Positions 1 to 36,395 of a stretch of DNA of 36,395 nt are shown one piece after another. Origin of the DNA: Thermodesulfobacteriota bacterium (lineage in GTDB: Bacteria > DASVDK01). Within the stretch, counting starts at the first letter, position 1. The number at the start of each line of letters is the position of its first letter. A model generated the notes under the pieces. It had not been told where the DNA came from. It did not search any database and worked only from the letters and a program-made list of their open reading frames with translations. The translations under genes were made by a program, and so were the position numbers. The DNA is taken from the NCBI GenBank assembly GCA_036381125.1, contig DASVDK010000237.1:1-36395 (forward strand). The letters run 5' to 3'.

Positions 1-472
1 CGAGCCGGATGCGGCCGTCGGGGTCGATCACGAACGCCCCGGGCAGGAGGAGGCTGTCACCGGCGGGTAGCCCTGCGATGTGCCCGCGAAGCGTGGCCGC
101 GAGGGCTCGCCGCAGGACCGCCAGGCCGAAGAGCTGGGCGAACCGGCCGTGCCTGAGCCCGTATGCCGCGTAGGCCCGGCCGGTCGGGTCGGCGAAGAGC
201 GGAAAGCCCGGCCGAAAGGCGGACTCGGCCCGCGCCGTCCGGGCGGCGTCGGCGGGACCGACGGCCGCCAGTCGGACGCGCCGCCGCTCGAACTCGCCGT
301 GCCGCTCCCGCAGCTCGCCGAGCTGCTCCTTGCAGAACGTTCAGCCGTAGTGCCTGAGGAAGACGAGCGCGGCGAAGTGGTCCTGCCACAGGCTGGCCAG
401 GTGCACCTCGCCTCCCGCCGTGTCGAGCACCACCGCGTCCGGCGCACGGTCGCGCACCGACAGCTCGCTCAT
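1..472 (-). CDS. Peroxiredoxin-like (AhpC/TSA, PRXL2/SelL-like) thioredoxin-fold protein, probable selenoprotein (UGA=Sec at codon 44); 3' end outside window
   Basis: GGGAGG RBS, then ATG at 472. Reads MSELSVRDRAPDAVVLDTAGGEVHLASLWQDHFAALVFLRHYG-TGA(343-341)-TFCKEQLGELRERH...FPLFADPTGRAYAAYGL...LPGAFVIDPDGRIRL, open to the window edge. FLRHxG[C/U]xxC, 'ADP...Y..YGL' and 'G.FVID.DG.I' are family motifs. Not in the ORF track. Confidence 0.9.
310..326 (-). promoter_or_regulatory. Putative bacterial SECIS hairpin for the Prx-like gene
   Basis: mRNA GCAGCUC-GGC-GAGCUGC: perfect 7-bp stem starting 15 nt after the UGA, with G in the apical loop. Confidence 0.7.
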
Positions 473-494
473 CGATCGACCCTCCCTGCCCGCC

Positions 495-1331
495 TCACGC
501 GACGCCGGCCGCGGCGAGCAGGCGCGCGGCGTTGTCGTGGAAGATCGCCCGGTAGGCCTCGTCCGACAGGTCGAGCGCGAGCAGCCCGTCGCGCTCCTCG
601 CCGTACGGGTACGGGATGTTGGGCCAGTCGGTGCCGTAGAGGATCCGGTCGGCGTAGGCCGCCACGACCGAGCGGTCGATGCGGCTCCCGAAGGGGGAGT
701 CCGCGGCGAACGCCATGGTCGTGTCGAGCGACAGCGACGGGTGGCGGTCGAGGAGCGGCAGGAACTCGGCCGTCTCGTAGAGCCCCATGTGCGCCACGAC
801 GACGTTCAGCCCGGGAAGCCCGGCGAGCAGCCGCTCCACGCCGGCCGCGCTCGACGTGAACGCGTTCCCTCCGAACGGCCCCGTTCCGGCATGCATGAGG
901 ACGAACCGGCCTCGCTCGCGGACGAGGTCGTAGGCCGCGCGCATGCGCGGGTCGTCGGGATGGGTGCGCTGCACCTCGCAGTGGACCTTGAGCCCGGCCA
1001 TGCCGAGCTCGTCGAGGGCGCGGCGGACTTCCGGGACGAGGTCCGGATCGTCGGGATGGACGGTCGCGAGGGGGACCGCGCCGGGATGCCGGTCCGCGAA
1101 GGCCCGCAGCCAGTCGTTCAGCTCGCGCGCCATGCCCGGTCGATGGGCGTAGGACGCGACGACGTGGCGGACCACCCCCTCGGCCGCCAGCGTGCCGGCG
1201 TAGCCGGCCTCGTCCGACGGGTGCTCGATCCGCCAGTTCGTCTCGCGGGCGAACCACTCCCGGATCGCCCGGAAGAGTCGCGGCGGATGGAAGTGCGTGT
1301 GGCAGTCGATGGCCGGCCGGAAGAGGTCCAC
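495..1331 (-). CDS. Amidohydrolase family protein (Amidohydro_2 type)
   Basis: IDCHTH metal motif, GLKVH, MHAGT, VVAHMG, RILYGTDWP; 22 nt upstream of the Prx-like gene on the same strand. Confidence 0.9.
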   Translation of the reverse strand: MDLFRPAIDCHTHFHPPRLFRAIREWFARETNWRIEHPSDEAGYAGTLAAEGVVRHVVASYAHRPGMARELNDWLRAFADRHPGAVPLATVHPDDPDLVPEVRRALDELGMAGLKVHCEVQRTHPDDPRMRAAYDLVRERGRFVLMHAGTGPFGGNAFTSSAAGVERLLAGLPGLNVVVAHMGLYETAEFLPLLDRHPSLSLDTTMAFAADSPFGSRIDRSVVAAYADRILYGTDWPNIPYPYGEERDGLLALDLSDEAYRAIFHDNAARLLAAAGVA

Positions 1332-1379
1332 GCCTCTTCCCTTCTACTGCAACCGGCACGGAGTTGCCAGGAGGACCCC

Positions 1380-2777
1380 ATGACCATCCGCTCCATCAAC
1401 CCGGCGACCGGCGAGACGCTCCGGACCTTCGAGCCGATGACCGACCGTGAGGTGGACGACGCCGTCGAGCGGGCGGCGGCCGCCTTCCGGGACTGGCGCC
1501 GGACCCCCTTTGCCGAGCGGGCCCGGCTGATGCTCCGGGTGGCCGATCGCCTCGAGGAAGACCCCGAGTACCCGCGGACCATGACGCTCGAGATGGGCAA
1601 GACGATCGCGGCGGCGCGCGCGGAGGCGGCCAAGTGCGCAACCGCGTGCCGGTACTACGCGGAGCACGCGGAGCGGTTCCTCGCGGACGAGACGGTCGAG
1701 ACCGACGCGGCCGCGAGCTTCGTCCGCTACCAGCCGATGGGGCCGGTCCTCGCCGTGATGCCGTGGAACTTCCCCTTCTGGCAGGTGATCCGCTTCGCCG
1801 CGCCGGCGCTCATGGCGGGCAACGTCGGGCTCCTCAAGCACGCCTCCAACGTCCCGCAGTGCGCGCTCGCCCTCGAGGACCTCTTCCGGAAGGCCGGCTT
1901 CCCGGAGGGGGTGTTCACGACGCTCCTCGTCGGCGCGGAAGGGGTGGCGCAGGTCCTCGACGACCCGCGCGTCGCCGCCGCGACGCTCACGGGGAGCGAG
2001 GCGGCGGGACGGGACGTGGCGAGCCGGGCCGGCCGGAACATCAAGAAGACCGTCCTCGAGCTGGGCGGCAGCGACCCCTTCGTCGTCCTGCCGAGCGCCG
2101 ATCTCGACGCGGCCGTCGCGACGGCGGTCAAGGCCCGCGCCATCAACAACGGGCAGTCGTGCATCGCCGCCAAGCGGTTCATCGTGCACGAGCAGGTCGC
2201 GGAGCGCTTCACGGCCGCTTTCGTCGCAGGCATGGAAAGCCTCCGGATCGGCGACCCGATGGCGGAGACGACCGACGTGGGCCCCCTCGCCACCGCCGCC
2301 GTCCGCGACGGCCTCGAGCGGCAGGTCCGCGAGTCGGTCACGGCCGGCGCGCGCGTCCTCACCGGCGGCCGCGCCCTCCCCGATCGCGGCTTCTACTACG
2401 CGCCGACCGTGCTCGCCGACGTCCCCGAGTCGGCGCCCGCCTTCCGCGAGGAGCTGTTCGGCCCGGTGGCGTCGCTCTTCGTGGTGAAGGACACGGACCA
2501 GGCGATCCGGCTCGCCAACGCCACGACGTTCGGCCTCGGCTCGAGCGTCTGGACCATCGACCCCGCGGAGCAGGCGCGCCTGGTCGACGAGATCGAGGCG
2601 GGCCAGGTGTTCGTGAACGCGATGGTCGCCTCCGACCCGCGCCTCCCCTTCGGCGGCGTCAAGCGCTCCGGCTACGGCCGCGAGCTCGCCTGGCACGGCA
2701 TCCGGGAGTTCGTGAACGCCAAGACCGTCTGGGTCGCCGGCCGATCCGGCGAGCGGCGCGAGGCGCAGACGGAGTAG
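1380..2777 (+). CDS. NAD(P)-dependent aldehyde dehydrogenase, succinate-semialdehyde dehydrogenase (GabD1/Sad)-like
   Basis: AGGAGG RBS then ATG 1380 (MTIRSINPATGE); VMPWNFP, LLKHAS, LTGS, LELGGSDP, NNGQSCIA (catalytic Cys), EELFGP, PFGGVKRSGYGRE. Confidence 0.92.
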   Translation: MTIRSINPATGETLRTFEPMTDREVDDAVERAAAAFRDWRRTPFAERARLMLRVADRLEEDPEYPRTMTLEMGKTIAAARAEAAKCATACRYYAEHAERFLADETVETDAAASFVRYQPMGPVLAVMPWNFPFWQVIRFAAPALMAGNVGLLKHASNVPQCALALEDLFRKAGFPEGVFTTLLVGAEGVAQVLDDPRVAAATLTGSEAAGRDVASRAGRNIKKTVLELGGSDPFVVLPSADLDAAVATAVKARAINNGQSCIAAKRFIVHEQVAERFTAAFVAGMESLRIGDPMAETTDVGPLATAAVRDGLERQVRESVTAGARVLTGGRALPDRGFYYAPTVLADVPESAPAFREELFGPVASLFVVKDTDQAIRLANATTFGLGSSVWTIDPAEQARLVDEIEAGQVFVNAMVASDPRLPFGGVKRSGYGRELAWHGIREFVNAKTVWVAGRSGERREAQTE

Positions 2778-2887
2778 ACCGGGTTGCCCCCGACACGGAC
2801 GCCGAGGCGGCGCGGCGGTACGCTCGGCGTCCGTGGCCGCGGGCAAGTCCGCCTTCGCCCACGAGCCCTGACCCGGAGGTCCAAGAC

Positions 2888-3331
2888 GTGGCGTACGCCC
2901 TCTTCGTGCTCGTGGCTCTCGTCGCCGGAGCCGGCCTGCCGCTGCAGTCCGGCATCAACGCGCAACTGGTGCGCTTCGTCGGGCACCCGGTGCTCGCCGC
3001 CCTCGTGTCGTTCCTCGTCGGCACGGCGGCGCTGGCCGCTTACGCGGCGGCGGGCCGGCTGCCGGTCTCGCCGGCGCGGCTCGCCGAGGCGCCGCTCTGG
3101 GCGTGGACGGGCGGCCTCCTCGGGGCGGCCTTCGTCGCCGTGGCGGCCGACCTCGCCCCCAGGCTCGGCGCGACCTTCTTCGTGGGGGTGGTGGTCGCGG
3201 GCCAGATGATCGCCTCGCTCGTCCTCGACCACTTCGGCCTCGTCGGCTTCCCGCGCTACCCGGTGAGCCCGTCGAGGCTCCTCGGCGCCGCCCTCGTCGT
3301 CCTCGGTGTCGCGCTGCTCAGGCGCGTCTGA
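2888..3331 (+). CDS. DMT superfamily small membrane protein (YdcZ-like)
   Basis: GGAGG RBS then GTG; hydrophobic ~147 aa with AGAGLPLQSGINAQL, WAWTGGLLGA, GQMIASLVLDHFG. Confidence 0.88.
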   Translation: MAYALFVLVALVAGAGLPLQSGINAQLVRFVGHPVLAALVSFLVGTAALAAYAAAGRLPVSPARLAEAPLWAWTGGLLGAAFVAVAADLAPRLGATFFVGVVVAGQMIASLVLDHFGLVGFPRYPVSPSRLLGAALVVLGVALLRRV

Positions 3332-3365
3332 CGCCGGCGTGGCATCATGTCCGCCGGAGGACACC

Positions 3366-4040
3366 ATGACCTCGGTGCTCGACGCGTTGGGAGCGAAGGC
3401 GGCGGCGATGGTGCCCGACGGCGCGGTGGTGGGGCTCGGCTCCGGCCGCGCGGCGGAGGCGTTCCTGCGCGCGCTGGCCGAACGGGCGCGGTCGGGGCTG
3501 CGCGTGCACGGCGTCGCAACCTCGAACGCCACCGCGCAGCTCGCCGGGCGGCTCGGCGTTCGCCTCGTGCCGCTCCCGGACGAGCCGCTCGCCCTGACCG
3601 TGGACGGCGCCGACGAGGTCGACCCGCGCCTCGACCTGATCAAGGGCTACGGTGGGGCGCTCGTTCGCGAACGGATCGTCGCGGCCGCCTCGCGGCAGCA
3701 GGTGATCCTCGTGGGCGAGGAGAAGCTCGTCCCGGCGCTCGGCAGCCGCGGCCGCCTGCCGATCGAGGTGATCCCCATGGCGGTGCCGCTCGTGCGCCGC
3801 CGCCTCGAGGCGCTCGGCCTCCTCACGGCGCTCAGGCGCGGCGCCGACGGCCTCGACTACGTCACCGACAACGGCGGCCGGATCCTCGACGCGACCATCG
3901 GCCCCCTGTCCGACCCGCGCGGACTCGAGCAGGCGATCCGCGCCGTCCCCGGCGTCGTCGACACGGGCCTCTTCCTCGGCACGGCCGACCTCGTCCTCGT
4001 CGGCGGTCCCGACGGCATCCGCGAACTCAGGCGCGCCTGA
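3366..4040 (+). CDS. rpiA: Ribose-5-phosphate isomerase A
   Basis: GGAGG RBS; VGLGSG, DGADEVD, IKGYGGALVRE, PIEVIP, VTDNG, PGVVDTGLF. Confidence 0.93.
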   Translation: MTSVLDALGAKAAAMVPDGAVVGLGSGRAAEAFLRALAERARSGLRVHGVATSNATAQLAGRLGVRLVPLPDEPLALTVDGADEVDPRLDLIKGYGGALVRERIVAAASRQQVILVGEEKLVPALGSRGRLPIEVIPMAVPLVRRRLEALGLLTALRRGADGLDYVTDNGGRILDATIGPLSDPRGLEQAIRAVPGVVDTGLFLGTADLVLVGGPDGIRELRRA

Positions 4041-5178
4041 AGTACCGCGTCAAACGGGCGACGGCCTCCTCGAGCAGGCTGTCCTTCTTGCAGACGCAGA
4101 AGCGGACGAGCGTGCGCGGCGGGTCGGCGTCGTAGAAGGCGCTCACGGGGATCAGCGCGACGCCCGCCTCCTCGACGAGGAGGCGGCAGAAGGCCACGTC
4201 GTCCAGGTCCGGCCTGAGCCGCTCGAAGGAGGCCGACAGGAAGTAGGCGCCGGCCGCCGGCAGCACGGAGAACCCGATCCGCTCGAGTTGACCCGCGAGG
4301 TAGTCCCGCTTGGCCTGCATCCGGCGCGCGAGATCCTCGAAGTAGGCGTCGGGCAGGCCGAGCCCCCGCGCGACGGCGGTCTGGAGGTTCGGCGGCGTCG
4401 TGAAGACGACGAACTGGTGACAGCGGGCCACCGGCGCGAGGCACTCGGGGCTCGCGGTGACGTACCCGACCTTCCACCCGGTGAGGGAGAAGGTCTTGCC
4501 GGCCGACGCGATGCGGATCGTCCGGTCGCGCATCCCGGGCAGGGCGATGAGCGGCGTGAAGCGCCGCCCGTCGAAGACGATGTGCTCGTACACCTCGTCC
4601 GCGATCGCGACGGCGTCGTGCCGCACGACCAGCTCCGCCACGGCGGCCAGCTCGTCCGGCCCGAAGAGCTTGCCGGTCGGGTTCATGGGGTTGTTGAGGA
4701 GGAGGACGCGCGTGCGCGGGCCGAAGGCGGCCGCCAGGCGGGCGCGGTCGAGCCGCCAGTCGGGCGGCTCGAGCCGGACGAGCCGCGGCACCCCGCCGGC
4801 GCGCCGGATCATCGGCAGGTAGCTGTCGTAGAGCGGCTCGAAGACCACGACCTCGTCGCCCGGATCGACGTGGGCGAGGATGGCGGCGGTGAGCGCCTCG
4901 GTGGCGCCCGAGGTGACGAGGACTTCCCGCGCCGGGTCGACGTCGAGCCCGTAGAAGCGCCGGTCGTGCGCCGCCACCGCCTCGCGCAGCTCCGGCAGGC
5001 CCATCATGGGCGGGTACTGGTTCGACCCCTCGAGGACGGCGTCGGCCGCCGCGCGCAGGAGTTCCGGCGGCCAGCCCTCGTCCGGGAAGCCCTGCCCCAG
5101 GTTGACCGCGTCGTGCTCGCGCGCGAGCCGCGACATCACCTCGAAGATCGTCGTTCCGCCCGCCGTGAAGACCCCCAT
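4027..5178 (-). CDS. PLP-dependent class I/II aminotransferase, YbdL (methionine aminotransferase)-like
   Basis: TIFEVMS, NLGQGFPD, NNPMNPTG, DEVYEH, SAGKTFSLTGWKVG (PLP Lys); downstream of metQ on the same strand. Confidence 0.88.
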   Translation of the reverse strand: MGVFTAGGTTIFEVMSRLAREHDAVNLGQGFPDEGWPPELLRAAADAVLEGSNQYPPMMGLPELREAVAAHDRRFYGLDVDPAREVLVTSGATEALTAAILAHVDPGDEVVVFEPLYDSYLPMIRRAGGVPRLVRLEPPDWRLDRARLAAAFGPRTRVLLLNNPMNPTGKLFGPDELAAVAELVVRHDAVAIADEVYEHIVFDGRRFTPLIALPGMRDRTIRIASAGKTFSLTGWKVGYVTASPECLAPVARCHQFVVFTTPPNLQTAVARGLGLPDAYFEDLARRMQAKRDYLAGQLERIGFSVLPAAGAYFLSASFERLRPDLDDVAFCRLLVEEAGVALIPVSAFYDADPPRTLVRFCVCKKDSLLEEAVARLTRYFRRA

Positions 5179-5291
5179 GCCTCCCCCGTGCGTCGCGCGA
5201 TCCGCCCGCCGGCGCGGGCGCGCCGTCCGTGCAGATTAGCGCACGGACGCCGCACCCGCAGACCGCTCGCGCCGGCGGACGCCCTGCCCGC

Positions 5292-6092
5292 TCAGAAGAG
5301 CGGGATCACGGCGCCGCCGAACCGCTCGTTGATGAACGCGCGGACCTCGGGCGACTGGAAGGCGGCGACGAGCTTCTCGACGAACGGCTTGTCCCTGTCC
5401 GCGGCCCGGACCGCGATGATGTTCCCGTAGGGATTGTTCTCGGCCGACTCGATGGCGATGGCGTCCCGCCGCGGGTTCAGGTTCGCCAGGAGCGCGAAGT
5501 TCGTGTTGATCACGGCGGCGTCGAGGTCGTCGAGGCTCCGCGGGAGCTGGGCGGCGTCGAGCTCGCGGATGCGCAGGCGCCTCGGGTTCTCGACGATGTC
5601 GGCGACGGTCGGCGTGATCCCGACGCCCGGCCTGAGCGTGATGAGCTTCTCGGCGGCCAGGAGCAGGAGCCCCCGCCCGCCGTTGCTCGGGTCGTTCGGG
5701 ATGCCGATGGTCGCGCCGGTCTCGAGCTCGGCCACCGACTTCACGCGCCGCGAGTAGAGCCCGATCGGGTAGACGGTCGTCTTGCCGACGGCGACGATCC
5801 GGTACCCGCGCGTCCTGTTCTGGTTGTCGAGGTAGGGCTGGTGCTGGAACGCGTTGGCGTCGATGTCGCCCGCCGCGAGCGCCGCGTTCGGCAGGACGTA
5901 GTCGTTGAAGACGACGAGCTGGATGTCGAGCCCCCGACGGGCGGCGACCTTCTTCACCTGCTCCCAGATCTCCTCCGCCTCGCCGGCCATGATGCCGACC
6001 TTCACCCGCTCCGCGGCGGCGGCCGGCGACGAGACCGAGAGCGCGAGCGCGAGGGCGCCCGCGAGGACCTTCCAGATCGCAGTCGTGCGCAT
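5292..6092 (-). CDS. metQ: Methionine ABC transporter substrate-binding protein (MetQ/NlpA family)
   Basis: Signal peptide; FNDYVLPN, DANAFQHQPYL, IPNDPSNGGRGL, AAQLPRSLDD. Confidence 0.92.
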   Translation of the reverse strand: MRTTAIWKVLAGALALALSVSSPAAAAERVKVGIMAGEAEEIWEQVKKVAARRGLDIQLVVFNDYVLPNAALAAGDIDANAFQHQPYLDNQNRTRGYRIVAVGKTTVYPIGLYSRRVKSVAELETGATIGIPNDPSNGGRGLLLLAAEKLITLRPGVGITPTVADIVENPRRLRIRELDAAQLPRSLDDLDAAVINTNFALLANLNPRRDAIAIESAENNPYGNIIAVRAADRDKPFVEKLVAAFQSPEVRAFINERFGGAVIPLF

Positions 6093-6145
6093 GGTGGATC
6101 TCCGTGTGTCTGTCGGGTGAGCGTGCACGACGGACGAGCCGTCGA

Positions 6146-6802
6146 CTAGAGGCGCCGGTTCAGGCGGCGGGCGAGCCAGTCGCCCCCCGCCTGGACGGCG
6201 CAGACGATCGCCACGAGCACGACGATGACGGCGAGCATCACGCCGGTCTCGAAGCGCTGGTAGCCGTACCGGATGGCCAGGTCGCCCAGGCCGCCGGCGC
6301 CGACGGCGCCGGCCATGGCCGACGCGCCGATGAGGGACACGAGCGTCACCGTGAAGCCGGCGACGATGCCGGGCAGCGCCTCGGGGACGAGCACCTCGCG
6401 GACGATCTGCCACCGCGTGGCGCCCATCGCCTGCGCCGCCTCGACGAGCCCCCGATCGACCTCTCTCAGCGCCACCTCGGCCACGCGTGCGAAGAACGGC
6501 GTCGCCGCCACGCTGAGCGGCACGATGGCCGCCGCCGTGCCGATGGCGGTGCCGACGATGAAGCGGGTCACCGGGATCAGGGCGACCAGCAGGATGATGA
6601 ACGGCGTGGAGCGAAAGCCGTTCACGACGGCCCCGAGGGCCCGGTTGATGGCGCGGTGCTCGAGGATGCCGCCGGGCGCCGTGATGACCAGCACGACGGC
6701 GAGCGGGAGCCCCGCGAGGAGCGCGATCGCCCCCGACGCCGTCACCATGACGGCGGTCTCGACGAGCCCCGTGAGGAAGATGTCAACGAGGGCGCTGGAC
6801 AT
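6146..6802 (-). CDS. metI: Methionine ABC transporter permease
   Basis: ATG 6802; RSTPFIILL, GLVEAAQAMGA (EAA loop), SAMAGAVGAGGLGDLAIRYGYQRF. Confidence 0.93.
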   Translation of the reverse strand: MSSALVDIFLTGLVETAVMVTASGAIALLAGLPLAVVLVITAPGGILEHRAINRALGAVVNGFRSTPFIILLVALIPVTRFIVGTAIGTAAAIVPLSVAATPFFARVAEVALREVDRGLVEAAQAMGATRWQIVREVLVPEALPGIVAGFTVTLVSLIGASAMAGAVGAGGLGDLAIRYGYQRFETGVMLAVIVVLVAIVCAVQAGGDWLARRLNRRL

Positions 6803-7952
6803 AACCCAGGACCTCCACCGCCGCGCCGCGCGCCTCGAGCAGCCGCACCAGCCGATCGAGCCGCTCGGCCCCCTCGAAGGGCGCGGCCACGACGAGGTTG
6901 GCAACCGGCCGCCGCTGGATGTGCTCCACGGTTCCGGCAACGACGCTCAGGGGGACCTCGAGCGCCCGGGCCGCGTCGGTGAGCACCGGGTCGAACGGCG
7001 ACGTCCCGGCGGCGCGAACGCGCAGGAGCGCGTGCCGGCCCGGCGCCGGATCGGGCGAGATCCGCTCCGCGAGCGCGGGGGGAAGCTCGACCGACGGCGC
7101 GCCGAGGAGACGCCGCGTCGCCTCCGCGCGCGGGTGCGCGAAGACCTCCCACACCGGCCCGGTCTCCACGACCCGTCCGGCGTCGAGCACCGCCACGCGG
7201 TCGCAGACCTCCCGGATGACCGACATCTCGTGCGTGATGAGGATGACCGTGACGCCGAGCCGGGCGTTGATGTCCTGGAGGAGCCTCAGGATCGAGAGCG
7301 TGGTCTCCGGGTCGAGCGCCGAGGTGGCCTCGTCGCAGAGGAGGATGTCCGGGTCGTGAACGAGGGCTCGCGCGATGCCGACGCGCTGCTTCTGGCCGCC
7401 CGACAGCCGGGCCGGGTAGACGCGGTGCTTGTCGGCGAGCCCGACCAGGTCGAGCAGCCGCGGCACCGTCCGCTCGATGTCCGCGCGCGGTCGCCCGGCG
7501 AACCTGAGCGGCAGTGCGACGTTCTCGAAGACCGTCCTCGACGAGAGGAGGTTGAAGTGCTGGAAGATCATGCCGATCCGCTGGCGCACGGCCGCGAGCC
7601 GCGCCGCCGGCAGGTGGGTCACGTCCTCGCCGCCGACGAGGACGCGTCCCGCGGTGGGACGCTCGAGGCGGTTGATGCAGCGGATGAGGGTGCTCTTGCC
7701 GGCGCCGCTGCGACCGATGATGCCGAAGACCTCGCCCCGCTCGACCGCGAGGTCGACGCCGTCGAGGGCCACGACGGGGCCCGCCGGCGTGTCGAAGCGC
7801 TTCGACAGCCCTTCGAGCCTGACGATCGGCGCGGCAGGGGCCGGCCGCGGCGCGACCGCCGCGTGCTCCGCGTCGGCCGTGCGCCGCGCTGCGCGCGGCC
7901 GGGCGGCCCGCGCAACGGCGCGCACCGACGAGCCGGGATCGGCGTGTGACAT
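6783..7952 (-). CDS. metN: Methionine ABC transporter ATP-binding protein with C-terminal NIL-like domain
   Basis: GRSGAGKS, MIFQHFNLLSSRTV, LSGGQKQRVGIARAL, LCDEATSALDPETT, ITHEM; GGAGGG RBS before ATG 7952. Confidence 0.92.
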   Translation of the reverse strand: MSHADPGSSVRAVARAARPRAARRTADAEHAAVAPRPAPAAPIVRLEGLSKRFDTPAGPVVALDGVDLAVERGEVFGIIGRSGAGKSTLIRCINRLERPTAGRVLVGGEDVTHLPAARLAAVRQRIGMIFQHFNLLSSRTVFENVALPLRFAGRPRADIERTVPRLLDLVGLADKHRVYPARLSGGQKQRVGIARALVHDPDILLCDEATSALDPETTLSILRLLQDINARLGVTVILITHEMSVIREVCDRVAVLDAGRVVETGPVWEVFAHPRAEATRRLLGAPSVELPPALAERISPDPAPGRHALLRVRAAGTSPFDPVLTDAARALEVPLSVVAGTVEHIQRRPVANLVVAAPFEGAERLDRLVRLLEARGAAVEVLGYVQRPR

Positions 7953-7964
7953 CGAGCGAGCGTC

Positions 7965-8050
7965 CCTCCATCCCTCTCGCCCGGGCTTCCTGCCCGGAAA
8001 CGACAACGCCCCGCGGGCCCGGTGGCCGGCGGGGCGAGAGGGAACGGAGG
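7965..8050 (-). promoter_or_regulatory. Long mRNA stem that sequesters the metN Shine-Dalgarno region
   Basis: mRNA CCUCCGUUCCCUCUCGCCC (8050-8032) pairs with GGGCGAGAGGGAUGGAGG (7982-7965), about 18 bp with one bulge and one G-U, covering the SD. Confidence 0.6.
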
Positions 8051-8108
8051 CGGGCGCCGCGGGCCAGGGCCGATCGGAGCGGCGGCCCGGACCCGGCGCG
8101 TGACGTGC

Positions 8109-8234
8109 CTACTGCAGCACGATGCCCGGCGAGGCCGGGACGCGCGGGGCCGTGGCCGCCCGGGTCATGCGCATCCGCGCACGGCCCGCCGGACGACAAC
8201 ACCCCATGCTGCTCGGCACCCGCGAGAGGAGCAT
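8109..8234 (-). CDS. Putative leader peptide (41 aa, four Met and a Cys-Cys pair) upstream of metNIQ
   Basis: MLLSRVPSSMGCCRPAGRARMRMTRAATAPRVPASPGIVLQ*; ATG 8 nt after a -10 box, no SD. Confidence 0.5.
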   Translation of the reverse strand: MLLSRVPSSMGCCRPAGRARMRMTRAATAPRVPASPGIVLQ

Positions 8235-8242
8235 GACCGGTG

Positions 8243-8270
8243 AGGGTACCGGCCTCGACGCGTTTGTCAA
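8243..8270 (-). promoter_or_regulatory. Sigma70-type promoter for the met leader/metNIQ unit
   Basis: TTGACA (8270-8265), 16 nt, TACCCT (8248-8243). Confidence 0.6.
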
Positions 8271-9466
8271 GCGGCGCGGCGTCCGCCGGCCGTGCGCGCC
8301 ATGAGCAGCGAGGCCGCGAGCGGCACGGCGCCGGCCAGGAGCACCGCCGCCGGAAGCCCGCCCGCCTGGTACACCGCCGCCACCGCCACCGGCCCGACGA
8401 CGGCCGCCAGGTCGCCCGTGAACCGGAAGAGGCCGATCGTCCGCGCGTGCCTGGAGGGCGGCACCGCGCGCAGGAGGAGCGTCGCCGGGATCATCCAGGC
8501 CGAGAAGGTCATGCCGACGACGAAGGCCGCCGCCGAGAGGAGCGCGGGCGACGGCGCGAGGAGCACCGCCGGCGCCGCGAGCGCCGCGACGCCGAGCGCC
8601 GCCGCCAGGACGCGCGCGCCGCCCCCCGTCCGGTCCGCCAGGGTCGCCACGGGCAGGAGGAAGAGGAGGTCGGCCGCGTAGTTGAAGGAGAGGACCCGCC
8701 CGATGCCGGTCGCGTCGAGACCGAGATGGCTGGCCGCCGCGAGCGGCAGGAGGGTCACCATGACGCCGTTCCAGGTGAGGGAGATGCTGAACGACGCGGC
8801 GACGGCCGGCACGATCGGCGACGGCGCCTCCGCGACCTCGGCCGGCTTCCCGCCCCGGCCTGGCGGCAGCGCCGGCTCGGCCGCTGCCGCGGTCCAGGGC
8901 AGGTGCGCCCCGGCCCAGGTGGCGGCGGCGGCGAGGAGCCCCACCAGGGCCAGCGCGCCGCGCCAGCCGGCGAGCGACGAGACCGGGCCGGCGACGAGCC
9001 CCACGAGGAGGAAGCTGCCGACCGTCGTGAACTCCGAGAGCGACCCCGCCCGCGATCGGACCGACGGCGGCAGCACGGTGATCACGAAGAGCAGGAGCGT
9101 GAGGCTCGTCAGTCCCTGGCCGAGCCCTCCGAGCGCCCGCGCCGCGTAGAGGGCCCAGGGCGAGGGGGCGAGGGCCGAGAGGAGGCCGCTTGCCGCGAGG
9201 AGGAGGCCCCCCGCGACGAAGCCGCGACGCCGGCCGATCCGCTCGAGGACGAGGCCGGCCGGCAGGTCGATCGCCAGGCGCGCCACGGCGAAGGCCGAGA
9301 CGATCCCGGCGGCGCCGACGTCCGAGAGGGCGAGGGCGCCGCGCATGACCGGCAGGAGCGGCGGCACCACGCCGATGGCGGCGGCGAACGCGCAGTTGCA
9401 GACGAGCGCCGTGGCGACGGCGCGGCGCGTTGCCGCGCCGCCGGGCGCGCCCCCGTCCGGGAGCAC
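8267..9466 (-). CDS. MFS transporter
   Basis: About 12 hydrophobic segments; motif A-like GLVLERIGRR and ATLADRTGG; ARALGGLG. Start uncertain. Confidence 0.85.
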   Translation of the reverse strand: MLPDGGAPGGAATRRAVATALVCNCAFAAAIGVVPPLLPVMRGALALSDVGAAGIVSAFAVARLAIDLPAGLVLERIGRRRGFVAGGLLLAASGLLSALAPSPWALYAARALGGLGQGLTSLTLLLFVITVLPPSVRSRAGSLSEFTTVGSFLLVGLVAGPVSSLAGWRGALALVGLLAAAATWAGAHLPWTAAAAEPALPPGRGGKPAEVAEAPSPIVPAVAASFSISLTWNGVMVTLLPLAAASHLGLDATGIGRVLSFNYAADLLFLLPVATLADRTGGGARVLAAALGVAALAAPAVLLAPSPALLSAAAFVVGMTFSAWMIPATLLLRAVPPSRHARTIGLFRFTGDLAAVVGPVAVAAVYQAGGLPAAVLLAGAVPLAASLLMARTAGGRRAA

Positions 9467-9475
9467 CTGTCGACG

Positions 9476-10006
9476 CTAGACGGAAGTCCCCGGAGCCCGG
9501 CGAACCAGGGCCCGGGCGGCCGGGTCGGCGTCGATGGCGGCCTGCTCCTCCGGCGCGAGGTCGCGCGGCCGGTCCCGCTCCGACGCGACGATGCAGAAGA
9601 AGCCGAAGGGGGCGTCGCTCGTGTTCACGAACTGATGGGGCGTGTCCGGGCCGATGTAGAGCGCGTCCTTCTCGCGCAGCTCGCGCGTCTCGTGCCCCAC
9701 GAGCACCTGCCCCACGCCGCGGGCGCCGATGACCAGGTGCTCGTGGCGGTGCTTCTCGAGCGAGGAGTGGCCGCCCGGCGCCACCTCGAAGTAGCGAAGC
9801 TGCATCGACGGCCGACCGCTGTGGTGACCGACGATGACGTGCCGCTCGATCCCGCAGAAGAAGCGCCCGCCGGCCGCCTCGGCATAGGCCTTCCGCTCGA
9901 CCCCCTCCCACCCGTGCCTCGCCGGGTCGAACCGGTAGTACGCCCCCTCGTGCCCCTCGATGCGCGTCGGGTCCTTCACCCCGACGTCCGCCTTGACGTC
10001 GCTCAC
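9476..10006 (-). CDS. Cupin domain protein resembling the MTXu-5P methylsulfurylase-type cupins
   Basis: GGAGG RBS; GTG overlaps the upstream stop (GTGA); WEGV..KAY, LRYFEVAPGGHSSLEKHRHEH, PHQF, PFGFFCIVASERDRP. Confidence 0.85.
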   Translation of the reverse strand: MSDVKADVGVKDPTRIEGHEGAYYRFDPARHGWEGVERKAYAEAAGGRFFCGIERHVIVGHHSGRPSMQLRYFEVAPGGHSSLEKHRHEHLVIGARGVGQVLVGHETRELREKDALYIGPDTPHQFVNTSDAPFGFFCIVASERDRPRDLAPEEQAAIDADPAARALVRRAPGTSV

Positions 10007-11133
10007 TGGGCCTCCAACGGCTCGCGGCCGCTCGCCTCGTCGGCGCCTCCCGGCGCCGCCCCGAAGACGATCATCGATTTTATCGCGCGCCCGCCCCTCG
10101 CCATGGTCCGGTAGGCCTCGGCCACCCCCTCGATCGGCGCGCGGTGGGTGACGAGGTCGGCCGCCCGCACGACGCCCGCCCCGATCGCCTCGAGGGCGGC
10201 GCGCGTGTCCTCCGGGCCGCAGGAGTAGGACGGGATCAGCGACACCTCGTCGAAGTAGAGCCGGTTCGTGTCGACCGGCGTCGTGCGCCCCGGCGCGGTC
10301 GGCGTGAAGAGCACCACGCGCCCGGCGGGGGCCGCCAGCGCCACGCCCTGCGCGATGGCCTCCGGCGTGCCCGGTCCGACGACGACGAGGTCGGCGAGCC
10401 GGCCCCCGGTCGCCTCGCGCAGGACGGCGGCGGCGTCCTCCTGCGGCGGCCGGACGGTCCGGTCGGCGCCGAGGGCGAGCCCGGCCGCGCAGCGGTCGGC
10501 GTCGAGGTCGATCCCGACCACCGGCGAGGCCCCGGCCGCCTTCGCGAGCCTCACGTGGATGAGGCCCATCACGCCGAGGCCGATCACCGCGACCGCGTCC
10601 CCGGCGCGCACCCCGGCCCTCCGCAGCGACTTCACCACGCAGGCGGTCGGCTCGACCAGGGCGCCGTCCTCGAACGAGAGACCGGGCGGCAGCCGCAGGG
10701 TGTCGCCCTCGAGGTTCACGCGCGGGACGCGCACGTACTCGGCGACGCCCCCCGGGTCGAGGCGCGACCGCCGCCAGGTCTCGCACTGCACCGGCTCGCC
10801 GCGCCGGCAGGCGCGGCACTCGAAGCAGGGCGCGTGGTGGTGCACCGCCACGCGGTCGCCGACGCGGAACGGGTCGCCCCCCGCCCGCGGCGCCACCGGC
10901 TCAGCGCCGCCGAGCGCCACGACCTCGCCCGCCACCTCGTGCCCCAGGACCAGCGGCGCCTTCCGCGCGATGTACCACGGCATGAGGTCCCCGGAGCAGA
11001 TGCCGGCCGCCCGGACCCGGACGAGCGCCTCGCCCGGCCCCGGCTGCGGGACGCGCGCGCGCTCGACCCTGATGTCGTCGGCCGAGCGGACGACGGCGAG
11101 CCGCATGGTGGAGGGGAGCGCCGGGGCGGCCAC
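10003..11133 (-). CDS. Zn-dependent medium-chain alcohol/polyol dehydrogenase
   Basis: GICSGD, LGHEVAG, CFECRAC...QC structural Zn, VEPTAC, GLGVMG. Confidence 0.9.
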   Translation of the reverse strand: MAAPALPSTMRLAVVRSADDIRVERARVPQPGPGEALVRVRAAGICSGDLMPWYIARKAPLVLGHEVAGEVVALGGAEPVAPRAGGDPFRVGDRVAVHHHAPCFECRACRRGEPVQCETWRRSRLDPGGVAEYVRVPRVNLEGDTLRLPPGLSFEDGALVEPTACVVKSLRRAGVRAGDAVAVIGLGVMGLIHVRLAKAAGASPVVGIDLDADRCAAGLALGADRTVRPPQEDAAAVLREATGGRLADLVVVGPGTPEAIAQGVALAAPAGRVVLFTPTAPGRTTPVDTNRLYFDEVSLIPSYSCGPEDTRAALEAIGAGVVRAADLVTHRAPIEGVAEAYRTMARGGRAIKSMIVFGAAPGGADEASGREPLEAQ

Positions 11134-11134
11134 C

Positions 11135-12160
11135 TCAGGGCCTCACCACGTACTTGATCCCCTCGCCGCGGTCCATCGCCTCGAAGGCGGCGGCGATCTC
11201 CTCGAGCGGCACCTCGGCCGTGAGGAGGGGACGGATCGGGACGCGACCCGCGGAGAGCCACCCGTGCGCCGCCGCGACGTCCCTCGGCGTGAAGTGGAAG
11301 GGCGAGAGGAGCCTGAGCTCGTCGTAGTGGAGGCGTCCCGCGTCCAGGGGGAAGGGCGCGCCCGCGGGCAGGCCGCCGAAGCAGCAGACGGTCCCCCCCG
11401 GTCGCGCCCGTGCGATCGCCTCGGCCCACCCCGCCGCCAGCCCCGTGCACTCGATCACCACGTCCGGCCCGCGCCCCTCCGTCGCGTCGCGGACGGCGGC
11501 GTCGACGTCGTCGCGGTCGGCATCGAGGACCTGCCAGGCCCCGAGGGCCCGCGCGATCTCGAGACGGGGCGCCCGCCGCCCGCTCACGATGAGCCGCTCG
11601 ACGCCGATCGCCCTGAGCGCCGCCACGTGGAGCAGCCCGAAGCCGCCGGCGCCGACCACGAGCACGACGTCGTCCGGCCGGGCCCCGAGCACCCCGACGC
11701 TGTGCGCGACGCAGGCGAGCGGCTCGAGGGCCGCGGCCTCCTCGAAGGGGAGCGCGTCGGGCTTGGGGAAGAGGTGGCGCGCCACGATGTGCGCCGGCAC
11801 CCGGAGCCGATCGGCGTACGCGCCGAGCATGAGCCGCCCCATGACGTCGGGGCAGAGGTTCTCCTGCCGGCGCTGGCAGAGCCGGCACGCCCCGCACGGC
11901 GCGGTATGGACCCCCATGACGGCGTCCCCCTCGCGGAACGCCGTGACCCCCCGCCCCACGCGGGCGACGACGCCCGCGTACTCGTGGCCGAAGGGGGTCG
12001 GCATCGGCATCTTCGGGTGGCCCCGGCGGAACGCCTTGAGGTCGGTGCCGCAGGTGAGCGCCGCGCGGACGGCCAGGACGACCTCACCCGGTCCCGGCAG
12101 GGGATCGGGCTCCTCCTCGACGACGATCCGACCGGGGGCGAGCAGGCGAGCGACGCGCAT
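11135..12160 (-). CDS. Zn-dependent medium-chain alcohol/polyol dehydrogenase
   Basis: LTCGTDLK, FGHEYAG, CGACRLC...NLC, LEPLAC, GAGGFG. Confidence 0.9.
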   Translation of the reverse strand: MRVARLLAPGRIVVEEEPDPLPGPGEVVLAVRAALTCGTDLKAFRRGHPKMPMPTPFGHEYAGVVARVGRGVTAFREGDAVMGVHTAPCGACRLCQRRQENLCPDVMGRLMLGAYADRLRVPAHIVARHLFPKPDALPFEEAAALEPLACVAHSVGVLGARPDDVVLVVGAGGFGLLHVAALRAIGVERLIVSGRRAPRLEIARALGAWQVLDADRDDVDAAVRDATEGRGPDVVIECTGLAAGWAEAIARARPGGTVCCFGGLPAGAPFPLDAGRLHYDELRLLSPFHFTPRDVAAAHGWLSAGRVPIRPLLTAEVPLEEIAAAFEAMDRGEGIKYVVRP

Positions 12161-12166
12161 CCCGGG

Positions 12167-12195
12167 GATTCTAGCGCCGCCTGCGCGCTAGAATC
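12167..12195. promoter_or_regulatory. Palindromic divergent promoter with back-to-back TAGAAT -10 boxes
   Basis: GATTCTAGCGC-N7-GCGCTAGAATC; TAGAAT lies 7 nt before ATG 12160 (-) and 9 nt before ATG 12204 (+); neither gene has an SD. Confidence 0.65.
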
Positions 12196-12203
12196 GGCGG
12201 GCC

Positions 12204-14060
12204 ATGCCCGAACCCACCCATGTCCTGCGCGGCCACCCGGCGTCGGCCGGGGCCGCGGCGGGCGGGACCGAGAGGGCGAGGCGCGCGGACGACGAAGGCC
12301 CGGTCCGCCTGCTCGCCCGCTTCTTCCCGCTTCTCGCGCCCGTCCGGTGGCCCCTCGCGATCGCGCTCCTGCTCGCCGTGCTGTCGCCCCTGGTCTCGAC
12401 CGCGGTCATCGCCATCGTCAAGGTCATCATGGACGAGGCGGTCATCCCCCGCGACGTGGCCCGCCTGCGCGAGGTGCTCGTCGTCTTCCTCGGGCTCTCG
12501 GTCCTCAAGGGCCTCGTCGACTTCGCCGACGGCTACCTCTCGACCTGGGTCGGCGAGCGCTTCCTGCTCGACCTGAAGACCCTCGTCCACCGCCGGCTCG
12601 TCACCCGCTCGCTCGAGTTCCACGCGGGCGCTCGCGTGGGGGACCTCCTCACGCGCCTCACGAGCGACGTCGTGGTCGTCGAGAACCTGATGGTCTCCGG
12701 AAGCCTCGAGATCCTGAGGAGCCTCCTCACCCTCGTCTACTTCGGCGCCGCGCTGGTCTACCTGTCGCCCCGGCTCGCGGTGATCGTCCTGCTGACGGTG
12801 CCGATCTTCGGCCTCGTGTCGAAAGCCTACATGACCCGGGTGCGCGACGCCTCGCGCGAGGCGCGCCGGCTCGACGGCGAGGCCGCCTCCATCGCCGAGG
12901 AGGCGCTCGCCAACGTGCCGCTGGTCCAGGCGCTCGACCGGACCGGCTACGAGGCGGACCGGTTCCGGCAGGCGGTCGGCCGGTTCTTCGCGGCCGTCAT
13001 GCGGCGCGCCCGCCTCAGGGCCTCCTTCTCGGCGCTCGTCGACACGGTGCCGGTCGTCGGCACGATCGCCGTCTTCTGGATCGGCACCATGGAGCTGATC
13101 GCGGGGCGGATCACGCTCGGCGCCCTGGTCGCCTTCGTGAGCTACCTCGCCTCGCTCTACGCGCCGGTCCGCACCCTGGCGCGGCTCTCGAACCAGGCGC
13201 AGGCGGCCGGCGCGTCGGCCGAGCGGCTCACCGACCTCCTCGCGCCCGACCCCGGGCCCCGCGAGGCCGAGGGGGCCCGCCGGCTCGCGCGCGCCGCGGG
13301 CCGGATCGCCTTCGAGCGGGTCGGCTTCGCCTACCGTCCGGGGCGGCCGGTCCTCAGGGACGTGTCGTTCGAGGTCCGGCCGGGCGAGATGGTGGCGCTC
13401 GTGGGGCCGAGCGGCGCCGGCAAGAGCACGATCGTCAAGCTCCTGCTGCGGCTGTACGACCCGACGCACGGCCGCATCACGCTCGACGGCCACGACCTGC
13501 GGGAGCTCACCTTCCGGTCGCTGCGCGACCAGGTCGCGCTGGTGCTCCAGGACCCGTACATCTTCGACGGGACGGTCAAGGAGAACCTCCGCTACGGGCG
13601 TCTCGACGCCACCGACGCCGACCTCGAGCGGGCCGCGCGCCTGGCCAACGCGCACGACTTCATCACGGCGCTGCCGCACGGGTACGACACCGACGTCGGC
13701 GCCAAGGGGGTGCGGCTCTCCGGCGGGCAGCAGCAGCGGCTCGCCATCGCCCGCGCGCTCCTGCGCGACGCGCCGATCCTGGTCCTCGACGAGGCGACCT
13801 CCTCGCTCGACTCCGAGAGCGAGCACCTGATCCAGCAGGCGCTCGAGCGCCTCACCGCCAGGCGGACGACGCTCGTCATCGCCCACCGCCTCTCGACCGT
13901 GCGGCGCGCCGACCGGATCGTCGTGCTCGACGAGGGGCGGGTCGTCGAGTCGGGGACCCACGAGGCGCTCCTCGCGCAGGGAGGCCTCTACCGGCGGCTC
14001 TACGAGCGCCAGTTCATGCCGGCGGCGGTGCCGGTCGCCGGCGTCGCCTCCGCGGACTGA
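12204..14060 (+). CDS. ABC transporter, fused permease/ATPase (ABCB/MsbA-like half transporter)
   Basis: N-terminal TM domain; GPSGAGKST, LSGGQQQR, LVLDEATSSLD, IAHRLST. Confidence 0.92.
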   Translation: MPEPTHVLRGHPASAGAAAGGTERARRADDEGPVRLLARFFPLLAPVRWPLAIALLLAVLSPLVSTAVIAIVKVIMDEAVIPRDVARLREVLVVFLGLSVLKGLVDFADGYLSTWVGERFLLDLKTLVHRRLVTRSLEFHAGARVGDLLTRLTSDVVVVENLMVSGSLEILRSLLTLVYFGAALVYLSPRLAVIVLLTVPIFGLVSKAYMTRVRDASREARRLDGEAASIAEEALANVPLVQALDRTGYEADRFRQAVGRFFAAVMRRARLRASFSALVDTVPVVGTIAVFWIGTMELIAGRITLGALVAFVSYLASLYAPVRTLARLSNQAQAAGASAERLTDLLAPDPGPREAEGARRLARAAGRIAFERVGFAYRPGRPVLRDVSFEVRPGEMVALVGPSGAGKSTIVKLLLRLYDPTHGRITLDGHDLRELTFRSLRDQVALVLQDPYIFDGTVKENLRYGRLDATDADLERAARLANAHDFITALPHGYDTDVGAKGVRLSGGQQQRLAIARALLRDAPILVLDEATSSLDSESEHLIQQALERLTARRTTLVIAHRLSTVRRADRIVVLDEGRVVESGTHEALLAQGGLYRRLYERQFMPAAVPVAGVASAD

Positions 14061-14217
14061 CCGATGGGGGCGCCGATCCGCGTCGCCACGCGGCCCCGCA
14101 CCGCCCGCTCGACCCGCGGCAGCACGTAACGGCTCGCCGGGAAGAACGCCAGCGCCCCCAGGACCGGCCCACCCGCCACGCGGGGGGCCACGCGCCGGAC
14201 CCCGCGCCGCCCCCTCG

Positions 14218-14814
14218 CTATCCCGCCCGCCGTCCCTCGGACGGCGCGGGCTCGCGGATGAAGGACGCTTTCATCGCCCAGAGGGTTCCCGGGTAGCGGT
14301 CGAGCAGCTCGTTCCACCCCTCCTTGAGCGCCTCCCCGCGCCCCGTCGCCCGGTAGCGGGCCACCGCGAGCCAGTAGAGCGCCTCCGGGGTCTGCGGCGA
14401 GACCGCCGCCTCGCGGGCGGCGCGCAGGCAGGCCGCCTCGGCGTCGGCGTAGCGCCGCTCGGCGAACGCCACCATCGCTTCGCCCAGCGCCAGCTCGACG
14501 AGGAACGCCTCCGGCTCGAGGTAGCCGGTCGAGGCGCGCACCAGCCGATCGTCGGGGGTCCGGAACTGGAAGGTCGGGGTCCAGACGGCGCCGAGCGCGC
14601 CGGCGACCTCCGACTGCTGCGTGAAGCTGACCTTCACCGGGACCATGCTCGCGAGCGCCTCGCGCACGCGGGGGTGTGGATACGTCACGGCATCCATTCG
14701 GGCGCAGCCGCCTCAGGTGGGGGCAAAGACGTCCACGAAGAGCAGCCGCCGCTCGCGGCGCGCTCGTTCGCGCGCCTCCTCGAGCGAGGCCGCCCAGGCG
14801 ATCGCATCGGCCAT
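14218..14814 (-). CDS. Thioredoxin-fold plus TPR-like protein, probable selenoprotein (UGA=Sec at codon 34, UGGC motif), 198 aa
   Basis: GAGGAGG RBS, ATG 14814: MADAIAWAASLEEARERARRERRLLFVDVFAPT-TGA(14715-14713)-GGCARMDAVTYPHPRV..., in frame with the tracked 14218..14697 ORF (cis-Pro WTPT; TPR-like PEALYWLAVARY). Confidence 0.9.
14677..14696 (-). promoter_or_regulatory. Putative bacterial SECIS hairpin for the Trx-TPR gene
   Basis: mRNA UGGAUGC-CGUGAC-GUAUCCA: 7-bp stem starting 17 nt after the UGA, built from codons unusual for this DNA (GAT, TAT, CCA). Confidence 0.7.
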
Positions 14815-14987
14815 GTCGAGACCTCCTCAAGAGGGAGAACTGGACGCGCGCGGCCTGCGCGCGTCCTCCAAGGCTGATCGCCAGCACCCGACGAGGTCAA
14901 GCGGCAAACGCCCGCCGCACGGGCGGTTCTCCCGGCGGCAGCGAGGAGGTTGGCGGACGGGGGACGCGGGCGGTACGGCCGGGGTGC

Positions 14988-15007
14988 AACCCGGTTCGGA
15001 CCGAGTC
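14988..15007. repeat. Degenerate copy of the 20-bp HNH-associated palindrome
   Basis: AACCCGGTTCGGACCGAGTC vs AACTCGGTTCGAACCGAGTT (17/20), followed by GGG like the other copies. Confidence 0.65.
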
Positions 15008-15040
15008 GGGCGGGCAGCGCACTCGACGACGTCTCGAGCG

Positions 15041-15095
15041 TTCCATGGGGTCAGGCCTTTCCGTTTTCCATGGGGTCAGGCCTTTCCATTTTCCA
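15041..15095 (+). repeat. 25-bp tandem repeat, 2.2 copies
   Basis: TTCCATGGGGTCAGGCCTTTCCGTT / TTCCATGGGGTCAGGCCTTTCCATT / TTCCA. Confidence 0.9.
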
Positions 15096-15337
15096 GACGG
15101 GGCACGTTGGAGGCCGGCCGCTTCGTCTGCCACGGGCCGCAGCCGCCCCGTCCCTCGCGCTTCATGCCACGGTGATCGGCGGTGACGCGTAGATCCCCAC
15201 GGCGCGATACCTCCTCTGCGCGAGCCGGCCGGGGGGGTCTCGTAGCGAGGCCACATGCTCCCGGCCGGCAGCGCGCCGGGAGACGGTTGCCTGTCGCGGA
15301 GGCAGCACATGCCGCACGACCGGCTCTGTCCGTACGG

Positions 15338-15363
15338 CCCAACTCGGTCCGAACCGAGTTGGG
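15338..15363. repeat. HNH-associated palindrome, upstream copy
   Basis: CCCAACTCGGT-CCGA-ACCGAGTTGGG (core 15341-15360, 19/20 to the downstream copy). Confidence 0.85.
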
Positions 15364-15585
15364 GGAGCGGCGCGGCGCGCGCGACGTCGAAGAATTCTCT
15401 TGACAGCTTACGATGGCGACACGGCCGTGCGGCACGGAGCCCGCGTGGACAGGCCCTGCACGGCCGGCCATCGCCCGCCAGGCACGACTTCGAAGCACAA
15501 GGGCCGCGTCGAGAGGGTCAGAGTCTCGCGCGCCGTACGGAGGTGTGCCGGAAGCCCGCCCAAGTCTCCGTGATAGAAACGAAGC

Positions 15586-16851
15586 ATGATGTCTCCGATC
15601 GCGCTCTCATCTCTGACGGCCCTCTCCGATGCCGACCTTCTCGCCCGGATCGCCCGGCTCGCGGCGCAGGAGCGCGAGGCAACCGTCGCGCTGATTGCGC
15701 ACCTCGTCGAACTCGACGCCCGGCGCCTCTACCTGGCCGAAGGCTACCCGTCGCTCTTCGCCTACTGCACGCAGGCCCTCCACCTCTCCGAGCATGCCGC
15801 GTACGGGCGGATCGAGGCGGCGCGCGCGGCGCGGCGCTTTCCCGTTATCCTCGAGCGCCTTGCCGGCGGGTCAATCACGCTCACGACGGTGACGCTCCTC
15901 GCGCCGCACCTCACGGTGGAGAATCATCGGGACCTGCTCGAGCAGGCCCGCCACAAGAGCCGGCGGGAGGTCGAGGCGCTGGTGGCGGCGCTCCGTCCCC
16001 AGCCGCCCGTGCCCACCTCGGTGCGCCGGCTGCCGGCACCACGGCCTGCGCCGGCCGTGCCCCTGTCACCGGCGGAGGCGGCGCTTCCCGACGCGTCTGG
16101 ACCGACCCCGCTCCTCCCCGCGACGGCGCCGCCCGCGATCGAAGCGGCGCCAGTGAGCCCCCCTCCCCCGATTCCAGCCTCCCAGGCGGCCGCGTCACCG
16201 CCGGCCCCCGAAGCGTCCGTAGCCGTGTCGGCGCTGACGCCGACGTCACCGGCGTCGACTGGCACTCCGACACCACCGACGCGATCGCCGGTCGTGGCCC
16301 CTCTGGCGCCCGACCGCTACAAGGTCCAGTTCACCGCGAGCGCCGAGACCTACGCCAGGCTACGGCAGGCGCAGGATCTCCTGCGCCACCAGATCCCCGA
16401 CGGCGACATTGCCCAGGTCCTCGACCGGGCCCTCACGGTCCTTGTCGAGACGCTCCTCAAGCAGAAGGTCGCCGCGACCGATCGACCGCGGGCGGGGACG
16501 CCCCCGAGGCCGGGCTCGCGCCACGTGCCGGCGGCGGTGAGGCGGGCGGTCTGGGCGCGCGACGGGGGACGGTGCGCCTTCGTGAGCCGGACTGGGCGCC
16601 GGTGTGCGGAGCGGGGCTTTCTCGAGTTCCACCACGTGCGGCCGTACGCAGAAGGCGGCCCGGCGACGGTCGAGAACATCGAGTTGCGCTGTCGGGCGCA
16701 CAACGGGTACGAAGCGGAGCGGGTGTTCGGCCCCCGGGGCGCGTCGCAGGTGCGGGAGCCGGCGGCCGTCTACGTCGCGGCTCGCCGGGTCGCCGCCTGG
16801 CGGCGAACTCGGTTCGAACCGAGTTGGGCCTCGGCCGGCCAGCCGCCGTAG
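15586..16851 (+). CDS. HNH endonuclease with N-terminal helical (DUF222-like) domain and Pro/Ala-rich linker
   Basis: C-terminal RHVPAAVRRAVWARDGGRCAF...C...LEFHHVRP..GG..TVENIELRCRAHN; N-terminal LSDADLL...LIAHLVELDARRLYL..GYPSLFAYC. Confidence 0.85.
   Translation: MMSPIALSSLTALSDADLLARIARLAAQEREATVALIAHLVELDARRLYLAEGYPSLFAYCTQALHLSEHAAYGRIEAARAARRFPVILERLAGGSITLTTVTLLAPHLTVENHRDLLEQARHKSRREVEALVAALRPQPPVPTSVRRLPAPRPAPAVPLSPAEAALPDASGPTPLLPATAPPAIEAAPVSPPPPIPASQAAASPPAPEASVAVSALTPTSPASTGTPTPPTRSPVVAPLAPDRYKVQFTASAETYARLRQAQDLLRHQIPDGDIAQVLDRALTVLVETLLKQKVAATDRPRAGTPPRPGSRHVPAAVRRAVWARDGGRCAFVSRTGRRCAERGFLEFHHVRPYAEGGPATVENIELRCRAHNGYEAERVFGPRGASQVREPAAVYVAARRVAAWRRTRFEPSWASAGQPP
16806..16825. 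repeat. HNH-associated perfect palindrome in the 3' end of the HNH ORF
   Basis: AACTCGGTTCGAACCGAGTT is its own reverse complement; followed by GGG. Confidence 0.88.
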
Positions 16852-17048
16852 AGCGCGAGGCCGGCTGGCTGAGAGGAGGTCCCTCGCGGCCCGGCAGTTC
16901 CTAACCGGCCCTCACTCAGAGCAGCCCGTTGTCGGCCAACACGTCCCAAGAGGACCGGTCGGGCAGCTTCATCGTCGGCGAGCGAGATCTCGAGCTTTCA
17001 ACTGGAAGATGCGGAATCGCGCGGGGAAGTAGTCCGTGCGGGACCGAA

Positions 17049-17077
17049 TTGACGGCGCGCGTCCGGGGCGCTACCGT
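17049..17077 (+). promoter_or_regulatory. Sigma70-type promoter of csoR-copA-copZ
   Basis: TTGACG, 17 nt, TACCGT. Confidence 0.65.
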
Positions 17078-17088
17078 CTCGCCTGCTT

Positions 17089-17109
17089 CCCCTCCCCCCT
17101 GGGGAGGGG
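17089..17109. promoter_or_regulatory. Putative CsoR operator
   Basis: CCCCTCCCC-CCT-GGGGAGGGG inverted repeat between the -10 box and the csoR RBS; CsoR operators are C-tract/G-tract pseudo-palindromes. Confidence 0.6.
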
Positions 17110-17124
17110 CGTTCGGAGGTTCGC

Positions 17125-17406
17125 GTGAAGGACGACGTTCGGCAGGATGTCGGCCGGCGGCTCAAGAGCGTGGCGGGACACGTCCACGGGGTCCTCAAGA
17201 TGGTCGAGGAGGACAAGTACTGCATCGATGTGATCCGCCAGATCGAGGCGGTCGAGCAGGCGCTCCACAAGGTGAAGCGGCAGCTCCTGGCCGGCCACCT
17301 CGACAGCTGCGTGACGACCGCCATCCGCAGCGAGAACGCCCGCGACCGCGAGCGGGTGCTCAAGGAGCTGCTCGAGGTCTACGACACGGAGCGACGCCTG
17401 AAGTGA
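17125..17406 (+). CDS. csoR: CsoR-family copper-sensing repressor
   Basis: [25 protein letters not shown]...HLDSCV (Cys/His/Cys Cu ligands); GGAGG RBS. Confidence 0.92.
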
Positions 17407-19775
17407 GCGTCCCGCGGGAGGTCGAGCTCGGCGTCACGGGGATGACCTGCGCCTCCTGCGTGCGCCGGATCGAGAAGGCCCTCTCGAAGGTGCCGGGGGT
17501 CGTCGAGGCGAGCGTCAACCTGGCCACGGAGCAGGCCCGCGTGGTCTACGACCCCGAGGCGGTCGACGTCGAGGCGCTCGAGCGCACCGTCGAGGCCGCC
17601 GGCTACGGGGTGCGCCGCGCGCCGGCCGGGGCCGCGGCCGGCGAGCCGGCCGACGCGTCGGCGGCGCGGGCGGCGGAAGCCGAGCGGGAGCTGGCCGACC
17701 TGCGGCGCCGGTGGGTCGCGAGCCTTGCCATCGGCGCCGCGATGATGGCGCTCATGTACCTGCCCGTACGCCCCGACACGGCCGTCGTCGCGCCGCTGCT
17801 GCTGATCGCGGCCACGGTGGTGCAGTTCTGGGCGGGCGGGCGCTTCTACCGGGCGGCGTGGGCGGCCGCGAGGCACGGCGCGACGAACATGAACACGCTC
17901 GTCGCGGTCGGCACCAGCGTCGCCTACGGCTACAGCGCCTTCGTGACCCTCTGGCCGCAGCTCGCCGAGCGGTGGGGCTTCCCCGTCCACCTCTACTACG
18001 AGACGTCCGTCGTCATCATCGCGCTCGTCCTCATGGGCCGGTGGCTCGAGGCGCGTGCCAGGACCCGCACGGGCGCCGCCATCGAGGCCCTCGTCCGGCT
18101 CCAGGCGAGGACCGCCCGCGTGATCCGTCACGGCGTCGAGCGCGACGTGCCGGTCGAGTCGGTGCGGCCGGGCGACCTCGTGCGCGTGCGGCCGGGCGAG
18201 ACGGTGCCGGTCGACGGCGTCGTTCGCGAGGGGCGCTCCTCGCTCGACGAGAGCATGCTCACCGGCGAGAGCCTCCCGGTCGAGAAGGGCCCCGGCGACA
18301 CGGTCATCGGCGCAACGCTCAACCGCACCGGCAGCTTCGTCTTCGAGGCGACGCGCGTCGGGCGCGACACCACGCTCGCCCAGATCGTCCGCCTGGTCGA
18401 GGAGGCGCAGGGCGGCAAGGCGCCGATGCAGCGGCTCGCCGACAGGATCTCCGGCTACTTCGTGCCGATCGTCCTCGTCCTCGCCGCCGTCACGTTCGCC
18501 GGCTGGCTCCTCCTCGGCCCGGAGCCGGCCCTGATCCCGGCCCTCACGGCGGCCATCGCGGTGCTCATCATCGCCTGTCCCTGCGCCCTCGGCCTCGCCA
18601 CGCCGACGGCCGTCATGGTCGGCACCGGCAAGGCGGCCGAGCTCGGCATCCTGATCCGCGGCGGCGAGGCGCTCGAGGCGGCGCGGCGCGTCGACACCGT
18701 CGTCCTCGACAAGACCGGCACGCTCACCCGCGGCAGGCCGGCGGTGACCCGGATCGTGACCGACGGCCTCCCGGAGGCGGCCCTGCTGCGCCTCGCGGCC
18801 GCGGTCGAGGTCGGCTCGGAGCACCCGCTCGGCGAGGCGGTCGTCACCCACGCGGCCGGGCTCGGCCTCGACCTGCCCCGCGCCGAGGCGTTCGAGTCGG
18901 TCCCCGGCAAGGGGGTGCGGGCCGTCGTGGAGGGACGTGCCGTCCTCCTCGGCAACCGCGCCCTCATGTCCGATGCGGGCATCGCCCTCGACGGCCTCGA
19001 CCGCCGCGCCGAGGCGCTCGCCCGCGGCGGCGAGACGCCGATGTACGTGGCGGTGGACGGCCGGGGGGTCGGCCTCGTCGGCGTCGCCGACACGCTCGGG
19101 CCGGGTTCGCGAGAGGCGGTGGCCGAGCTACGGGCCCTCGGCCTCGCGGTCGTCATGCTCACGGGCGACGCGCGCGCCACGGCCGAGGCGATCGCGGCCG
19201 AGGCGGGCATCGACGAGGTGCTGGCCGAGGTGCTGCCGCACGAGAAGGCCGAGGCGGTGAAGGCGCTCCAGGCGCGGGGCCGCGTGGTGGCGATGGTCGG
19301 CGACGGCGTCAACGACGCGCCCGCCCTCGCCCAGGCCGACCTCGGCGTCGCGATCGGCACCGGGACGGACGTGGCGCTCGCCGCGTCGGACGTGACGCTC
19401 GTCGGGGGGGACCTGCGCAACCTCGTCACGGCGATCGCGCTCTCCCGCAAGACCGTCGGCGTCATCGCGCAGGGGCTCTTCTGGGCGTTCGCCTACAACG
19501 CGATCCTCATCCCGGTCGCGATGGGGGCGCTCTACCCGGCCTTCGGCGTCCTGCTCGACCCGATGCTCGCCGCGGCGGCCATGGCGATGAGCAGCGTGAG
19601 CGTGGTCACCAACGCCCTGCGCCTGCGCGGCTTCCGGCGACCGGAGAGCGCGGAGGCGATCCTCGACCCGCCGCTCCGCGCGCGGGTGGCCGACTACGCG
19701 TACCTCGCCGGCATCGCGGCGGCCGCCCTGCTGGCCGGGGCCGTGGCGCTCGCGCTCGCGGCCGGCGGACACTGA
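17403..19775 (+). CDS. copA: Cu(I)-translocating P1B-type ATPase
   Basis: GTGA overlap with cso[46 protein letters not shown]. Confidence 0.95.
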
Positions 19776-19798
19776 TCACGGAAGGAGGCAAGACCCGC

Positions 19799-20014
19799 AT
19801 GGCCACGGTCATCCTGAACGTACCCGACATCTCGTGCGGGCACTGCGAGCAGACGATCACCAGGGCGCTCGCGCCGGTGGACGGCGTGACGAGCGTCCGG
19901 GTCGACATCCCGGCGCGGCGCGTACACGTGGAGTACGACGAGCGCCGGGTCGACGTGGAGCGGATCTCGCGCGTCCTCGCCGAGGAGGACTACCCGGTCG
20001 CGGCCACCGAATAG
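19799..20014 (+). CDS. copZ: Copper chaperone (HMA domain)
   Basis: AGGAGG RBS; MATVILNVPDISCGHCEQTI (SCxxC), 71 aa. Confidence 0.9.
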   Translation: MATVILNVPDISCGHCEQTITRALAPVDGVTSVRVDIPARRVHVEYDERRVDVERISRVLAEEDYPVAATE

Positions 20015-20095
20015 ACGGAGGTGCCGCCCTCGTCTATGCTCTAGCCGGCGTCCCGGGGGCCGCCCGGGGCGCTGCCGACACCGATGGAGGTTCGA

Positions 20096-20629
20096 GTGCG
20101 CAGGTTGCCGTCTCTGGCCGCCGCCGTGGCGGCGGCGCTCCTCACGGGCGTCGCGCCCACCGTGGCGGACGAGCCCGTCCGCGTCGAGGGGCTGGCCGAC
20201 TGGCTGGCCGGGGCCCCGGGCCCCGACCACGCGGCCCGCGCCTACCCACAGTACGCGCAGCAGAAGCCGAGCACCCCCATCCGGCTCATGGGCGTGGCGA
20301 CGCTCATGGGGCGCCTGCGGCTCGGCGACAGGCCCTTCATCGTCGACGTGCGGACCTATCCGGAGTTCCTGGAGGCCCACCTGCCGGATGCGGTGAACAT
20401 CCCGCTCGCCGAGGTCGAGAAGCGGATCGGCGAGTTCCCCAGGCAGGGGACCGTCGTCCTCTACAGAGCGTGCCCCCACCACCTGGCCAGTTTGGCCAGC
20501 GAGAAGCTGTACAAGGCGGGGTACCGCAACATGTACGTCCTCGACGAGGGGATCCCGGGCTGGGCGCGGATGGGCTACCCCATCGAGCAGGGGCCGCCGA
20601 AGGCGCCGAGGCGCACCTCTCTCCGGTAG
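20096..20629 (+). CDS. Exported rhodanese-like protein; catalytic position encoded by AGA (Arg) instead of Cys/Sec
   Basis: GGAGG then GTG 20096; signal peptide; IVDVR..EF..AHLPDAVNIP, VVLY-R-ACP, VLDEGIPGW..GYP. Confidence 0.85.
   Translation: MRRLPSLAAAVAAALLTGVAPTVADEPVRVEGLADWLAGAPGPDHAARAYPQYAQQKPSTPIRLMGVATLMGRLRLGDRPFIVDVRTYPEFLEAHLPDAVNIPLAEVEKRIGEFPRQGTVVLYRACPHHLASLASEKLYKAGYRNMYVLDEGIPGWARMGYPIEQGPPKAPRRTSLR
20483..20499 (+). promoter_or_regulatory. SECIS-like hairpin downstream of the AGA codon in the rhodanese gene
   Basis: CUGGCCA-GUU-UGGCCAG: perfect 7-bp stem starting 16 nt after AGA (20465-20467), G-first loop, rare codons AGT and TTG. Confidence 0.55.
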
Positions 20630-20687
20630 TCGCGCCGACCCGGCCGACGTCCGCGGTCGATTCGTCGACTGCGGTGGCCGGCGCGAC
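20629..20687 (+). terminator. Large hairpin after the rhodanese stop (possible terminator or stabiliser)
   Basis: Inner CCGCGGTCGA-TTCG-TCGACTGCGG with outer GTCGCGC/GCGCGAC arms; no real U-tract. A TATAGT -10 box follows at 20711-20716. Confidence 0.45.
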
Positions 20688-20742
20688 ACTTCCGGTCCGG
20701 CGTTCGGCGCTATAGTGCCGGGAATCGACGGAGCCATTCCCG

Positions 20743-21855
20743 GTGAGCGCCTATCTCTCCATCCGCGGGCTGTCGCGACGCTTCGGCCCCGTGGCCGCCG
20801 TGGACGGACTCTCGCTCGACGTCCGGCACGGCGAGATGCTCTTCCTCCTCGGGCCGTCGGGCTGCGGCAAGTCGACGACGCTGCGTCTCGTGGCGGGCTA
20901 CGAGCGGGCCGACGGCGGATCGATCACGCTGGGCGGCCGGCCGCTCGACCCGGTGCCGGTCCACCGCCGCAACATCGGCATGGTCTTCCAGGACTACGCC
21001 CTCTTCCCCCACCGCACGGTCCTCGAGAACGTCGGCTTCGGCCTCAAGATGCGGGGCGTCCGGCCGGCCGAGCGCGACCGCCGCGCGCGCGCCGCGCTCG
21101 CCCAGGTGGACCTCGAGGGCCTCGAGGCGCGCTACCCCTGGCAGCTCTCCGGCGGGCAGCGCCAGCGGGTGGCGCTCGCCCGCGCCATCGTCTTCGAGCC
21201 CGACCTCCTGCTCCTCGACGAGCCGCTCGCGAGCCTCGACCGGCGGCTGCGCGACGCGGTGCGCCTCGAGCTGCGCGCGCTGCAGCGCCGGCTCGGCCTC
21301 ACCGCCATCTACGTCACGCACGACCAGGACGAGGCGCTCGAGATGGCCGACCGGATCGCGGTCATGGACCGGGGGCGCCTCGTGCAGGTCGGCACGCCGT
21401 CGGAGGTCTACAACGCGCCGGCCACCGGCTACGTGGCGGCCTTCCTCGGCGACGCGAGCCGCTTCGCCGGCCGCCTCGTGGTCGCCGACCGCGGCGCCGA
21501 GGTCGTCACCGACGGCGGCCTGCGACTGCGCGTGCCGCGCACGCCCGGCATCGGCCCGGGCGACCGCGTGGAGGTCTACCTGCGCCCCGAGCGGGTCCGG
21601 ATCGCGCGCGAGGGCGAGGACCGGGCGCCGGCCGGCGCGCGATCGACCGGGGGGACCGACCGCTTCGGCGGCGTCGTCGAGACGGTCGCCTATCACGGCG
21701 CCGGCGTCTCGTACCACGTGCGCCTCGACGGGGGCGGCCGCGTCGTCGCGCGCGAGCCGATCCCGGGCGGCGCCCCCCGGCTCGCGTCGGGCGACCGGGT
21801 CGTCGTCGCGTGGGCTCCCGAGCAACTCACGGTCGTCAAGGAGAGCGACGCATGA
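20743..21855 (+). CDS. ABC transporter ATP-binding protein (PotA-like)
   Basis: GPSGCGKST, VFQDYALFPH, LSGGQRQR, LLLDEPL, YVTHDQDEA, C-terminal TOBE-like region. Confidence 0.92.
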   Translation: MSAYLSIRGLSRRFGPVAAVDGLSLDVRHGEMLFLLGPSGCGKSTTLRLVAGYERADGGSITLGGRPLDPVPVHRRNIGMVFQDYALFPHRTVLENVGFGLKMRGVRPAERDRRARAALAQVDLEGLEARYPWQLSGGQRQRVALARAIVFEPDLLLLDEPLASLDRRLRDAVRLELRALQRRLGLTAIYVTHDQDEALEMADRIAVMDRGRLVQVGTPSEVYNAPATGYVAAFLGDASRFAGRLVVADRGAEVVTDGGLRLRVPRTPGIGPGDRVEVYLRPERVRIAREGEDRAPAGARSTGGTDRFGGVVETVAYHGAGVSYHVRLDGGGRVVAREPIPGGAPRLASGDRVVVAWAPEQLTVVKESDA

Positions 21856-23012
21856 TCCGCCGACGCACCTTCCTCGCCGCGGCGCTGGCCGCCGGCCTCT
21901 CCTCCGCGCCGAAGGTCACCGGCGCCGCCCGCCCCTTCGAGGGGGAGTCGCTCGTGATCGGCGCCTACTCGGGACCGACGCAGAAGTTCTTCGAGCAGTG
22001 GTTCGTGCCGCAGTTCGAGCGCCGCACCGGCGCGAAGGTCGCCGTGTCGTACTACTGGTGGGAGGGGATCCCGAACCTCGTCGCCTCGCTCCCCGGCCCG
22101 GCGCCCTACGACCTCATGGTGACCGACCCGACGCAGGGCTATCCGGCCATCCTGGGCTACGTCGCGCCGGGCGGGCCGGAGCAGGACCGGAAGGCCGGCG
22201 GGCAGAGCCTCTTCGCGAAGATCGACTGGGCGAACGTTCCCAACGTGAAGCGGCTCCACCCGGCCGTCGTCGACAACTTCGTCGTGAGGGAGGGCTACGG
22301 CGTCACGCTGGCCGGCTCGGGCATGGCGCTGGTGGTCCACCGCGACGTGACGCCGCAGGTCGCGAGCTGGGGCGACCTCCTGCGGCCCGACCTCGCCGGC
22401 AAGGTGGGGCTCTACGACAGCCTCTACATGAGCCTCTTCACCTTCGCCGCCATGAAGGCGGCGGCCGAGGGGAAGGCCGGCCGGGCGCACGAGCTCGTCG
22501 CGGCGGACCTCGACGGCGTCCTCGCCTTCGCGAGGGCCAACCGCGACCGCGTCGCCTACTGGTGGCCCAACTCCGCCAAGGCGCAGGAGCAGCTCGTCAT
22601 GAAGGGGTTCCTCGCCGGCAACATGCACACGCAGGCGGCGGCGAACCTCCTGCGCGAGGAGCAGCCGGTGCGGGTCGTCACGCCGGCCGAGGACCGGGCG
22701 TACGTGCAGTACGTCTGGGCGATTCCCCGCACCAGCGCGAAGAAGCGGCTCGCCGAGGCGGCCCTCGACTTCCTGCTCGCGCCCGAGTCGCAGCGCGCGC
22801 TGGCGACCGTCGGCCTGCAGAACGTCGGCATCCTCGAGGTGGCCAGGGAGGTCGCTGCGGAGGACCCGTCCTGGGCCGCCGCCTATCCGCACACGGACGA
22901 GGAGTACCGGACGCTCCGTTACTACCCGTACGACGTCTACCTCCAGGACGCCGCCACCTGGGCCCGGCTCAACCGCTTCTGGGAGCGCGAGGTCCTGCGC
23001 AAGGGGTTCTAG
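21852..23012 (+). CDS. Extracellular solute-binding protein (PotD/PotF-like), Tat-exported
   Basis: ATGA overlap; MIRRRTFLAAALAAG twin-Arg signal; KIDWANVPN, SWGDLL, FLLAPESQ. Confidence 0.85.
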   Translation: MIRRRTFLAAALAAGLSSAPKVTGAARPFEGESLVIGAYSGPTQKFFEQWFVPQFERRTGAKVAVSYYWWEGIPNLVASLPGPAPYDLMVTDPTQGYPAILGYVAPGGPEQDRKAGGQSLFAKIDWANVPNVKRLHPAVVDNFVVREGYGVTLAGSGMALVVHRDVTPQVASWGDLLRPDLAGKVGLYDSLYMSLFTFAAMKAAAEGKAGRAHELVAADLDGVLAFARANRDRVAYWWPNSAKAQEQLVMKGFLAGNMHTQAAANLLREEQPVRVVTPAEDRAYVQYVWAIPRTSAKKRLAEAALDFLLAPESQRALATVGLQNVGILEVAREVAAEDPSWAAAYPHTDEEYRTLRYYPYDVYLQDAATWARLNRFWEREVLRKGF

Positions 23013-23954
23013 GTGCCGCGACGCGGCGGGGGAGGCCGCCCCTGGGGCCATGCCGGCTGGCCCCTCTGGTTGCCGGCCGCGGCGCTCGCCGCGATCGGCT
23101 TCGCCGCGCCGCTCGCCTGGCTCGGCCGGCTCTCGCTCTACGAGTCGGCAGGCTCGGGCGGCTACGGCCTCGGCAACGCCGGCCTCTACGTCGCCGGCAC
23201 GCTCACCCTCGACAACTACCGGGCGCTCCTCGCCGACCGCTACGTCTGGCGGATCGCCGCCTTCACGCTCGAGCTCGGGCTCGTCTCGGCTCTCGCGTCG
23301 GTGGCGCTCGCCTACCCGTTCGCGCTCGTGATCGATCGGGCGCGGGGCTGGAGCCAGGCGGCGCTCCTCGGCGCGACGATCCTGCCCAAGTTCGTGAACC
23401 CGCTCGTCGTCATCGCCGGCGTCGAGGTGGCGCTCGCCCAGGACGGCCCGGTCCGGTCGCTCCTGGTGCCGCTCGGCCTCGTCGGCGAGGAGACGCGGCT
23501 CGCGCACACCTTCCTGGCGGTGGTCGTGGGCGAGGTCGTCTTCGTCCTCCCCTACGCGGTCCTGATCCTCGTGGCGACGTTCGCCTCGGTCGGCCGGTCG
23601 CTCGTCGCCGCCGCGCGCGGGCTCGGCGCCTCGCCGCTTCGCGCCTTCCTCGAGGTGACGCTCCCCCTCTCCTGGCGCGGCACGCGGGCGGCGCTGGTGC
23701 TCTGCCTCGTCTTCGGCCTCTCGGCGTTCACCGCCCCCTTCTTCCTCGGCGGCCCCGAGCACTACACGCTCTCCATCCTGGTCCACCGGCTGGTGCTCGT
23801 GAACCTCGACTGGGCGGCCGGGGCGGCGGCGGCGGTGGAGATGCTCGGGCTCGCCGTCCTCGTGGTGCTCGTGGCGAGCCGCCTGGCCGCGGCCCCGCGC
23901 ACCGGCGACCGCGAGGCGACCGTGCCGGCGCCTGCGCAACGGAGCGCAGCGTGA
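23013..23954 (+). CDS. ABC permease (PotB-like)
   Basis: TLDNY, LAYPFA, LPYAVL, SLVAAARGLGAS. Confidence 0.88.
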   Translation: MPRRGGGGRPWGHAGWPLWLPAAALAAIGFAAPLAWLGRLSLYESAGSGGYGLGNAGLYVAGTLTLDNYRALLADRYVWRIAAFTLELGLVSALASVALAYPFALVIDRARGWSQAALLGATILPKFVNPLVVIAGVEVALAQDGPVRSLLVPLGLVGEETRLAHTFLAVVVGEVVFVLPYAVLILVATFASVGRSLVAAARGLGASPLRAFLEVTLPLSWRGTRAALVLCLVFGLSAFTAPFFLGGPEHYTLSILVHRLVLVNLDWAAGAAAAVEMLGLAVLVVLVASRLAAAPRTGDREATVPAPAQRSAA

Positions 23955-24757
23955 CCGATCGGCTGTGGCGGGCCGCGGGAGGCCTCTACGCCCTCGCCGT
24001 GGCCGGGGCGCTCGTCTCGGTGCTCGGCTTCGCCCTGGCCGTGTCCTTCAACCCCTCGACGGTCATCGGGCTGCCGACCTCCGGCCTGTCGCTGCGGTGG
24101 TACCGGGAGTTCTTCGCGAGCCCGGTCTGGCGCCAGGGGGTCGGCAACAGCGTCCTGGTCGCGGCGCTCTCGACGGCGCTCGCGCTGGTCGTCGGCGGCG
24201 CATCGGCCCTGGCCGCCGACCGGGCGTCGCGCCGTCGCGCGGCGCTCCTCGAGGCGTCGCTCGTGGCGCCGCTCCTCACCCCGGGCATCGCGCTCGCGCT
24301 CGGGCTGCTGGTCTTCTTCCGGTGGCTCGGGATCTCCGGCACCTACTGGGCGCTCGCGCTGGGCCACGCGCTCATCTCGACGCCGGTCGTCTTCCTCGTC
24401 CTGCGCAGCACCCTCGCCGGGATCGACCCCCGCCTCGAGGAGGCGGCGCGCGGCCTCGGCGCGAGCCCCTGGCGCGCGCGCGCCGCGGTGACGCTGCCGC
24501 TCGCGCTGCCGGGCGTCGCGGTTGCCGCGATCTTCGCGATCATCCTCTCCATCGGCGAGGTCGTCATCTCGCTCCTGGTCTCCACGCCGACGACCCAGAC
24601 GCTCTCGAAGGTCATCTGGCCGAACCTGCAGTACGAGCTGACCCCGATCGTGGCGGCCGCCTCCGGCGTCCTCCTGCTGGCCGCCGGGCTCCTCATCGGG
24701 GTGGCGGCGCGACTGGTCCGCCTCGACCGGCTGGCGGTCGTGCTGAGGGGGCGATGA
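23951..24757 (+). CDS. ABC permease (PotC-like)
   Basis: GTGA overlap; SLRWY, LEEAARGLGAS, VTLPL. Confidence 0.88.
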   Translation: MTDRLWRAAGGLYALAVAGALVSVLGFALAVSFNPSTVIGLPTSGLSLRWYREFFASPVWRQGVGNSVLVAALSTALALVVGGASALAADRASRRRAALLEASLVAPLLTPGIALALGLLVFFRWLGISGTYWALALGHALISTPVVFLVLRSTLAGIDPRLEEAARGLGASPWRARAAVTLPLALPGVAVAAIFAIILSIGEVVISLLVSTPTTQTLSKVIWPNLQYELTPIVAAASGVLLLAAGLLIGVAARLVRLDRLAVVLRGR

Positions 24758-26238
24758 CCGAGCCTCGCTGGTTCAAGGGGGTGTGGGACGGCGCCCTCAA
24801 CCCCTGCTACACCATCGCCGGCTACAACCGGATCGAGGGCGAGGTGCACGGCGCCGTCCGCCGGATCGCGGTCTGGGTCTTCGAGGACGAGCGCTTCATC
24901 CTGGCCTACGACCAGCGCGACATGTACCACGTGGGCGCGGCGTTCGTCGGCCGCTTCCTTCGCGATCCGGCCCATCTCGCCCGCACCTGGCGGGCGGTGC
25001 GGCGGCTCGAGGGGGAAATCGCGCGCCTCGGCGGCCTCGCGGCGGCGGAGGTCGGCCGCGAGCCGCCGGAGCCGGCGGCACGCGCGCGGCTCGCCGCGGT
25101 GCACGACCGGCTCCACGCCGCGTTCGCCGAGCTGTTCGGCTGGGCCTCCCTCTGCGAGCCGTGCGGGCTCGTCCTGCAACGGGACCTGGCGGAGCGCTGC
25201 GCGGCGCACTTCGGCCGCGAGACCGGTCCGGTCTACCAGGCGCGTCTCACGGCGCCGACCTTCGTCTCCTGGGCGAGGCGGGAGGCCTTCGCTCGCCGCC
25301 GGCTTGCCGCGGCGCTCCACGCCCTCCCGCGCGGGGCGCGGCGGCTCGACCGGCTCCCCGCGGGCCTGGCCCGCGCGCTCGCGCGCCACGCGACCCGCTT
25401 CGGCTTCCTCGGCCACAACTACCTCGAGGCGCGGCCGGCCGGGGCGGCGTCGATCCTGCGGGCGATCCTCGCAGATGAACGGGGCGGAACGCCCCCGTCG
25501 CCCGGTCCCTCGCCGGCGGCCCAGGCTCGACAGGCCGCGCGCGACCGCGCCCGCCTCCTCGCGGCCCATCGCGTCCCCGCGGACACCGCCCGCCGCATCG
25601 CGCTCCTCGACGACCTCTCGCGCCTGCAGGACGAGCGCAAGCGGCTCGTCCTCATCGCGATGGGCCATCTCGACGCCCTCCTCCGGCATACCGCCCGGCT
25701 GGCCGGCGAGCCGCTCGCGCGGATGCGGGTCTGGCTGCCCGACGAGGCCTCGGCGTTCCTTCGATCCGGTCTCCGCCCGTCGGCGGACCGGGTCGCCGCG
25801 CGCCTCGGCGCCGCGGCGGTCGTGACGCGGAGCGGCGTGTGCCGGCTCGTCGAGGACCCGGCAGCCGTCGCACGCTGGCGCGACCGGGTGACGCACGTGC
25901 CGGCCTCGCTCGACGGCCGTCTCGCGGGGACCGTCGCCTCGCGCGGGGTCGCCGCCGGACCGGCCCGCGTGCTCCTCACGGCCCGCGACGCGGGCCGCGT
26001 GCGGCGGGGCGACGTGCTCGTGGCCGGCAACACGACGCCCGACTACATGCCGGCGCTGCGGCGCGCCGCCGCGGTCGTGACCGAGAAGGGGGGCATGACC
26101 TCGCACGCCGCGCTCATCGCCCGCGAGCTGGGGATCCCCTGCCTCGTCGGCGTTGCGCAGGTGACGCGGCGGGTGCCGGACGGCGCGCGCCTTCGGGTGG
26201 ACGCCGACCGCGGCGTCGCCGTGGTGGAGCACCCGTGA
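24754..26238 (+). CDS. PEP-utilising enzyme phosphohistidine (swivel) domain protein with a large N-terminal putative substrate-binding domain
   Basis: ATGA overlap; C-terminal GTVASRGVAAGPARV, GDVLVA..TTPD, VVTEKGGMTSHAALIARELGIPC. Confidence 0.87.
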   Translation: MTEPRWFKGVWDGALNPCYTIAGYNRIEGEVHGAVRRIAVWVFEDERFILAYDQRDMYHVGAAFVGRFLRDPAHLARTWRAVRRLEGEIARLGGLAAAEVGREPPEPAARARLAAVHDRLHAAFAELFGWASLCEPCGLVLQRDLAERCAAHFGRETGPVYQARLTAPTFVSWARREAFARRRLAAALHALPRGARRLDRLPAGLARALARHATRFGFLGHNYLEARPAGAASILRAILADERGGTPPSPGPSPAAQARQAARDRARLLAAHRVPADTARRIALLDDLSRLQDERKRLVLIAMGHLDALLRHTARLAGEPLARMRVWLPDEASAFLRSGLRPSADRVAARLGAAAVVTRSGVCRLVEDPAAVARWRDRVTHVPASLDGRLAGTVASRGVAAGPARVLLTARDAGRVRRGDVLVAGNTTPDYMPALRRAAAVVTEKGGMTSHAALIARELGIPCLVGVAQVTRRVPDGARLRVDADRGVAVVEHP

Positions 26239-27053
26239 CGTGGGTGATCGACCTCGGCGACCGGGCCGCGCTCGATCCCGCCGTGGCCGGCGGCAAGGGG
26301 GCCGGTCTCGCCCGGCTCGCGCGGGCCTCGCTCCCGACGTTGCCCGGCGCCGTCGTGACGACCGCCGCGTTCCGGGCCGCCGGCGGACGGGCGCCGGGGC
26401 GCCTCCCCGGCCTCGCCGCAGCCGTCCGCGCGCACCTCGCCCGCATGGGGCCCGGGCCCTTCGCCGTGCGGAGCAGCGCCCCGGCCGAGGACGGACGCGA
26501 GGCCTCCTGGGCCGGCGTCCTCGACACGCGGCTCGGCGTGCCGGCAACCGGCGTGCTCCGGGCGATCGGCGCGGTCTGGCGGTCGGCGCGCGGCGCACGC
26601 GCACGCGTCTACGCGGGGAGGCGAGCCCTCGAGCTGGCCGTGGTGATCCAGCCGCTCGCGGCGGCGGCCGCCGCCGGCACCTGCTTCACGGCCTCGCCGG
26701 GGGGCGCGCGCACGCCGCTCGTCGTGGTCGAGGCGCTGGCCGGGCTCGGCGCGCCGCTGGCCGGCGGCACGCTCACCCCGGATCGCTACCTGGTGGACCG
26801 CGCGACCGGGATCGTCCTCGACGCGCGCCCCTGCGCGCAGCCCTGGCGCCTGGCGCCCGTCCGGCGCGGCCTCGTCCGGGTCCGGCTCGGCCGCGCGGAG
26901 GCGGCGGCGCCGAAGCTGCCGCTCCCCGTCGTGCGGCGCATCGCCCGGCTCGCCCTGAGGGTCGAGCGCCGCCTCGGCGGCCCGCAGGACGTGGAGTGGG
27001 TGTGGGACGGCACGGGCGTCGCGCTCGTGCAGGCGCGGCCGCTCACCGGGTGA
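26235..27053 (+). CDS. Stand-alone PPDK/PEP-synthase N-terminal ATP-grasp domain protein
   Basis: GTGA overlap; AGGKGAGL, FAVRSSAPAEDG..ASWAG, AVVIQ, PQDVEW, LVQARPLT. Confidence 0.87.
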   Translation: MTWVIDLGDRAALDPAVAGGKGAGLARLARASLPTLPGAVVTTAAFRAAGGRAPGRLPGLAAAVRAHLARMGPGPFAVRSSAPAEDGREASWAGVLDTRLGVPATGVLRAIGAVWRSARGARARVYAGRRALELAVVIQPLAAAAAAGTCFTASPGGARTPLVVVEALAGLGAPLAGGTLTPDRYLVDRATGIVLDARPCAQPWRLAPVRRGLVRVRLGRAEAAAPKLPLPVVRRIARLALRVERRLGGPQDVEWVWDGTGVALVQARPLTG

Positions 27054-27093
27054 CGAGGCGCCCCCGCCGCCGGCGCGGCATACTGAAGGGACC

Positions 27094-27948
27094 ATGAGCA
27101 CCGACACGGCCCAGGCGAGCGCCGTCGAGAAGCGCAGGCGCCCCGAGCTCGGGGTGGTCATCGACGGCCGGGTGAAGGAGCTGCTCCTCTACCCGGGGAA
27201 CTTCTGCAACCGCGACTGCGCGTTCTGCACGGTCCTCGGCAGCCCGGCGGGGTGGTACCACCCCCTCGCCGCCGCGCACCTCGACCAGGCGCTGGCGCTC
27301 GTGCACCTCGGGCCCGAGGGCGCGGTCAAGTTCTACGGCGGCGAGCCGACGCTCGACGTCGAGAACATGACCTGGGCCATCGGGTACCTGCGCGAGCGCG
27401 GGTTCCAGGGGAGCTTCACCGTCTTCTCGAACGGCATCCGCGACCGCGCGCTGGTGGCGATCGTCGAGTCCGATCCGCTCCGGCGCGTCAGGGTCGCCCT
27501 GAACTACTCCATCTGGACCGGCGACGGTGCGCCGCCGATCCCGGCCGCCGCACGCGAGCGGCTCGAGGCGTACGCGCGCGCGCACCCCGGCGTCGTCACC
27601 GTCGGCTACGCCGACATCATGGACATGGGGGGCGGGCTCGCCGGCTTCGACGGCAGGCGGCAGGAGCTGCAGGAGACCTTCCACGACGACTGCGGCCGGT
27701 GCTACCCGGTGGTCACGACGAAGGGGCGGGTGCACGCCTGCCCGTTCGCGGTGGAGATCGACGACCCCCACTTCCGGCTGGGCGAGGTGCCGGGCGACGC
27801 CCGCCGGACCGTGCGCAACTTCGAGGCCTTCTTCCGCTGGATCGACGACGCGCTCCTGCCGTACGCGCGCGCCCGCGCGATGCAGCCCTGCACCGTCTGC
27901 CGCACGCGGCTCGGTGAGCTGCCGATGCCGGCCTTCGAGGTCGAGTGA
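27094..27948 (+). CDS. Radical SAM protein with C-terminal Cys motifs (SPASM/twitch-like)
   Basis: CNRDCAFC (CxxxCxxC), YGGEPTL, FSNG; CGRC, HACPFA, CTVC. Confidence 0.88.
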   Translation: MSTDTAQASAVEKRRRPELGVVIDGRVKELLLYPGNFCNRDCAFCTVLGSPAGWYHPLAAAHLDQALALVHLGPEGAVKFYGGEPTLDVENMTWAIGYLRERGFQGSFTVFSNGIRDRALVAIVESDPLRRVRVALNYSIWTGDGAPPIPAAARERLEAYARAHPGVVTVGYADIMDMGGGLAGFDGRRQELQETFHDDCGRCYPVVTTKGRVHACPFAVEIDDPHFRLGEVPGDARRTVRNFEAFFRWIDDALLPYARARAMQPCTVCRTRLGELPMPAFEVE

Positions 27949-28409
27949 TCACCATCGGTCCGGCGCGTGAACCCGAGCGGGTCGTGGTGGCGCGTCTGCT
28001 CGTCGAGGCCGGCCTGCCGCCGGACGGCCTCGAGCGCACGTGGCTGCTCGTGGCGCGCGACGACCCGGCCGAGACGGCGGCCGGCAAGCCGACCGGCGAG
28101 GGCGAGGTCGTCGGCGCCGTCGGCCTCGAGGCCCATCCCCCTGCCGGCGTGCTCCGCTCGCTCGTCGTCGCCCCGGCCTACCGCGGGGCGGGGACCGCCA
28201 CGGCGCTGGTGGCCCGCCTCCTCGAGGCGGCCGATGCCCGCGGCGTGAGCGACCTCTGGCTCCTCACCACGACCGCGGCCCCCTTCTTCGCGCGGCTCGG
28301 CTTCGCGCCGGCCGACCGGGAGTCCGCGCCGCCGGGCGTCCGCGACTCGATCGAGTTCCGCAGCGCCTGCCCGACCACCGCCGCCTGCCTGAGGCTGTCG
28401 CTGACCTGA
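27945..28409 (+). CDS. GNAT acetyltransferase, ArsN2-like
   Basis: GTGA overlap; LRSLVV.P.YRG.G, WLLTTTA..FF.RLGF, C-terminal SIEFRSACPTTA typical of ArsN2. Confidence 0.8.
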   Translation: MITIGPAREPERVVVARLLVEAGLPPDGLERTWLLVARDDPAETAAGKPTGEGEVVGAVGLEAHPPAGVLRSLVVAPAYRGAGTATALVARLLEAADARGVSDLWLLTTTAAPFFARLGFAPADRESAPPGVRDSIEFRSACPTTAACLRLSLT

Positions 28410-28421
28410 CGCGCCCCCACG

Positions 28422-28800
28422 CTACTCGGCGGCGTAGCCGAGCCGCTGCGAGAGGCGTCCCGCCGCCTGCTCGAGGCGAGGGACGAGGTCGGCGACCAGC
28501 CGTCGGTCGGTGAGCCGGCTCGCCGGCCCCGACAGGCTGATGGCCCCCACGACGCGGCGCGCGTAGTCTCGCACCGGGGCCGCGACGCAGCGCACGTCCG
28601 GCGCGTACTCGCCGTCGTCGAGCGCGTGGCCGCGCGAGGCGATCGCCGGCAGGCGCGAGGCGAGGGCCCGCGGGTCGCGGATGGTCAGCGCGGTCTCGGC
28701 CGCGAGCGCGTCGAGGACCGGCCGCGCCTGGCGTGCGTGGACGACCGCCCTGTCGATCGCGGGGAGTGCAGGAGGGGTGCCAGCGGCGCCGTCCCGCCGG
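28422..28800 (-). pseudogene. Internally deleted IclR-family regulator remnant
   Basis: Intact IclR C-terminus (TIRDP..L..., RGHALDDGE..., VRCVAAPVRD, AISLSGP..RL, LSQRLGY) joined directly to the linker ARPVLDALAAET; no HTH; 5' boundary approximate. Confidence 0.65.
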
Positions 28801-29212
28801 CAGCCGCTCCGGTCGCCGGAATCCGCGGTGTTGGCTCGCCAGGCAACCGCGCCTGCCGCACGAACGGGCAGCATACACCGGCCGCCTGCTCACGGGGTGG
28901 GCAGGGTTCCGACCGATGCCGGAGCCGGCGCGTAGCCCTCGCCGGGTCGGGACCGGCGGAGGCCGGGTCGCGTTTACCCGCATCTGGAGCGGTCAGATCG
29001 CAATCCGCCCTTTACAATGCGCGTCGGATCGGTTAATTCATTGTCCGAGCGTGTCAACGCACTCGGGCCCGCCCGACGCGCGAGTTTCCGGGAACAGACC
29101 ACTGGCTCCGAAGACGGGCTCACGGCGGCAGACACCCGCGGCCGGTCGGTTCTGGCTGTGGCGTACCGCCGGCACGCGGTAGACGGACCTTATTACGGGA
29201 GACGGAGGATCC

Positions 29213-29500
29213 ATGGCCAAAGCGATGACGAAGTCGCAGATCGTGGCGCATCTGGCGGAGAAGGTCGACATTCCGAAGAAGACCGCCTCGATGCTGCTCG
29301 AGGAGCAGGCGGCGCTTGCGGCGAAGCAGGCCCCGAACGGGTTCACCATCCCGGGCATCGGCAAGCTCGTGCTCGTGAACCGCAAGGCGCGGATGGGGCG
29401 CAACCCGCAGACCGGCGCGGCCATCAAGATCCCGGCGAAGCGCGTGGTGCGCTTCCGCGTCGCCAAGGCGATGAAGGACGCGATCCTCAAGAAGAGGTAG
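29213..29500 (+). CDS. hup: HU-family DNA-binding protein
   Basis: MTKSQIVAHLAEK, IPGIGKL, RKARMGRNPQTG..IKIPAK; GGAGG RBS. Confidence 0.93.
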   Translation: MAKAMTKSQIVAHLAEKVDIPKKTASMLLEEQAALAAKQAPNGFTIPGIGKLVLVNRKARMGRNPQTGAAIKIPAKRVVRFRVAKAMKDAILKKR

Positions 29501-29542
29501 TCCGGGCGGCGGATCCCCTCGGCGGGGATCCCGGAGGCTTCT

Positions 29543-29583
29543 CGACGGGCCGTGCGGCACCTGCCGCGCGGCCCGTCGCGTTT
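29543..29583 (+). terminator. Probable intrinsic terminator between the convergent hup and dapE genes
   Basis: 16-bp stem CGACGGGCCGTGCGGC-ACCT-GCCGCGCGGCCCGTCG, then CGTTT; a second hairpin GGATCCCC/GGGGATCC at 29511-29531. Confidence 0.55.
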
Positions 29584-29590
29584 GGGGGAG

Positions 29591-29610
29591 CAGGCCTTTC
29601 CGTTTTCCAT
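29591..29610 (+). repeat. Dispersed copy of the 25-bp repeat core
   Basis: CAGGCCTTTCCGTTTTCCAT, identical to 15052-15071. Confidence 0.85.
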
Positions 29611-29643
29611 CGGCTCTCGTCCCGGCGCGCCGCCCACGCACCG

Positions 29644-29825
29644 GCGTCACGGCGCTCCGGCCTCCGGCCGGGCCCCGCTTCGCGGGGCGCGCTCCCGCTC
29701 CGGTGCCCGCGTGCCGCCCGGGGACCCGCGTCACGGTGCTCGGGCCTGCGGCCCGGGGCCGCTCGCGCGGCCCGCGTTCACGCGACGGAGGCTGCGGGCC
29801 CCGCTTCGCGGGGCGCTTTCCCGCT
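29644..29825. repeat. REP-like hairpin repeats, two types with two copies each
   Basis: Type A GCGTCACGGYGCTCSGGCCTSCGGCC(C)GGG at 29644 and 29728; type B GGGCCCCGCTTCGCGGGGCGC..TCCCGCT at 29670 and 29796. Confidence 0.75.
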
Positions 29826-30909
29826 ACCTGCCTGCGAGTCCGAGGAAGGTGGCCAGCGCCGCTCTGGCCGTGCCGAGCGGCGCGACCGGCGCCCACTCGC
29901 CCGACTGATGCGCCTGCGACGGCTCGCCCGGCCCGTAGTTCACCGCGGGGATCCCGGCCTGCCCGAGTCGGGCCACGTCGGTCCAGGCCTGCTTGGGCGC
30001 CACCGGCGCGCCGGTGATCTCGAGGAAGCGCGCGAGCACCGGATGGTCGCGCACCACGGGTCCGGGCGGCGCCTCGTCGACGAAGGCCACCTCCGCCTCG
30101 CTCCCGACGATCGCGAGCACGTCGGCCCGTGCCGCGTCGATCCGCTTGTCCGGGGCGAAACGGTAGTTCACGTTCAGCTCGAAGAAGTCGGGGACGACGT
30201 TGCGCACCGCGTGGGAGCGCGCCGTCGTGACGCTCATCACCTCGCGGAACGTGAGGCCCTGGATCGTCACGTCGCGCGGCGTCCGTGCCGCGATGCGCGA
30301 GAGGAAGGGCGCGGCCTTGTGGATGGCGTTCTCCCCCTCCCAGGGCCGCGCGCTGTGCGCCGCCCGGCCGGTGAAGCGCACGCGCGCGTGCAGGGCGCCG
30401 AGGCAGCCGACCTGCACCTCGCCCCCGGTCGGCTCGAGGCAGAAGGCGAAGTCGACGCCCGCGAGCAGCCGGGAGCGCTCGAGCACGGGGCCGAGCCCGC
30501 TCTCGGCGTACGGTCCCTCCTCGCGATCGTAGAAGACGGCGACGAGCGCCGGCCCCGGCGTCCTCGAGGCCGCCGCCTCGGCCAGGAGCGCGAGCATCAC
30601 GGCGAGGCCGCCCTTCATGTCGCTCGCGCCGCAGCCGTAGAGACGGTCGCCGTCGAGCCGAACCGGATCGGCGACGTGGCCGGCAACGGTGTCGAGGTGC
30701 CCGAAGAGCGCGACGGCACCGGACCCGCCCGGTCGGTCCACCCGCGCCACGACGTTGTGACCGATCCGCTCGCGGCGCACGGCCGGGCCGAGCGCGGCGA
30801 CCCGCGCCTCGACCAGATCGGCGAGCGGGCCTTCCTGCCCGATCGGGCTCGGGACCGCCACCAGCTCGAGCGCCAGCTCCGCGAGCGGCGAGCGCGCGCC
30901 GGCCCTCAC
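29824..30909 (-). CDS. dapE: Succinyl-diaminopimelate desuccinylase (M20 family)
   Basis: GTGA overlap with dapD; GHLDTV, GCGASDMKGG, YDREEG, LEPT, HSARPW, WTDVAR, AH..E. Confidence 0.88.
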   Translation of the reverse strand: MRAGARSPLAELALELVAVPSPIGQEGPLADLVEARVAALGPAVRRERIGHNVVARVDRPGGSGAVALFGHLDTVAGHVADPVRLDGDRLYGCGASDMKGGLAVMLALLAEAAASRTPGPALVAVFYDREEGPYAESGLGPVLERSRLLAGVDFAFCLEPTGGEVQVGCLGALHARVRFTGRAAHSARPWEGENAIHKAAPFLSRIAARTPRDVTIQGLTFREVMSVTTARSHAVRNVVPDFFELNVNYRFAPDKRIDAARADVLAIVGSEAEVAFVDEAPPGPVVRDHPVLARFLEITGAPVAPKQAWTDVARLGQAGIPAVNYGPGEPSQAHQSGEWAPVAPLGTARAALATFLGLAGR

Positions 30910-31730
30910 GCGGCGATCCCGAAGTCCCGCAGCGCCTGGTTGAGGGAGGTCTTCCGGTCGGTCGACGCGCTGCGCTGCCCGATGATGAGCGCGCACTGCA
31001 CGTTGAACGTGCCGGCCGGGTAGGTCTTGGGAATCGAGCCCGGCACGACGACCGACCTGGCCGGCACCCGGCCGCGGTAGGTGACCGGCTCCGGCCCGGT
31101 CACGTCCACGATGGGGGTCGAGCCGGTGATCGTCACGTTGGCCCCGAGGACCGCCTCCTCCTCCACGAGCACCCCTTCCACGACGATGCAGCGCGAGCCG
31201 ATGAAGCAGCCGTCCTCGACGATGACCGGACGCGCGCCCGGCGGCTCCAGCACGCCGCCGATGCCGACGCCGCCGGCGAGGTGGACGTTGCGGCCGATCT
31301 GCGCGCAGGAGCCGACCGTCGCCCAGGTGTCGACCATCGTGCCCGAGCCGACCCACGCGCCGATGTTCACGTAGGACGGCATGCAGACGACGCCCGACTC
31401 GAGGTACGCGCCGTAGCGCACGACGGCGGGCGGCACCACGCGGACGCCCCGCTCCGGGTAGCCGGTCTTGAGCGGGATCTTGTCGTGGTACTCGAAGGGG
31501 CCCACCTCGACGCGCGCCATGGGCCTGATGCGGAAGTAGAGCAGGATCGCCTGCTGGATCCAGGAACGGACCTGCCAGACGCCGTCCACCTTCTCGGCGA
31601 CGCGGAGCCGCCCCCGGTCGAGCGCGTCGACGACCGCCTCGACCACCTGCCGTCCCTCGGCCGACTCGAGCCGCCCGGGGTCCGCCTGGATCTCCTCGAT
31701 CGCGCGCTCGAGAAGCGCCACGTCACTCAT
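30906..31730 (-). CDS. dapD: Tetrahydrodipicolinate N-succinyltransferase
   Basis: HDKIPLK, GVRVVPPA, MPSYVNIGA, MVDTWATVGSCAQIG, GGVLEP. Confidence 0.95.
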   Translation of the reverse strand: MSDVALLERAIEEIQADPGRLESAEGRQVVEAVVDALDRGRLRVAEKVDGVWQVRSWIQQAILLYFRIRPMARVEVGPFEYHDKIPLKTGYPERGVRVVPPAVVRYGAYLESGVVCMPSYVNIGAWVGSGTMVDTWATVGSCAQIGRNVHLAGGVGIGGVLEPPGARPVIVEDGCFIGSRCIVVEGVLVEEEAVLGANVTITGSTPIVDVTGPEPVTYRGRVPARSVVVPGSIPKTYPAGTFNVQCALIIGQRSASTDRKTSLNQALRDFGIAA

Positions 31731-31762
31731 GATGTCCACCTCGGCGCCTCCCGGCGCCACGC

Positions 31763-32917
31763 TCAGATACCGATCCGTTCCCAGACCTCGAGCGCCGCCC
31801 GGCAGGTCTCGAGGGACGGCACGAGCGCCACGCGCACGTAGCCCTCCCCTCCCGGCCCGAAGGCGTCGCCCGGGCTCACGATGATGCCCGACTCGAGCAG
31901 GCGCGCGGCGTGCGCGTGGGCGTCGCCGGCGTCGCGCCCCCCGGGCGGCACGCGCAGCCAGAGGAAGAACGTCCCCTCGCTCGCCCCCACCTCGTAGCCC
32001 AGGCGCCTGAGCGCCGGCAGGACCAGGTCGCGCTTCGCCTTGAACACGGCGGCGCGCTCCGCGACGTGCGCGTCGTCCGACCAGGCCGCCACGGCGGCCG
32101 CCTGGACGAACTCCGCCCCCGCCACCCCCATGAACGCGCGGAACTTGCGGTAGAGGGCGATCAGCTCCGGGTCGCCCGCGACGAAACCCGACCGGTACCC
32201 GGTCATCCCCGACCGCTTGGAGAGCGAGAAGAACGCGAGCACGCCCTCGGTCGAAACCTGCAGGACGCTCGCCGCATCGGCGTCGAACGCCAGGTCGACG
32301 TAGCACTCGTCGGAGGCGAGGACGATGCCGCGGCGACGGCAGCCGTCGACGAGCGCCCGGTAGTAGTCCCGGCCGACGACCTTGCCGGTGGGGTTGTGCG
32401 GGTAGTTCACCCAGAGGAGCCGCGTCTGCGCCAGCGCGGCCTCCGGCACGTCGCCCAGGTCGAAGGCGAAGTCGGTGCGCGCCGAGAGCGGCACGGGGTG
32501 CGCGACGGCCCCCGCGAAGAGCGCGCCGGCCTCGTAGATCGGGTAGCCGGGGGTCGGGTAGACGACGCGCCGCCTGGCCGCCGCCGGGTCCACGAGCACG
32601 AGCGGCAGGTGGAAGATCGCCTCCTTCGACCCGGCGGTCGGCAGGACCTGGGTCTCGGGGTCGAGCGTGACGCCGAAGCGGCGCCTCACCCAGTCGGCGC
32701 ACGCCCGGCGGAGCGCCTTCGTGCCCGCGACGCTCGGATACTGCGAGACCTCCGGCACGGCCCGCCTGAGCGCCTCGACGATGAAGGGCGGCGTCGGCTC
32801 GATGGGGTCGCCCACCCCGAAGTCGTACACCGGCAGCCGGGCGGACAGGCGAGCCTGCTTGAGCCGGTCGAGTTCCGCCATGACGTACGGCTTCGTGGCC
32901 AGGAGCGCGGCGTTCAT
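31763..32917 (-). CDS. dapC: N-succinyldiaminopimelate aminotransferase
   Basis: GVGDP, GSKEAIF, WVNYPHNPTG, SDECY, SLSKRSGMTGYRSG; clustered with dapD and dapE. Confidence 0.87.
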   Translation of the reverse strand: MNAALLATKPYVMAELDRLKQARLSARLPVYDFGVGDPIEPTPPFIVEALRRAVPEVSQYPSVAGTKALRRACADWVRRRFGVTLDPETQVLPTAGSKEAIFHLPLVLVDPAAARRRVVYPTPGYPIYEAGALFAGAVAHPVPLSARTDFAFDLGDVPEAALAQTRLLWVNYPHNPTGKVVGRDYYRALVDGCRRRGIVLASDECYVDLAFDADAASVLQVSTEGVLAFFSLSKRSGMTGYRSGFVAGDPELIALYRKFRAFMGVAGAEFVQAAAVAAWSDDAHVAERAAVFKAKRDLVLPALRRLGYEVGASEGTFFLWLRVPPGGRDAGDAHAHAARLLESGIIVSPGDAFGPGGEGYVRVALVPSLETCRAALEVWERIGI

Positions 32918-32971
32918 GGCCGTCTAGGGTACCAAACGCCCGGCCGGCATGGCCGCCTCCGACGACGCGTC

Positions 32972-34489
32972 TCAGTGGAGTCGGTACAGCGTCACGTCCC
33001 CCTCCTCGAAGACGCGCCGGTACTCCCACGAGGGCGGACGCGGGAAGGCCCGCTCCCGGTCGACCGCGAGGAAGTCGTAGCGGGCGAGGAGGTCGCGCCG
33101 GAAGGGGCCCTCGTCCCCCGGCGGGAGCGCCTCGAGTGCATCCCGGAGGTACAGGGAATCGGGCGTCGCCTGCGCGAGCGCCCGATAGCGCGGCGTGAGC
33201 GCAAGCGGCTGCTGGCTCGGCCTGGCGAAGAGGAACGGGACGAAGGCGCTGCGCTCGATCACCGCCATGCACCAGACGTTCTGTACCGGCGGCGTCATCA
33301 CGTCCGTCCACCCGTCGCGCGCGTAGACCATCATCAGCTTCGCGCCGACGGGCAACGCCTCGATCGCCCGGAAGTACGTCGCGTACGTCCGCGCGAACCC
33401 CCGCCACTGCCGCTGGACGAGGCCGAGCTGGAGCGCCACGACGGCGGTGACGGCGGCGGCGAACGCCAGGCGCGAGCGGCCGCTTCGCCACGCCACGTCG
33501 GTCGCGGCCACGAGGAGGAACGCGAGCGCGACCGGCAGCCTCCTGTCCGCGAGGTTCGAGCCGAACACCGTGGCGGGCATCGCGAGGTACGAGGCGACGA
33601 GGCCGCCGAGCGGGGCGACCATGTCCGCCGACACGCGCACGACGCCCCTCGCCGTCAGCACGAGGTACGCGATCCCGGCCAGCGCCACGACCGCGACCTC
33701 GAGGCGCACGTCGTAGAGCTCCAGGACCGAGACGGCGGCGGCCAGCTTCTTCCAGTACGGGCGGAACTGGAAGGCCGTCACGTCGGCCGCCATCGGGCTC
33801 AGGGCGAGGAAGAGCGCCGCCGGCAGGACGAACTGCCCCGCCGCGACGGCCAGGTCGCTCGCCGGGTACGGCGCCCCCCGGCGCCGCGCCCGCCACCAGC
33901 GCGACAGCTCGTAGGCCAGCACCGACACGCCGTAGAGGCCGAGGGCGTAGAGGTGGCAGACCAGGAGAACGGTCGCCAGGCCGGAGAAGACGGCGAGCCG
34001 GACCCGCGCGCTCCGGCCGGCGGTCGCGACCCAGGCGGCGAGCGTCCAGAGGAAGAGGCCGACGCCGAACAGGTACCCGACGAGCCCCCAGGTGAGCATC
34101 TTGTTGTACAGGAGAAGGAAGGCCAGGAGCGGCCAGGGCGACAGCCGCCGGTGCAGCACGGCGTGGAGTCCCATCGTGCCGCTGACGAGCAGCAGGAAGG
34201 TCGCCGCGATGAAGAGCCGCCCCGCCGACTCGACGCCGATGAGCCGTGCCGCCGGCGGCACGAGGAGGTCCATCGCGAGGTTGGGGACGAGGTGCCACTC
34301 GATCGTGTAGAACTCCCCCAGGACGTCCGAGCGGTCTCCCACGGCGAGGATGTGGAGCCTGGCGAGGTGATTGGGGTAGTCGAAGAGCGGCGGCAACCGC
34401 ACGGAGAAGAGCGGGACGAGGGAGGCAACCCAGAGGGCGGCGGCCAGCGCGAGCCACGGGGCCGCGCGGGCGCCACGGGACGCCGTCAT
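32972..34489 (-). CDS. Polytopic membrane protein, probable GT-C-fold glycosyltransferase-like
   Basis: Many TM segments, first-loop motif PPLFDYPNHLAR, soluble C-terminal domain; function inferred only. Confidence 0.6.
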   Translation of the reverse strand: MTASRGARAAPWLALAAALWVASLVPLFSVRLPPLFDYPNHLARLHILAVGDRSDVLGEFYTIEWHLVPNLAMDLLVPPAARLIGVESAGRLFIAATFLLLVSGTMGLHAVLHRRLSPWPLLAFLLLYNKMLTWGLVGYLFGVGLFLWTLAAWVATAGRSARVRLAVFSGLATVLLVCHLYALGLYGVSVLAYELSRWWRARRRGAPYPASDLAVAAGQFVLPAALFLALSPMAADVTAFQFRPYWKKLAAAVSVLELYDVRLEVAVVALAGIAYLVLTARGVVRVSADMVAPLGGLVASYLAMPATVFGSNLADRRLPVALAFLLVAATDVAWRSGRSRLAFAAAVTAVVALQLGLVQRQWRGFARTYATYFRAIEALPVGAKLMMVYARDGWTDVMTPPVQNVWCMAVIERSAFVPFLFARPSQQPLALTPRYRALAQATPDSLYLRDALEALPPGDEGPFRRDLLARYDFLAVDRERAFPRPPSWEYRRVFEEGDVTLYRLH

Positions 34490-34636
34490 GAGGGTCGGTC
34501 GCGTGCCGAGACCGTGCCCGCGGACGGGTGTGCCTGGCGCCTCTCGAGCGGGAAGCCCCCGAGGTCGAGCCCGGCGAGCCGCCTCACGGCCGGCAGGCCG
34601 CGCCGGGGGCGGGTGCGGCCGCGCGTCGCGCCGGAG

Positions 34637-35125
34637 TCAGCGTCCGCCGGCGCGCGCCGCGTCGAGCAGTCGCCGCTCGGCCTCGCCCGGGAAGCCCCAC
34701 CGCGGCTCCCCCTCGGCCCGGGCCTCGCCGCCCGAGACGACCAGGGCGTAGCGTCCGGCAGGGGTCGGCTCGCCCTGCGGCGACACGGTGAAGTACCAGT
34801 AGTGCTGGCCGGCGCAGTCGACGAGGCAGGGCCCCGTCTCGGCCTTGAAGACGAGCCGCCACTCGCCGTCGGCCACGAACGAGGCGACCCAGGCGCGCGC
34901 CTCGCGGCCGACGCCGTTCGGTGCCGGCCGATCGACGAGCGGCGCCACCGCCCCCTGCACCGCGAGCCGGTCGAACGAGGCCGTGTGACCGACGAGCTCC
35001 TCCGCGCGGACGAGCGCGACCTCCTCGGCCTCGGGGTCGGGCGCGCCGACGGCTCCGGGGTCGGGCCCGCAGCCCGCAACGGCGACGAGCAGCGCGACGA
35101 GGAAAGCCGGCAGGACGCGCGTCAT
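34637..35125 (-). CDS. Hypothetical lipoprotein
   Basis: MTRVLPAFLVALLVAVAG-C lipobox; CxxxC followed by YWYF. Confidence 0.7.
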   Translation of the reverse strand: MTRVLPAFLVALLVAVAGCGPDPGAVGAPDPEAEEVALVRAEELVGHTASFDRLAVQGAVAPLVDRPAPNGVGREARAWVASFVADGEWRLVFKAETGPCLVDCAGQHYWYFTVSPQGEPTPAGRYALVVSGGEARAEGEPRWGFPGEAERRLLDAARAGGR

Positions 35126-35134
35126 GGCGCCATC

Positions 35135-36013
35135 CTAACACCGACCCCCGTGACAGGGCTGTGATCGGAGCCCATCCACCAGCGCCGCCAGCTCGCGGCG
35201 CATCTGCGCCGCGGGCGCGTGATGCCGGTGGCCGTGGCCCGGCAGGAGCCACTCGAACCGGAGGTCGAGGAGGCGGGCGAGCGAACGGATCTGCGCCTCC
35301 CAGTCCCACCAGCAGACGTCGCGCCAGGCCACGAGGGCGCCGGCATCCGGGTCGAAGGCGAGGTGGTCGCCCGAGAAGAGGTGCCGCTCGGCGTGGAGCA
35401 GGACCGCGTGACCGCGCGTGTGGCCCGGAGTCGGCACGAAGAGGAGGTCGGGCGCCAGCGGCACCGGGTCGTCGCCCGAGGGCTGCCGCTCGACCTCCCG
35501 CGTGGCTCGGGTGACGTCGTCCCGGTGAAGGACCCGCGGGCAGCGGAAGTGCGCCGCGAACTTCGCGTGGTCGGCGACGTCGTCCCGGTGCGTCAGGACC
35601 ATGAGGGTCACGCCGCCCAGCGCCTCGAGTCGCCGCACGAGGGGCGCGGCGAAGCGCGGGGAGTCGACCAGGACGTTCCCCTCCGGCCGCCGGATCAGGT
35701 ACGACGACGCGCCGAACGACGACTCCGCGGCGTAGCCGCAGAAGAGGACCGAGCCGTCCGGCGTCACGGCCTCCGGGAGGGACGCCGCCGCCTGGCGGAC
35801 CGCCGACCTGGCGCCGGGCGCGGCGTGGATGGCGCCGGTCGGGCAGGTGACCAGCGCGAGCGCGGCGAGGCGCGTCTCCTCGCGGCCCGCCGGCTGGCGG
35901 CGCACGGCGGTGCGACCTCCCGACGCGGCGAACGTGGCCGGCGCGATCTGCCGGCACTGGTCGCAGTCGATGCAGGCGCTGTCGACGGTGAAGCGGCTCT
36001 CGTCGCTCGGCAC
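35135..36013 (-). CDS. MBL-fold metallo-hydrolase with N-terminal ferredoxin-like domain
   Basis: CIDCDQC...CPTGAI; THRDDVADH, PGHTRGH, FSGDHL, LPGHG. Start set at GTG 36013 (6 nt after CATAAT), uncertain. Confidence 0.85.
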   Translation of the reverse strand: MPSDESRFTVDSACIDCDQCRQIAPATFAASGGRTAVRRQPAGREETRLAALALVTCPTGAIHAAPGARSAVRQAAASLPEAVTPDGSVLFCGYAAESSFGASSYLIRRPEGNVLVDSPRFAAPLVRRLEALGGVTLMVLTHRDDVADHAKFAAHFRCPRVLHRDDVTRATREVERQPSGDDPVPLAPDLLFVPTPGHTRGHAVLLHAERHLFSGDHLAFDPDAGALVAWRDVCWWDWEAQIRSLARLLDLRFEWLLPGHGHRHHAPAAQMRRELAALVDGLRSQPCHGGRC

Positions 36014-36148
36014 CGGGGCATTATGCCGCGACCGCGCGCCCCCGCGCTCGGTCCGCGGGCGAAGCGAGGCCCTGTCTGTTGCCTCTCCGGGCGTGGCTGT
36101 GGTGACAATGAACACCCGGCCGCGGCCATTCTCCCCAGGAGGACCACG

Positions 36149-36395
36149 ATGCCCGACACGCCCGCATCCGACACCGGCATCCCGAGACGGGACTTCCTCA
36201 AGACGGTCGGCGCCGCCGCCGGGGCCGCCTCCGCCGCAGGCCTCGGCGGCCCGCGTCCCGCGCGGGCGCAGGGCGGCGGCGCGCCGATCAAGTTCGGCCT
36301 GCTCGAGGACCGCTCGGGCAACTTCGCCATCTTCGGGCTCAACAAGTGGCACGGCACCCAGCTGGCCATCAAGGAGATCAACGAGGGCAAGACGC
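36149..36395 (+). CDS. Tat-exported ABC substrate-binding protein (urea/amide/branched-chain amino acid type), 3' end outside window
   Basis: AGGAGG RBS; RRDFLK twin-Arg signal; PIKFGLLEDRSGNFA...LAIKEIN. Not in the ORF track. Confidence 0.82.
   Translation, partial: MPDTPASDTGIPRRDFLKTVGAAAGAASAAGLGGPRPARAQGGGAPIKFGLLEDRSGNFAIFGLNKWHGTQLAIKEINEGKT

Follow-up and report, generated by a model that had tools for sequence, protein, structure and literature searches.

The gene described here lies on the minus strand of the window, by which we mean the whole 36,395-nt stretch of DNA that was analysed, and its neighbours are a convergent ABC exporter on one side and an unassigned 421-aa ORF on the other. 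The local DNA is 75% G+C. The reading frame contains an in-frame TGA at codon 34, which we read as selenocysteine (Sec, U); the features that bear on this reading are listed below in the direction of transcription, all on the minus strand.

14828-14822, minus: RBS-like GAGGAGG, with a 7-nt spacer to the ATG (read from the sequence)
14218..14814, minus: full predicted CDS, 198 codons plus TAG (14220-14218); homolog N-termini align to its start
14814-14812, minus: ATG start, the first start codon downstream of an in-frame stop
14515..14799, minus: Trx-fold domain, residues ~6-100, DsbD-gamma/Thioredoxin_7-like (Pfam, AF2, Foldseek, PDB profile)
14713..14715, minus: in-frame TGA, predicted Sec codon 34, which opens the U-G-G-C redox motif
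14706-14704, minus: C37 of the U-G-G-C motif; the codons after the TGA are GGC GGC TGC
14695..14697, minus: Met40 ATG, in frame, apparently the gene callers' false start; overlaps the 5' arm of the hairpin
14677..14696, minus: hairpin UGGAUGC-CGUGAC-GUAUCCA ('type B'), 5' arm 14696-14690, loop 14689-14684, 3' arm 14683-14677
14583-14575, minus: cis-Pro loop W78-T79-P80, invariant in the alignment columns
14254..14514, minus: C-terminal five-helix TPR-like domain, residues 101-187, YbgF/CpoB-like (AF2, PDB profile)

Thirty-three sense codons precede the TGA (MADAIAWAASLEEARERARRERRLLFVDVFAPT, minus strand). The preliminary description of this DNA had pointed to a strong RBS, an ATG, an in-frame TGA and a following GGC, all of which were located on the minus strand, and to a downstream ORF that by itself has no CxxC; this is indeed the case for the 159-aa ORF from ATG 14697, the one that gene callers choose. 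It had also noticed AT-ending codons at the hairpin. Codons ending in A or T number 15 of 199 in the gene, and four of these 15 (CGA39, GAT41, TAT45 and CCA46) fall within codons 39-46. Judged from the sequence comparisons given below, the interval 14814-14218 is very probably a genuine Sec-decoding gene that encodes a predicted selenoprotein of 198 residues.

Pfam searches of this protein revealed matches to PF13899 (Thioredoxin_7, 34.2 bits) and PF13098 (Thioredoxin_2, 30.9 bits) against a cut-off of 27, and both Trx domains clear the cut-off only when the segment ahead of the TGA is included. TPR_16 and TPR_6 gave weak matches in the tail, and no NCBIfam model reached its curated cut-off on the 198-aa protein. 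The alignment of 57 sequences has invariant columns at U/C34, C37 and W78-T79-P80. AlphaFold2 (AF2), run on this alignment, returned a model with a pLDDT of 95.9 and a pTM of 0.90, in which the helix of residues 35-44 begins directly after U34 and the tail consists of helices 101-118, 122-135, 142-157, 160-173 and 178-187. Both the cis-Pro loop and the CxxC-type motif at the N-terminal end of helix 1 that mark a Trx-fold oxidoreductase are found in the model and the alignment. A profile search of the PDB placed DsbD-gamma-type domains on residues 5-114 (1e-15 to 1e-17, with 2kuc at 1.1e-17), and YbgF (2xev, 9.5e-12) and CpoB (6g5s, 2.2e-9) on residues ~113-184. AF2, Foldseek and the PDB profile agree on a Trx fold joined to TPR-like helices, as the preliminary description had proposed. 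Read from the translation, the N-terminus is without a hydrophobic signal-like stretch; since no N-terminal signal sequence is evident, the protein is probably cytoplasmic.

The genomic surroundings are not shared between lineages. No conserved neighbour was found across phyla; a convergent gene follows downstream in 50 of 73 loci, and among 38 close same-strand neighbours the repeats are only lineage-local (NAD_binding_4 four times, DUF3866 twice, amino-acid permease twice).

Conservation of the TGA codon and of the segment before it

The ortholog in a sister genome of the same genus is 92% identical and has TGA at codon 34. Similarly, the source genome holds three family members, the gene itself included, and the two paralogs (contigs C149 and C366, ~40% identity) carry U-V-G-C and U-S-G-C at the same column; in these four sequences (gene, ortholog and two paralogs), invariant residues flank the TGA on both sides. 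We then compared the aligned codon over a wider range of relatives, as the preliminary description had suggested for Cys versus TGA at residue 34. A genome scan with one genome per species gave 189 confirmed relatives, and in the best 80, which were tabulated, the codon is TGA in 77, Cys in two and CGA in one; the sampling of these loci was biased against TGA, because one pattern of the two used for searching accepted only a Cys codon at this position. The 80 loci come from Acidobacteriota, Gemmatimonadota, Chloroflexota, Bacillota, Verrucomicrobia, Planctomycetes, Eisenbacteria, Myxococcales and others. Scanning of metagenomes brought up at least 499 relatives; among the best 80, the motif scan resolved 76 and left four unresolved, and the resolved loci have TGA in 75 cases and TGC in one, counts that are not independent because the loci were picked by similarity to Sec-form queries and are mutually related. 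Combined, TGA is present in 152 of the 156 resolved loci. Cys forms do exist, and Cys occupies the Sec column in loci L112, L128 and L188.

The same pairing of Sec and Cys was seen at the protein level. A profile search of 1.84 billion representatives (50%-identity) yielded 132 matches at E <= 1e-30. The best 150 representatives include 51 single-unit CxxC proteins of 175-230 aa with the CxxC at aligned positions, 27 longer multidomain CxxC proteins, and 57 truncated calls that start just past the Sec position.

The last group corresponds to an alternative reading in which the TGA is a true stop and the real gene, the 159-aa ORF from ATG 14697, encodes a TPR protein that retains part of a Trx domain, the 33 codons ahead of the TGA being a leader peptide or non-coding. 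The gene callers' treatment agrees with this reading (all eight close database relatives are 155-162 aa long, beside the 57 truncated calls), and TGA is the commonest stop in the genome. We nevertheless consider it very improbable, as the upstream segment shows protein-level conservation in different phyla (W7, D28 and P32, then U/C34, G36 and C37), contributes beta1 and the active-site helix to the Trx fold, and is needed for the Pfam Trx domains to pass their cut-offs. Furthermore, the false-start Met is missing in most homologs, which have Leu there instead, and the Cys homologs read straight through. Homologs that begin at the downstream Met and lack the upstream segment, named in the preliminary description as counter-evidence, were not seen.

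Contigs from two other studies match the gene across the TGA with 0 differences. One derives from a DNA run (X6; 14598-14748) and the other from an RNA library (X5; 14514-14762), the latter speaking for transcription at most, with DNA contamination possible and neither strand nor transcript ends given by such contigs; it is used here only to show that the sequence is real. Identical sequence thus spans the TGA in contigs from two other studies, and an assembly artefact is therefore excluded.

A SECIS-like hairpin and the selenocysteine machinery

The hairpin downstream of the TGA has 7 bp with one G.U, a 6-nt loop and a folding energy of -7.6 kcal/mol, and it begins with the 17th nt past the TGA, exactly as the preliminary description had placed it. 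The bacterial SECIS model given in PMC13188914 comprises a loop of 3-9 nt with a G within its first two positions, a stem of 4-16 bp, a UGA-to-loop distance of 16-37 nt, and an MFE <= -7.5 kcal/mol. The hairpin of the gene falls within all of these limits, with its 7-bp stem, its CGUGAC loop (G at position 2, then U), a distance of 23 nt, and an energy of -7.6 kcal/mol that is barely inside the threshold. As a single sequence, it shows no excess stability over shuffled sequence (z -0.63; 49 of 200 shuffles fold equally well), and its significance as a putative SECIS comes from the comparison of homologs, not from the single sequence. An Rfam scan of the SECIS region gave no match; no Rfam model for bacterial SECIS elements in general is known to us, and a null result there is uninformative.

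Comparison of the homologs revealed two hairpin positions in the family, 6-7 nt apart and mutually exclusive (numbered from the U of UGA). Type A, CUCGGC-UGGAU-GCCGAG, covers nt 14-30 and is found in most genes, both paralogs included. Type B covers nt 20/21-38/39 (core 21-38), has the loop CGUGAC, and is found in the gene studied, its ortholog and about 20 others. The source genome has both hairpin types among its paralogs, and one locus (L061) is able to form both.

Covariation was evaluated with shuffle tests, which overstate significance as the homologs are related: for type A (80 sequences), 91.4% of cells are paired vs 84.7% in shuffles, 0 of 500 shuffles reaching the observed value, with 15 compensatory cells vs 2.6 expected, while slid controls pair in 31-48%; for type B, the observed pairing was reached by 2 of 500 shuffles. 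The type B set consisted of 21 distinct sequences chosen solely by the protein motif [AT]V[TS]Y. In this set, 19 of the 21 genes keep the 6-bp core paired, and the two exceptions have the type A hairpin. The covariation itself resides in one pair of three distinct sequences: pair 23-36 changes from A-U to G-C through replacement of Asp GAU by Gly GGU together with a synonymous change of Tyr UAU to UAC. On the mixed 80-sequence alignment type B gave no covariation, a result superseded by the motif-defined set.

Codon freezing is the clearest evidence for a SECIS; synonymous sites are frozen exactly within the hairpin. Across 112 distinct genes with type A, Arg is encoded by CGG in 112/112, Leu by CTG in 112/112, one Ala by GCT in 108/111, another Ala by GCC in 111/112 and Glu by GAG in 109/112; the Val just beyond the stem varies (GTG 56, GTC 33, GTA 11, GTT 10), and control Ala, Leu and Arg codons elsewhere in these genes show mixed usage. 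Among the 21 genes with type B, GTG encodes Val in 19, ACG encodes Thr in 18 of 20, and TAT encodes Tyr in 16, against a control Tyr in the same genes that is TAC in 18 of 21. In L188, the sole Cys form with type B, two of the frozen codons read GTC and ACC, and the closing pair is thereby broken. Covariation and codon freezing in homologs bear out the RNA-level constraint that the preliminary description had suspected at the hairpin.

With two exclusive hairpins, each with a frozen-codon set of its own, the SECIS may have moved within a single family, a proposal that we put forward tentatively and at somewhat less than an even chance. Both types occur in one genome, so that one and the same SelB would need to recognise two distinct loops. 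If both hairpins are functional, the family would be a natural record of a coding-region SECIS relocating without loss of Sec, and its genes would lend themselves directly to testing SelB specificity beyond E. coli.

A genome search for the Sec machinery found selB (339 bits), selA (577 bits) and selD (351 bits), each above its curated cut-off, and selD itself has one in-frame TGA, i.e., is predicted to contain Sec. No tRNA-Sec was found in the source assembly, a fragmented MAG of 382 contigs: the best match to the Rfam model (46.4 bits) is a tRNA-Ser, ARAGORN called none genome-wide (two odd 'tRNA-???' calls are not tRNAs according to Rfam), and a custom structural scan gave 0 matches. The sister genome has a tRNA-Sec of 71.7 bits (cut-off 47) with the anticodon tca, and its flank aligns at 90% to source contig C236, up to base 15785 of 15794. 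As the flank of the sister's selC matches C236 up to the contig end, selC of the source organism most likely lies in an assembly gap beside a dispersed repeat. The lack of a Sec system, which the preliminary description had named as a reason to abandon its proposal, was hence not observed, with selA, selB and selD present in the source genome and the tRNA-Sec in the sister genome only.

These data also bear on the reading in which the UGA is read through as a residue other than Sec (for instance Trp, Cys or Gly), whether through near-cognate suppression or a different genetic code, and the hairpin is a mere read-through stimulator. In its favour are the tRNA-Sec not being found in the source assembly and a few full-length database calls (P0170, P0171 and P0173) that have W at the Sec position, and were therefore called with a TGA=Trp code. 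However, TGA is the stop codon of 935 of the genome's 1636 long coding-like ORFs and so is not a general sense codon; the position is that of the nucleophilic Cys of CxxC and is Cys in homologs, a Sec signature; selA, selB and selD are present, the last with its own in-frame TGA; and the hairpin fits the SelB-type SECIS model. We regard non-Sec read-through as highly unlikely. A pseudogene or a sequencing or assembly error, in which a Cys codon TGC or TGT was mutated or misread as TGA, needs one base change and could be suspected in so fragmented a MAG, but is effectively refuted by the conservation of TGA among the resolved loci, in the sister genome and in two paralogs, and by the two independent-study contigs, and is further opposed by a downstream codon constraint specific to Sec forms, with two frozen codons lost in the type B Cys form L188.

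For the Sec-decoding gene, we propose the following course of events. Translation would start at ATG 14814, and hairpin 14696-14677 would act as a bacterial SECIS at UGA-34, recruiting SelB with Sec-tRNA(Sec); selenocysteine would be inserted, and translation would run to TAG 14220-14218. The predicted product is a DsbD-gamma/Thioredoxin_7-type Trx with U34-G-G-C37 at the start of helix 1 and a five-helix YbgF/CpoB-like TPR tail. Its putative role is that of a selenol/thiol oxidoreductase in which, following the thioredoxin paradigm, Sec34 would attack a client disulfide or oxidised thiol and Cys37 would resolve the selenenylsulfide. The TPR tail may serve as a docking surface for clients or partners, by analogy with the Trx-TPR chaperedoxin CnoX/YbbN.

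Family identity and annotation

We compared the gene with known bacterial selenoprotein families, a check that the preliminary description had called for. The 2026 review PMC13188914 lists 119 prokaryotic selenoprotein families, among them a 'thiol:disulfide interchange protein' family (PF13098, UxxC; WP_011366075.1) that is 'predicted with high confidence' and credited to its reference 12. According to PMC1794560, three family members, from Syntrophus aciditrophicus and two Geobacter species, were recognised in 2006. The deep-Sep supplement (PMC12013277) prints WP_011366075.1 and two further members; WP_011366075.1 has a length of about 190 aa, and its U, at residue ~33, opens the motif U-I-G-C. 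To the eye, the two further members agree with it in length, motif and conserved blocks.

By inspection of this printed text, WP_011366075.1 and the gene have the blocks DF..P.U.GC..MDAV.YP, W-T-P-T, PEA.Y..GVA.Y and YP.S.W in common. Counted by eye, the representative (whose own text reads GVARY and YPDSPW) agrees with all 5 invariant columns of the 57-sequence alignment and with 6 of its 7 nearly invariant ones. The gene likewise combines the two family characters, a PF13098 match above the cut-off and a UxxC motif, here U-G-G-C. Nothing essential sets it apart from the known family, and it appears as a divergent member from another, poorly sampled lineage. From inspection of the printed representative, we take the gene to be most probably a new member, so far misannotated, of a selenoprotein family already known from prediction. 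The preliminary description was therefore right to suspect a little-characterised selenoprotein family that databases list in truncated form, but the family is not newly hidden, since it was predicted twenty years ago.

The literature searched, in its available parts, describes the family from few, mostly deltaproteobacterial genomes and makes no mention of the TPR tail. The deep-Sep main text does not mention the family, which appears in the supplement only, and a keyword search of the main text of the BSepDB paper gave no match. Our searches found it mainly in Acidobacteriota, Gemmatimonadota, Chloroflexota, Bacillota and others. The family thus appears to be far wider than the members described in the literature searched, with Sec forms dominating the close relatives, and its distribution suggests that it is among the commoner selenoproteins of soil phyla (Acidobacteriota, Gemmatimonadota) rather than a deltaproteobacterial rarity.

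Gene callers usually truncate the family at the Sec codon. Relatives shorter than 170 aa make up 96 of 109 collection matches, and the truncated database relatives (about 150-160 aa) begin MDAVTYP or MGAVTYP. The names given to relatives in database entries are 'thioredoxin-related protein', 'TolA-binding protein', 'tetratricopeptide repeat protein' and 'hypothetical protein', and never selenoprotein. In our view, the gene and its two paralogs deserve annotation as full-length selenoproteins; a dedicated family model would fix many records, as the protein reaches no NCBIfam cut-off at present. What is new here is modest, namely the breadth of the family, the two SECIS positions and the YbgF/CpoB-type TPR tail, and no major concept is changed.

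Comparison with known systems

DsbD is a three-domain membrane protein, and gamma is its C-terminal thioredoxin domain. Structures of DsbD gamma (1uc7, 2fwe) are among the best matches to residues ~5-109, with a Foldseek E of 1.4e-6 for 1uc7 (rmsd 2.8, 113 columns) and an hmmsearch E of about 6e-15; Foldseek also matched the N-terminal domain to thioredoxins. Both the gamma domain and the protein described here have a CxxC-type motif and a cis-Pro loop. Unlike DsbD, the latter is without membrane and alpha domains, shows no evident signal sequence, and has a TPR tail and a predicted Sec. A true DsbD was rejected as an identification: the model NF001419 scored 23.6 bits against a cut-off of 330, and its match is limited to the gamma region of a protein of 198 aa. 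As the features of DsbD are missing and its cut-off is not reached, the literature name 'thiol:disulfide interchange protein' is misleading for function; it also gives no hint of the chaperedoxin-like Trx-TPR architecture.

CpoB is a partner of Tol-Pal in the periplasm, and its N-domain forms a coiled coil. The tail of the present protein matches the TPR of YbgF/CpoB, and it is for this reason that truncated relatives are named 'TolA-binding protein'; in contrast to CpoB, the TPR is here fused to a Trx domain and lacks an export signal.

CnoX/YbbN provides the only solved structures that match both domains (E. coli 3qou and Salmonella 3qdn; 189-190 columns, E 2.5e-6), and the domain order is the same, with an N-terminal Trx followed by C-terminal TPR helices. 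The domains are differently oriented (rmsd 11.6 A), YbbN has about 285 aa and a longer TPR part, and it is absent among the 60 best of 93 PDB sequence-profile matches. To our knowledge, E. coli CnoX has no CxxC motif. We regard the likeness to CnoX/YbbN as an analogy of architecture, not as membership: in both, a thioredoxin domain is followed by a TPR tail.

Paralogs and departures from TGA at the Sec column

Two paralogs of the window gene (the Trx-TPR selenoprotein gene at 14814-14218, minus strand) were located in the same genome, G000, both with TGA at the Sec column, the alignment position of the window gene's TGA codon 34:

G000 C149:4965-5513 (L040:1498-2052:-), minus strand, window-gene paralog
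G000 C366:9332-9898 (L047:1486-2076:+), plus strand, window-gene paralog

Their motifs at this shared column are U-V-G-C and U-S-G-C, and both carry the SECIS-like hairpin at the type A position after the UGA, whereas the window gene has the alternative type B position.

All other homologs have TGA or TGY at the Sec column; the one departure is L116, a locus from a Vicinamibacteria MAG, which has CGA (Arg) despite an intact type A hairpin. The CGA may reflect an error in sequencing or a gene that was inactivated recently, or the site may be edited or variant. The sole Cys form (TGC) with the type B protein motif was observed in L188, a metagenome contig, where two of the codons frozen in Sec forms carry synonymous substitutions (GTG to GTC and ACG to ACC) that break the closing pair of the hairpin. 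These changes, seen in a single locus, are consistent with relaxation of the RNA constraint after Sec replacement.

We also observed full-length relatives among public gene calls (P0170, P0171 and P0173) in which W stands in place of Sec (AAPA-W-SGC and the like), presumably from gene calling under a code in which TGA is Trp; such W-for-Sec entries represent a second kind of misannotation in the window gene's family.

Sec machinery genes in G000

The following features were identified:

G000:C156:487-1425 (L017), selD, one in-frame TGA within the TIGR00476 match
window 16786-16840, dispersed, partly palindromic repeat of ~55 nt

The selD gene presumably encodes a Sec-containing selenophosphate synthetase. 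Copies of the ~55-nt repeat were found on many G000 contigs, and in the same-genus sister genome G001 it adjoins selC, the tRNA-Sec gene; the repeat may be the reason that selC is unassembled in G000.

Other genes of selenoprotein-related type in the window

Three further genes were considered:

16929-19775, plus strand, HMA-domain heavy-metal P-type ATPase, just past the window gene
20084-20629, plus strand, rhodanese-domain protein, just past the window gene
2-481, minus strand, AhpC/TSA-type (Prx-like) gene, in-frame TGA at 343-341

In the ATPase and rhodanese-domain genes we saw no in-frame TGA with coding-like flanks; Sec-containing forms of both domain types are listed in the table of a review (PMC13188914). 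A second in-frame TGA in the window lies inside the AhpC/TSA-type gene, surrounded by the motif ...RHYG-U-TFC.... This gene is incomplete, extending past the window start, and its read-through product matches PF00578 (7.7e-18) with the full domain covered. It is probably the "first" hidden selenoprotein implied by the preliminary description, which called the window gene the "second", and it is consistent with membership in the "Prx-like thiol:disulfide oxidoreductase" UxxC family, which is already known.

Follow-up and report, generated by a model that had tools for sequence, protein, structure and literature searches.

Same-strain and related sequences read TGA at the catalytic arginine codon of a deposited rhodanese gene

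Is selenocysteine (Sec) inserted at a sense codon in a rhodanese gene whose catalytic codon reads AGA and is followed by a SECIS-like hairpin, or does the AGA have another origin? The gene lies in a stretch of 36,395 nucleotides (contig DASVDK010000237.1 of assembly GCA_036381125.1, from a Thermodesulfobacteriota bacterium), the whole of which we call the window; the genome it belongs to is referred to as G000, and G001 is a second genome of the same genus. A reading made from the letters of the window alone, referred to below as the sequence-only reading, had proposed an ancestral UGA codon for Sec and, for the present state, a recent loss of Sec to Arg, an assembly error or, least likely, Sec insertion at AGA. 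The UGA-Sec ancestry in that interpretation stands, and Sec insertion at AGA does not: a contig of the same strain reads TGA, and a tRNA-Sec with a UCU anticodon was not found among the tRNA genes called in G000. Our main reading, to which we give a probability of about 0.9, is that this is a normal UGA-Sec selenoprotein gene and that the A at position 20465 is a one-base state confined to the deposited contig. This A characterises neither the lineage nor its genetic code.

Table 1. Features of the window that bear on the rhodanese gene, with the evidence for each.
Feature	Position	Strand	Basis
AhpC/TSA-like selenoprotein gene, TGA at 343–341, motif YG-U-TFC; runs off the window start	2–472	−	Family-model match
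Thioredoxin-like selenoprotein gene, TGA at 14715–14713, motif APT-U-GG-C	14218–14814	−	Family-model match
CopA-type P1B ATPase with HMA domain, start uncertain	16929–19775	+	Pfam E1-E2_ATPase, Hydrolase and HMA on 17400–19772
CopZ-like heavy-metal-associated protein, 71 aa, directly upstream of the rhodanese gene	19799–20014	+	PF00403, E 5.4e-15
Gene for an exported single-domain rhodanese of the U-A-C-P-H-H family	20084–20629	+	ORF, PF00581, AlphaFold2 fold, Foldseek
Signal-peptide-like N-terminus, residues 1–28	20084–20167	+	Judged from the sequence by eye
Codon 128, catalytic position	20465–20467	+	AGA in the deposit; TGA in relatives and run contigs
TGC for Cys130, Sec partner in the U-x-C motif	20471–20473	+	Invariant in alignment A3
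SECIS upper stem-loop, GUY loop	20483–20499	+	7 bp in the window and G001; 5 bp in the wider family

The rhodanese ORF encodes 181 aa counted from its ATG, and the NCBI gene call uses a GTG start at 20096 and gives 177 aa (P0023). A domain search matched the ORF to PF00581 with 52.5 bits (cut-off 22.2, E 7.4e-14), and an AlphaFold2 model computed from a 38-sequence alignment reached a mean pLDDT of 77, with values above 90 over residues 60–165, the rhodanese domain. When the model was compared with the PDB in Foldseek, the top structural matches were all rhodaneses, for example 3tp9 at E 7.5e-7. In the model, residue 128 sits between the strand 124–127 and the helix 133–144, the position of the active-site loop, and phmmer aligns residue 128 of the G001 orthologue with the catalytic Cys of 6mxv and 3tp9, which likewise comes after a Tyr. 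The reading frame across the site is ctc tac AGA gcg tgc ccc cac, which translates as VVLY-R-A-C-P. Frame, alignment and model thus all bear out the proposal of a rhodanese with AGA at its catalytic codon. Two features of a selenoprotein of this kind are therefore absent from the window copy: the catalytic Cys or Sec that opens the active-site loop, which is Arg128 here and Sec in relatives, and the in-frame UGA at the conserved redox position, which is AGA. The codon is also as rare as had been claimed, with AGA making up 410 of 719,033 codons (0.57 per 1000, or 0.6% of Arg codons) in 1,880 long ORFs of G000 that have a coding GC pattern. The N-terminus of the window protein, as inspected in the sequence, has the layout of a putative signal peptide, with an RR motif, a hydrophobic stretch and a V-A end ahead of D-E; other family members share this layout, with an A-x-A end ahead of DPSKYP.

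Relatives of the gene were sought among proteins and in DNA. A protein-collection search returned 18 matches, of which 14 are close (54–99% identity) and four are distant full-length rhodaneses (26–31%). Each of the 14 close homologues stops exactly at ...LY, and therefore the gene callers must have met a stop right after the Tyr in every one of them. G001 holds the only close relative among the 60 other genomes searched. Over 4976 nt, its locus runs collinear with the window at 94.6% identity; it reads TAC TGA GCG TGC, followed by a hairpin identical to the one in the window, and its product is deposited at NCBI as a “rhodanese-like domain-containing protein” of 123 aa that ends at the Sec codon. 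Since all 14 close homologues, including this 123-aa call, end at the Sec codon, the U-A-C-P-H-H family is systematically mis-annotated. The selenoprotein is thus hidden behind an Arg codon in the deposit, and public protein sets end its relatives at the Sec codon.

A wider family was recovered with a degenerate DNA pattern for V-L-Y-x-A-C-P-H-H in which the catalytic codon was left as NNN. This pattern matched at least 120 metagenome loci and 60 genome loci in two public collections, and the catalytic codon is TGA in 170 of the 180 matches listed. The other ten read CGA (twice) and ACT, ACC, GAG, CTT, TGC, GGC, GCG and CAA (once each); they were rejected as family members, being unrelated sequence with no family residues around the site, so that TGA is found in all 170 true family loci among the matches listed. 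Complete ORFs could be obtained from 149 of these 170 loci and are mostly 154–160 aa long. They begin with a signal-peptide-like segment, continue with a conserved DPSKYP(E/Q)FAQQ stretch and then read ...VLY-U-ACPHHLASLAYG...; across the alignment, the family motif is L-Y-U-A-C-P-H-H, in which the two His after Cys130-Pro are invariant. The family is widespread in soil MAGs, whose labels include Binatia, Methylomirabilota/Rokubacteria, delta-proteobacteria and Syntrophobacter. Peptide scans added little to this set: a scan of metagenome contigs with alignment-derived peptides found no relative, and two scans of genome contigs returned the G001 locus, one of them together with L015, a distant rhodanese locus at 35% identity.

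More distant relatives were reached with a profile search over 1.84 billion representatives, which returned mostly multi-domain rhodaneses; 10 of the 150 proteins listed were examined. Four of the ten (P0066, P0111, P0134, P0189) have Cys at the Sec position and a further Cys at +2, forming C-x-C-P, one (P0106) has C-A-T at the motif position, one (P0060) has G-N-R and thus neither Sec nor Cys at these positions, and four (P0097, P0128, P0151, P0152) end at LY. Arg at position 128 occurs in none of these 10 of the 150 listed. Homologues with Cys at the Sec position therefore exist among distant members, which is common in Sec/Cys families.

The perfect 7-bp hairpin with a GUU loop that had been described 16 nt downstream of codon 20465–20467 is present in the sequence and consists of CTGGCCA (20483–20489), GTT and TGGCCAG (20493–20499). 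Taken alone, this hairpin is weak evidence for a SECIS element. The window has a G+C content of 75%, and perfect 7-bp hairpins with loops of 3–7 nt are found 10–25 nt downstream of 3.1% of its positions; the fold has a z-score of only −1.84, with 10 of 200 shuffled sequences folding equally well, and Rfam at gathering scores gave no match within the window. Evidence of another kind came from 168 family segments of 84 nt, 143 of them distinct. The stem proved too invariant for a covariation test, and conservation at synonymous sites and pair-preserving variants were used instead.

In the hairpin region, the third-codon sites at +17, +20, +23, +26 and +29 are identical in 141–143 of the 143 distinct segments: C in 141 at +17, where the search pattern permitted C or T, G in 142 at +20, C in 142 at +23, and T and G in all 143 at +26 and +29, respectively. 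A Ser codon within the region is AGT in 139 segments and is replaced by GGT (Gly) in the other four. Third positions outside the hairpin vary freely, as at +5 (G 57, A 37, T 30, C 19) and +41 (T 70, G 41, C 18, A 14). Where the stem does vary, pairing is mostly kept: pair 20–32 is G-C in 124 segments, G-U in 18 and A-U in one, pair 24–28 is A-U in 139 and G-U in four, and pair 23–29 is C-G in 142 and G-G in one, which is the sole unpaired variant in the stem. The stem extends to 7 bp in the window and G001 because both have Ser (AGC) where other members have Tyr. From this pattern we infer that the hairpin is the SECIS of the family, held by a constraint that acts on the RNA in addition to the protein code, as would be expected for a SelB-binding element. 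A bacterial SECIS is described as a stem-loop just downstream of the UGA that binds SelB (PMC13188914), and the present element resembles it in being a hairpin within the coding sequence, 16 nt past the codon, with a loop that starts with G-U and with conservation at the nucleotide level. It differs in its short upper stem (mostly 5 bp, 7 bp here) and in its loop of only three bases. An ancestral UGA-Sec codon is thus strongly supported, by TGA in G001, in the contigs of all four runs described below and in all 170 true family loci among the matches listed, together with the conserved SECIS; the nucleotide-level comparison with close homologues that had been proposed gave the same answer, with TGA and the hairpin in G001 and TGA in every true family locus listed.

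The state of position 20465 outside the deposit was determined over 19900–20900 in four sequencing runs from four studies, as Logan contigs, which drop rare variants. At a depth of about 10, the 1075-nt contig from run X1 spans 19900–20872 and equals the window in 972 of 973 bases. Its sole difference is at 20465, where the window has A and the X1 contig has T, giving TGA. Of the words sampled from the window, 85% occur in run X1, which may or may not be the sample behind the MAG. Runs X2, X5 and X7 contain diverged relatives, with 31–75 other letters on the pieces over the gene, and also have T at 20465, so that the contigs of all four runs read TGA. RNA data sets were absent from the runs listed for the window. 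The gene call on the X1 contig is P0001, a Logan protein of 123 aa ending in VVLY. An exact-sequence look-up led to the NCBI protein P0023, which lies on a 36,395-nt contig and reads VVLYRACPHH, Arg included. The public deposit therefore contains the A at 20465, and on this ground we rejected the idea that the letters of the window had been altered relative to the public record. With TGA read in a second, independent assembly of this strain, the gene counts, at the level of contigs, as an ordinary third selenoprotein of the window, which is the outcome that the sequence-only reading had attached to a TGA in reads at this site.

Sec insertion at UGA is in use around this gene. Both of the other UGA genes of the window, which lie on the minus strand, have the hairpins that had been noted for them, starting 17 nt (thioredoxin-like) and 15 nt (AhpC/TSA-like) downstream, and the intact TGA of the thioredoxin-like gene shows that UGA-Sec is used in the window. 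G000 encodes SelA (577 bits), SelB (339 bits) and SelD (351 bits), all above their cut-offs, and its SelD gene has an in-frame TGA of its own. A crude genome-wide screen found 152 TGA sites flanked by a coding pattern in G000, at least 15 of which show typical redox motifs when the flanking peptides are read by eye, in peroxiredoxin-like, thioredoxin-like, AhpD-like and GrdB-like genes and in a rhodanese with VFYCGUP. Another TGA screen, based on long stop-to-stop ORFs with high GC3, picked up shadow frames and adjacent genes and was dropped in favour of a stricter test of the flanks. Family models were applied to SelD and the two window genes only; the Sec positions checked in this way are all TGA and none is AGA.

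The tRNA genes of G000, an assembly of 382 contigs that is 96% complete, gave a less complete picture. No selC was found in it by ARAGORN (54 calls), by RF01852 or by blastn. The best RF01852 match scores 46.4 bits against a threshold of 47 and coincides with the tRNA-Ser(tga) called by ARAGORN; a blastn search with the G001 selC found no orthologue (best match 29 bits, E about 1), and Rfam gave no match on the contigs that carry SelA, SelB and SelD. In G001, tRNA-SeC is present with the anticodon tca (71.7 bits). The listing of selC genes and anticodons that had been suggested as a check thus delivered an anticodon for G001 and no selC match for G000. ARAGORN does call a normal 77-nt tRNA-Arg(tct) in G000, an ordinary reader of AGA, and a long or tRNA-Sec-like gene with a UCU anticodon is absent from its 54 calls in this assembly, which is without any selC.

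In the main reading, SelB and tRNA-Sec(UCA) would insert Sec at UGA128 by means of the hairpin that starts 16 nt further on, and the product would be an exported single-domain rhodanese with a U-A-C-P-H-H active-site loop. As to how the A came into the deposit, we lean towards a real base, namely a Sec128Arg allele of very recent origin. A k-mer normally has to occur at least twice to be retained by a De Bruijn assembler, which then takes the path with the better coverage, and since two assemblies of one read set normally agree, the A in the deposit probably derives from reads among which it was frequent. AGA would then be translated as Arg by the ordinary tRNA-Arg(UCU) and the catalytic selenol would be lost, with the SECIS still intact because too little time would have passed for its decay. 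Having no catalytic selenol, the Arg128 product is predicted to be probably inactive; its rescue by Cys130, which the sequence-only reading had raised, is possible but unsupported. If real, the Arg allele would be a natural Sec-null variant for functional tests. That the only difference between the X1 contig and the window in 973 bases falls on the first base of the Sec codon looks non-random, and we attribute this, by argument only, to ascertainment, because the window was flagged for that very oddity. A pure artefact, in which a consensus or sequence-specific base-call error entered the deposited assembly and the organism has TGA only, is a tentative alternative. It would explain why an otherwise identical contig reads T, and the site is 16 nt from a G+C-rich inverted repeat with GGC motifs, a known context for strand-specific Illumina errors; however, the deposit does carry the A, as P0023 demonstrates, and, given the way assemblers behave, its presence in a contig suggests several reads with this base.

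Readings in which the Arg codon has a longer history or a function of its own fare worse. It is improbable that Sec has been permanently lost from this site in the lineage, leaving a fixed fossil that is decaying or has taken on a new role, even though Arg stands in the deposit and P0060 with its G-N-R shows that a member can have neither Sec nor Cys: the loss is not fixed, because the same-strain contig, identical in 972 of 973 bases, and the same-genus genome G001 both read TGA and because the ORF, Cys130 and the SECIS show no further change. We see similarly little chance that the Arg allele is both real and functional, with Cys130 acting as the nucleophile in place of Sec, for instance in adapting to scarce selenium. 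Cys130 is invariant and thiol-only C-x-C forms of the family exist, but those forms retain Cys at 128, where none of the 10 proteins examined of the 150 listed has Arg, and AGA is the one-step product of TGA and not the codon that the genome prefers for Arg. Least probable of all, at the level of a bare conceivability, is that Sec is inserted at AGA128 by SelB and the SECIS through a tRNA-Sec or allo-tRNA with a UCU anticodon encoded in an unassembled part of the genome. Mukai et al. (2016, cited in PMC5389517) reportedly described recoding in nature in which Sec is assigned to non-UGA codons. The present site resembles such recoding and the allo-tRNAs in having an intact and correctly spaced SECIS-like hairpin behind a non-UGA codon at a Sec position, and the absence of selC from the G000 assembly means that its anticodon is unseen there. 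tRNAs with unusual cloverleaf structures and with anticodons for the codons AGA/AGG have been described (PMC5389517), and excerpts of a review (PMC7609411) contain no passage on Sec at sense codons. The differences weigh more heavily: no matching tRNA was found, the 54 ARAGORN calls including only the normal tRNA-Arg(tct) and the best, sub-threshold RF01852 match lying at the tRNA-Ser(tga) call already mentioned; relatives and another assembly of the same strain read UGA, and G001 has tRNA-SeC(tca); SelD and the two window genes use TGA, and AGA occurs 410 times in ordinary ORFs; and the case consists of one site in one assembly. Sec insertion at AGA, the least likely of the proposed explanations, therefore finds no support, with TGA in the same-strain contig and no UCU tRNA-Sec found among the calls. 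If AGA128 were indeed read as Sec, it would be a natural sense-codon Sec site; the data give no evidence that Sec is coded in a new way, and a one-base state in one deposited contig created that appearance.

The gene adds a further member to the known Sec-containing rhodaneses, its deposited copy being odd at a single base. Among curated families, the window protein and all four of the family members tested score best against NF041203 (“rhodanese_LYCAU”), which is listed as a rhodanese-related (seleno)protein, “form 3, CxU,” in a review table (PMC13188914). Both have a single rhodanese domain, the motif after L-Y and a Sec/Cys pair two residues apart. The scores stay below the cut-off of 115, at 46.6 bits for the window protein and 52.0–60.7 bits for the four members, which were scored with Cys replacing Sec, and the order of the pair is U-A-C here and the mirrored C-A-U there. 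The signal peptide, the conserved (K/A)YP(E/Q)(F/Y)AQQ stretch and the P-H-H after Cys further set the present family apart. Five forms of Sec-rhodanese are named in the same source from 2026: UxxS, UxxG, CxU, UxxG and UxxxxU, the last being TsoB (PMC13188914). With forms 1, 2 and 4 (UxxS, UxxG) and TsoB, the present family shares a UGA-encoded Sec at the catalytic Cys of a PF00581 domain, and it differs in its U-A-C-P, since none of the five is UxC by the descriptions given there. Because UxC is absent from these five listed forms, and is set apart from them by their descriptions, the UxC rhodanese may be an uncatalogued Sec-rhodanese form. PspE-type periplasmic rhodaneses (NF007627, TIGR02981) are likewise small, exported and built of one rhodanese domain, and give weak matches. 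Their scores lie far below the cut-offs, however, and their Cys loop with Arg/Ser/Thr is not the U-A-C-P-H loop found here; a neighbourhood of copper and thiol-redox genes is a further difference of the present family.

This neighbourhood takes two forms. In 107 of the 119 loci with enough upstream DNA, a VKOR-family protein with a thioredoxin-like CPHC part is encoded directly upstream, and the 12 loci without it are those of a Rokubacteria/Methylomirabilota branch and of the clade to which the window belongs. In the window and G001, a CopA-type ATPase and a CopZ-like HMA protein are encoded upstream of the rhodanese instead. The main branch of the family also has SCO1/SenC on the same strand in 84 of 94 eligible loci, and a second SCO1 (49 of 57), DUF4382 (27 of 72) and a Cox11/CtaG-like protein (20 of 43) recur among eligible loci. 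Since both settings, VKOR/SCO1/Cox11 and CopA/CopZ, hold copper and thiol-redox genes, motif and gene neighbourhood together point to a putative role in periplasmic copper handling or in cuproenzyme assembly coupled to thiol redox. As U-A-C-P-H-H puts the selenol two residues from an invariant Cys and beside two invariant His, the motif suggests that U128 and C130 may form a selenenylsulfide couple, or part of a soft-metal site, on an extracytoplasmic rhodanese scaffold. The copper and thiol-redox neighbours thus give a testable idea, in which copper handling or cuproenzyme assembly would include a selenol/thiol step in the periplasm. Downstream of the rhodanese gene and on its strand, QueC is encoded in 97 of 116 loci.

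Judged from sequence, the genome that carries the window (G000) looks rich in selenoproteins, as at least 15 TGA sites with redox motifs, the motifs being judged by eye, were found in it. Among them are a putative rhodanese-like gene, which has the C-x-U order in common with NF041203, the curated Sec-rhodanese family, and a putative thioredoxin-like gene resembling the thioredoxin part of the VKOR fusions that adjoin the Sec-rhodanese family in other genomes. Two selenoprotein genes with intact TGA codons lie in the window itself, and hairpins follow the TGA at a distance of 17 nt in the thioredoxin-like gene and 15 nt in the AhpC/TSA-like gene.

SelA, SelB, and SelD are present in the G000 assembly, while selC was not found there. 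The sel genes are located on different contigs, and the one carrying SelA (C292) is only 2008 nt long, so that an assembly gap is the most likely reason for the absence of selC. The tRNA-Arg(acg) called in the window had no match in Rfam at gathering scores and overlaps an element of ~55 nt with a T-arm-like stem-loop. blastn revealed further copies of this element on several G000 contigs (eight among the matches listed) and also next to selC in G001, a genome of the same genus; the called region is probably a tRNA-derived repeat rather than a tRNA gene.

Features of the window, of G000 and of the main family branch
Feature	Position	Strand	Details
AhpC/TSA-like selenoprotein gene	window 2-472	-	YG-U-TFC; TGA 343-341
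Thioredoxin-like selenoprotein gene	window 14218-14814	-	APT-U-GG-C; TGA 14715-14713
tRNA-Arg(acg) call	window 16738-16840	+	ARAGORN; 95 nt
Element with T-arm-like stem-loop	window 16786-16840		
Putative rhodanese-like and thioredoxin-like genes	sites including G000 C107:3146, C53:16681	both -	VFYCGUP; YWUPAC
Conserved gene row	L122 90-3824	+	
Conserved gene row	L064 3050-4257	-	
Conserved gene row	other family loci within L037-L216		

In the main family branch the Sec-rhodanese is part of a conserved gene row consisting of Cox11/CtaG-like, SCO1/SenC, DUF4382, SCO1/SenC, VKOR with a thioredoxin-like end, Sec-rhodanese, and QueC. Public gene calls for the family end at the Sec codon, giving proteins of roughly 110-130 instead of 155-181 residues (P0026, P0027, P0002-P0014, P0097, P0128, P0151, and P0152), and in JGI there are also C-terminal pieces with calls of their own (P0024, P0025). 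P0060, a full-length member of 157 residues from the profile search, possesses G-N-R where the others display U/C-A-C. Its loop contains neither Sec nor Cys, and the protein may be inactive by nature or have taken on another role.
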